Assembly: GCA_951406725.2 (NCBI GenBank)
Contig: OX597814.1
Coordinates: 66,030,001-66,094,000, forward strand
Direction of reading: 5' to 3'
DNA from: Octopus vulgaris
Taxonomy: Eukaryota
DNA: 64,000 nucleotides
Shown: piece by piece, positions 1 to 64,000 of the stretch
Numbering within the stretch: position 1 is the stretch's first letter
How the letters are laid out: each line of letters begins with the position of its first letter
Notes under the pieces: generated by a model
Told to the model about the DNA's origin: nothing
What the model saw: the letters and a program-made list of their open reading frames with translations, nothing else
Databases searched by the model: none
Program-made: the position numbers and the translations under genes

Positions 1-740
1 TTGAAACTGTAAATGACAACCGGAACAGCTAAGGAATTTATGGCTAACACCTTGTTACGTACATTTAACTCGGATTTTAGGACTGCTTGTACTCTCCTGT
101 TATACTCCTTCCTAATCTTCTCTTTCGTATTTGAATTCTGAATGCGAGAGCCCTCATTTATTCCAAGGTATTTGTAAGTTTGTCCTGCTCGAGTTCTTTT
201 ATGAGTGTCAACATCCAACACCACTGAATGTGAGGTCTTCATTTTCCCTTTCTGGAATGTAGCTTTGGCACATTTATCAAGACTAAATTCCATCCCGATG
301 TTATCACTGAATTCTTTCACAGTACGTAGTAGTCCTTCAGGCTAATTATCGCCTTTGCCTTAGAGTTTTAAGTTGTCCATATAAAATAGATGTCCCCAAT
401 TTTATATCCACACCTTCTTCAGTTGAGTTCACTTGTAAGGGCTATGCACAAAATTAAAGATGAAAGTGAGTCACCATGGAAAGTGCTGCAGTGGATATTA
501 ATAGTTTTTATGGTCAGTACTCCATTAGAGTGGCATAACTGGAGATTCGTATTCGACATTTACATTGAAATCACAGGAGTAATTTTGAAGATATCCAGCG
601 AATGCCTTTTTATAATGAATCCATGCAGAACTGAGATTTCTGCGTTTGTTGTGACAGTTCTCAAGGCTCATGCGATTAAGAGTTGGTCTTTGCATGCATA
701 TGAGCCTCGTCGGCACCCTTTTTGTTTAGTGGGAAAATAT

Positions 741-1267
741 ATTGTTTAGAGAAAAACAACTTGTTTTAAATCTCTGTGCAAGAGATATACAGTAACAGTG
801 CCAAATAGTAAGGTTTATATGCCACAAAATATGGCAATCCTTTAAAGGACAATGTTACCGTTATTTTTGCCCCAGGAAAACATCTTTTACTGCTGGCTAT
901 CAACACACAGTTTGTGTCTGTATAGCATTTGCAAGAGAGGTCATCGCTCCCATTTCTAGTCTTACGTGATACTCACAGACCTATGATTCCGTGTGATTAC
1001 CCGTCCTCAGTGTGAAACAACCACAAACTAGTAACGAAAGGTCTCTCCACTCGCAAATACTATATACACAGTCGCTGATCAAGCATAGGGAAAAACAACC
1101 TGTATTCATTCTCTGAGCGAGAGATATACAGTAACAATACCGAATAGTAAAGTTTATATGCCAACAGAATGTGGCAGTCCTATAAAGGAAGATTTTACTG
1201 TTGTTTTAACCCCAGGAAAACATATTTTCCAACTGGCTATTGACACACAGTTTGTGTCCGTATAGCA
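741..1267 (-). mobile_element. Non-LTR retrozyme-like element: ~339-bp monomer in ~1.5 tandem copies, 8-bp TSD GAAAATAT
   Basis: Imperfect direct repeat 751-927 vs 1090-1267 (AGAGATATACAGTAACA at 781 and 1120). GAAAATAT occurs at 733-740 and 1268-1275. Removing the insert rejoins the RT motif. There is an internal HHR at 972-1016. Confidence 0.8.
972..1016 (-). ncRNA. Minimal type I hammerhead ribozyme with one core substitution (GAAA->GAAT)
   Basis: Minus strand: TTCACA CTGAGGA CGGGT-AATC-ACACG GAAT C-ATAG-G TC|TGTGAG. Stem I is TCACA/TGTGA, stem II pairs at 4 of 5 positions, and the cleavage triplet is GUC. Confidence 0.75.
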
Positions 1268-1610
1268 GAAAATATCGTTCTGTTCCATAAATTTGTATGT
1301 TCCTTTTTCGAGGATGGATGTTAAAATTTTATACGTGGTAGATAGACATGTTATGGGCTGATAGTTTTGGGGAAATTTGATTTCATTATTCTTCGGAAAT
1401 TGGTAAAAAGAACAATATGATGGTCACAACTGTATGGCAATATGTATTCAAAAATTAATTTAAAGGATAAAGCAGACATGGGAAAGACTCAATCAGGTAT
1501 TTTCGTGGGATCTCTCCTAATTTCAATAAATAACTGGACTAATTTTTCGTGTGCGCACGGGAACGTGGCGAGCCAGAAATTTGACACCCTAACTTAATCA
1601 GGGGAATTCC

Positions 1611-1627
1611 TATTATTATTATTGTTG

Positions 1628-1703
<76 letters not shown>

Positions 1704-1731
1704 CATCATCATCATCATTATTATTATTATT
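1611..1731. repeat. (TTA)n microsatellite, the 3' tail/target of the adjacent Dong-like LINE
   Basis: Direct reading. Confidence 0.95.
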
Positions 1732-3258
1732 GCCTTTGCACAGCTTCTAACGCTGGAGATGTACTACGGTGTCAGCTGTTCACTACCAGTGAACTAAGGA
1801 AACATGCCTCATTTTTCGAGCACCTTTCGGAGTATTCGAGCGGTTCCAAGCAGTGCTGGTTTCTGCAAGTGCTCCACCTTTATTGCAGCCCCTGTTTGTT
1901 CCATGTACTTCTCAAGATTTTTACTCACTGTTCCTAGGGCTCCGACAATTATTGGTACTACTACCACCTCTTTTATCGACCACAACTGCTTAACCTCCCA
2001 AGGTAACCTGTCATATCTATAGACTTTTCTTTCTTGCTTATCGCATACCTTGTTATCAGCTGGGCATGCTATATCTATGATCCAGCATAGTTTGCTTTCT
2101 TTCTCAATTAAGACTATATCTGACTTCCCATTCTCTATCTCATGGTCGTACTGAATCATAAGATCTTACAGGATATTTGCATTATCCTTTTCAATCATGC
2201 CTTTGTGTTTATGGTCATACCAATTTTTTGCTGTCAAGTCCATACTTCTTGCAAAGTGTCCAATGGACAAGCCTTGCTATATTGTCGTGGCATCTCTTAT
2301 ATTCTTTCTGGGCTAGTGGCGTAATATGCCATACAGGTTCACTATTTTGTCCACAGATTCTGCACTTATCACTTTCTGATCTGTTGTATATTCTGTATTT
2401 TATGTAGTTTGGTCTTAGCGCTTGGTCTTGGGCAGCACAGATTAGAGCCTTCGTTTCCGGTTTTAAATCACTTTTAGTCATCCGCAGCCATCTTTTTTCT
2501 CAGTCTTATCTTCAACATCCCTATGAAATTATCCGTGCATTCTTTTCTTTACCCACCTATTTTCAGTTTCATTCGTTTTCAATTGATTGTACAGTACTTT
2601 ATCTTTGCAATCTTTCATCCTACACAAGCTTTACCTTCTTACTTCTAATAATAGCGGATCTGTGGCATTTTTTACATACCATGCTATGTTGTTTTCTTCT
2701 ACTCTAATTCTATGTTCGCATCCAATAAGTCCTCTTCCCCCTCTTTTTCTTGGTACATTCAGTCTGTCCGTGTCACTTTTTGGGTGGAGTGACCCATATC
2801 TATTTAGCAAATTCCTTGTCTTTCTGTCTAAGCTGTTTAGTTCGTCTACTGTCCATGCGATTTCCCCTGCTCCATATCTAAGTAGTGAAACGACCCAGGT
2901 GTTGATAGCTTCAATCTTATTCCGTCCGTTTAATTTCGACTTAATATCAATTTCTGCCTGCACAAGTACTCTACCTTAATTTTTTTCTGTCATTTCTTTC
3001 TCCATCAATTTATCCATTTCCAAAATCCCCAAGTACTCACAGCCCGTCTCTTCTATCTGCTTTATAACCTCCCCCGACGGTATCGTTAGCCCGTCCATAC
3101 ATTTAATTTTGCCTCTCTTCACGTCTAACACACTACACTTTTTCAGTCCGAACTCCATTCTTATATCAGCACTGAAAGTATACACCGTATCAACGAGGTA
3201 ACTGACTTGAGTTTCATCTTTACCATTGAGGTTATCCATGAACAACAAATGGTTTACC

Positions 3259-3259
<1 letters not shown>
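1732..3259 (-). mobile_element. 5'-truncated R4/Dong-like LINE (RT end, zinc knuckle, REL endonuclease), frameshifted
   Basis: ORF fragments LLFMDNL..MEFGLKKC, LICAAQDQALRPNY, CRICGQNSEPVWHI and KSDIVLIEKESKLCWIIDIACPAD...PIIVGALG. Flanked by (TTA)n on both sides. Confidence 0.9.
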
Positions 3260-3310
<51 letters not shown>

Positions 3311-3311
<1 letters not shown>

Positions 3312-3500
3312 GGCGGTACATTGGCTGAATCGTTAGCACGCCGTACAAAATGCTTAGCGGCATTTCATCCGTTTTTATGTTCTGAGACCAAATTCCGACA
3401 TGATTATTTTTGTCTTTCATTCTTTCGGGATTGATAAAATAAAGTACCAGTCAAATACTAGGGTCAATGTAATCGACGAGCACTCTACTCACAAATTGTG
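3311..3500 (+). mobile_element. tRNA-derived SINE, family A (AGGCGGCGAGCTGGCAGAA head, CTTTCATCCTTTCGGGGTCGATAAA central domain), diverged
   Basis: Similar to the copies at 13091, 48494 and 53525. Confidence 0.85.
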
Positions 3501-3870
3501 TTTACAGAAGAAAGAATAATTATTATAATCGTTGCTCTTTTTCTTGTATGTATATATGCATGTATGTATGTATGTATGTATGTATGTATGTATGTATGTA
3601 TGTATGTATGTATGTATGTAGGAAATGAGTAGGTAGGTAAGTATGTATGTATATAGGTAGTAGGTAGGTAGGTAGGTAGCTAGCTAGCTAGCTAGGTATA
3701 GATATATAGATAGATATGTTTGTATATATATCCCTTTAATGTGAACTGTCGAGAAAAAGAGTACTTAGTACCATAGCAAAGACTGGTTATACACTTTAAT
3801 TTGGTCAAGTCATTCCCACCCTTCTCTCAGTTTCACCTAATGTTACAAAGGCTCTTCATGCAAATTATAA

Positions 3871-3912
3871 CACACCTGAAGATCTTGAGCACCTACAGAT
3901 GAAACTCAGAGT
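3871..3912 (+). ncRNA. Degenerate hammerhead-like motif, probably a remnant of a PLE pseudo-LTR
   Basis: CTGAAGA TCT...AGAT GAAA CTC-A-GAG TA. Stem III is palindromic but stem I no longer pairs. Confidence 0.4.
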
Positions 3913-4299
3913 AGCAAATGATTAACTCGGCCAATATAAGTGTGTGAATTTAACAGAGAAATATGTTGGATAAAATTATAATTAACTGATCCTCCTGTAT
4001 TTTATTTTAACCAAAACCAGGAACTTTACCTGTCATACATGAAGATTTACCGAAGATGTGTATTCTAATTACATTTACTGATATATGATTGTTGAACATT
4101 CATAACCAAGTTGTTTTAATACTGTTATATTGGTATCGGCCAGGACATTTTTTATCTCACTTTTCTTGTGTGTATAGGTGGGGGTGCGTGTTATTTTTTA
4201 TTAAGCATGAGGCCAGCAAAATTTGAGGGGAATGTGCGGTGAGGCAGAATGTGCATCTAGCATTCTCTCTAAAACTCAGTGTCCATCTCAGGTAGGTGC

Positions 4300-4720
4300 C
4301 GTTGGCAGCAGCTCCATACTAACAAAATTTATCTCTAACCAGCAACATTCCCCGTAAATCTGCCTGGCCAGGAATCGGCCTGAGAGCCCTCCGATTTGTC
4401 TTGGTTAAATTTTGCCCCTAAACCTACAAGGCGTCCCATTAGAGCAGTTCCAATCACCTCAGTCACTTTGGTGTCCGACAATATTACTGGGATGCCATCA
4501 AAATATGCGAACACGGACATTCAGCATTATAGCTCTCGTGGGATGTCCCTCTAGCTTCGATTTTCTGCAGTAGTGGATCTAGAGTTAGTACGTGTTTATA
4601 GAGACCATGGGTGTGAACTCTTATCGTACGAAATGCATGACATACATACGTGTATATATTGCTACTCATTTAGGATCAAGAGTAGCAAATTTGAAGATAG
4701 GGTTTACTCGATGCCCTTGA
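4300..4720 (-). mobile_element. Tx1/L1-like RT fragment, decayed
   Basis: HVLTLDPLLQKIE (cf. YVLALEPLLRK at ~19855), SVFAYFDGI (AYADD motif), GAKFNQDKSEG. Confidence 0.65.
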
Positions 4721-5044
4721 TACCTAGACTTGGTAGGTGTTTTATTTTCTTGAACGTGAATGGACAATACGCAAAGTCGAACTCGGTGGTATCTTAACGT
4801 ACTGACTACTTGGTAAAATTAATAATTGCTAATTATTAATTAATTAATTAATTAATTTTACAATATATTATTATTAAAATTATAATTTACTCCATGATCG
4901 AAACAGCAGTTTTTGGGTATAAAAGATAGATATGTATTACATTCGGTTGTATATTTTTGGGCGTGCGGGTGAATTTTGGTTTTGCGATGACACTTGATCG
5001 CGTACATATTTAATCCTAACACTCGCAAATTTATAACACGGAGC

Positions 5045-5105
5045 ACCACACTGAGGAGAAAAATAGATAAATATATTTACTTTAAATTCGAAACGCGTCT
5101 GTGGT
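5045..5105 (+). ncRNA. Intact minimal type I hammerhead ribozyme
   Basis: ACCACA CTGAGGA GAA...TTC GAAA CGCG TC|TGTGGT. It has a perfect 6-bp stem I, a full core, a palindromic stem III (ACGCGT) and a GUC site, with cleavage at 5099/5100. Confidence 0.9.
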
Positions 5106-7991
5106 TAACCTAAGTCGTTGTAGATTCATAATTTTTCTTTTTATCTACATATAAATCGGAGATTCTTATAGTAGTTGAAAAGACATTAGCGTCTATTTCT
5201 AATTCAGTACGTGGCATTGCACTTAGCTGACCTCTGATTATAATTATGTATATAATTATAGAATACACATCTGTTATTTACATTTTATTTATATTTTCAG
5301 CGTTTTATTCCGTTGTCGGATTTATCAAAAAGTGGTTTGAAGTTAGATTTCTTGGCCTTTTTATATATAACGAATTTTGTGTGGTTTGCCAATCAAGAGA
5401 AGTGTGTATATATGTATGTATGTATGTGTGTATGTATGTATGTATGTATGTATGTATGTATGTATGTATGTATGTATGTATGTATGCTTGTATAAATGAA
5501 AGAATGTGTAAGAATTTCCTTCTTTTGGAAACAAAAGCACCCACGTTCGATACCACTGTGCTGCATCTTAGCCACATTTCATTTTGTGTAACTGCAGATT
5601 TTCCCCTTCCGTGTGAGTGAAATGGAATTGACTGAAACTGTAAACAAGAGAAACCCGGCACTGAAAATGCAGTGGTTTCGTCAATTAATTTGCCTGCTGA
5701 TTTACGTGCATCTACCTGAACATCTTACACAAGTGTACCCTCGAGTATAGAGAGTGTATGTATATATTTGTGTGTGTGTACATATATATATATATATATA
5801 TGTGTGTACATATATATATACATATAAAAACACATACATGTATAATTAATTCATGCATACACATACATTCACATACACACAAACACACACAAACACCTTG
5901 TATTTATATAGATATACAGAAGAAGTCACCCACTTTTTCACAGAAAATTTTGCTGATTTCTTTACATACACACATATATGTGTGCGCCCGTGCCTTTGCG
6001 TATGTGGGCGTACGTGCTTGTGTGTGTGTGCATGTTTGTGTGTCTGTGCGTGTGTGTGTGTCTGTAAGGGAGAGGAGTGAGTGACATCAAGGATGTTCGT
6101 ATATCTGTGTGCATATGTGAAAGCGTGTGTGTTCAAGTGTATCTGCGTGATTCTTAGTAGTGAATGTCAACTTAAGATAAATTGCTTAGAATTAATACAA
6201 CACATTTCGTATATTATGATATCAATTATGCAACACTTACATTTATTGAAACCTGTTTCATTAGGAATATATAATTTGCCCCGTTTTTTGTCTTCGTGCC
6301 TACTATTCCTTACTCTCTTTTTTTCATATTCACCATATCATTCTCCCTATCTACCATTTCCTTCCCTCTCTATCTCTCTTTTACTGTTTCTATTAAATAG
6401 CAAGTAAATGAATTCTTTGTTGGTTTTCATGTTGAGTGTAACAGAAGATCGATCAACAAACCTAACTATTCAATTGAATTCTAATACAATTGATGGATAC
6501 AACTGCCCACAGTGGTACCATTAAGGTAAGCCTGAAACAAGATCTAAGGTGAAGTGTCTCTGAGAAAGCGGATCCTCTCAATTATAGGAAAAGAACATAA
6601 CGCGCCCTTCCACAAATTTCGACTACCTACTTTCGTTACCAGCGAAGCCGCGTTTAAATCTGAGACAATGAGTGCTATGTGAGGTTCTTAGAAATTATAC
6701 ACAGTTACAATTTAACAAATGGTAGATTTCGATCTCAGTACTTTATCAAAACCAATTGAGGTGAAAGTGATCGTTGTGCCAGGATTTAAAAAAAAAACCT
6801 AGAACTCTATACCCGCATCTCGTATAATATATGAAAGTAGTCCAATTTCAACTGATATTATACAGAAAAAATATTTGTGAATACATGTGTGTGTGTGTCT
6901 GTGTGTGTGTGTGTGATCGGTGGTAAAAATGTCAGTGAGAGGAACAGTAAAATACAACAGCCTTGGGGCGAGATGCCATCGTGCTTGACACCCTATTCTA
7001 CTTGAATATGTTTTGCATGTTCATAAAGTCATCAGAATATGATTTAACTATTGATACAAATTAATCTGGAAAACCAAGACTGAAGAATTATTTTTTACAT
7101 GGGTAACTTTTTAAGTATTTTTGTTGGCATTCCTCCTGTTGCTGTGAAAAATTATATCAATTCTTCCTGTACCAGAACTGGTAACTGAATATATGCCAGA
7201 ACTTACAGGTCTAATGGTAAAGTTATTCTTTAGCTTCCACGTCTACATTTTATTCTGATATCATAATTGCACCTTTCCACATTTTGCAGAGAGCACCATT
7301 GCTCCAGCTTGCACAAGTGAGTTCATAAAACTTCTGTGTGAGACCATTTTCACCAAAGCGCAGGTTTCTTTATCAGTCGACTTACCAAACTTAATTTATT
7401 TGTTTCCACTACAGCTTCATCTCATAAGGTTAAATTTTCTTTGAAGTGACGATAGACTTTTGTCTAATGATAAGTTTTCTTCCTGTACCAACATATACAT
7501 ACCTTGCTGCGCAGTTTCCCTGTTTGGCAGTTCAGAAATGTGTTCAATCCAGTGGAATGCTGCTAGTGAATAGAATAGGGGGATTGTCGGAGAACAAACG
7601 AATAGTGCCGAACTTTTGGACTAATACGCTTCCCTCGTTAAATGATAGTACTACTTACAGTTATTACCTTCACCGACAGCTTTGATGTTATGCACAAGAC
7701 CTCTTTACCATGTGTCTCCATCAGCCTGAGTGATCACGGTAGTTAAAATTTCATAGTCATTACTTCCTTGATCAACCGATAAACTACTATACATCAATAT
7801 ACTGTGAGCAATACCCTTTGCTTACAAGAGAATCTCTACCTCAATATCATTTTCATCAAATCATTTGGCTGTAGTAAATTCTTTGATTTAGAGCATTTAA
7901 ACACGAAGAATCTTAATAGTCCCACTTATTTCTCGCGCAATCATAATCGTCCACAATTTTCCACATAAAAAACAATAATCCGTCCACTACT

Positions 7992-8184
7992 TACAGTATT
8001 TGATTGTATATAAAAGGTACTTTTTCTCCAAAAATGCTCTCATAGAGTCACCCTGCGTACAGTATGCGAATTTAAGCTTCCCATAACCTAATTTTCTCCC
8101 TGATGCTCACTTCTTCCTAAATATGGACTACTGAAATAGGGGTGCATCTAATATGTCATTATCTTTAATGCCAACAAATACAAT
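7992..8184. mobile_element. Old Tc1/mariner-type MITE
   Basis: Ends TACAGTATTTG...CAAATACAATA are imperfect inverted repeats with a TA-like target, and there are internal CACCCTGCGT and GGGGTGCATCT subterminal motifs. Confidence 0.4.
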
Positions 8185-9945
8185 ATTACAGATATGATAG
8201 ATTGTGATTGCACAGTAAATTCTCAAGCTTTATACTTTGGACTGAGCTTTGTCGTATGATCATTTATGCCGACAAAGTAATTGCTGGCATTATATAGACC
8301 ATGTTCTTCATCATATTTTAGAAGCATTAAGTCATATCTATTCAATTTTCCTGTACTAAAACGTCCAACAAAGTTCTACGCCTGCCAAACCGTTTCGAGC
8401 CTTTTCTGACTTGAGTACAACTTTGTGAAAATGGAAAGGATAGCAACATAGACACAAAGCAAAGGAACATATTTGATATGCATCCGCAGTTATTAATCGT
8501 TCGTTTTGAGGAATAGGATTCTCTTCCTATTTATTAAGCTTTCAGAACTGACTGAAAAGCTGTCACCGGTTTCACAGCTTTCTTCTTTCGATTTCCATTT
8601 CTATAGCCTCATCAAGCTGAACATCGTCTTTCAGTTCAATCATTGAGTCTACTGCATTTTTTACATTATATCTCTCAAGCTTACATTTACACTTGTTTTC
8701 TAGCTACAGCCGTCGCAATATCAAATACTTTTATATCCATGACTTTTTTTTGCTACAGCAAATGCGTTAAACTGGTCTAACAGAAATAGGCAGGCAACTA
8801 TCAAGTCATCTTTTCCTAGATCTTTCCGGTGCCTGGGTGAGCACTTTTCATGAAATGCTGGAGATATCCACGCAAAATCTGAATTTCATCGCTATTTTCG
8901 ACAAGTAAGATATATATTTTTTAACGTTGGTTGCGTATATGCTGGTCGCTGACCATGTGCTTCTAATTGTCAGTTCTCCATGCGTTGCCACTACCGCTGC
9001 AACACTTAAAATTCTGCTATAGCCGTGCAGAGAAATTTAGATCCACTAATACTTGCACATCGCATAGTGCTTCTCTACTGTATTGGCACAATCCATCCAG
9101 AAGCAAAGTGATGCAAAATACCTGGTGTGAATAATTTTCTCTTGAAGAAAATTTAGAGGTGCCTCATACCTAGTTATCTTAAAGAGCACCAGACACCAAC
9201 TTGGAATCTGCAAGACCCCCAAGCTATTGCTAAATACTTAATAACCAGTCCGTTTGCCTGGTGTTGTTTCTGGATATCGAGCGATTCTCCTTACTGGGTT
9301 AACCTGGTGGGTGTGCCAATTTAGTCTCCGACTACTCGACGATGCAATAGGGTGTAATATATTAGATCTTTCTAATAGATCTCACGCGCGACCAGATCGG
9401 CACACACATTTATTGACAGGCAAACTCACACGTATATGAGTGTTTTTATGTACGTGTATGTTTGTGCGCATTATTCAATAAATATAAGTGACATGATCCT
9501 AAAATTCGCAGGGTTCATTTATTAATACGATTTTTAATTCCTCGTTAATATTAAAGCTCTCTGTGGGTATTCGTATTAAGTACAAAAACTAAGGCGACAC
9601 CTCATCCTTATGGATATACTGTGTGACAACAGGTGAAAAATCTGTGTTTATTTATTAATTTGTCTTTGCTGGTGACTTTCAAATGGAAAATAATCGAAAT
9701 CAGTTGTCTAGCCTTTTGTTTAGAAATTAAATACTATAACCGATACCAAACCTTTTTTTTTTTGTTTTCCGAAGTATCGCTCATTGATTATGAATAACAA
9801 TCAGCAGGTATTTGCATTCATATTTCACCCGATTAGGTTAAGATGATGACACTTCAGAGAAGTTGATAAAATGGGTGTCTCTTGATGTGGTTGTTAGAAC
9901 TGCTGGAAATAACAACCAAATCTTTTTTTTTAATCATATACTCTC

Positions 9946-10163
9946 TTTTACTATTTTACTTGTTTCAGTCATTTGACTGCGGCCATGCTGGAGCACTGCC
10001 TCTAGTCGAGCAACTCGACCCCGGGACTTATTCTTTGTAAGCCCAGTACTTATTCTATCGGTCTCTTTTGCCGGACCGCTAAGTGACGGGGACATAAACA
10101 CACCAGCATCGGTTGTCAAGCAATGCTAGGAGGACAAACACAGACACACAGACATACACGCAC

Positions 10164-10210
<47 letters not shown>

Positions 10211-10375
10211 TACGACGGGCTTCTTTCAGTTTCCGTCTACCAAATCCACTCAAGGCTTTGGTCGGCCCGAGGCTATAGTGGAAGATACTTGCCCAAGGTG
10301 CCACGCAGTGGGACTGAACCTGGAACCATGTGGTTGGTAAGCAAGCTACTTACCACAGGGCCACTCCTGCGCCTA
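9946..10375 (-). mobile_element. tRNA-derived SINE, family B (AGGCGCAGGAGTGG head, CCTTGGGCAAGT CORE-like segment, internal (TA)n)
   Basis: Minus-strand A-box-like TGGCCCTGTGG and B-box-like GGTTCAGTCCC. Homologous copies lie at 11803, 13538, 34800 and 55990. Confidence 0.85.
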
Positions 10376-11802
10376 TATACAACTCTTTAAACATTTTTAT
10401 GTGTATATAAGTACATACGCGCACACACATACACTCACACGCATACACATATGTATGAGTGTGTGTTCGCGCGTATATATTTATGTGTGTCTGTGTGTGT
10501 ATGTGTGTGTATGAGTATTAATTGAAACACCTGTAAGGGATGATGATTAATTTTATGTTAATAATAAATAATTATTAACTTCCAAATCTCCATTTTCTCT
10601 TTCTTCTTTTACACACACATACATGCATGTATGTTTCTGAGAGAGTCGGAGAAAAAGTGCGTGTGTGAGTGCGCGTGTGTGAGTGTGTGTGTATCTACCT
10701 GTCTGTGCACTTCAAGCATTGTTGCATCGAATTAATGGGGTGTTTTATTATCATTATTAGTATTATTATTTTGTTATTTATCTAAATTATGTAATTTCAT
10801 AATAATATGTATGTGTGTAAAATTATTAGGTTAAAAGTGAAACAACTATAGGATAGATGTATTTATCATAAAGTACTAATATATATTTGTATTTGGAAGG
10901 TATAGAATAAATATTGTATGTATTTCCATAGTGACATCATTATACGTGAATTGACCCATCAAAATATATAGAACTAACTAGGCCGGGAAGAACAAACGTA
11001 ATGAGGTTACCCCATAGCATTATATTTCTCTTTTGAGTATAAGCTCAAAATTCAAAATGTAAAAAAGTGGATTTGGAAGTTTCTAAGTAAAGTAGCGTAT
11101 AAAGATACATATTAATGAAAGTGAGAAATATGAGGGTATGCTTACATAGATATTTGCATAGATATATGATCTATGTACATTAGTGTTGAATAAGTGCATA
11201 TGTCTGTGTAAAGGATCGTGAAAGTAACTTTTCTTAGTTTATTAGTCTCTCTTAATGACTTTTAAAACACATGCTATAAAACCAGCGGCAATAATATTAT
11301 ACAGCCAAAATTGAGCTGTGTTAAGGAAGTGACCATATGTCACTGTTTTACTTTGACCTGAAATAGTAATAGACACAGGGACATGTAATTGTTAAAGTTT
11401 ATTATTTTATATCATTAACTTGGAAGGTTCATTTATTATCCTAAAAATCGGAGTAAATACGGGTCATTTTACTTTTATTTTTTCAGTCTCATCAATTTTC
11501 TTTTGGTATTTTTCTCGTTTGTACATCTTTGTATTTCAGCGTTCTTCTTTGTCAATAGAGTGCTAAAGATAACAATTTCGTACAGGTATAAAACAAAGAA
11601 ACTAAAGAACATCTAGCAGTGCTTTGTACCCTTATCACCTGAAGACGCGCATGTATACAGTAATTATTGGATCATATTAATGTGTATATTATATACGTAA
11701 CATTCAACAATTACCAACTTATAATGATGCACTGAAAAGTTATAATCATTAATATTAAAGCCCGTGCGTTCCGTTATCTCATATTAAAAGTATTTTATAT
11801 AA

Positions 11803-11967
11803 GGGCATACGTGAGTGTGTGTTGAGAAGCTTGCTTCCCATCCACATGGTTCCAGGTACAGTTACACTGCGTGGCACCTTTACCAGATGTCTTCTAATAT
11901 AGTTTCGGGCCGACTAAAGACTTGAGCGTAGATTTGGTAGACGGAAACTGAAAGAAGCACGTCGTAT
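11803..11967 (+). mobile_element. SINE family B, 5' half
   Basis: Matches the reverse complement of 10210-10375. Confidence 0.8.
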
Positions 11968-11969
11968 AC

Positions 11970-12038
<69 letters not shown>

Positions 12039-12050
12039 AGATAAAAGTTA

Positions 12051-12851
12051 CTTGGAAATGGATGCCTGGCGTTGAATAATATAATAATATAAATAATATA
12101 TATATATGCATATAAACATACATATATGTACATACTTACATATATATGTATATACATACAGGACGTCAAAGAACATAAACAACATGAAATACGAACTTTT
12201 TTGCGAACAACGAAAGAAACAAATGGAAAACAAGACAAGCGACATAAAAAAAAACGAACCTTCATCCGTTGTCGGCAGTTTTTCTACTCCGTATTTCGAG
12301 CAATTTGTGACAAGATACCTTTTCGACAAAACAGTTGCTCCCGAAAAGCACATTAAATAAAAATTTGGGATTTTGCGGAGAGTCAAAGTTCGTAACAAAA
12401 ACAGGACGGTGAAAACAAACAAGAAGGGCTGTTAGGTCTAAAAGAGGTGAGTTGGCGAACGCAGAGAAATAAGCTCTGACAGGAGACAGACAAGAATGCA
12501 TCTTATCCTGTGGCTGATCGGAAGGAAAGACAGAAAAATGGGCGATAGTCACGTGCGAGCAACGAGGAAGAAAAAACGAAAGGGAGAGAAGGGGAGATAA
12601 AAAGAATTAGAGAAAGGAAGGGAGAGGAAACGAAAGGGGAGAGGGAAAGAGAAAAGGAAAGAGATAGAATAGTGTCGCATCGAAATTATTGAGATAAAAA
12701 TTTATTGGAAATGGATGCGTGGCGTTCAATCATATGATAATATAAATAACATATATATGCATATATACATACATATATGTCCATATATGTGTATATACAA
12801 ATGCATATATGGGCACAGGGCGTCAAAGAACTTAAACAACAGGAAATACGA
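12051..12851. mobile_element. Non-coding partial-tandem repeat element (~654-bp period), PLE pseudo-LTR-like
   Basis: TTGGAAATGGATGC...CAGG.CGTCAAAGAAC.TAAACAACA.GAAATACGA occurs at 12052-12195 and 12706-12851. It has the same organisation as 32905-33620. Confidence 0.6.
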
Positions 12852-12942
12852 TATATATGTATTATGTGTGTGTGTGTGTCTTTGCGTCTGGATGCACTTG
12901 TTTTATCTCTGCCAAAGTATACATATGCATATGTTTAACCTA

Positions 12943-12994
12943 TCTCTCCCCGATGACGGGATACTTGGTCTTTTCTAGAAACAACTGTTAGAGA
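12943..12994 (+). ncRNA. Degenerate hammerhead-like motif
   Basis: TCTCTCC CCGATGA CGGGA...TTCTA GAAA CAACTG TT AGAGA. The core U is replaced by C and the stems are imperfect. Confidence 0.4.
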
Positions 12995-13090
12995 ATATGT
13001 AAACCCGTTTATTATATAGCTAAAGTAAATGTCCTTGTCAACACTTACCAAACCATCTGCCTTTTCATTTCTGCTATAATGCATCTATCT

Positions 13091-13492
13091 AAGGCGGCGA
13101 GCTGGCAGAAACGTTAGCACGCCGGGCGAAATGCTTAGCGGTATTTCATCTGCCGTTACGTTGTGAGTTCAAATTCCGCTGAGGACGACTTCGCCTTTCA
13201 TCTTTTCGGGGTCGATAAATTAAGTACCAGTTATGCATTGAGGTCAATGTAATCGACTTAATCCGTTTGTCTGTCCTTGTTTGTCCCCTCTGTGTTTAGT
13301 CCCTTGTGGGTAGTAAAGAAATAGGTATGTCATCCGTCTATATGTTCTGAGTTCAAATTCCGCCGAGGTCGACTTCGCCTGTCATCATTTCGGGTTCGAT
13401 AAATTAAGTATCAGTTGCGTACTTGGGTCGATCTAATCGACTGGCCCTCTCCCCCCAAAACTTTCCAACTTTGTGTCTAGATTAGAAAAGTA
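13091..13492 (+). mobile_element. SINE family A with an internally duplicated central domain
   Basis: Head AAGGCGGCGAGCTGGCAGAAACGTTAGC. The TTCAAATTCCGC...GTCGATAAATTAAGTA block is present twice. Confidence 0.9.
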
Positions 13493-13639
13493 TCTTTATA
13501 TATATACATATATACATACACACACACACACACATATTCACGCCTGTCTATGTGGTAAGTTGGTTTTCCAATCATATGGTACCGGATTTAGTCCCACTGC
13601 GTTGGCACATTGGGAGTACCTTCTGCTATATATATATAC

Positions 13640-13725
<86 letters not shown>

Positions 13726-13775
13726 TAGATAGATAGATAGTGGATAGATAGGTAGATAGATAGATAGATAGATAT

Positions 13776-13844
<69 letters not shown>

Positions 13845-13862
13845 CAGACAGACATAGATAAA
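13640..13862. repeat. (GATA)n microsatellite
   Basis: Direct reading. Confidence 0.95.
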
Positions 13863-14399
13863 TAGATATTCGAACCAGCGTAACGTAGTAGTTTGCTAAA
13901 GATATCGATAGAATAAGTACTAGAATTTCGCCTGAAATTTCCTCATGGCAGTTCTGCAGTATTGCTCCAGTCTAATTACTGAAACAAGCAAAACACACAC
14001 ACATACCGCATGACTATAACACTCAGAACATACAACCTCCGTTTGCTAATACATAGCAACGCCATTTTGATCCTACAGCATAGAATGATGGGCTGTTGTG
14101 TACCAAAACTACTTATTATCCAATAATTTGTGAATGAAACTTGGTTGATGGAAAATCTGCGTAAACCCATCGTAAACTCATGCATGAATGTGTATGCATG
14201 TGTGTTTGGGCGTGTTTGTGTGAGTGTCTCTGTATGTATAGAGAGATACATATGCACACATTTATAATTATATACATGTAGACATAACGCATATATATGT
14301 ATGTGTATATGTATATATATGTAGTTCTTTGTATATATGCGTTGTATGTGTGTGTATATATATATATGTGTGTTTGTATACATATATATAAATATATAT

Positions 14400-14449
<50 letters not shown>

Positions 14450-14458
14450 GTATATGTA

Positions 14459-14536
<78 letters not shown>

Positions 14537-15199
14537 CAGCTCTTTGTATGTGTGTGTGTGCGTGTGCGTATGTTTGTAGGTGTTGTCAGCACCGGGTATA
14601 TTAAACGTTTAATAAATGTCTAAGAAAAACGTTCAAACTTCATTTTCCTCTTCGATCCTGGTCATTATGTTGAATGCATCAGTGAGAAGCATGCTTGAGC
14701 AGGCTTTTCACCGTGCGTGCATCTGTATATATCATTAACGTTGTTACAATTTAATAACAAGGCTAACGAGATAGACGCAGAGGTAGATACGGAGAGAAAA
14801 TAAAGTGGGGGGGTAAAGAGAGAAAAGACACCGAAGGAGGGAGAGTGATTGAGAAAGAAGTAGGCTAGCAGAGAGACAGACAGTCTGTGTAAAGAAATCA
14901 TAATTGGATAGTTAATTGAATGACTACCAATACATTTTCAATATCCGTTTCGTCTATATCTTTATCCTTCATGATCATGAACATCATTCCCATCGACGTC
15001 GTCCTTCTCCACGTCTTCTTCTTCCTCCTCTTCCTCCTTATCATCATCATCAGCTGCAGCAGCAGAAGAAGAAGAAACATCATCATCATCATCAGCAGCA
15101 GCAGCACAGCAATGCTGTCATTACTGATACAATCACCATCACCTCCGCCACCAATTACCGCCATTACCATGACGACTATTACTAGTAACACTATTGACG

Positions 15200-15452
<253 letters not shown>

Positions 15453-15464
15453 GATAATTTCTAC

Positions 15465-15853
15465 TAAAAGCAGAATGCCTGAAATTTGGTGGGAGGGAAC
15501 TAGTCGATTACATCGACCCCAGTGTTTCACTGATACTTAATTTATCGACCCCAAAAGGATGAAAAGCAAAGTTGTCCTTGGTGGAATTTGAACTCAGAAT
15601 GTGAAGTCATACAAATTACCTATTACTTTACTACCCACAAGGGGCTAAACACAGAGGGGACAACCAAGGACAGACAAATGGATTAAGTTGATTACATCGA
15701 CCCCAATACGTAACTGGTACTTAATTTATCGACCCCGAAAGGATGAAAGGCAAAGTCGACCTCGGCGGAATTTGAACTCAGAACGTAACGGCAGACGAAA
15801 TACCGCAAAGCATTTTGCCCGGCGTGCTAACGTTTCTGCCAGCTCGCTGCCTT
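15465..15853 (-). mobile_element. SINE family A, duplicated-core subfamily
   Basis: Reverse complement of the 13091-13492 architecture. Confidence 0.9.
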
Positions 15854-17539
15854 AATAATAATAATGGTCATAACAAAAATGGTTTCTTTTAAATGTCGCC
15901 GATGAAGGGAACAATACAACGGAAGTCGTAACGTGTAGAGATTTACATAGAACGGATTGATTTAAAACATATATGTACATAGCATACAGAATTAACAAAA
16001 TGTAATTAATGCTAGTATACACAGTACACAGCATAAGAAAAGTGATGATGATGCAATCCCCTTGTTACAGGGCTTCAAGGTTAATCGATTTACCCAAAAA
16101 GCTAAGATCTTCCTAAGCACCAAGGGCAGGTGCTGTCTCTAAATTTTGTTCTCCGACTTACAGGCTTTCACTTCGAACGGTGCCATGCACTCATGCCATT
16201 TTCACCACTTTCAAAAAATCCCTCGAGGACTGCACCTCCTTCTCCACCATCACTTTTGACTTTAAGTAAAACTTGAGAAGTCGATGAGGTCTCTCCAAAA
16301 AGGAAACTCTCTTCACTCAAAGCTGGCAGCCTTATCCACCATCCGACTTCTTTCGCTATAGCCACCAGAGAAAGGGAAAATGTTTTCTCTGTCCGATTAA
16401 AGAAGATTCACAGCATATACTACTAGTAATACTACTTTGCCTAGAGAGGGAGTCTCTACGTAATCACGTAAGCCGCCAAAAATTTTAACTAAATCATCCT
16501 GAATTACTTGCTGTACTAGAAGGAAAGAACTCTACTGCATTTTATGAAATATTATATTCATCATTATTTTATCCTTTTTTTTTTACTGGGATAAATTAAT
16601 ATTGACTATTCTATAACAGAAAATTGTGCTTACATCTAGAATGTCGGTCAAACCATGAATTCCAGGCATAGAAATCTCCTTGTCAGGACATATGAATGGC
16701 ATCAGAGAATAACAAAAGTGAAAACACACCAAGAACCTTGAAATCCTTACAAAAGTGCAACACAATGTCTTCAAAATACTTAGAAAAACTACCAATTAAC
16801 AATTAGAATTCATTTATAATCTATAATCTGAAAGCTTTTATTATTTAACATGTGGCATTCATGTAGGAATAACTTAACGTTTTTGTAACTGCAACACTGA
16901 TCAATCACCATTAAAAGTTGTATTCAACTCAGTTCAGACCATTTTACAGCGGAGTGGACCTACAACATATATGAGGAAAAAACTTGCAGTCAATACATTG
17001 ATACTACAAATAACACCCGCAGTCTAACAAAGAACGACAATAGACAAGAAATATTAATAAACTTTCTGAAAAACAAACATAAAGCATACCAATTTAATAA
17101 ACATATACATATATACCACCATTATACACAACAAGTAATCCCCAAAATTACTCCCTGTCCCCAGCTGCAGCTCTTTAACATCCATAAACACCGTCAGTAA
17201 TAGAGATGTCAATTCACACTTTGGTTTTCGAAGTGATAATATACTCTCCTTACATCCTAAACACACTAAAACACAGCCTTTTCCAAACCGACAATATATC
17301 CATACACGTAAACTGCCCACTATAACTACTTAGCTAACAATTTCTTTGCCATTTACAATCCTAGATTCTGTTGGTTGCAGTAGCATGGTAGGCAAGCGCT
17401 TGACTCAGTCTGAGAATGCCAGTTAGTGTTCTGCAAATATTTTTTAGGAGTGTGCATTCCAGCACAGTTTTTGGAGCTAATGAGGTTACTGATGTTGCAG
17501 CTATTCTTGACTTGACGTGTTAATATTTATATCAGCTGA

Positions 17540-17748
17540 AAGCGACGAGCTGGCAGAATCGTTATGGCGCCGGGATAGATTGCTTTGCGAATTTCTTCCG
17601 ACTTTTCTAAATTCAAATGGCCGCCGGTGTAGACTTTGCCTTTCATCCTCTCGTAGTCGATAAAATAGGTACATGTTGAACACTGGGATCGATGTAATCG
17701 ACTTTCCCCCTTTCCCCGAAATTATTGTGCTATAATTTTAAAACCAAT
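17540..17748 (+). mobile_element. SINE family A
   Basis: GAGCTGGCAGAATCGTTA head and the GACTTTGCCTTTCATC domain. Confidence 0.85.
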
Positions 17749-17864
17749 ATTTTTCACTTGAATGGTTATAAGATGCTGTTGCAATCGTGTTCTTAGGTGT
17801 GGTATATGTTTCTATATGTGGAGGCAATTTTTAAGTAGTTGCATAGATGCAATGACATGGTATA

Positions 17865-19300
17865 AAGAGCCTGGGTTCTAATTCCTAAAGTATTTTTCGA
17901 TTGCCTGGAATCGAACTCAGAATCTTGAGGTTAGTAACGCGCGCTCTTAACCACTACACCATATGCCTGTGGGTAATTATGGAGCGAATTTTAGGGCTAT
18001 AAATCTAATATTTTCCTATCCTTCCTTAGTACCGGTTCCCATATACTAATCATATATGCACTCGGTCTGCTTAGGAGGTTGTTGTGTCCTAGCATATGTG
18101 CTGCTTCTTTTAGTTTTCGCACTTTCCAGTGGTGTTCTCTGTCTATTATTTTAATTTCACCCCACAACGGGAGGTGGTCTCCATTTTTCCAAACATGATC
18201 AGCTATACCTGATTTATCAATATCTCTTCATGTCACAGCTTTGTAATGTTCCTCTACCCTTATTTTGAGGGGGTGGCATGTATCGCTTTTATATAACCTA
18301 CCACAGCTGCATGGGATGAAGCACACGCAGTTTTTGGTCATATTCTATTCTACTGGTGGTTTTACTCGAAGGAGATATTTGCAAAGTGTTGTATTACTCT
18401 TGAATACTGTTCAGATTTTATATAGGCCGCATATCTTTTGTATCTTTTCGGAGAGGTCTTTCACATAGGGTAGACAGACTGTGGATGGTTTAATAGTTTC
18501 ATCCTCTCTTTTCTTCACAATTGGAGTGGTTAGTATGTTTTTGGGGTAGTTGTTGCTTAATAGATTGTTATTGAGCTTGATAATTTCTTCGTGGTGGGTA
18601 TCACGATCGCCACTTATATTCTTCGCTCGATGTTTTAGGCACTGAGCAATCCCTCTTTTTACACTGAATGGATAGTGGGAATTGATGTTGTGGTATCGTC
18701 CAGTGAAGGTCGGCTTGCAGTATACGGATGCCCTGAATCCATACTTGGTGTGTGTTATTAATACGCCCAGGAATGCTAGGTGATTGTCTTTTTTCCTTTT
18801 CCATTGTGAACTGTATGGATGACTTTATTCAGTTCGCATAATCTAACATAATTTGCACATCTTTCTGGTGGGATCAGAGAATAAAGATGCCATCAACATA
18901 TTGCAGCTGTAGTGTTGGTTTTAGTGGTGTTGATCCTAAAGCCATATTCTCAAAGTTTTCTATGTATATATTGGCTATTATCGGTGATAATGGTGAACCC
19001 ATAGCTGCTAGACCCTCTTCTTTTCGATATATATCAGTGTCCATACTGAAGTAGGTAGTTTCTACACAGAAGATCAACATTTCCATCAAGTTTCTCATTG
19101 GTATACTAGTGTGTTCCTTTTAGATGGGTGTTCCTTTTAGATGGGTGTCTGTCACTAGTTTCTCTTGAATCACCCATAGTGCTTCAGCAGTTGGGACTTT
19201 GGTGAACAGACTTATCACAGCTAGACTCACCATCTGATTGGATTCAATGGGGGCATCCTTGATCAATTCTATGAAGTGGGTGGAATTCTTCACGACAAAT
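17865..19300 (-). mobile_element. Penelope-like element (Poseidon-type), 5'-truncated, decayed RT + GIY-YIG
   Basis: VKNSTHFI..VISLFTKVP, GLAAMGSPLSPIIANIY and QYVDGIF (PLE RT motifs). A GIY-YIG-like IPCSCGRLYKSDTCHPLKIRVEEH lies near 18245-18320. Confidence 0.85.
17902..17967 (-). other. tRNA-like Pol III promoter module just downstream of the PLE ORF
   Basis: GGCATA TGGTGTAGTGG TTAAGAGCGCGCG TTACTAA CCTCAAGATTCTGA GTTCGATTC CAGGC, containing A and B boxes. Confidence 0.75.
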
Positions 19301-21800
19301 CTGTTCGGAATAGTGCATGCCTGCGCGTTACCGACAAGCTTAAAGACAAGCGCCAACCTCATGGCTAAAATATTAGCCAAAATTTTATAATCTGCGTTTA
19401 GGAGAGTTACAGGCCTAAGAATTATCTATTTGATTCCCCTTGTTCGGGTCCTTTCTCAGCAGCAATACTACGCCACGGCTCATAGCACTGGGTATTATCT
19501 CTTTCTGCTGCAAGTTGTGATGGACATCCGCCAAAAGATGGCCAAGCAAGTTTGGCATATGGATATAAAGATCGAAGGGCAAACTATCCATCACGGGAGA
19601 CAACCTCCACCTCACGCACTACATCATAGAGAGGGTAGGGAAGGAACCTGGCATGGGTGGGTCTCTGATCAATTTGGATCAATAAAAGGCCTTCGACAGG
19701 ATCAACCATCAATACTTGGAGGCAGTCTTCGTGGCGGCCAGTTTTGGTCCCATTTTCAGAGGCTGGATCGTGGTCAAACTAAACGGCCATCTAACGGAAT
19801 CGTTTAGCATCGCTCGCTCGGTCCGTCAAAGATTCCCACTGTCTCCTCTTCTGTACGTGCTGGCTCTCGAGCCATTACTGAGAAAGTAGGATACTTCGAG
19901 GGGCAACCAGCGTGATTTAGGATGCGTCCTGTATGTCTTCGGCTGTTATCGGCATTTTGCAGAACTCCGCATCCCTGGCCTAAAGGCGCGGCATGCCATT
20001 GAGATAGGAGGTGAAATTCATCTCCTTCCTTCACACCTCGTGCACCCCAAACAATTCAGCGAAGTGCTGCTAAAATACCGTACACATCTTCTTGGACGCG
20101 TGTAGCATACGCTATTCCCGGATTGTCAAAGACCGAATTGTGGCTTTGTTTCCACGTTGAACCTCTGTCGTTCGGGTCCATCGAGCGGCTTTCGTCCCTT
20201 CATGTCTTAGAACACGCGCTCTAGATATGACAACGCAATCTTCATGCTTGGCACGTCAGTCGTGATGCCTCACCTAAGCTCCTCTTCTAGCTTTCTAACT
20301 AACTCTCCCTCTTTCCACAAATGTTATTTCCTTACTAAATCTTACTGCCTCTACTCTAATAACCCTTTTTAGGGCTATCAACCAACGGCTGTTGCCGATT
20401 GCCCCCGCCAACTTCCGATGGACTAACTCGCTCACCCGGTTTCTGAATGATTGACGCGCTGGGAAAGCTGGGTCCTGGCTATGGATCCTATCCAGGTTGA
20501 CCGTGCAGATCACAAATTTGTAGTCTGTGTAGCCGATGACTTTGAACTGTGGACAGTCTATGCTACTTCTATCTACTGGCCTACAGAATACCCTATCTAA
20601 ATACGATCTGGAAAACCCGGTTTGTTCGCCAATGTTCACATTGTTGCATTCGGGAAATCCAGTCGGTACCTGTCAGCCAATTGGAAACGACTGAGCAAGA
20701 TTGTGAGGCTTTTTCACCCCACTCTTCTATCGGTTAGCCCCACCCTGTCCAGGCGTGCATCCAGCATGGCGTTCCAATTGCCCACTAAAACTAAAGGGTG
20801 AGATGTCCCAAAGAAAACTCCCACACGTCTGAAGAAATCTGGCTGCCTAGCCCCGGTTGGGGCGTACACAGCGACTAGTCTGAAAGCACTACCTTCGCTG
20901 CCACTCGCATCCAGGACCACCAAATTACCTTCCGGATCGAGGAAAATAGTCCATACCTCGGGATCTAGGCCTTTCCTAAACAGCACTTCCACCCCGCCTC
21001 CCATTCCAGGCCGACTAAAAGATGCGTAGATATCAAAATTGTCGAAAATGGGAGCCAGATCACGTATGTCAGAAATCCTGGTTTTGCTGACGGCCGCCAC
21101 ATCCATAGATAGTGACCTGAGGTCGTTGAGCAGACGCTCCTGCTTCCAGGGCGACCCCAGGCCAAGAACATTTGCACAGCCAACTCTAATCAAATGTCGC
21201 ATTTAAGCTTTCTGCCTTCTACTCAAATCAACCCCATTGGGCAGCTGTATAAGGTCCGGGATTTCTTCCATGTTTTCCGGCTTCACAAGAAGCAGAATTT
21301 CTATTGTTATCTCGGACCAGTTTCCCCTGCTGCTCCGTTTCCCCTCTAGGAGTGAGTCCGAATCCTCTACTACACACGCTACGATACACCAGACATTCAT
21401 GCCTGGTATTTTTTATTCTGGCAGTTCTTTTTGAGGGGTAGATTTGGAACAGAACCCACTGTTTACTCCATGGGGACGTTGCTGCACGTTTACGTGCGAG
21501 TACCTCACTTCTGAAGGGGACATCGATGCTGACATACTGTCTGCTTCTTTGTAAATGGTCCACGTCTTCTAAAATGTCCTACAGAACCACCTCCACTTGA
21601 CGTGTAGATGTTGTTTCTACTCGCCTGCTCTAGCGAGAAACATTTAAAATAGATAGCTATTTTCTCACCTCATTTAAAGCGATTCACTGAGTACAAGAAC
21701 CACTGCTTTAACCCGCTCCACTTTTATGGGTTTTTTGGGGGAAGAGGGGCTTGCGCCAATTCTTTTGTGCTATCATCTAGGGCCAACGGAAACATTTATT
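19301..21800 (-). mobile_element. Tx1-clade (L1-like) LINE: ORF1 remnant, APE endonuclease and RT N-part; may extend to ~22320
   Basis: APE ORF 20714-21202 (VGCANVLGL, VAVYAP, LVGNWNA), GYTDYK (SDH), and RT SPVMDSLP, RGVVLLLRKDP and PVTLLNADYKILANILAMRL. Confidence 0.9.
19598..19915 (+). mobile_element. Inverted Tx1 RT segment inside the same element
   Basis: Plus strand reads DNLHLTHYIIERVGKEPGMGGSLINLDQ*KAFDRINHQYL...SVRQRFPLSPLLYVLALEPLLRK. Confidence 0.85.
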
Positions 21801-22410
21801 TCTAAAAGCTGGCTACATCGGAAAATTTGTTAAAATTGGTAGAAATATTGTTTTGTTTGGTGTATTTTATATTATTTAACTTTGTCGTTGTTTGTGGTGA
21901 TTTCTGTTTCGCAGGTGTCAATCATGGCCGTAGGGGTGTTACTGTTATTTCTACTATCTTCTGTCTCTCTCTTTTCTATCTTCACATTCCTACTGTTGTT
22001 GCTACTAATTTCACATTCTACACGAGCTCTCACATTGCTTAGGATGTTGTTGCTGTTGTTGTCGCTTGGAGTGAGTTATATGGAGGGGGGATATCTTCTT
22101 CTGTGGGAGGGCTTGTGGGAGGATAGGCTTTCCCCCTCATGTTGATTGTTGATGCCGATGGTAGTGGTGATGAAGGCGCCATCTTGTGTATTTGTGTTTT
22201 TTCTGAGTGCAATAGATAATCGGATGAATAAATATTGGCCTTTACGGGGTAGAAACAACAACTGATCACCTGCCAAAAGGTTCCTGGTGTTCTTATTGTC
22301 AGTTTGTAACAAAAATTAATAACATACATTTGTAAAGACAGGGTGAAAAACGCAGTTTAAAGTATAACTTACGAAGCGTGTTCGAAACAACGTCTTACGT
22401 ATTCCGCGGC

Positions 22411-22872
<462 letters not shown>

Positions 22873-24238
22873 TACTGACGGTGGTGATCCTGCTACTGTT
22901 TCTACAGATACACATACATACACAAACACACATACATGCACATACATATATATATATACATACATATATATATGTGTGTGTGTGCGTATGCGTGTGTGTG
23001 TGTTGTGTAAGTGTGTGTGTATGTGTGTGTGTGCGCGTGTGCATATATTTAAGTTTATTAATATAAAATGCAAGAGTAAAGGACAAATTAAGAAACGTAG
23101 GTGTCAAAATAATTGTCAAGTGAAACGAATCAAGCCGGCTTGGCGGGGGTTTTGCTTTGTGGTGGTTTTAATGAAAAGATTTAGCTGAGAAGAAGAAAAT
23201 CACCAACAATGACAAGAAATGGAAACAATTCAACAATTAATATAACAAAACAACTGCTCTATTATATGACTGCAACGTCTATGATAATAATAAGAAAAGA
23301 AAGGATCATAAAGGGAAAGTAAAACGTAAGGAGAAAAAGTGATATATGGAAGAAGAAAATGATGATGATGATGATGATGATGATAAAAGCGACGACGATG
23401 ACAACAGTGACTTGTGGTTGGGGTTGTGTAGATTAGTCATGATAATGATCGACATCTTTGTTGTCGTTGTCATCATCACGATCATCATGAGCACGATAAA
23501 CACTGTCACCATCGCCACCGACCCCGTCCCCCTTTTGCACTCTCGCTAGTAATACCATTACCACTACTGCCACCACTACCATCACTACTACCACCACTAC
23601 TCCCATCTCGATCACCATTACCACAAAAACATCGTCATCATCATCGTCATCGTCGTCGTCATCACCATTCCATAAAATAAATTTTGCTATCTTTAGTTTC
23701 TTCCAAACGTTGTACATTTCAAATGCGACACGACTTTTCATATCTTCATAAATATTCGGTTCTAAACTACCGAAAAACAAATTCTGTGTCGCGTTCTACT
23801 TCACAACCATTCAAATGTAATCATCTTTTGCTCAGTGTCAGGACTTGCTCCTTTTTGCCGTTTATTTGTATCGCCAAGCTATTGCTATTTCACATGCTTC
23901 CTCTAACTGTTTAGGGGATAGTTTTCAATTTATGAAAGAACGTGGATATTAGAATTTTGTCATCGGAATGCCTACTGAAAAGACATCGGAGTTTATCTAA
24001 GATTTTCAGTACTCTCATGATTAATTCCATTAAGATATTAAAAATGAAGTGGTGGACAGCATGCTACTTTCTTTCGGGCGGAGTCGTAGTTTAAACAAAT
24101 CGGTCAGATAACCATCCATAGTTACGATATATTCGTATTTGAGATAAAGTCCTCAATCATTCACATCACTTAGGGATATGCACCAACTGCTGTCATTCTG
24201 TTGTAAAGAGGCCTCCTTCAGATTATTTTCAAGGTAGT

Positions 24239-24458
24239 TTAACCCTTAAGCATTTACACCTGTCATATCAGGCGCAAATATTCAACATATTATATGTACA
24301 AGCTGGCCAGATCCGGCCTCTCTCACCTAACAATGTCAATCTAAAAATATATACCCACATCCCTGAAATTTCAAAGCTACGAGATAATGTATGATTAATT
24401 CAAACCAATTTAAATAAATCAGCATTATATTTGACAGAATAATCTAAATGCTAAAGTC
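24239..24458. mobile_element. piggyBac-like MITE (TTAA-CCCTT...), right end eroded
   Basis: TTAACCCTTAAGCATTTA at the left end and TAAATGCTAAAG at the right end form imperfect TIRs. Confidence 0.65.
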
Positions 24459-24504
24459 ATTGAAGTTCAAGCATAAGGAGACATGATTAGACATTTCTAC
24501 AATA

Positions 24505-24700
24505 GGCTCAAGACCTGAAATTTTAGGATAGGAGTCTAGTCGATTGCATCGACCCCAGTGCTCAACTAGTATTTATTTTAACGACCCCGAAATGATAAAA
24601 GCGAGATCAATCTTGGCAGAATTGTACTCTCAAATGCCGGAAGAAATTCCGGTAATCATTTTGTTCGGTGTGCAAACGATTATGCAATCACGCCACCTTC
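24505..24700 (-). mobile_element. SINE family A, diverged
   Basis: GTCGATTGCATCGACCCCAGTGCTCAACT...CGACCCCGAAA. Confidence 0.75.
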
Positions 24701-25217
24701 TGTCTTACTATAATAATGTCATCAACTTTGCAACTACTAATTCCAATAGTTTCAAATTAGTTCGTGAAATGGAATGCATGTGTATAAGAACGTACAGTAT
24801 AATTAGTGATAAATATGGTACCAGGCATACAAACACAGTTTGTGAAGCTCATTTTGAGCTGTGGTTCTCAACCGGGGTCTATATGGTCCTTCAGGATCCA
24901 TATAATTGACCCGTATATTGATTCGTCCAATATGTAAAATGAGTAAAAAGAAACAAGAGACGCAAAAATTAGAGGAATAATTTTTATTGCCTTATTTTAC
25001 TAATACAGTGAAAAGAATTCCAGGGAAATTGCTATGTTAGAATGTTACGTAGAACCGTAGAACACACGCAGAGGTGCGAGAGTCAACTGGGTCCTAGCGC
25101 TAGTCTTCATGTATGTATGTATATATGTATGTATATATGTATGTATGTTTGTATGTATGTATGCATGTATGTATGTATGTATGTATGTATGTATGCATGT
25201 ATATATATATATGTATA

Positions 25218-25272
<55 letters not shown>

Positions 25273-25690
25273 CACTTATATACCGGTGTGTATGTATGTG
25301 CGTATGTATAACCAGATAAAAATACACTCGTATAAATACATGCATGTACAAAGACACGAATAAATGTGTATAGATATGCATATGAATATATATATGTTCA
25401 TGCACATGTCCGTAGGCGAACATGTACACAGAGATAAGCACACGCGCCCACACACATGTATGTAACAGAATTGTATATATATATATATATACACACACAT
25501 AAATACATATCTCTGCTAAATATTAATACACACACATATACACATTCACGTTATCTAGCTATTCATCTATCTTCCTAACAACATATATATATATATATAT
25601 GTTTAAAACTGATATAAAAGTACCATTGTTATTATTTACAGGATTGTAAATCACGGTGCCGTAATGAAAAACCATTCGCACCGAAATATG

Positions 25691-25735
<45 letters not shown>

Positions 25736-26288
25736 TCTTACTTAGGAGGGTCTTGTGTAAGTAAGATTGAGATAATTTAGCAGAATAGAAGACATATATG
25801 AACGAATTTCATAAAATTTGAAGTAGTGTTTTAGAGAAACTAAAAGCAACCAGTAATATACTGAACCAAGTTACATGATTTCATCATTCTCCAAAATTGA
25901 GAATACTATTCTTAAAACAGAATGAAAAGAAATAGTGTCTCCACGGCACAACCCCTTTTCGAAAATCTTCAAGTATATATTTTCTATCAGCTTTGTTTTG
26001 TAGTTAGCATGGCAGACAAACTAAGAGTTCTAGTCGAGCGAAATACTACCCAATCATCTTTTTTCGTCTAGCTCGCCCTCCGAACCACATCACATTACGG
26101 CAAAGATTTTGGCCGGAAGCTAGGGAGCTCGAAAGGCTTTTCATCTTGGTGCGGTAGAGACGATGTCTGGAATGAACTAACTACCACCATATGGATCGTT
26201 TCCCAGTTTCTAACCTACAGCGAAATATGACGGGGGAGACCGATATTCAATGTCGCTTTTACTTTCTACGTAATGATGCACACATTAT

Positions 26289-26340
<52 letters not shown>

Positions 26341-26376
26341 AAGAAGAAGAAGAAGAAGAAGAAGAAGAAGAAGAAG

Positions 26377-26406
<30 letters not shown>
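26289..26406. repeat. (GTA)n-(GAA)n compound microsatellite
   Basis: Direct reading. Confidence 0.95.
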
Positions 26407-26407
<1 letters not shown>

Positions 26408-26982
26408 TGACGCTGTTCTTATTGTTGTTCTCCTTGATGATGGTGATGGTAGTGATGATGATGATGATGATGATGTTGATAGTGATGATGATGATGATGA
26501 TGATGATGATGAGTGAGAATTATATTGACGATGGTGATCATATTCTGAAGGAAAACACGGAAGATAATGATGATGGTGGCGGTGGCGGCGGTGGTGGTGG
26601 TGGTGGTGATGGTGGTTGTGATGATGATGATGATGATGATGATGACGTTTGCAGTGGTAAAACAGAAGGCGACGATGTGGGTGATAATGTTACAGTTATG
26701 TTTCGGTTGTTATTGTTGTTTTAATTAACACTTTTATTGATATTGATAGCATCATTTTTGTTCTATGGTTGTAGCGGTTATTGTTATTAGGAATTATTGT
26801 TTTTGTCATAGACATTAACGTTGATAGACGTTGTCTTTGTTGTTATTCTTCTTATTCATGTTGTTACTACAGTTCTTACGGTTGTTTCTGTCCCTGTTAT
26901 TATTACTCTCGCTGGAATAATTGTTATGAGTCTGTTGTTGATGCTGTTGTTGTTGTTGTTCTTCTTCTTCTTCTTCTTCTTC

Positions 26983-27062
<80 letters not shown>

Positions 27063-27464
27063 GTTGATAATGTTGTTCTTGTTAGGTTATACATTGAAGT
27101 TGCGATTGTTGTTGCTGTTGTTGTTATTGTTAACCGCAGGGGAAAATGTCTTTGATATTGCTGCATTTCATCATGTTAATTGACATCTGACGACTGGAAA
27201 CTTAGATTATTGCGCAAGACTTATAAAACACTGCCGTAGACGTTGGGAAACAGGATCGCTAGCTATCTATCTCCATAGATTAGATATACACCTAACTTTG
27301 AAATTTTATGTTGTACTCTCAAAATATGTATATCGACACGACAAATATACACATAAAAATATTACCATGCATGCAAGTTGCCCCGTGTGTTTCATATTTC
27401 AAAATATCACAGGCCTGAAAGACACGTGCTCAGTGGGTGTATGCGTGTCTGTGTACAATATACG

Positions 27465-27500
<36 letters not shown>

Positions 27501-28009
27501 TGTATGTATGTATGTATGTATGAATGTATGTATGTGTGTGTATGCTAATGTTATAATAAAAACGATTTTTCATTAAACTGATGGATTGTTTAATACTTTT
27601 TACTGTACAAATTTATTATTCTTTCGCAAGATTTTTATTGACGGTGTTTTCGAAGTTTCAATCAGTTAAGCCGTCGATTTAGAGTTGATAAACAGTTATC
27701 GATAGAATAAATATCAAACAGAAATAAGCCATGAGATATTTAGGATCGGTAAAAATCTCTCAAAGGCTGCTTCCATCGTTTTACGCCATTAATAACCGAA
27801 ATTACTCAAAGAATAAATATGTTTGTATACATAAGTTTTACTGTTAGAAAGGTTTGGCATGTAAATTCGTCTACATACATATATACATACAGACAGACAA
27901 AAATCCTATATTAGAGATAGGGGGAAAAGCATTAGCAATGCATTTTCCTATATATATATATACGTATAAATATATTTCTTTTCTTAAATAAATAGCTTTT
28001 CATATTCAA

Positions 28010-28088
28010 GGCTCTGATGAAGCTATAACGTTACTCAAGCACTCAACTATAAGTCCATTGCATCTTATAACAGAAATAGCTCTTAGTT
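28010..28088 (+). ncRNA. Degenerate type I hammerhead with an extended stem II
   Basis: GGCT CTGATGA AGCTATAA...TTATAACA GAAA TAGCTC TT AGTT. The core is intact, while stem III and the cleavage triplet are degraded. Confidence 0.5.
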
Positions 28089-28128
28089 AATGAAGTTCAT
28101 AAGATAATCGTTTATTCCTTTGCCATCT

Positions 28129-28185
<57 letters not shown>

Positions 28186-28813
28186 GCACGCACGCACACA
28201 TTCACACGTACACACACATAGATAAGTATGTACATGTGGCATCAGAAGACAGAATCCCTTTGTCACCTACAGTCGCAAGGAGGACTGCGTATAAAACTAC
28301 CCGGAAAGTACAAATGTGATACCGTTTTACGCAAAAACAACTGCCTCGAATTACACATGTGATTAACTTCCTAAGTGTATACATAATCGGGTAACAAAAC
28401 ATGTACTTGATAACATATACCATAATACTTTCATTACTTCCTGGATCTGGAGGGAGGCATACCTGGCGTTTACAGAAACTGTTAGACTGAGCTGATTGTT
28501 CTTGACGAAATATTGCAAGCCAGTACCAGCGGAAATCTCATGAATAGAGAGAGAATAAGAAGGAAGAAAAGTAAGAAGGCGGGTAGAAAGGAAGGAAGGA
28601 AGGAAGGAACTAGTATGTAGTGCCGGGCCTGAGGCTTGGATGCGACAAGGGTAATGAGAGAAAAGACGAGTGACTTGAGAATATCTGACTGTGTTGCACG
28701 AGACCAACAAGCTCCAAGGTGCAAGAGGCCAATACAGGCCCATTAGAATAGGCAGAAAGAAGACAGAGAGAGAGAGATGGGGAGAGGGAGAAGGAGAGAG
28801 AGTGTGTGTGCGT

Positions 28814-28863
<50 letters not shown>

Positions 28864-29476
28864 CTTGCGGTTCAGAGAACGGTGCGGGAAAATGGATTAA
28901 CCCTTTTCTAGATGCGCTAAGTTTAACATTGAACATTAATATTCATGTAACTGCAAATTGTTTTTGGTTGTGACACAAGTGAAGCTGTAGACAAAAAGAG
29001 CTTAACTGCAGCAAGTCGTCTGTTGTAGAGCATTCTACAGCATAAATCATATTTTAAGGCTGACGGTGTATTAAAACAAAATTCATCTCGCTCTTTCTGT
29101 AACTTTCTTTCTCTCTCTTTATACGTACATAAATATACACACATATACACTTATAGGCTTACAAATACACATGCATGTATATATTGTGTTTGTGTGCAGG
29201 AGTGTCTACGTGTGTATGTTTGCATGTATGTATGTACCTATGAATATATGAGTGAAAGGATGGATGACATTTCAAGGGCTTGGATTGCTTTGATCTTACA
29301 ATAACCCACTTCACCTTTGCAGGATTCTTGACACGGACTAGCGAAACAGAAATTCTTAGCCAAAAGAGAAAGAAAAATATATAGTACATAATTCAAAATT
29401 ATTACAAGAAAAAAAAACAATGAATTGTTTTCCATGCATTTCTTCCAAAACACAGACTCAGACACACAGACACACA

Positions 29477-29546
<70 letters not shown>

Positions 29547-30107
29547 CACACAACTTACTAGTTCTTTCCTTCCTTCTTTCCTATAGAATTCCCTCTCTGT
29601 TCCATGTACTAGAAATTACAGCTAAATCTCAATCATATCATAATATTACCGTTAATTTTTAATAAAAGATATTGAATGAAGCTGTTTGTGAAAATAAGCA
29701 ATGTCTAATAAGAGAAACTAAGCGCCGGTTAAATGTTTATTGATCTATCAAGTCAGACCTGGAGGTTAAGCAATAAATACAGATACACACACATACAGAC
29801 AAACACACACATTCAAACTCATGCGTGCGCACACGCGAACGCACACGCGCACACACTCGCACACAGACACACACACACATATATACACGAACATACACAA
29901 ATACGCACAAGCGCAACCACACGCTCGACAAAACATTAATACCACATATACCGATGTAAACTGAGCTGGTAAGACATGAAATACAGAGCATCAGAGTGAG
30001 ATGGGGGAGCGACTGAGAGAGCTATAGTAATTAAGAGAAGGGAAGACAGGGATGGAAAACAAACTTACAGCGAGAGTAAGATGACTATGAAAAGAAATGA
30101 AAAGAAG

Positions 30108-30170
<63 letters not shown>

Positions 30171-30381
30171 AGAGGAAAGGACGAGGGAAAAAGAAAAAAA
30201 ATTGCACGTGCCAAAGATATAACGTAGGAAGGCTGTAATGCTTCAGGAATTAGGATGGACGCTTATGTTGGTCAATAGGTCAGTGTGTGCATGTCTAAAG
30301 GAGAAGCGCACGCCTGCCCAGACACGCGCACACACACACACACACGCAAATAGGCACATGTACACACACTAATGTATATAT

Positions 30382-30412
<31 letters not shown>

Positions 30413-30416
<4 letters not shown>

Positions 30417-31286
30417 GAAGGGCAAATTACCGCCATTTATATCTTTAACTTCGTGCATGTACATAGTTTGCTTTTAATTCGACTACATTGTATATATAGT
30501 AGGGTCAGTTGGGCACCTTCTGTGAGAAAAACTGCACCATGACGAAATTCGCTTTGCCAGAAATTTAGAAGCGACTTACGATATGTGCCGGAAGCGCCAA
30601 TACGAACATTTCAGAGTGTTTCGGTATCAATCTGAGGACAGTGCAATCTGAGGACATGTACCGAGAGTGATAAAAATCAAACATCCAGTTAACATCAAGG
30701 TGTTTGGAGTGACCACTAGTGATGGCAATGCTATGCTTCCTTTCATTTTCCCACACGGGAAGACTCAATACGGAGGTTTACATCAAGTACTTGGAGGAGA
30801 TAGTGCTGCCCTGAGTCTAGAGGGTGGCTGTTGGGAGACCCTATGTCTGGCAACATGACTCAGCACCATATCACACAAGCTGGAGAAACCAGTCATGGCT
30901 GTCAGACAATTTCTGCAACCGCATCACCCCTAGCGTCTGGCCACCGAACTCTCCAGAGTGTAAGTCTCTTGATTATTGTGTGTGGAGGGGTGTAATTGAG
31001 TGAGAAACGAATAAAACTCCTTGTAACACCAAAGATGAACTGAAGAGAAAGATTATAGCAACATTCACCAACTTAACCCAGGAAACCTTCCAGAAGAGAT
31101 GCGGGAGATTACGAAGTCGTCTAGAGACCGTAGTTGAAGTGAATGGCAATTTTATTGAATAAATTTACTGCTTAGTATCTCAAGATATTTTTTATGTAAT
31201 TTTGGCAAATATATCTGTTAAAATGAGATGTCAGTGTTATTTTCATTTTTGCGTAATTTAGATGGCAGTCTATTCATCACATCCTG

Positions 31287-31288
<2 letters not shown>
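30413..31288 (+). mobile_element. Decayed, internally deleted Tc1/mariner transposon (maT/DD37D-like)
   Basis: KHPVNIKVFGVTTSDG, YVWQHDSAPYHTS..QSWL and WPPNSPECKSLDYCVW. The right end is CATCACATCCTG-TA. Confidence 0.8.
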
Positions 31289-31330
<42 letters not shown>

Positions 31331-31538
31331 GTAAAGAGTGAAAAAACTACAGAAGGCTTGTTTTAAAAGGTTAAAAAATATGTATTTGAGTCAATATGTC
31401 TGAAGAATATTATTAATTTTTTTTTTACAATGACATAGTTTAGAAGAAAGACCGGTTTCGCGTTTAGCTTTTCAAATTTCTTACGTCGTTATGTTTATGT
31501 TGAGCAGAGTTATCGTTATGTTTATGTTGAAAAGAGTT

Positions 31539-32902
31539 CTAAATAAGGGGAGGTAATGAGTGATTTCTTCCGGTGTAAGGGAGATAATCGCTTAAAATTT
31601 TTTTGCCTTTCCCTTGGTGTGAATTTCTCTGTATCAGTATGTTGGAATGGTTAAGTCTGGGCTTGTACTTTTCAATGAAGAATGTTTCCTTGTTTAGTCT
31701 AATTTGTGTTAATGATCCGATAGCACATTGGTAAAATGGAAAGATTAAAAGTTGTGGTAGTAGTTGCTTTGCGCATTTCTCAATGTGCTCACTAAAAGGT
31801 ATCATTCTGTATTCTGGGAATGCAATCTGTTGTCGATGCAGTGTGCATCTACGTCTGAGTGATAGTCCCGTGGATCCCACGTAGTCTTGGTGGCAGCCCG
31901 AGCATTTTATGACATAAATTATGTTTTCAGAGGCACAAGTAAAGTTAGATTTGATCTTGAATTTCTGTCCCTCTTTGAAGAGGAATTCTGATCCTTCTAG
32001 CAGGTTTGGACATGTTGCACAGTTCGATCTACCACATTTTTTTACTTTTGCATCCGTAATTTCAGAAAACAATTTTGCCTTTGTGAGAATCTTTTTAAGT
32101 GATTTAGGTTGTTTGTAGCTTTTAATGATTTGGTGTATGTTTAGAATTTCCTTTAATTTGGGGTCCTTATGAAGTATTGGTAAATTCTGGGTGATGATGG
32201 TGAAGGCTTCTTTGTTTCTGGGGTTGTATGTAGATATGTAAGGTAGTATTTTCGGGGAAGGTGCGTTGTTGTGTTGAACTTTTCTTAAAGTTTCTATGTT
32301 GATTTCTGTTGCACGTCTGATCCCATCCTCTATGAGTTGAGTTGGGTAATGTCTGTCAATTAGGGTGTTTTTGAGTTCTTGCAGTCTAAAGTTCCTGGTA
32401 TTTTGTTCTGACATTATTGTGCATATCCTTCTTGCAAGGTTGAAGGGGATGTTTGTTTTAGTGTGTCTTGGGTGGCATGAATTAAAAAGAAGGTATTGTT
32501 TGGCGTCTGTGGCTTTGTAAAAAATGTCTGTTTCTATTTTAAGGTTAATTTTGAACTGTATATTTGGGTTTATGCTGTTCAATAGGTTTTTAAATTTTAG
32601 GAGTTTATCTGTGTTTTCATTCCAGAGTATAAAACAATCGTCTAGGAATCGTTTCCGATTCTCTTTTATGTATTGAGAGAGGGGGTTTCCAAAGATTGAT
32701 AAAGATTCCTGGTAAGTGATTATTTCCAGGTAGCTCATTGTTAGGTTCGCAATGACTGGTGCTGCCCTTGTACCCATAGCAATTCCGGATTTTTGACGGT
32801 AAAATGTATTGTCAAACATGAAGTGGTTATTATGTAGGATGAATTCAATTGATTTAGTAATGAATTCTTTACTGATCCTTTTTGGTATTTCTTCCGGAAA
32901 TT
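31539..32902 (-). pseudogene. Penelope-like element (Neptune-type) RT C-half + GIY-YIG endonuclease, ~450 codons still open, 5'-truncated
   Basis: QKSGIAMGTRAAP, RFLDDCFILW, YLLFNSCHPRH, linker CGRSNCATC and NIIYVIKCSGCHQDYVGST. The N-terminal ~47 aa of the listed ORF are read through from repeat sequence. Confidence 0.93.
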
Positions 32903-32904
32903 GG

Positions 32905-33620
32905 TATATATATATATTTATATAATAAATGAATAAATAAATAAAACATGTGCATATATACATACATATATGTACGTACCTACCTCTACATGTATATATA
33001 CATGCATATATGGGTACAGGACACCAAAAAAACGTCGAACACAATGAGAAACGAAAACATAATCACAAAACCAAGGAAATGGACATTTTTCTTAAACAAC
33101 GAAAAAATAGAGTACAGGACATACAAAACAAGGAAAATTCCCCTTCTTCAGTCGCCTTTGTTTCATCTACTCCACGTTTCGAAGGTCAAGGCGATACATG
33201 ACTTTAATTAAACTTTCTTTCCCGCGAAAATCAAATTAAATAACATTTGAGATTTTTTGCGGAGGGGTAAAAATGGTAACAAAAACAGGACAGTAACGAC
33301 AGTACAAAATATAAACAGTAAAAGACAGGACACGGAGAATAACAGTAACACAAACAAGAAAGGCTGTTAAGCCGAACGAGATAAATTTTTTTACGAAAGC
33401 TATTTTTTGAGAACGGCGAGGGAGCAACAGATTTGCCGTCTCTACGTAAAGGTAGCCAGGAGAAGAAAGACAGTAGTAAGCTTCTCATCACGTGTCCGCG
33501 ATGGGAGGGAAGAGGAGGAGTAAGAGAAAGGGAGAGAAAAAGGGAATGGTTGTAGAGAAAAGAATGAAGAATGAGAGACAGTAAGGTAGAAGAAAAGGAA
33601 AGTCAAAAGAATGAAGGCTG
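32905..33620. mobile_element. Non-coding repeat related to 12051-12851, abutting the PLE truncation point
   Basis: Shared TGCATATATACATACATATATGT..TGCATATATGGG.ACAGG, TCTACTCC...TTTCGA, AACAAAAACAGGAC and CAAACAAGAA.GGCTGTTA blocks, plus a purine-rich tail. Confidence 0.55.
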
Positions 33621-34716
33621 AGAATGGTCGTTCGCACAGATGTTATGACTTATATTGTTATCTCTGGCCATTGTGGACTCAACCATGTAGCTATTGGACG
33701 TTTGTAGAAGAAGTGACTAATTTAATCTTAAAGATTATCGTCTTGGTATATTTGCGTTGAAATATTTATAATATCAGAAACGACAAAAATTTCTCAGATG
33801 TAAGCGTGAGAATTTTGACACAGGTCTTTATGAGCTTCTCAGTCATAGCAATTAAGTTAACAGGTACTTATTGCCATGTATAGAGACTTCAGTAGCCGCG
33901 TGTGGGGAATACAGTTGAATGCTATCATAACACAAGATTTCTCCGATGCCATCTTCCTTCGGAAAGGATAGCTTTGTTCATCAAAATTATTTGACACACC
34001 CTAACACCTACATTTTTATTTCATGTCTGCTCATCAGTCACTGTTGTTAAAGAATAATGATTCTGGATGAATTGGTTGTACATAATGCTTTGCTAACAAT
34101 GGGTCCTTATTTTCCTGCCAACTCGGTGAAATATACTTACTGGTTCAAATATATGTATGTGTTTCTCTCTCTCTCTTTCCCTCTCCCTCACTCTCTCTTT
34201 CTTTTTCTTCCAGACGACGGACTGACAGACAGACAGGTTGCACGCATTGATGTATATTTTTATCTTTTATTTGCTTCAATCATTAGATTGCAGCCATGCT
34301 GGGACATATCCTTGAAGAATTTTTAGTCAAATTAATCGAGTACAGTACTTATTGTTTTGAAGCCTGGTACATATTCTATTCATCGAAGGTTCACCCAATA
34401 CATCTGGAGTAGTACATTTATTTCTAGATGAAAAATGTCGACAGTGACTTCGAAGTACATCGGTAGGTAGCTTCTGAAATTACTTTATCAACGTGTCGTC
34501 TCGTTCTCGATATTTCGCTCCACTGACTACTCTATCCAACATCTCGGTCTTTGGCTTTACCTGCAACTTGCTTGCATAAATATTACGACCTCATCTCTCT
34601 CAAAACTCATACGCTTTTGGGTGTAAATTCACTCTCTCACTTTTTCCAACTTGCACTTCCTAACTTCACCTGCCATGAATTGCGCATCTTCTCCTTCTGC
34701 TACCCTTCTCCATATA

Positions 34717-34791
<75 letters not shown>

Positions 34792-34799
34792 ATATATAT

Positions 34800-34995
34800 T
34801 ATTTTACTTGTTTCAGTCATTTGACTACGGCCATATGTGTGTGTGTGTGTGTTTAAAGCCTGGTACTTATTGCTTTATTCTCTTTTACCGAACTGCTAAG
34901 TTACGGGGACTTAAAGAAACCAGCATCGTTTGTCAAGCTGTTGTGGGAGGTACAAAGACACACACACACATATATACATATATGCGACGGGCCTT
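34800..34995 (-). mobile_element. SINE family B, 3' part (another piece at ~34260-34380)
   Basis: TTTTACTTGTTTCAGTCATTTGACT and GCTAAGTTACGGGGAC match 9955-10100. Confidence 0.8.
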
Positions 34996-36279
34996 CTACT
35001 CTTCTACTCACATCCTTCAGTTATCAACACATGTTCACACACGCACAGACATACCCCCACACAACAGTTCTCCCCACACACTCACTCACTCACTTACTCA
35101 TTCACTTATACATCCTTCTATATTTCGATACCCTTTGTTTTGATCGGAACATTTGAATCGCATCATTGCTACACTCCCTTTCACCCACTATTTCTGCTTG
35201 ACTGCTACTCACTCTTTAACTTTGCAACACCTACATACACGCCACTTCTTCTGCTGCTTCCCTTAACTTTTGTTTAAATTTGTTGTTTAATTAATCCTGT
35301 TTCAATGATACAGCTAACTGCATAGTGCAACAGTACATGATCTTGTTCAGTTCAGTACTAATTGGGAACTGAATTTCATCCAATTATTTAAGTACATTTA
35401 ATATTTGTTTAATTCAAGTTTAAGGTGTTTGCACCGATGTTGACTACCTCTAGTTCGGCAACATGGTTAATCCGGTAAGGTTTTGAAATCAACAGTGCCG
35501 GAAATCTGATGTAGCTTTACTCTGCGTTTGTTCGAGAGAAAAGGAAAAACTGCTTTCTGCAGCCAACGAGTTTCGAGAATGAATACCTTAGCCTTAAACC
35601 TTGCTCTGCAACTATCCAATAAAATAATGAAGGGTTATCCCAAAGCATCAAATTCCTCTTCTCCCCGAAACGGGCAATCCATATGCAAATTTATCAATTT
35701 TACTGTATTCTTTTTTGGACTAATTTCCTCATATCCAATTTTTTACTACAAACAAACACACACACAAACACATGTATATGCATGTGTGTGTGTAAAACAA
35801 AAGTAACAAAGGTACAGAAAGACAGAAAAAGAAACCGCGTTTTTGTCTGTAAATTTCAAGAAGCCCGTGGCAATTAACTGGTCTTTATTTTAGTTGTTGC
35901 CTAAAATGTATTGTTTTACCGTAAATCAGCCTAGTTTCTAGATCTCTATCTTGTACACACATCCTAGATTTTTTTCTTATTTTATTTGTAGCCGGTTTTG
36001 TTTTGTTTTGTTTTCTCCACTTATGCTCTTTTTTATTGTTTCAAATTATAATGCTTTCAAGCCAAGTGTGGGAGACATTTTTTTTATCTCTGTAATAAAA
36101 AAGAAACTACATAAAAGCCATCTGTTGGAATATATATGCTTTTAAGTTAACAGACCTCATCTCTCACATATACCGGTTCAGAGCTGATACCTCATAGGTG
36201 TAACTTAGATTCATTGATAATCTTTCAGTGACGAAAACATGATGCAGAAATTTTAAATAAAAGATATACTAAATAAAAT

Positions 36280-36694
36280 GGATCTTTTCGGTTTGAACGG
36301 CAGTTTTTAACATAATTTCTAGGTAACTAAAAAATTTTAAACTTCGTATACTGGTAGAATGTGTTTATAAAACATCTTTTTCTCTTGGCTTTATTGAGAA
36401 AATTCTGTAGTTTGTAAGATATTTGTTGTTTTTTTCTTCAATTTCTGCAATTTCAACCAATCACTGACGTCTATTGAGGTAAAAAACATTCTGTGCCGTA
36501 TGAATATGTCCCTCGTTTAAGAAACAGATTGGGTTTATTTACATTTGTGAAGAAAAAAGATACCCTTCCCCCCACCCCTAACCCTAACCCTAAAATAGAT
36601 TGAAATGCAATAGATCGATACTAGGGTCATAATTATGGGTGACAATTTCATACGACACCGCTAGAAAAAACTGACGTTCAAACCGAAAAGATTC
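36280..36694. mobile_element. 415-bp MITE with 29-bp TIRs, 8-bp TSD AATAAAAT and internal (CCCTAA)3
   Basis: TIRs GGATCTTTTCGGTTTGAACGGCAGTTTTT and AAAAACTGACGTTCAAACCGAAAAGATTC. AATAAAAT occurs at 36272-36279 and 36695-36702. Confidence 0.92.
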
Positions 36695-36809
36695 AATAAA
36701 ATATAAATTAAGTAAGAAAATAATGTTGGCTAAAATGCTAATAGTTTTTTGGCCTGACTTTAGGTGCATTTTGACATTGTCAAGGAGTGTTACTTATACA
36801 TTTTCATAG

Positions 36810-36980
36810 TAACGGAATTTCGTCTGTCTTTACGTTTTGAGTTCAAATTCCACCGAGGTTGACTTTGACTTTCATTTTTTCGGGTTCGATGAAATAGGTA
36901 TCAGTTGAGCACTGGGTTGATGTAATCGACTTAACTCACACTGAAATTACTGGCCTTCTGCCAAAATTTGAAACCAGTAT
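36810..36980 (+). mobile_element. SINE family A, 5'-truncated
   Basis: GAGTTCAAATTCCACCGAGGTTGACTTTG...GATGTAATCGAC. Confidence 0.8.
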
Positions 36981-39399
36981 TAGGGATATGTATCAAAAAC
37001 ATTTTGAAAATTTTATGCTTTAGCAAGATGGACAACGCTACTTTAAAAATGGAAGATTCAACATTATCTTCCGCATATTAAAAGTTGAATGATTTCACTG
37101 CTTCTTTTATTCAACATAACTGCTAACATTTGACTTGATTGAAAGCTGACGATTACAAGAGAGACTAGACTCCCTGTTCTCTCATGATCCTATATCGAAA
37201 AATATAACTCTACAAAGCTTTTTGATAAGTTTTAGATTTTCCCGTCTCTGGATTATTGTTGAGGTAGGTACGACAGCAGTTATTGAGTTGCATATTGCAT
37301 TTTCATGAAGTGAGAATTCTTCATACGTTTGAATAGTTGTTTAATTGTGGTTGTTATTTTTCTGATATTGTTTATCAAGTTCTGTCTCAATAAGACGATA
37401 CGACACGATTATTGAGTGATTTTTAAGCCTCTAACTCTGTTGTTTCTTCTGAGTTAAAGGCTGTCAATATCTCTAAGTCTAGATGCTTCATGTTGTTGCA
37501 AGGATCTTGTGTGTTTCTACTCTAAACAGGAAGATCTTTTTATTCCTATCAAATACTTGAAATATTCGTACTAGTAGAATCAGAAAATTGTGGAGAGCAC
37601 TACTTGCCATATTTCTTTAAGTCTTTAAGATTAAACACGCTATCGTTGTTTCTTGTGTTGAACTAGAGACAGAAAAACCACTGATGTGATTTTTTTCTTG
37701 AAAGCAGTTTTCTCACGTTAAATTAACAAATATGAACATTTTCTTTTTCTTTTTTACCAACCTAGTATCAGCTGAAAATCGTTTTATTAAATCTAGAAGT
37801 TTCTCTGCATTGTACTAAACTCAGTGTAGATATTTCTAGAGTAAATATTTTCAGTTCAGACCTTCAATAAAATATTATGGGTTACATTTATATTTTTTAT
37901 AAGATAGAGCCACTGGATTTTTGCAACAGAAATCGTAGTAAAATCCAATGCCAAAATTAATCGAAGTATAGGTTTGCCGTGTCCATTGAACATTCCTCTA
38001 GAAATATTTATAGCATTAGAAGCAATAAGTATACTTTCAGTAAAAATGGAGATGGTCGAGAGTGTACTTTTAGCAAATGTATAGATCCCGGTAAATATTA
38101 GTAAGGAATGATGAAACACCTTCCTATGTACAGCCATACTGTGATAAGTTTTCTGACGTCTATTACTTTTACTTCAGATTAAAAGTCGTTTCACCTATTC
38201 TGAACTTCCTCCTATCTTGTCTGTTTCTTGAGTCATTACCTTGAATCACATTTGTTATTGGAAAAAATTAATTAGACAGCTTTGCATATGACGCTTGAAC
38301 GAGCAAAAGCAAAAACAAAAACCGTTGTTTCTCTGCCAATAGCGCTTTAAAACATTTTTTCAGTAATATTTACTTGTGCTAGATAAAACTCTCATTCCGC
38401 TTATATTGCTGCTTTTTTTTTACTCTGGATAGTTCGAAGTGGCTACTTTCCTTATATACCAACACCCTAGTTATTGGTTATATACCAACACCCTAGTTAT
38501 TGGTTATTGTTTCAGAGTTATACCAACTGCATATAGTTAGACAATCATTATTCAATACATTCTCATATTATATCCATGCGTGTATATTTGTGCGCCTGTC
38601 TTTTGAACTTTTTTAAATTCTTTCTACAAAGAACCGGTTGGTCTTTAGCAAAGAAACAAAGCCCCATTTTTGGAATTTACAGAACATCAATGAAAGCAGC
38701 TGGTCGATTTCCTTATCTGAAACACCCATTTAAAAAAATTATTTTTCAGATTTCAACTGAAACATTTAGTAATACAACCAGCTGTACCAATGATTATGAG
38801 TAAAAGTGTAAATTTATAAATCTGGGTGTGGAATGTACAGGTTTGCAAACAGTTGACTATATTTTTTTCCGTTGATTTTCAAAGAATATTCACACCCGCT
38901 GTGCATCTGACCACTATAATAGCACAAAATAAACCAGTTCAAACAAGATTAATACTAGTATAGATGTTCCTTTGTAATTTGATCATCTATTAACTAAAAA
39001 AACAATATGGGATCTACCAGAATTAGAACCTTGCAGGAACAACCTACAGAGAGGAGAATATACAGTATGTGATGACATCCACCCTTACGCACCTAATCAT
39101 TCGGTTGAACCCTTTCTTGCTGTAGATCCGCTTAGAGGTTACGGAAATTACACTAAATGATTCAAACAATATAGTCATCATTATATATCTGATGTAACCT
39201 AATCAATTCTGATTGGCGTAATCCATTAATCTTCAGATAACTGATTACTAACATAAACTGCAGGTACCAGGCATCGAACCAGTATAGCCCAATTTGCAAG
39301 CAAAGAGCTTAACGATGCAAACGCAAGCACTATTCTTTTCTCTGATTCTTTTATTTGTTGTTTGTTTGCTTCCCCTACATATGTATGTGCGTGTATGTA

Positions 39400-39457
<58 letters not shown>

Positions 39458-40394
39458 GATGTATGTATACTTGCATGTATGTGTGTGTCAACGTATAGAC
39501 AAAACAGTACTGGTGATAGACAGAGAGAGGAATGGGTACGGAAGAAGACGTTAGAAGTAAGTTTAGCAGTCTGAAGAAAGATATCTGGCACTTCCATATT
39601 GCAGCCTACCCATATATTGTCAAGTAATAGAAGCAGATAATAAAAAAACAACAGCAACAGGAAGAGTAAAAACAACAATAAGAGCAGTATAATGCATTAC
39701 TCGGGATTTAAGTGCAACAAAAGACACCAGTGTTAGCAACAGCTTATCTGACAATGACGTTAAAAATCAAGTCAAAACAAGAACATACACACAGGGTGTC
39801 ACACACACCGTAAATGATCCGATAAACTAAATTCCTTAAGAGTTATGCGGCTGTACAATATAAAATATCTCTTTGTTTATGAATCTGCTCTTATTTTATT
39901 ACTTCGTTTGTATCACGGAAATATTTCAATACATAAGTGCCAATGTGTGATAAATTTTACTCTATTATTGAAATGACATTACTTCATGTATGTTTGAGTA
40001 TGACTATGGGTATGCATATATAAGAGTGTTTGTTTGCATGAATCTGTGTGTGCGTATGTGGAGGTGGAGGTGGGGAATGTAATTGGTGTTCGTACTCGAC
40101 GAACCTGCAATGTTTCCCAGGTGTGGTTATTGCATTCACATTTCTTTCCTAGAAAAAGGTCTGGACATTGCAATTCCTATTTCGCTATTTTGAAATCAAA
40201 ACATCGATAATACATATGTTGGCATTTATTAACTTTTGTATCTCAGAATGCTCGGTTTTGCATCCCACATCATTAATAATTTGCTTGCCGTCAACTCGAA
40301 TAATGTCCACATCAAAGCACAAAACACTCCTCATACCTTCTTAACCTTCTGCACCCAAGTGTTACCTCCATACAGTCTAGACACTTCTTACTAA

Positions 40395-40588
40395 ATTTTG
40401 TCAGACAAGCTAGTAATTTCGGGCGAGGGGCTAGTCTATTACATCGACTAGTACTTATTTTATCAACCCCGAAAGGATGAAAGGTAAAGTTGACCTTGGC
40501 CGAATTTGAACACAGAACGTAAAGATGGATGATATGCCGCTAAACATATTGCCCGGCGTTCTAACGATTCTACCTGTTCGCCGCCCTA
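40395..40588 (-). mobile_element. SINE family A
   Basis: CCCCGAAAGGATGAAAGG...CGTTCTAACGATTCT...CGCCGCC. Confidence 0.8.
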
Positions 40589-41769
40589 CATATCACTACA
40601 TGTATCAAGAAAACATCGTGTCGCTCCACGAATATGAACAACTGGTAAGTAGAAGACTCTATATTGTATCAAATGCTTGGTCTCTACATCACTGAAGGTC
40701 TCTCTCTTTGTGAAGCATATCTTCAGTATAGCGAAGGCTGCATCAGGAAGAATGGGTTTCCTCTTCTGTATCAGAAAATACTTCGTCTCCTAAGAGCTGC
40801 TAACCTTCTAAAGATCACAAGCAAAACACACAATGGAATAATACTTCGGTGACTGGGGTGGTGATGCTGCAACACATACTCACAGAGATACCTCTGACCC
40901 AAACAAAAGATAGATAACCAGACTGATTAACACGATTCATTCCCCCACACACTACAGTAGCTGCCCTATAGGTTTTCAGTTACCCCTCCCTGTCATTTTT
41001 TCTATTTGTGATATTAAATTCTCTGAGTTGGTTAGTTCCGTGCTACTTCCACACAGATCGCGTAGCACACTCGTCTCTCCCTTTCTTGTCAACCTTATGT
41101 CCCATGCAAAGAAGCACACTGTGGAACCCGCTCCAATAAAACCCACGACGACAAGAATAACCACAAGAGTGAGGGTGTACGGGAAATACCAACGCATTGA
41201 ATGGAACTGGACCTTAGTTGTACTAACCAAGCGGCTCCCCAATCAACTTTACTAAGAGCGGGACAATGAGCGGACTCTTAGATCAGGTCGCCTCCAGAGT
41301 GTAACTTCAAAATGCCAACGAAATCCCTCTTGAAAGGACACTACGTTCAACCAGAGGTAATGTATAATTATGCAATGGAAATCCATAGTAATAGTAAGTT
41401 TTGAAATCTTGGGAAAAAGCACTTCGCAGAGCATTAACATTATTTTTCCAACACGAGAATTAAGTTGTCTCTATCACTGGCTGAATATGTTCATAATCTA
41501 ACCGGTAGTAAGGTTAACTATAGTTAGAAGGAGTTAGTGGTAAAGAGCACCCAACCCTCTGTGTGCGAAGCGTGCCTCTGGGATCCGCACTAAACAGGTG
41601 ATGGAAATTATATTAGCTATCACTTAATAAACTTAAAGAGGTAGGGAGTTTTGCAACTGCAACAAATCTCAGACCTTCCCACATTCATTTAACCTTCCCA
41701 CATGTATTTAACTCTTGTTTTCGTATTTCAGCTTTTTTAAGGTTTGTGACATCCTGTATCCGTATAAGC

Positions 41770-41801
<32 letters not shown>

Positions 41802-42859
41802 ACATATACATATATATATGCTTATATACATATATTACTTATATATATATATTACTTATATATATATATATCCCTATATGTACATATATGTAAATGGATG
41901 CGTGTGTGTGGGTGATGTAATTTGTCAGTCTTTATGTTGATACCTCTTAAAAACAGAGCTGATTGTAACCTAATATGTAAAATAATCGCAGCAGCAGCAA
42001 CAACAACAGCGACGACGATAACAACAATAAATAACTCCAACGTCAACAACAATTACAACTGCATACATAATTGCATGTATAAGTTGAGTTGACATCTATA
42101 GGCAAAATCCCTGGATTTACTTTTGAATCTCTTTACTTTTATGTGTCGTTTCGCAATCCATACCATACTAGCACAAGCTCACACACACACACACACACAC
42201 ACTCGCGCGCGCGCACACATACATTTGTATTCACCCAAGTATATTCATATTAACACTGATGCTTACAGAACCTCTATTCTTATTTGAATAAGAGCATTTA
42301 TAAGAAATTGTAATCAAATTTCTTTGTATAAATTCATAGATGCATACACACATATACTTTTTTTATTTCTCTCTTTTTATATATTATTCTCTCTATATCC
42401 TGAGGTGTCGGCAAGAAGCAAAAAATCTAAGCTATTGTGTTTCCATTCTCTTTCAGATTGCTCAATGTAATATATTTTGTTTGCACTGTTTTTCAGTTTA
42501 CGTATATACTCTCAAAAATATTTTACAGAAGTTGAAATGTTTTCAATTTACTCTTATAAACTGCTTGAAACTTTATCTAATTCCGTTTAGTAATAATCGT
42601 GGGAAAAGCTGGATGGAACACACAATGATCCCAAATATGGAATGTAATGCCACTAGCAACTAGAAAATAACAGATCACCTTGGAATTCAAATGAAGCTAA
42701 AGGATTTTCTTATCATCAACTCTGAATATTATTTTGTAAACTTGAAATAATATATGATTAACATCTTGTGCAACTGCAATGGACTATGAATTAGTAATTT
42801 TAGATCGGTAAACACATCAATGACTGAGCAGCACATATAAATGTACTGGTAAATGGCAT

Positions 42860-43660
42860 TCTCATATTCAATAAAGTTATCCGAATGGATTTCGTGATCA
42901 AGAAGCATGTTGTACTGATTTTAAAGAGAGGAAAATTTGTGTCATCTCATGTGCTAATATGTTGGGAAATTATAGAAGAGACAGAAAAATGGAGGAAAGA
43001 TTGATGCATGGAAAATAGAGTAGACAGGGAAACATTATTGTAATGGATATGAAGACAAGTCCTTAAGGTTTAGACCGAAATTTTGATATGTGCAGCACAA
43101 GAACAATCTCTCAGAATTAATTATATGAGTTATAATTTCGTCAAGATTATAGTCTCCATTAAGTAATCTCTGTGGAATGAAAGGAATAATAGTCTGCCAT
43201 ATTGTACATGAGCATAATAGAACACAAAAAGAGACATGGTTACATTGTCAGGAAGTTATGTGAGAAACAGAAAGTTATGTGAGAATACAGAACAGGAAAC
43301 TGGTGAAACTCACTGTAGAGTCAGATGAAGTGAAACTACTGTAGGGTTTCAACACATCCAATGTGGTCACAGGATACATAAACCAAGAAATGATGTTTTT
43401 ATGGTTGAAAAGGAGAAAACATTTTTGTGATAGTCGATGAAGCATCACCAGAGGATTGCAAAAAGAAATATCTGAAACAGAAAAGGAAATGTTTGAGGGA
43501 CAGGAAAACTAGGAGAGAAGAATTTACAAAATATGAAAATGGTGAAGTCATAGCAGTAGTAGTAGGTGCCTTGACTGTAACAACCAAAGCTGAAGCATGG
43601 ATTGCGAAATTTTTCAGAAGTTTGTATTCTGACAGCTTATATTCTGGGAAAGGCTGTTGA
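42860..43660 (+). mobile_element. Highly decayed R4/Dong-like LINE fragment
   Basis: LKRGKF, ICAAQEQSLRINY, IVDEASPED and IAVVVGAL occur in the expected order. Confidence 0.65.
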
Positions 43661-44871
43661 AATACAAAGGAGAAGGAAAGTTAATCGCTCTCTGAACATA
43701 GAATATTAATATAAATTCGACCTCCTGAAAGAGTGATAATAATATTAATAATCTCTAACATCAGCACAAAACCAAAGATTTAATGGGTGTGCGTACGTCT
43801 GGATGATGAAATCAATCCCAGTACTTGACTAGTACTTTATTTTATTGACCGCAGAAGAATGAAAGGCAAAGGTGAAAATAGTGGTATTTGTACTTAGATT
43901 GAAAAGAGCCGTAACTAAGTATCACAATGTAGTTTGTACGATGCACTCTTCTGTCACAGCATCAATAAAAAGAATAACAAGAGAGTACATAGCCGTTTCT
44001 TTCTACCAAAATTTACTCTGGGACATTCAGTGAAAAAGTTATGGCTTTCACGTTTTATGAGATTCCTCTCAAATGGCTTCCTTTTATGCGTTGACTTCTG
44101 GGAGGGGTTATATTACCACTCCCGGATCACTAAGTGCTACGTTGAGATTGAAATGTTGAAATCTCTTAGATCTTTGAATGAATATTATTTAGCTATTTTA
44201 TTTATTACAATTATTATGTTATTCCTGTATACATATTTCTTTGCATCATTCTCAACTTCCATGCAATGTTATAATGATTGAGGTGGAGAGATACAAAGGA
44301 AGAGATAGAGATAAAGAGATAAAAATAGAGAAAGAAGGGGAGGAACAGAGAGAGGAAGAGGAATAAATAGAAAGTGACAAAATGAGATAAAATAAGAAAA
44401 TGATTGATTGAGACCAAAATAGTGTGGGACTTTAAATTAAGGACAGATATGGACTCAGTTGTTTTAATCAAATGTGGTAATAACATGTATGATTATTTAT
44501 ACATGTACCGCGGTAAGTTCGATTTTTGGACAAATTTTTTTTCAACCTTTTCTTCCTACAATTTAATCAGTAGTCACCGGCAGAAAAATTGCTGTCTCTG
44601 TCTGTGCCTATGTAAGTGAAAATAGTTTGAACTCTATAACTGAGGTGTTGAGACTCTAATATATTGGCATAATTTGCCTTTATATAATTTATCAAGGGTA
44701 AAACTCAGTTTAGTACATAAGCAAAAATAAACTAAAATGAAACTCTTGAAAGAGTCATAGATCATAGATGATTTGATTATCATTGATGAAAATTGAACTT
44801 TTGTTCATGTTTTTTGTATCAATATTTTAGCTGATATACATACACACACACGCACATACACACACATACAC

Positions 44872-44958
<87 letters not shown>

Positions 44959-45039
44959 TTACGATATTGACATAAAAATATGAAAAGGTTAAATTTCATC
45001 AATGAGAAAGGCCATCAAACATATATATACACGGCTAAC

Positions 45040-45700
45040 TAGAACACAGAAGGATTTCCCTCTTTATCTACAGGCGCATGCTTAGAACAGGCCTGTACAC
45101 TCGGACCATTATTACCACTTCATCCACCTTTCAATAAATTTACTGGAAGGCAGCTCCTCTCTCCACCCTCATTTTCCTTTTCAACGTAACTTCAGAGTTG
45201 ATGAGAGCTTACCAAGAGATGATGTTTGTCTTCAGCCCTTTCAAGCTGGTACATCACACAACTTTAATAATTAATGCCACCAGACAGATGAAGACTATCT
45301 CTCTTCCTAGCCAACGGAAGTTGATGGGAGGATTTTCGCAATGAACTCATCTGATCGACGGGTCTGTCCCACACACAGCTCTAGGCATTCCACAAAGCTC
45401 AAGAAGTCGGGTACTGTATGAATGAGTGTAAAACTGCTTCATTGTTTTCCGCACATAAGGATGTTCGGCTGACGGCACCTCCATACATGAAGAGTTTATT
45501 ACGACCCGGTAATATCTCATCCCACCTCTCGGTAGCAATGTCGCGCTAGAGATTTCTGGAAATTATCCACAAGCCCCGGCCTGAAAGATCAGCCTAGCCT
45601 GATGATTCTCATCGACACCCAGTGTCTCCTTGAAAGCATCATCATTCGTGCCAGCTATTAACCCTAAAGAATGCTAAAGTGGAACTTTCATCGACCATAT
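45040..45700 (-). mobile_element. Tx1/L1-like ORF2 C-terminal fragment, decayed
   Basis: FRPGLVDNFQKSLARHCYR and the zinc-knuckle remnant CAENNEAVLHSFIQY..LW. Confidence 0.5.
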
Positions 45701-46852
45701 TGTGCGACTGGTATTTAATTAATTAAATATTAGATATTTAAGCAGCCAAGTCCTTTATTGTTTTTATTCTGATTCAATAAATCATGAGTGGAACAATGAA
45801 TGTAGAAATACGTAAATAATAATGATAACTAAGAAAAAAAATCTATATTTGAAACGCCTTTTTATTTTATTTTAAATCTCACCTACCGAAGAGAATAAAT
45901 TAGACCTTTATAATGTTCTCTTTATAGAAATCTGGGTCCTTTTGTCAGAAACAATTGTCTGGGAATAGAAAATAAAAGGATAATCCATTATAACATCCAG
46001 TCTGCTTCATTTATTATTCATTTCCTTTATTTGATGAAATTTATTGAACTTTGTTTCATAAATTAAGTCTTATATTAATTATTTTTTACATACTTTCATA
46101 GCTATACAATTTAAAAGTTCATAAATAACGTGAGAAAAGAACATTAGAAATGTATAGAAAAAATTCCTATTAAAGTACGAAGATTAATTCATCCGGATAA
46201 ATATTATATATATATAAAATAATATATATATAATATATATAAAATAATATATATATAATATATATATATAAAATAAGGTAGAAAATGGTAAAATAATTTT
46301 ATCATGAAATACATTTTGTTATGGTTAGTACCGGTTTCTGTCTCTTCGATATCTTTTTTCAATTTTATCGCCTATACTTATTAATACATGCAATAAAACA
46401 TGAATATGTAACAGTGTGCGAGTATACAGAAACAAAGTTATATACGAGAGCAAGAGTTGGGAGTAAATACATTACAGAATATATAAAGTAAGTTGCCTCG
46501 AGCTGACAGTCCATTACGCAGAAATCTATTTTTCTTTCAATAAGATTTAAACTAAATGAGAATTCTCCACCACATTAATGAAAGAAACGTCATCACATCG
46601 TAGATTTAACTTCAGGTATCGCTCGCATTCATTTCAGCAGTATAGGATATCATAAAGTAAAGCACCTTATTTAAGAACAAATGCGCTGACCTGATTGAAA
46701 TCAAACCCACGATTCAACGCTCGTCAGCTCAGTATGAAACCACTACACTACAATTTCAGTTACATATAACAATTTGTTTCTATGTTTTAGAAAATTTCTC
46801 GAAATAAATGAATATATGTGTGTTCAAATATATTTTTAAAATAAAGTATATA

Positions 46853-47684
46853 CTAGATGGTATCAAAAAATTCTTGGACTAGTTCTGTAGTGCGCCAATA
46901 GATGGCAGCACACGGTTCTGTGCGCAGTGAGAGCTAGAAGTAATCTTATGTGGCAGTGTGCCGAGTGACATTACTGTGCTTATTTCGCAAGTTGTGAAAG
47001 TTGTATTTTTGTAATCATGTGTATGCTGTAATTTGCGATTTTGCTATGGACAAGAGCAAATAGCCAATGTGAAATTTTGCCTTAAACTTAAGAAATTTGC
47101 TACATAGGCATTGAGCATGCTTCGGCAAGCTTATGGCGAAGAAGCAATGGATCGTACGCAATGTTTCGAGTGACACGGGCGCTACAAAAGTCGAAGAACG
47201 TCCCCGGAAGACGATGAGCGATCTGGAAGACCTGCCATGAGCAACACACCAGGAAATGTGGTGTTGTGCATCGAGAATTCGTCCCCCAGGGTCTGGCCGT
47301 CAGTTACGATTTCTACAGTAGAGAGTTTTACGTGTTGAAGCATTTGAAGGAGTGGAGCGCAAAGAATTGGATTCTTCACCGAGCTCTCCTCACACGTAAG
47401 TTTCCCGCCAAAAATAACATGGTATCACTTTCACACCCACCCTATTCGTCAGCTCAAAGGTCACTTTTTTAACATTGTTGTTGAAATCCAGAACGAATCG
47501 CTGAAGGTCCTCTACTCGATTATGGAAAACGACTTCCAGGCCGGATTCCAAAAGTGGCCAGAACATCGGGACCTGTGTATTACTGCGTAAGGTGGCTATT
47601 TTGAAGGAGATAATGTTAAAACTTAGGTATATAAGATAATTTTAGTAAACAAAACTAGTCCGGGAAACCTTTGATACCACCTCG
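46853..47684 (+). mobile_element. Internally deleted mariner transposon with TIRs
   Basis: TIRs TGGTATCAAAAAATTCTTGGACTAGTT and AACTAGTCCGGGAAACCTTTGATACCA. Remnants QAYGEEAM, EDDERSGRP, SHPPYS and GYFEGD. Confidence 0.9.
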
Positions 47685-48493
47685 GAAACAATGAAAATGC
47701 TAATCAAATCATTATAGTAGTGATATTAAAGACAGAGAAAAGGATAGCGATTGGAGTGCGTCTGTGAGAGACTTTATACTAATCAGTCAGATGACCCATT
47801 ATGGGCGTATGTGCATCAACTTTGGGGTTCGCCTGAGCTTTATAGAGTTACATTAAGTGTTAGGGTATGAAATATCTTCTGTTCCTACACAGAAGGATAA
47901 TTGATTTGGATTTGGTCCTAGATATGTGAAGGTCATGTAATCTTTAAGATAATGAAACTCAATAACTGAAGTGGTTTTGAACGCTCCAGCGGAATTCCGG
48001 CAAGTCGTGCAATTAAGTTCCTTTGATATGAATGTTATTTGTGCTGAGGATTGTTATGGTGGAATAAATGCTTGAGATTAACTGCTACTGGATATGTTAG
48101 CAAGTAAGTCATTCATGTCTAAAATGAAGAGTACTGTACCCCTTACCGCTATAGCTATAGCATTATACAAACAAGCGAAAGTTTACCAAATATGATATAT
48201 AAAATAATCTAAAATTGATGCTGTTTTTGTACCTCAAAGTAAATGTGAAGCGTCTACAATTGGCATTTAAGTATAATGAACCAAAGCACATTTTTGCAAT
48301 AGTCTTTTGAAACAGAATTTAGTATTTTAGCGTATAAGCAGGTACCGAGAAATGCGAAATTAAAGGATTTTGCTGAATTCGAGAAGAGATAAGTTGATGC
48401 ATGTGTATGCTTATGTTCAGGTTGAAGCCATTGTTTATTTTTGGCCGGGTTTGTAAGTTGTATTTATTCTTAAGTAATATTATGACTTGGAAA

Positions 48494-48710
48494 AGGCAGC
48501 GAGCTAGCAGAATCATTAGCACGCCGGGCAAAATGCTTAACAGCATTTCGTCCGTCTTTATGCTCTGAGTTCAAATTCCACCGAGGCTGACTTCGCCTTT
48601 CATCCTTTTGTAGTCGATAAAATAAGTACCACTTGTGCACTAGAGTCGATGTAATCGACTTACCCGCTTCCCCGAAACTTCTGACTTTGTGCCAAAATTT
48701 GAAATCAATA
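48494..48710 (+). mobile_element. SINE family A
   Basis: Full head and central domain. Confidence 0.88.
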
Positions 48711-49806
48711 TTTTCATATGCACTGTGAGATGTGCTTCTTTGATCCATCGATAGTATTTTCTTCAATATTCGTATTATGGAATTTATGTTGGTGGCTGAG
48801 GAATTATGTTAACTGCTATTCTGTCACTTGGTGAAAAGGGGTTAATGAACATTGCTTTAGATTTGTTTATTGGTTTTTGAGCACGCTGTGATGAGCAGGT
48901 GGTTGGAGAAGAATTAAAGAAGAATTGATTGTAGTATCTAGTTGTTAGTAAGCCATGTTCATCTTGGTTATCTTAGTTATAAGTGAAATTTTGTTTTAGT
49001 GCATTTATTATACCACAGTATTTATTAGTGCATTTATTATACCTCTGTATTGTCTTTGCTCAAAACATTATCTTCAAATAACGGTCTTAAGGAACCACAG
49101 TAGCAACTGCAAACAATATACCCGCACCACAATAGTATATAAAAATCACCAACACTATGAACTCATAAAAAAATGTGTCCACCTAATGTAGAACGTTTGC
49201 CTGTTAGTAGGAAAGTAGTCCAGAAATGAGATATCGGAGTCATAACACAGCGTTGGAACCTCAAAAACATTAGAGTCCAACAAAATCATCCACGTCAAAC
49301 AGCTACAGTGTGATGGCTGTATTTTAATTGCAAGCATCACCAACTACTGACAAACAAATGAGAAAAGAAGCTTCAGAGTGGACTTAGCCCTGCACAACCT
49401 ATACATAAATGGTAAGATAGATAGTCGTGGACGGTATATCTTAGGTCATATGGTTAATCATCAATAACACCAACAACAATATATTATACCAACAACCCAA
49501 AACTCAAAAATCTAAAATCTGATTTTTAAAAAATTTTATAAAGTCAAGTAAAAACAAAACCGAAGCATCACAGAAATCCATCAGGATACACTAGACAGAA
49601 ACCCGCACACACAAACATACACATACACACTAATACAAACACATGCATCATATACAGGCACTCACACGCATAATACATATATATGCACATACATATACAC
49701 ACATACGCGCATACACAAATAGAGAGAGTAAGAAGGAAGACGAAAGGGAAAAAGAAGTGAGTATGTCTTATGTTTGTGGAGTGGTCTGCATGTATATGCA
49801 TAATAC

Positions 49807-49846
<40 letters not shown>

Positions 49847-49856
49847 CATATATATA

Positions 49857-49937
<81 letters not shown>

Positions 49938-50430
49938 GTGTATGTGCGTCTGTGTATGTATATGTATATGCAGGTATATGTTTGTGTATGTTTACTGACA
50001 TTCTACATTCTCAAAAAAAAAAAGTAAAAGAAAAAACAAAGAAAACAATTACCCAAAGGAGTTGTGGGTGGAAGCCAGTGAAGAATAATCTTAAGAAATA
50101 TATTTAAAAGAAAAATAGCGAAAGAGAAAAACAAAACATTTAAGAAATATGATAAAAGAAAAATGAAAAGAAAAAAATGATAGGAAAACAAGAAACAAAT
50201 ATAAAACAAAACTAAAAGGAAAAAAAAGAAGTCGATAAGAAAAACAGTCATGCAGTGACTGCCCGCAAGGGGGAGCTGTTAGACACCCATAGTGTTCTCA
50301 TCGTTTCTTCAAGAACGGCCTGATGCCAGGTTTTCAGCAGAAACTTTCTCTAGTGATGAGTGTTATTCATGACGAAACTATTCTAACAGCTGTCATAACA
50401 GTTTTTCTTTTCTTTCTCCCTTTCGTACTC

Positions 50431-50464
<34 letters not shown>

Positions 50465-53074
50465 ATATGTCTGTCACGTTTCTCTCTCTCTCTTTCACAC
50501 TTATTCTCCCTTCCTCTCTACCGCTCTTATTCTCTCTCTTTTTTCTCTCTCTCACTCACTCTGTCTCTCCTGTTCCCTCTAAATTTACTTCTCTTTCTCT
50601 CCTCTCAGTTTAAAATCTCTCTTCTCTCTAACTATGTACATGTCTCTTCCTCTTTCTCCTCTCTTAACACAAGCGACAGATATATCTCCAATATAGTTCA
50701 AGGTGGTGATCGGAATGAGAACACTACATATACATATTTATGAGAAGTGCATTGTAAACACATACACATATACACGAGCATACACACATGAACATACGCA
50801 CGAAAAGACAAATCCAACAGGCTTAAATACACACACATGGACACGCACTCACACAAAAATATGCGTATGCAAGCATTACATTTTTATATGTATATATGCG
50901 TCTATATATACACATATACGTATTCATATAGATAATTATATTTATGTGTGTGAGTGTGTGTGTGTGTGTGTGTGTGTTTGTGTGTTTGTGTGTTATAACA
51001 TAGAAATATGTAGATATATGTGTATGTGTGTATATATATATATACACATATGAGTTTCTATGTATGTATTAATGTATGTATATATATGTAGATATATCAT
51101 GCCCACGTATGTGTATGTGTGCTTTTGTATATAGACACGCGCGCGCACACACACACACACATATTATTCTTACTAAATATTTATAAATGTACACACACGC
51201 GTGTGTGTATGATGTGTATGTATTTCTATTTGCATGCATGTGTGTGTATGTAAGCATTTATGTATATGTATATATAGTCCGTTATAGATAAAGCGTCGTG
51301 CCTTTAAGTTTAATATTTAGATAACTAGTAACAAAATAGGAGACAGTTGATAAAATCAGGACAAGTATAACGACTTCTGTCAGTCATGCTGGACAAAATA
51401 TGTTGAAAGCAGCGCAACTCATTGGCATCCAAGTATTTATGGCCGACTGATTATGTAGTTAGCTTCAAAATCATGAGATTTTGTGTCTTGACTATGGACT
51501 CGGGTCAACCCATGTCTTGTAACTGAAATTGAAGTAACAGAAATTGTGCATGGATTGTACTTGTAATATCTTGTATCACGCTGATTCCACGTTAGAATTA
51601 TATAAATAGCCCACTAGCCATTGTAATACGTAACCATTCCATACTTTGGAATTCATTTAATGAAACAATTGTATATCTATCGCAGAAACCACCAGGGTTA
51701 TTCTGAAACTCTACAAGGTATAGGCGCAGAAACATGATGAAGGAAACCGGCGGTAAAAACTAGAAAACCACGCTGTTTTATTTGTGGTAGCAACAGTTAC
51801 TTGAAAGCTTTTATCAAGTGCCGTAGTGCACTTTGGCGGAGTTTTGGATCAGGACGCCCATATAAGTTGGATTTTCCCTGTTTTGACGGGATTTTTCCAA
51901 TTTTTTTTACCACGGTCTTCGAAAAGATGCGGGGAAGATTGTTATGAAAAATAATTTTTGAAACCTTTACACCCACCTCCGGACCGATTTTGGCAAATTG
52001 TTTGGCACTTACGCACTTTAAAACGTTGGGAGAAGCCTTTTCGGTAAAAAAAAACTGAAAATATTTTCAAACGAAAAGGTCTGTACTTTAAGGGAGATTT
52101 AGCTGTTAGTACTTTCTATTAACACATTTTGTTTAGCTCAAGGACAGCCCATTGCTGGTGACAAGTTTTCTCAAATCTGAAAATTGTTCGTAACATTCAC
52201 CTGAAGTAATACTATTAATTTTCAGGTTTCCTCAACTAGTAAAACTACATTACACTTATTAAAATTAATCTACATTCACTTATATATTGTTTACGTCGCG
52301 CACATTTCTATTGAACCATTAACGGTGACGAATCGACAAATCAGTAAAGGAATGCATGCAGAGTAGAATATATATTTGATGATTAGTTTTTCAATGATTA
52401 TCTCTGACTATTGAAAAGGTTGCAAGACGCAACGAAAATTTTAGAAAAAATAAAGAAGTAAATGAGTGGAAACTGAACCGGTGAGTGTGTTAAATAATAA
52501 GACACAAAAAGAGAATACTCTCCTCAGACACAACAAAATATGGTTTAATACACGAAAAAGAATCTTGCAAATCAAATCCCAACTCCCAAAATACTTAAAG
52601 ATTTTTACTGCGTATTTGTTCAAGTGTTGTTTTAATACTGTCTCTTAATGTTACCGTTGAAATTCGCACACGAAAAGTTTTCATTAATTCGTACGCCTCT
52701 CTCTCTCTCTCTTTCTCTCTCTTCCTCCCTCTCTCTCTCTTTCTCTCCCCCCCTCTCTCTCTCTCTTACTCTCTACGATTTATGATATCAAAATTTTGAT
52801 TTCAATTTCTAAATGTACAAACTATTGTGCGTGTGAATTAGGTTGTGCCTGTGCTTGTGGTTGTGGTAGTAATGGGGATGATGTTGAAATTGTTATTGAA
52901 GCTGTGGTTGGTGGGAGTGCTTGGGCATTGTTGCTCAAAGGCATCTCATTTGTTCGTATTTGCCAGTCTTTTGTGTTCGTGTTGGTGTGTCTTAGTTCCC
53001 TGCAACTTACATGCTGACAGAGAGAAAGGGAGCGGAAAGAGTGGGGGGAGAGATGTTTGACCGAATATAATTTG

Positions 53075-53470
53075 TAACTAAAAGGAACTCTGGCACTCCG
53101 ACGGTTACGAAGATGGGGGTTCCAGTTGATCCGATCAACGGAACAGCCTGCTCGTGAAATTAGCGTGCGAGTGACTGAGCACTCCTCAGACACGTTTACC
53201 CTTAACGTAGCTCTCGGGGAGATTTAGCGTGACACAGAGTGTGACAAGTCTGGACCTTTAAAATGCAGGTACAACAGTAACAGGAAGAGAGAGTGAGAAA
53301 CAGTTATGATGAAAGAGTACAGCAGGGTTCTCCACCGTTCCCTGCCTGAGCGTCGTGGAGCTTTAGGTGTTTTCGCTCAATAAACACTCACAACGCCCGG
53401 TCTGGGAATCGAAACTGCGATCCTACGACCGCGAATCTGCTGCCCTAACCACTGTGCCATTGCGCCTCCA
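53075..53470 (-). mobile_element. tRNA-derived SINE, family C
   Basis: Minus-strand head GTGGAGGCGCAATGGCACAGTGGTTAGG...GTTTCGATTCCCAG with A and B boxes, and a body GTGTCACGCT..GAGTGCTCAG..GGATCAACTGGAACCC. Confidence 0.85.
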
Positions 53471-53524
53471 CAACAGGAACTCTACAAAACAAAATAAAGA
53501 ATTTTATCAATATATAATGTACTT

Positions 53525-54135
53525 AAGGCGGCGAGCTGGAAGAAACGTTAGCACGCTGGACGAAATGCGTAGCCGTATTTCGTCTGTCGTTACGTTCTGA
53601 GTTCAAATTCCGCCGAGGTCCAATTTGCCTTTCATCCTTTCGGGGTCGATAAATTAAGTACCAGTTACGCACTGGGGTCGATGTAATCGACTTAATCCGT
53701 TTGTCTGTCCTTGTTTGTCTCCTCTGTGTTTAGCCCCTTGTGGGTAGTAAAGAAATAGGTATTTCGTCTGCCGTTACGTTCTGAGTTCAAATTCCGTCGA
53801 GGTCGACTTTGCCTTTCATCCTTTCGGGGTCGATAAATTAAGTACTAGATGTATAATGTGGTCGATCTAATCGACTGGCCGCTTCCTCAAAAATTTCGGG
53901 CTTTGTGCCTGGAGTAGAAAACAATAATTAGAGGCGGCAAGCTGGCAGAAACGTTAGCACGTCGGGCGAAGTGCTCAGCGGTATTTCGTTCGTCTTTACG
54001 ATCTGAGTCCAAATTCTGCCGAGGTCGACTTTGCCTTTCCTCCTTTCGGGGTCGATAAATTAAATACCAGTACTGGGGTTGATGTAATCGGCTGGCCCCA
54101 TCCCCCAAAATTTCGGGCCCTGTGCCTAGAGAATA
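53525..54135 (+). mobile_element. Two head-to-tail SINE family A copies, the first with a duplicated core
   Basis: Heads at ~53526 and ~53932. Confidence 0.9.
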
Positions 54136-54656
54136 AAAGAATATATAAAATGTACTAATTAGGAGGAGATAAATCAGTAAATATGTAAAACATTTGTACG
54201 AGTACTCGTTTTGAGACACTCACAGATATAAATCGTGAAGTCTGGGATCGCAACTCACATAAGCAGTACATACAGATGTGTGTGCACGTTTATTAAAAGG
54301 ATGGGGGAGATATAGAGACTGTACGAGAATGTACGAGAATGAGTATAAGGATTGATAAAGAACGTAAGTGTAAGAAAAAATGCGGGTAGATGATTGGGTG
54401 GGTAGGAATATTTCAATACATTATCTACGTGTCTGTTTGTTAACTTTCTGAGATTCTTATCTGACCTGCCGACCCTTTCAGCCGTTAAGTGAAAGAGCTG
54501 TAAATATGTTGACGCATTGGAAATGTTGCTCTTCTTGCTGTGGTTACTGCTGCTGCTGCTGCTGCTGTTCATGTTGCTCTTGTTTACAGCTGGCTCACTT
54601 CCTTGGTATTTTCACTGCCCAGATATACGTGTATGAATGTGCAAGTGTGTATGTAT

Positions 54657-54696
<40 letters not shown>

Positions 54697-54725
54697 ACAC
54701 ACACACACACACATACACACACACA

Positions 54726-54756
<31 letters not shown>

Positions 54757-54882
54757 TCTCTCTCTCTCTCTTTCCCTTTCTCTCTCTCACGCACGCACAT
54801 ATATATGCGTATATATATGTGTGTGTGCATATATGCATATATATAGAGAAAGAGAAAGAGAAAGAGAGGGAAAGAGAGAATG

Positions 54883-54951
<69 letters not shown>

Positions 54952-55024
54952 TACTTGTATATGTATGATATATGTTTATGTGTGTGTATAAATGTATGTA
55001 CACGTAAACATATATGTTAGATTT

Positions 55025-55415
55025 CCACGTCGTGAACGGCAAATGAGAGTTTAGTAAAATAACTTGGTAATCATATTCTATGGACACGAATGTCTCTTGA
55101 GGCCTGCTGGTGCCTTGCAAACCTTTCGGCTAGGGGAACAAGGTGGGAGTCAGTTTGTTCGAGTGCTTGTCGATCATTTACGATGTGTATTTTTTGAGTG
55201 GGCGGCAAGGCCTGCTTTGCCACGAGCAGCGTTTTGCCAGTGTGCACTTACACTTGCATGAAGTTTGTCTCAATACTAGAGCCGACTTTGTTCAAATCTT
55301 TGATATGAGAGGACGTAGGACTGGCGCCAGGTCCTGCGTTCTGATGCTTTATTTTCCCAGGAAGAAAAGGGAATGCTGCATCACTTTAGATTGTTTTTTA
55401 GTTTGTCTTTGAAGC
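55025..55415 (-). mobile_element. RTE-clade LINE 3' fragment with two C2H2 zinc-finger remnants
   Basis: RRTWRQ..RFEQSR, then GKAGLAAHSKNTH and CSPSRKVCKAPAGLKRH. Confidence 0.6.
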
Positions 55416-55420
55416 GCATA

Positions 55421-55487
<67 letters not shown>

Positions 55488-55491
<4 letters not shown>

Positions 55492-55801
55492 GGGCTGGGC
55501 TTGCGCATCACCATGCACTGAAAAACAGACATCAAAAGACACTAATGCCACTATAAATTCTCCAAGAAAAAACACTATATATCGGCTAGTAGAAGAAAGA
55601 AAATGAATTACAACTTAGGTTAACCGCGTACATGATCGTGTTTCGGGCTTAAAGTAATAAAAAAACTTTTTACCTTCATCAGCGACGGTGTACCCAGGCA
55701 TATAAATACGAGTGGCTACGTGTATGCGAGCGAGCTGCGCCATCACTTATCTTATATCCGTTGAGACTCACACATGTATGCTGCGCAAGCCAAGCCCTTG
55801 T
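55488..55801 (-). mobile_element. 314-bp element bounded by ~28-bp inverted repeats with TA flanks, carrying a hammerhead ribozyme
   Basis: Left end ACAAGGGCTGGGCTTGCGCATCACCATG; reverse complement of the right end ACAAGGGCTTGGCTTGCGCAGCATACATG. TA occurs at 55486-87 and 55802-03. Confidence 0.8.
55623..55689 (-). ncRNA. Type I hammerhead ribozyme, core intact
   Basis: ACCGTCG CTGATGA AGGTAAAAAGT...ACTTTAAGCCC GAAA CACGATCATG TA|CGCGGT. Stem I is 6 bp with one bulge, stem III is near-palindromic, and the site is GUA. Confidence 0.85.
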
Positions 55802-55900
55802 TATAATTATGTATAGAATTATAAAATATTTAAATTAATTTACCTACGAGGTTTTATTTCCGTGCTGACCAGTTGGTAAAAATCATTTATGATTTTACCC

Positions 55901-55980
<80 letters not shown>

Positions 55981-55989
55981 TATTATATA

Positions 55990-56190
55990 TACTCTTTGAC
56001 TTGTTTCAGTCATTCTGACTACGACCATGCTGGAGCACTGCATTTAGTCGAACAAATCTTATTCCTTGTAAGCCTAGTACTTATTCTATCGTTATCATTT
56101 GCCAATCGCTAAGTTACTGGGACGTAAACACACTAACATCGGTTGTCAAGCGGTGGTGGCGGGGACAAACACAGACATACAAACACACAC
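55990..56190 (-). mobile_element. SINE family B, 3' part
   Basis: Matches 9950-10150. Confidence 0.85.
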
Positions 56191-56197
56191 ACACACA

Positions 56198-56260
<63 letters not shown>

Positions 56261-56353
56261 GTGTATATATGCATGCATGTATGTATATATGTATATATGT
56301 ATATATAATTAATAAGAAAACAAAAATAAACAATGCGAGTACGTAGCAAAATA

Positions 56354-56442
<89 letters not shown>

Positions 56443-56590
56443 CACATACATATATATACGTCACTAAAGTGACAAAAGGCTCTAATGGACATCAGTATTG
56501 TTAGAAATAAGTGTCAAAACAACTCAATAGCCACAGAAGAACTATCCTAATGGCTGACAAAGGAGACAAGCTCCCTACGATCGCAGATAT

Positions 56591-56652
56591 AGCCAGATCA
56601 TCAATGATTTCGCATTTTGATGCTCAACGTACCTTAATACTCATCAGTGGCT
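56591..56652 (-). ncRNA. Intact type I hammerhead ribozyme
   Basis: AGCCA CTGATGA GTATT-(19 nt)-AATGC GAAA TCAT-TG-ATGA TC|TGGCT. All three stems pair and the site is AUC. Confidence 0.9.
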
Positions 56653-57063
56653 GTCACCGAACCTAGGTTTAAACTCAGCTCGCTATGTCAGTTTATAAGA
56701 TTTTCATTGAAATCATACGTTGATTTCACAAACGGTAAAGTGAAAATAAAAAAAAATAATATGGGTGGTAATTCGCAACTTTACAACCTAAAGGTAGAAA
56801 TATTTACGTCACTAAGCATATAGATGGATGGATGGATGGATGGATGGGTGGATGGATGGACGGATGGATGACTTTGCTATGATCTTTTCAAAAAATGATG
56901 TTTCTTTGCATTTACTCAAAAAAGAATTTTTTAAAAATAATAACCATCCCTTTAATGGCAAAAGTTATAGGAGATAGTATTCATTATCCGGGGTAATGAA
57001 TATTCCTCTATACTGACGTGTCTGTATTCGACGCCATGTTGATGATGTATGTATGTATGTATG

Positions 57064-57091
<28 letters not shown>

Positions 57092-57094
<3 letters not shown>

Positions 57095-58553
57095 TTGAGA
57101 GTTTGACAGCAACTGTGCAGATGATTAGCAAAGATATTGGCATGGAATTTGGGATCGAGAAATGTGGTGTAATGATTCTCAAAAGGGGGAAAATTAGTAA
57201 AAGCCATGGGATCAAGCTGGAAAGTTGTGAAACTATAAAGGAAGGAGAGGAAGGATGTAAGTACCGGGGTATCATTGAAAGAGATAAGATGAATGAACAC
57301 AAGATGTAAGAAATGTACGGGAAAGAGTATTTGAAGAGAACTCGGCTTGTGCTCCAATCAAAATGGCCGCTATAATATTAGAGCAATTAATACATGTGCG
57401 GTTGCTTTGGTGAGATGTAGGGCATGAATAGTATCTTGGAAGAAGCGCGAATTACAAAAGATAGACCAGAGAACACGTAAATTTATGACAATAAACAAGG
57501 AACCACGCCCCAAGAGTGATGTGTAAAGATTGCAGGTAGATAGGAAAGAAGAAGGACGAGGATTGGTGTGTTGTGAAGGTTGTGTAAGGGAAGAGGAGAA
57601 TAGCTTGACTTGGTGTGTCAAGGGGAGTAATGAAGAAATGATTAAAGCAGAGAAAAACACAAATTATGAAAGACCAGAGAGAGCAGATGAAGAAAATTTG
57701 GCAGGACAAGAAAATGCACAGTCAGTTCTTGAAGAATAAAGATGAGATTGATTGGAATAGAATCTGGCAATGCTTGCAGAAGAGAGACTTTAAAGGGCCC
57801 ACCGAGGCATTAGTGTACAGCGCTCACAAACAAGCTCTCAGAACAAACTACTCCAAATATCACATTGATAAAAGCTCTGACTCGCCGCAGTGTAGGATGC
57901 GCTCTGAGAAGTGAGAAAGTATAAGCCATATTGTTAGTGAGTGTTGTAAGCTTGCACAACAAGAATATAAAAGGAGACACAACAATGTGACCAGATATCT
58001 CTACTGGCTGTTGTGCGGTAAAACAAATCTTGAGTGACCCGAAAAATAGTATGAATACGAGCCAGAGGGAATAATGAAGAACGAACATTGCAAAATATTC
58101 TGGGATTTTAACATATAGTGCGACGAAGTCATAGAGGCGAGACGATCAGATATCGTGCTCATCCATGAAAAAGAAGTAAAGATAATAGATGTTACAATAC
58201 CAGGCGATTGGAGAGTGAAATGTAAGAAAAAAGAAAATATTGAGAAATACCAGCCACTGCGGGACGAGATAGGAAAGTTAGAGGGCGTGTGGAAAGTAAT
58301 AGTGATTCCGGTAATAATTGGAGCATTAGGAGCACTTTTCAAGGGCTATGAAAAATATATCAAGAATATAGGAGTTACTGTCAGGATCGAGGTGATCTAG
58401 AAGACTGCATTGCTGGTTACAGCTCGCATTCGAAGGCAAGTTTTGTTTGTTTGGGTCACAGGTGAAGGCACTACTTGAAACCTTTGGTGATTTGCCATTG
58501 CCTGCTTTCAAGTAAAGAATAACCGGTAATTAAGAACTATTCGAGAGACTTTC

Positions 58554-58630
<77 letters not shown>
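57092..58630 (+). mobile_element. 5'-truncated R4/Dong-like LINE with a (TAA)n tail
   Basis: MEFGIEKC, EALVYSAHKQALRTNY, CRMR and RRSDIVLIHEKEVKIIDVTIPGD..PVIIGALG. (TAA)n spans 58554-58630. Confidence 0.9.
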
Positions 58631-58633
<3 letters not shown>

Positions 58634-59381
58634 ACAGCAAGACCAGAAAACTACAGACCTATAACCTGTCTCCCTACAATGTACAAAGCATTCACTACAG
58701 TAATATCACAAGGATTGAACAAGCACCTGGACGAAAACAACCTGTTTCCAGAAGAGCAGAAGGGGTGCCGCAAAGGCTCATATGGCTGTAAAGATCAAAT
58801 AATGATCAATAAAGCCATAACTGAAGACAGCCACAGCATACCCCACACATGGATCCTCGAAACACTAGCCATTAACAAAGTAGCACCAACAATTATAAAA
58901 TACATAGGACACTCTATGAATAAATGGCAGACAGTGCTACAGCTCCAAACAAATGAGGGACTCGTGAAAACCAAAGCCATCCCCATTAGAAGGGGAATAT
59001 TCCAGGGAGACACGCTCTCTCCACTCCTCTTCTGCTTGGCACTGTCACGGCTATCTGATATGCTAAATAGAACTGGATGCGGATATAAATGTACGGCAAA
59101 ACGATCAGCCACCTTTTATATATGGATGACCTAAAACTATACGCTACAAATGACAAACAGCTGGAAACACTACTAAAGACAGTTTATGGGTTTACCAAAG
59201 AAATAGATATGAAATTTGGATTAGAAAAATGCGCCAAAGTAACCCTGAAAAGAGGAAAGCTAGTTAAGAGTAGCAACCCCACACTAGATAAAACCAATGA
59301 AATAAGAGAAGTAGACCAAAGCCAAACTTACAAATATTTAGGAATCCATGAACTAGATAAGACACAGCACACACAAATGAA
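58631..59381 (+). mobile_element. R4/Dong-like RT core fragment
   Basis: NYRPITCLPTMYK, EQKGCRKG, GIFQGDTLSPLLF, HLLYMDDLKLY, YKYLG. Confidence 0.92.
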
Positions 59382-59700
59382 ATCCCTCACGCCGGGCTTC
59401 ATTTTGTTGATTTCGCTACTGATGTGCTCTCTCAACGAGATACCAAGCATTGACCTTCCCATGGCTCTTTGAGCCGTTACTAGTCTCTGTTCTTCTCTCT
59501 TTGTTGTAGCCCATGTTTCACTACCATATAACATTGCAGGTAGAACTGTACTGTTGATGAGGTTGGCGCGATTGGTCCTGTCCAACTTTCGCTTGAGCAC
59601 ATCCCTTATGCCATTAAACGCCTTCCATCCGGCCCTTACTCTCCGTGAGATCCTTCACGATGGACCATATATTTACTCTAACACAACTGCTTGAGCGAGC
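59382..59700 (-). mobile_element. RTE-clade RT thumb fragment fused in opposite orientation to the preceding LINE
   Basis: NSTVLPAMLYGSETW...QRAMGRSMLGIS. Confidence 0.85.
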
Positions 59701-59856
59701 GAATATATATATATGCATATATATATGTATACATATGTATATATATTTATATGTATTATGTATATAATTATGTATATATATATATGCATATATATATGTA
59801 TACATATGTATATATATTTATATGTATTATGTATATAATTATGTATATATATATGC

Positions 59857-59906
<50 letters not shown>

Positions 59907-60599
59907 GTATTAGAGACATATATATATATATCACACTATATGAGATTGACACAACTCAGCTGCGACCTGATGATTCCAGCGATCCCTAATGTCAAAGCCT
60001 AAACCGCTACAGCTTCTTTTTCAGAGCTTGCAGTGGTAGCTAGTCAACTGAAAGGGGTATATATCCATAAGGAGTAGGAGCAGATGCTAAAATTATAGCT
60101 ATTCTCTGACTCGCATCACAAAGTCATGGAACAATAGTCCGTAAGAAATATCATGTTCCTTGAAAAATGATACTGTCGACCAGATGGATTACCGGTACTC
60201 TACAAGCTCTATATACTGGGTATACTAAATGGCTAATGTGGATATATATCTTGACTTTGCATTTATAAGTCGACCATGGATATCGTCACAAACTGCGTGG
60301 TCTCGGCATAGCGAAACTTGAGAGTGGCGACACTTCAAGACAGAAACAGATTGTGAGCATGACCCCTAGAACAAATAACAAGCGTGTCCACAGCTCGATG
60401 TATGCCCTTTCATATATATATATGCAGATGACACAAAGGTTCAAGAACCTATTGCATCTGCATGAGCTAACAATATATATATAGGTGTTCCGGCCCTGCT
60501 ACTGGCACAAAGTAATGACGTGAAGACTGATACATGAGGAAATTGCAATAGTCATCAGTACCATTGACATGATGATGCATCTCAAATGCATAATCTGAT

Positions 60600-61080
60600 A
60601 AATGCAGAGCTGCTGGATGGATTCTCCGATAGAACATACTGATGGTCCTATGGAAAACATACTGCTCCCAACTTTGGTCACCACACAATATAAAACAAAC
60701 AGCAGAACTCAACAACTCAGAGAAGCTACACAAAGAAAATCGTCTCAATGAAATGTCAGCTACGGAAAGACTGAAGGTATTAAACTCTTCTTGACGGAGG
60801 CGGAAGATATGCAGTAATATACATCTGAAAATCCTGAGGTGTCCAAACTTTGATTCAAAGTTACCCAACCCAGAACGCGCTGATGCCAAGGATTCCAACA
60901 TCACCATCAAAATACAGGTCAGATGCATTGGGTTTCATTTCAACATCCTCCTAAATGCCTGAGAGACTTTGTGTGGATATATACACAGGAGACACGGATG
61001 GGCAGGCATATATCAGAGGTGGATTCACAAACTAGTGTGCTCATTCGCGGTGTGCAGCATGCCGCGGCCTTCGTAAACAG
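60600..61080 (+). mobile_element. CR1/L2-like LINE 3' fragment, decayed
   Basis: YCSQLWSPHNIK and ERLKVLNSS*RRR. Confidence 0.6.
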
Positions 61081-61082
61081 TT

Positions 61083-61268
<186 letters not shown>

Positions 61269-61439
61269 ATGCATATATATATACATAATTATATACATAA
61301 TACATATAAATATATATACATATGTATACATATATATATGCATATACATATACATACTTACATACATACATACATACATAGATACATACATACATACATA
61401 CATACATACATACATACATACATACATACAAACATATAT

Positions 61440-63610
61440 ACAACATGTTTAAACCTCTCCTTCCAGGATCACTGTGAAACCAATAACATTATCAAAGCAG
61501 AACAAGCAGAAGAAAGGAGTCTGGGGATGTGCTGAGCAATTGCTAATCAACAAAACTGTGGTGCCAGAGGTGAGAGAGCATAGGAGGAACCTACTTTCAA
61601 TGCGGCTAGATGACAAGAATGCCTTTGGCTCTGTTCCCCACTCATGGATGCTAGAAGTTCTTCAGCTTGCTAAGGTTCCAGTGGCTGACCTGACTTCATC
61701 GTGGGCCACCATCTTGAAATTAAACACAAAGAGTGACTGTATTATCACTGATAGAATACAATACCGCAAAGGCATATTCCAAGGAGACAGACTCTCTGTG
61801 ATGTAAACCCCTTGTCATTCCTGTTCAGGAAGTCTGAAGGATATCTCACTGGTTCAGAAGGAAACAGAAATACCACTGTTACTTTGTGGATGACTTAAAA
61901 TTTATGCAAAGAATATGCATGAGATGAAGAAGAGCCTTGACCTAGTTACAACATTCTCAAAGGATCTAGAGTTGGAGTTTGGTCAGGATAAATGTTGTGG
62001 TATGGTTGTGAAAAGAGGGAAGACTATAAAACAGACTAGTAGCACCACCGTCAATAATTTGACTGTTTCCCCTGTATCTGACGAGGAATATTACAGGTAT
62101 CTAGGGATAGATGAAAATATATCGTACAATGGCACCTGTAACGTGTCACTAAAGAATATTACAGCCGAATAAAGAAAATTTGAACCTCAGAACACACTGC
62201 GTTCAATAAAACAGTGACCCACTGTGTGTTTGCAGTGCCAGTACTCATACCAACATTTGGGCTGCTTGATTGGACGCTTGATGAGATCCGAGCCATTGAT
62301 GTGAAAACACGAAAACTACTAACAAGCACACATAATTTCCACATAAGCAGATACGTAGACCACCTCTACCTAAAATCTAAACAAGGCGGCAGAGGTTTAA
62401 CATCTATCCAAAATGCCTTTGAATGTCGTATCATATCCCTTCGGCAACATCTTTTAACCACCAGGCATCGAAGTACATTCCTTGACCAAGTTTGCATACA
62501 TGAGGCTGATAGCGTCACAAGACTTGGAAGGCAGCTCTTTGAGCAACACTCTGATAACCTAGAATACATGCCCAAAGAAGTCGCACGACTCTACCGCAAT
62601 ATATCATTAGATGAAAGGATGAGTCTAAATGAGCAGAAGACTATGCATGGATATGTTAGTAGAAAGCTCTGTGATGATATTAACATCGATCATCAAAGCA
62701 GTTTATCATGGGTGAAAAGCCGGATTACTACCTCCCACTTTGAAGGGTATGTGTTTGCAATCCAGGAACAACTAATATCAAAAGGGATACAGATGCGGGG
62801 AAAAGCCGTAAAATGTGACAACCGATGAAGACTTTGTGGAGTTCACACTGAGGATATCACCCATATCATAAGCAGTTGTCCGAAAATGTTATTCTATAAT
62901 GAAATCCGTCGGAAGGCTAATCCCGAGGACAAAGAAATAAGAACCCACAATATGGTAGAAGCCATAGCCACTCATAAGGGAAAGGAATACTGGTGGAATG
63001 TACCAGTGAAAACCTCAAGAAAATGTATGCACAACAGACCTGATTTAATGATTTGGGATATAGAAGAGAAACTCTACATAGTTGTGGAAATTAGCTGCCC
63101 GGCGGATGTCAACATAAAGCTGAAGATCAGTGAAAAAGAGAACACCTATGCTGAACTATTGAGAGGTCAGCAGATATTCTATCCAGATTACGAGTTCAGG
63201 CTGTAATTATTGGGGTACTGGGATATGTAAAACACCGCCTAAATACCAATCTTGAGAAATTAAGCTTCTCAAAATCAGAAAGGAGAAAGCTAATTCGAAG
63301 ACTACAGTTCCAATCCATCACTGGAACTGTAAAAATCTGTAAAACTTTGCAGAAGTTTATCATTTAAATATATATGGGTAAGTCTAGATATGTAACTATA
63401 TGCATGAGAATACATATATAAAACATAAAAATCTGCACATACATGCATATACATGCATAAATACATACATACATACATGCATACATACATACATACAAAC
63501 AAAAATACCCTGTTATTGATGTTGAAATTCCAATGGAGGAACCTTGGATCGAGGTTAGGAACCGGTTCTTTCTCTATTGGCAAGAAATCTTGAAATAAAC
63601 TGAATAATGT
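61440..63610 (+). mobile_element. R4/Dong-like LINE, 5'-truncated, with REL domain and 3' UTR
   Basis: EQLLINK, KNAFGSVPHSW, GIFQGD, LEFGQDKC, GGRGL, FAIQEQ and NRPDLMIWD..VEISCPAD. It begins next to (TACA)n. Confidence 0.9.
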
Positions 63611-63619
63611 CATACATAC

Positions 63620-63900
63620 AAAAATATATATGATGGACTCTCCCATCGAAGACGACGTATGGGCGTTCAGCTTTTGCTGAACGACCTGCTCAAATGTTTT
63701 GTTTATAGCTATCATATGTATGTGCTGTATATTAGCACACTCCGCCATCAAATCGATGTTGTCTGAACAAGTGCACGGTGTACCACGCATCAGGTGTCGA
63801 AGTGATTGCAGATCAATTTGAGATGAAATATTTCCTTGACCGGGTGGTCTAGGTATTGAAACTATGATAATGCGATTGAGAGTGCAACACTCTAACCACT
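63620..63900 (-). mobile_element. Diverged tRNA-derived SINE
   Basis: Minus-strand head AGTGGTTAGAGTGTTGCACTCTCAATCGC...GTTTCAATACC. Confidence 0.6.
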
Positions 63901-64000
63901 ATATGAACAGAATGGCAGCACTTTTTTCACAATATCTTCTCCAAATAATGAATACATACATACATATATACGTACATACATACATATGTATGTACGTATG

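What the first reader, a model, noticed from the sequence alone, without database searches (positions are those of the whole stretch)
55486..55803. Hammerhead ribozyme packaged between terminal inverted repeats (MITE-like shell, retrozyme-like cargo)
Seen: a 314-bp unit TA-ACAAGGGCT.GGCTTGCGCA...TGCGCAAGCCAAGCCCTTGT-TA with ~28-bp inverted ends, enclosing a type I HHR with an intact core (55623-55689, minus) that is preceded by TATTTATA. Established: animal HHRs usually sit in direct-repeat PLE pseudo-LTRs or retrozymes, not in TIR-bounded DNA elements. Inference: this is a DNA-transposon-mobilised ribozyme element, an inverted PLE-type terminus, or a transcript whose ends pair into a closing stem. 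I know of no description of such an element.
Basis: partly seen in the sequence, partly recalled or inferred. Interest (0 to 1): 0.85.

Follow-up and report, generated by a model that had tools for sequence, protein, structure and literature searches.

The report
Penelope-type hammerhead repeat, not a MITE
The apparent 'ribozyme in a DNA-transposon shell' is two cut-short copies of a dispersed 528-base hammerhead-bearing repeat joined head to head at this one site, an arrangement already known for Penelope-like retrotransposons, which likely copied it.

Summary
The hammerhead motif (55689-55623, minus) and the inverted ends are real; the MITE reading fails. The unit belongs to a dispersed non-coding family with a 528-bp monomer. 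None of 47 other matches carries the second 'TIR'. The right 'TIR' is the start of an inverted, 5'-truncated copy (55783-55908) joined through 3 shared bases. Both 'TA's lie inside the monomer.

19 of 40 family loci hold such head-to-head pairs, each with its own junction (repeat 12-472 bp). 3' ends fall at two fixed sites about 86 bp apart, mostly beside (TA)n. 19 of 21 scorable pairs use one of each. This is the published Penelope-like insertion pattern, also seen in an autonomous Neptune-type family here. Helix II covaries across three subfamilies.

Best reading: a decayed, non-autonomous, retrozyme-like Penelope passenger. Its tail is longer than the described 30-40 bp, and no autonomous partner was found. 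Cleavage and expression are untested. The scan noted similar Penelope hammerhead stubs in other genomes.

The parts
55483..55785 (-). Arm 1: 5'-truncated copy of the 528-bp monomer (monomer positions about 369 to 153, counted from the hammerhead cut). It ends at the tailless 3' site, which has decayed into (TAT)n
55783..55908 (+). Arm 2: inverted, 5'-truncated copy (monomer about 126 to 253).
55783..55785 (.). Head-to-head junction; 3 bases (GCG) are shared by both arms
   Evidence: (overlap 3), sequence
55479..55507 (+).
55782..55810 (-). Right arm of the inverted repeat; internal monomer sequence in other copies
   Evidence: (table 7)
55623..55689 (-). Type I hammerhead motif. Helix I has 6 bp with a bulge; helix III has 3 bp and a near-palindromic loop; predicted cut 55629/55628; activity untested
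55701..55708 (-). TATA-like octamer. An AT-rich motif sits 10-35 nt upstream of the core in 31 of 40 distinct motifs; this exact octamer is within 40 nt upstream in 8 of 40. Promoter role untested, no background control
55802..55823 (+). AT-rich hairpin marking the tailless 3' end site of the family (one substitution here); shared by subfamilies A, B and C
55824..55908 (+). 85-bp 'tail' between the two 3' end sites; present on arm 2 only
   Evidence: 85-87 bp in all 29 matches, overlapping loci not removed
55417..55485 (.). (AT)n then (AAT)n microsatellite at the left end; likely target and expanded end
55909..55985 (.). (ATT)n microsatellite at the right end, followed by an unrelated repeat

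Best explanation
The locus is two 5'-truncated copies of a dispersed, non-coding 528-bp hammerhead-bearing repeat joined head to head, likely written in by the enzyme of a Penelope-like retrotransposon acting in trans. SHOWN: the monomer and its length, the two arms, the 3-base junction overlap, two fixed 3' end sites about 86 bp apart, (TA)n flanks, and one-tailed/one-tailless pairs. INFERRED MECHANISM: a longer-than-unit RNA is bound by a PLE RT/GIY-YIG protein that nicks both strands of a (TA)n target. Reverse transcription starts at two internal RNA sites, one per strand, as reported in vitro for a Poseidon element (PMC11167929, passages). The two cDNAs stop early and join at their truncated ends through 2-4 shared bases. 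The apparent TIR is the part of the monomer both arms happen to cover, here only 20-29 bp. The hammerhead would process multimeric transcripts into unit-length or circular RNA, possibly as a dimer through the near-palindromic loop 3 (inferred). This copy is old (76-88% identity to relatives) and its helix II is weakened, so it is probably a relic.
For: 0 of 47 other matches carry query bases 1-16. Family sequence continues past both claimed ends. The period is 528 bp in natural partial tandem L010, and arms reach 794-800 bp, longer than one unit. Adjacent head-to-head pairs occur in 19 of 40 subfamily-A loci and 14 of 28 subfamily-B loci. A core-pattern search blind to the ends gave 14 of 28 distinct loci (partly the same loci). 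All 19 A junction pairs differ and the repeat spans 12-472 bp. A 2-4 nt overlap occurs in 9 of 19. One tailed plus one tailless end occurs in 11 of 13 scorable A pairs and 8 of 8 B pairs (p 1e-4 against 0.5). (TA)4+ lies at 65 of 93 classed 3' ends against 80 of 1279 background 50-mers. An autonomous Neptune-type family here shows the same pattern: 17 of 32 ends tailed (about 40 bp), and 4 of 4 inverted pairs with one tail. Helix II: all 4 pairs show two-sided changes, 0 of 500 shuffles reach 79.9% paired, slid controls at most 43%. The same architecture is in print.
Against: No autonomous element with matching termini was found. Four PLE families (30 + 25 + 25 + 2 loci) share only AT-rich simple sequence with the monomer. 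The tail is 85-87 bp, not 30-40 bp. 2 of 13 scorable A pairs are tailless at both ends, and 6 A and 6 B pairs could not be scored. Loci are the best-scoring hits, not a random sample. The 35 motifs for covariation were picked by a core-motif pattern and fall into three related groups, so the changes are few independent events. The element's own hairpin holds (TA)3, which may inflate the flank count. Rfam has no hit. No target duplication or empty site could be read because both flanks are microsatellite.
Confidence: 0.88

Rival explanations
1. MITE or other TIR-bounded DNA element that carries a hammerhead and is moved by a transposase.
For: A 20-bp inverted repeat flanked by TA on both sides. 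The 314-nt unit folds with its ends paired (z -3.0). One family locus (L015) has a mariner-like ORF about 500 bp away.
Against: The second end is absent from 47 of 47 other matches. The junction probe is unique to this site. Both TAs are monomer-internal and the complementarity runs through them. Copies are 5'-variable and 3'-fixed. The mariner-like ORF lies outside the arms, in 1 of 40 loci.
Confidence: 0.01
2. The monomer is simply the truncated 3' end (pseudo-LTR) of an autonomous PLE whose ORF-bearing copies are rare or lost, not a self-standing non-autonomous unit.
For: Most PLE hammerheads in animal genomes occur as truncated single ends (PMC4209133). The hammerhead lies about 150-170 nt from the 3' end, as in the Neptune-type family here (about 125-155 nt).
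Against: Long arms run from one tail site straight into the next hammerhead region with no ORF, closing a 504-530-bp loop in all three subfamilies. tblastn with a Neptune ORF found PLE coding sequence in 3 distinct family loci only, outside the arms. Two Hydra-type neighbours are separate insertions with unrelated ends.
Confidence: 0.07
3. The inversions arose after insertion by fold-back repair or recombination in microsatellite-rich DNA, and the family spreads as a satellite or by another retro-enzyme (a LINE).
For: Flanks are unstable microsatellites and junctions show microhomology. No matching PLE was found.
Against: Later repair does not predict two fixed 3' sites used one each in 19 of 21 pairs. 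No long arrays were seen among scored loci (longest arm 800 bp). There is no poly(A) or tRNA-like head in the stretches read (not tested with a tRNA scan).
Confidence: 0.04

Closest known systems
Insertion architecture of endonuclease-bearing Penelope-like elements (Penelope/Poseidon, Neptune, Nematis, Naiad, Hydra); PMC8557442 and PMC3846280 (passages), mechanism in PMC11167929 (passages)
   Same: 5' truncation, partial tandems, an inverted 5'-truncated copy at the 5' end giving inverted repeats around the unit, an optional tail at one end, (TA)n targeting, microhomology junctions and a hammerhead near the 3' end.
   Different: No ORF. The tail is 85-87 bp rather than 30-40 bp. No autonomous element with matching ends was found in 4 families checked.
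Animal non-LTR retrozymes (PMC7229834, abstract and passages; bioRxiv 10.64898/2026.07.22.740005, parts 1-3 of 5 read)
   Same: A non-coding, low-GC, head-to-tail monomer with one type I hammerhead per unit and a structured predicted circle (z -5.3). They are proposed to be non-autonomous PLE derivatives.
   Different: The monomer of 504-530 bp is above the 170-400 nt RNAs of PMC7229834 but within the 51-972 bp of the preprint. Copies here are dispersed and at most about 1.5 units (one C locus about 1.8), not arrays. Circular RNA and cleavage are not shown.
PLE hammerhead variants with short palindromic helix III (PMC4209133, parts 1-2 of 4 read)
   Same: Palindromic loop 3 and an A after the CUGANGA box; subfamily C has the minimal form. 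Inverted hammerhead pairs 100-700 bp apart are noted there.
   Different: Subfamilies A and B have a 3-4-bp helix III and a long two-part helix II. Subfamily A has A.C, or an extra-A register with only 2 bp, at the base of helix II.
Tc1/mariner-type (Stowaway-like) MITEs with TA duplication (features recalled, no call)
   Same: Only the look of this one locus: short, with inverted ends next to TA.
   Different: The ends are not shared between copies, the TA is internal, and the lengths are not uniform.

Membership tests
MITE / TIR DNA element | Both TIRs shared by family copies at precise ends | tested here: not met
   0 of 47 other matches hold query bases 1-16; junction probe unique
MITE / TIR DNA element | Target-site duplication (TA) outside the TIRs | tested here: not met
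   Both TAs are monomer sequence; complementarity runs 9 bp beyond them
MITE / TIR DNA element | Autonomous transposase element with the same termini | tested here: inconclusive
   None in the fetched family loci (ORF survey); no genome-wide transposase search run
Non-autonomous PLE-mobilised element | Variable 5' truncation with fixed 3' ends | tested here: met
   55 of 64 A arms and 38 of 45 B arms end in two classes; 5' ends spread over the monomer
Non-autonomous PLE-mobilised element | Inverted 5'-truncated copy adjacent at the 5' end; partial tandems | tested here: met
   19 of 40 (A) and 14 of 28 (B) loci; arms up to 800 bp
Non-autonomous PLE-mobilised element | Optional tail, usually at one end only | tested here: met
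   19 of 21 scorable pairs
Non-autonomous PLE-mobilised element | Tail length 30-40 bp as described | tested here: not met
   85-87 bp; the Neptune-type family here has about 40 bp
Non-autonomous PLE-mobilised element | Microsatellite target bias | tested here: met
   (TA)4+ at 65 of 93 ends against 6% background
Non-autonomous PLE-mobilised element | Homology to the pseudo-LTR of an autonomous RT/GIY-YIG element | tested here: inconclusive
   None in 4 families sampled; other PLE families not sampled
Non-LTR retrozyme | Non-coding head-to-tail monomer with one type I hammerhead | tested here: met
   Periods 528 (A), 504 (B), 530 (C) in natural tandems
Non-LTR retrozyme | [quoted passage not shown] | tested here: inconclusive
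   Not met at this locus. No same-strand pair one unit apart among 32 A/B core matches. One C locus (L112) has two complete motifs. No genome-wide dimer count
Non-LTR retrozyme | Expressed as linear and circular RNA | not testable with these tools
   No RNA holder listed
Type I hammerhead ribozyme | Core C3-A9, G12-A15.1, U16.1, H17 with three helices | tested here: met
   helix II covariation
Type I hammerhead ribozyme | G10.1-C11.1 pair | tested here: inconclusive
   A.C by homology with B and C in 19 of 20 A motifs; met only in the extra-A register
Type I hammerhead ribozyme | Self-cleavage | not testable with these tools
   Needs an in vitro assay

The most novel reading that the evidence does not exclude
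This is a superfamily of dispersed 500-530-bp retrozyme-like units (three subfamilies) whose insertions carry the full Penelope footprint. That would be direct insertion-level evidence that animal retrozyme RNAs are integrated by PLE enzymes. The 86-bp tail, twice the described length, would point to an unsampled or extinct PLE whose two reverse-transcription start sites lie unusually far apart.
Probability: 0.55. Interest if true: 0.4.

Novelty: new member of a known kind. Interest (0 to 1): 0.25.

Why it matters
It removes a false lead: a short overlap between two head-to-head Penelope-type arms inside TA-rich DNA mimics a TA-flanked MITE. The real family is a modest but useful case. The 2026 preprint links animal retrozymes to PLEs by co-occurrence and pseudo-LTR similarity in vertebrates and says other animals were not examined. 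Here the link shows in the insertion geometry itself. The two end sites 86 bp apart give a concrete template for testing two-site priming in trans.

Tried and rejected
Rfam: no hammerhead match over 12 kb or over 291 bp at E up to 10; the motif is supported by hand anatomy and covariation instead.

Whole-window repeat scan: swamped by microsatellites.

Autonomous partner, all negative. The Neptune-type family of the window (30 loci), a second Neptune-type family (25 loci), a Poseidon-like family (25 loci) and a Hydra-type element beside two B/C copies show no similarity beyond AT-rich simple sequence. Two family hits 9.2 kb apart on C4 enclose LINE-like ORFs that split one copy, not a PLE ORF.

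Pfam and PDB sequence searches did not name the PLE ORFs. They were named from motifs in PMC8557442 passages, from recalled motifs and from Atlas neighbours carrying HTH_animal, GIY-YIG and RVT_1.

5' ends piling up just upstream of the hammerhead (lead from note e1-7858061): 6 of 64 A arms fall in a 17-nt window, p 0.017 uncorrected but 0.85 after allowing for window choice. Rejected.

Subfamily C end counts were discarded because the reference stretch included a microsatellite. Duplicated loci were dropped before counting, leaving 40 A and 28 B sites; one site counted in A (L063) has a B-type loop 3.

Expression: no RNA holder listed, which is no evidence either way. In the three contig sets laid, no listed piece bridges the junction, but 766 pieces were not shown.

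A genome-wide count of tandem dimers was not obtained.

Literature: no paper describing a TIR-bounded hammerhead element or this family turned up in searches (listings only for papers not named as read). Repbase and Dfam were not available, so the family may already be catalogued. Supplements were not opened; those of the preprint are closed and list its families.

Full report
OBSERVATION. A 20-mer occurs at 55488-55507 and, inverted, at 55782-55801, with no match in 100 shuffles. The minus strand holds a type I hammerhead motif at 55689-55623 with the predicted cut at 55629/55628, preceded by TATTTATA at 55708-55701. Inside the proposed ends the repeat is 19/20. It reaches 27/29 only by running nine bases outward through both TAs. 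Rfam gives no hammerhead match, and the lowest-energy fold is not the hammerhead fold. The genome is 2.8 Gb in 227 contigs; its repeats recall an octopus (from memory, not tested).

COPIES. A search of the genome with the 314 bp gave 48 matches from 40 scored of 183 candidates. All 47 other matches start at query base 17 or later. In the fetched copies the sequence runs on past both claimed ends, and natural partial tandems give a 528-bp monomer. Mapped on such a natural copy, the locus is two arms: a minus arm at about 55785-55483 and a plus arm at 55783-55908. They are joined at their 5'-truncated ends by three shared bases. The 'TIR' is the part of the monomer that both arms cover. A 30-nt probe across the junction matches only this site among all loci held. 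Contigs from three public runs (2 studies, kind not on record) show loose ends at 55783-55788 that continue into the family's normal upstream sequence, so the right 'TIR' is internal in other copies.

FAMILY GEOMETRY. Two older or more abundant subfamilies exist: B (68-78% to A; 757 candidates) and C (about 62%; 973 candidates; one copy in this window at about 4800-5310). Candidates are not copy numbers. After dropping duplicate loci, adjacent head-to-head pairs occur in 19 of 40 A and 14 of 28 B sites; C counts were discarded as noisy. A core-pattern search blind to the ends gave 32 matches and 0 controls; 14 of the 28 distinct fetched sites have adjacent inverted arms (partly the same loci). 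All 19 A junction pairs differ, with repeats of 12-472 bp, and 9 of 19 overlap by 2-4 nt. 3' ends fall into two classes, at an AT-rich hairpin or 85-87 bp beyond it: 55 of 64 A arms and 38 of 45 B arms. Of 21 pairs with both ends scorable, 19 have one of each, 2 are tailless at both ends and none is tailed at both (p 1e-4); 12 pairs were not scorable. (TA)4+ lies at 65 of 93 classed ends against 80 of 1279 background windows, though the hairpin itself holds (TA)3. These loci are best-scoring hits, not a random sample.

INTERNAL CONTROL. The window holds a 5'-truncated PLE ORF at 31539-33062 from a young, abundant family. Its Atlas neighbours carry HTH_animal, GIY-YIG and RVT_1. Its DKG motif and Cys linker fit Neptune-type elements as described in PMC8557442 (passages; full ORF). 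Its ends show the same two classes: 17 of 32 with a tail of about 40 bp, (TA)n flanks, and one tail in each of 4 inverted pairs.

RIBOZYME. In 35 motifs picked by a core pattern (20 A, 6 B, 9 C), all four pairs at the base of helix II show two-sided changes. 79.9% of cells pair, 0 of 500 shuffles reach that, and slid controls give at most 43%. The changes sort by subfamily, so they are few independent events. The first pair is A.C in 19 of 20 A motifs. An extra-A register would restore G-C with two pairs, and an unpaired base there is typical of PLE hammerheads (PMC4209133, parts 1-2 read). Loop 3 is near-palindromic: self-duplex -9.0 kcal/mol here and -20.6 in the perfectly palindromic L011. 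The constrained hammerhead fold scores -8.4 here, -13.6 in L010 and -10.5 in L011. A natural monomer folded as a circle gives z -5.3, 0 of 60 shuffles. Cleavage is untested; in the preprint only 1 of 9 tested retrozyme dimers cleaved. No RNA run was listed.

MECHANISM. PMC8557442 states that PLE insertions often have an inverted 5'-truncated copy at the 5' end, forming inverted repeats around the unit, a 30-40-bp tail often at one end only, and (TA)n targets for some clades (passages). PMC3846280 describes the same, with microhomology junctions and trans-mobilisation by pseudo-LTRs alone (passages). PMC11167929 shows in vitro that a Poseidon protein cuts and extends both strands and starts at two internal RNA sites whose spacing is the tail; hammerhead cleavage was not needed for insertion there (passages). 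I infer the same route: both target strands prime on family RNA, one at each site, and the truncated cDNAs join through a few shared bases. Arms longer than one unit (up to 800 bp) need a multimeric or circular template. The shape is shown; the enzyme, the RNA and the ribozyme's role are inferred.

PARTNER SEARCH. No DNA similarity beyond simple AT-rich sequence was found between the monomers and four PLE families: two Neptune-type, one Poseidon-like and one Hydra-type. Two hits 9.2 kb apart enclose LINE-like ORFs that split one copy. The partner is unsampled, diverged or extinct.

COMPARISON AND VERDICT. It is not a MITE: shared TIRs and a TA duplication were tested and not met. It works like a non-autonomous PLE passenger and resembles animal non-LTR retrozymes (PMC7229834, abstract and passages; bioRxiv 10.64898/2026.07.22.740005, parts 1-3 of 5). 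Strict retrozyme membership is open because arrays, circular RNA and cleavage are not shown. The one tested departure from the known pattern is the 85-87-bp tail. Paper searches listed no description of this family, but repeat libraries were not available. Earlier notes of this scan report similar Penelope hammerhead stubs in other genomes and nothing on this sequence or genome. One lead from them, 5' ends piling at the hammerhead, did not survive correction here. New member of a known kind; interest 0.25.

Noticed in passing
window 31330-33062 (minus): 5'-truncated Neptune-type PLE (507-aa open frame) from a young family (94-98% protein identity, 27,823 first-look candidates). Its 3' UTR near 31470-31440 has a minimal hammerhead-like motif with U and A where the usual core has C3 and G8, like the variant noted in PMC4209133. 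It ends in (TA)n and is followed upstream by its own inverted piece (not mapped).
   Followed up: partly
window 4800-5310 (plus): Distant relative (about 62%) of the 528-bp monomer (subfamily C) with a minimal hammerhead at about 5045-5106, a clean G-C-closed helix II and the same terminal hairpin at 5238-5260.
   Followed up: partly
window 18411-19071 (minus); loci L197-L221: Fragment of a Poseidon-like PLE. Relatives end in a short repeat with a minimal hammerhead, often in inverted pairs.
   Followed up: partly
L170 and L171 (G000:C1:40414000-40423000; C14:44279500-44288500): Hydra-type PLE (DKT motif) with a long Asn/Ser-rich insert between RT and endonuclease, inserted in (TA)n next to B and C copies, with inverted 5' pieces.
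   Followed up: partly
L172-L196: Second Neptune-type family (about 61% to the first in the endonuclease part). Its 3' UTR keeps the GAAA-side of a hammerhead but no clear CUGANGA box in the copies read; the optional tail is about 45-50 bp by eye.
   Followed up: no
window 58523-59472 and 62184-63206 (plus); 19391-21202 (minus): Broken LINE-type ORFs (RT and AP-endonuclease motifs by eye).
   Followed up: no
window 13090-13459, 15458-15855, 48493-48662, 53523-54071: Dispersed repeat of about 400 bp in both orientations (84-89% alike); not identified.
   Followed up: no
G000:C8:106826600-106933494: Five subfamily-C copies with the same inverted geometry at 20-40-kb spacing, suggesting a large tandem segmental duplication.
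   Followed up: no
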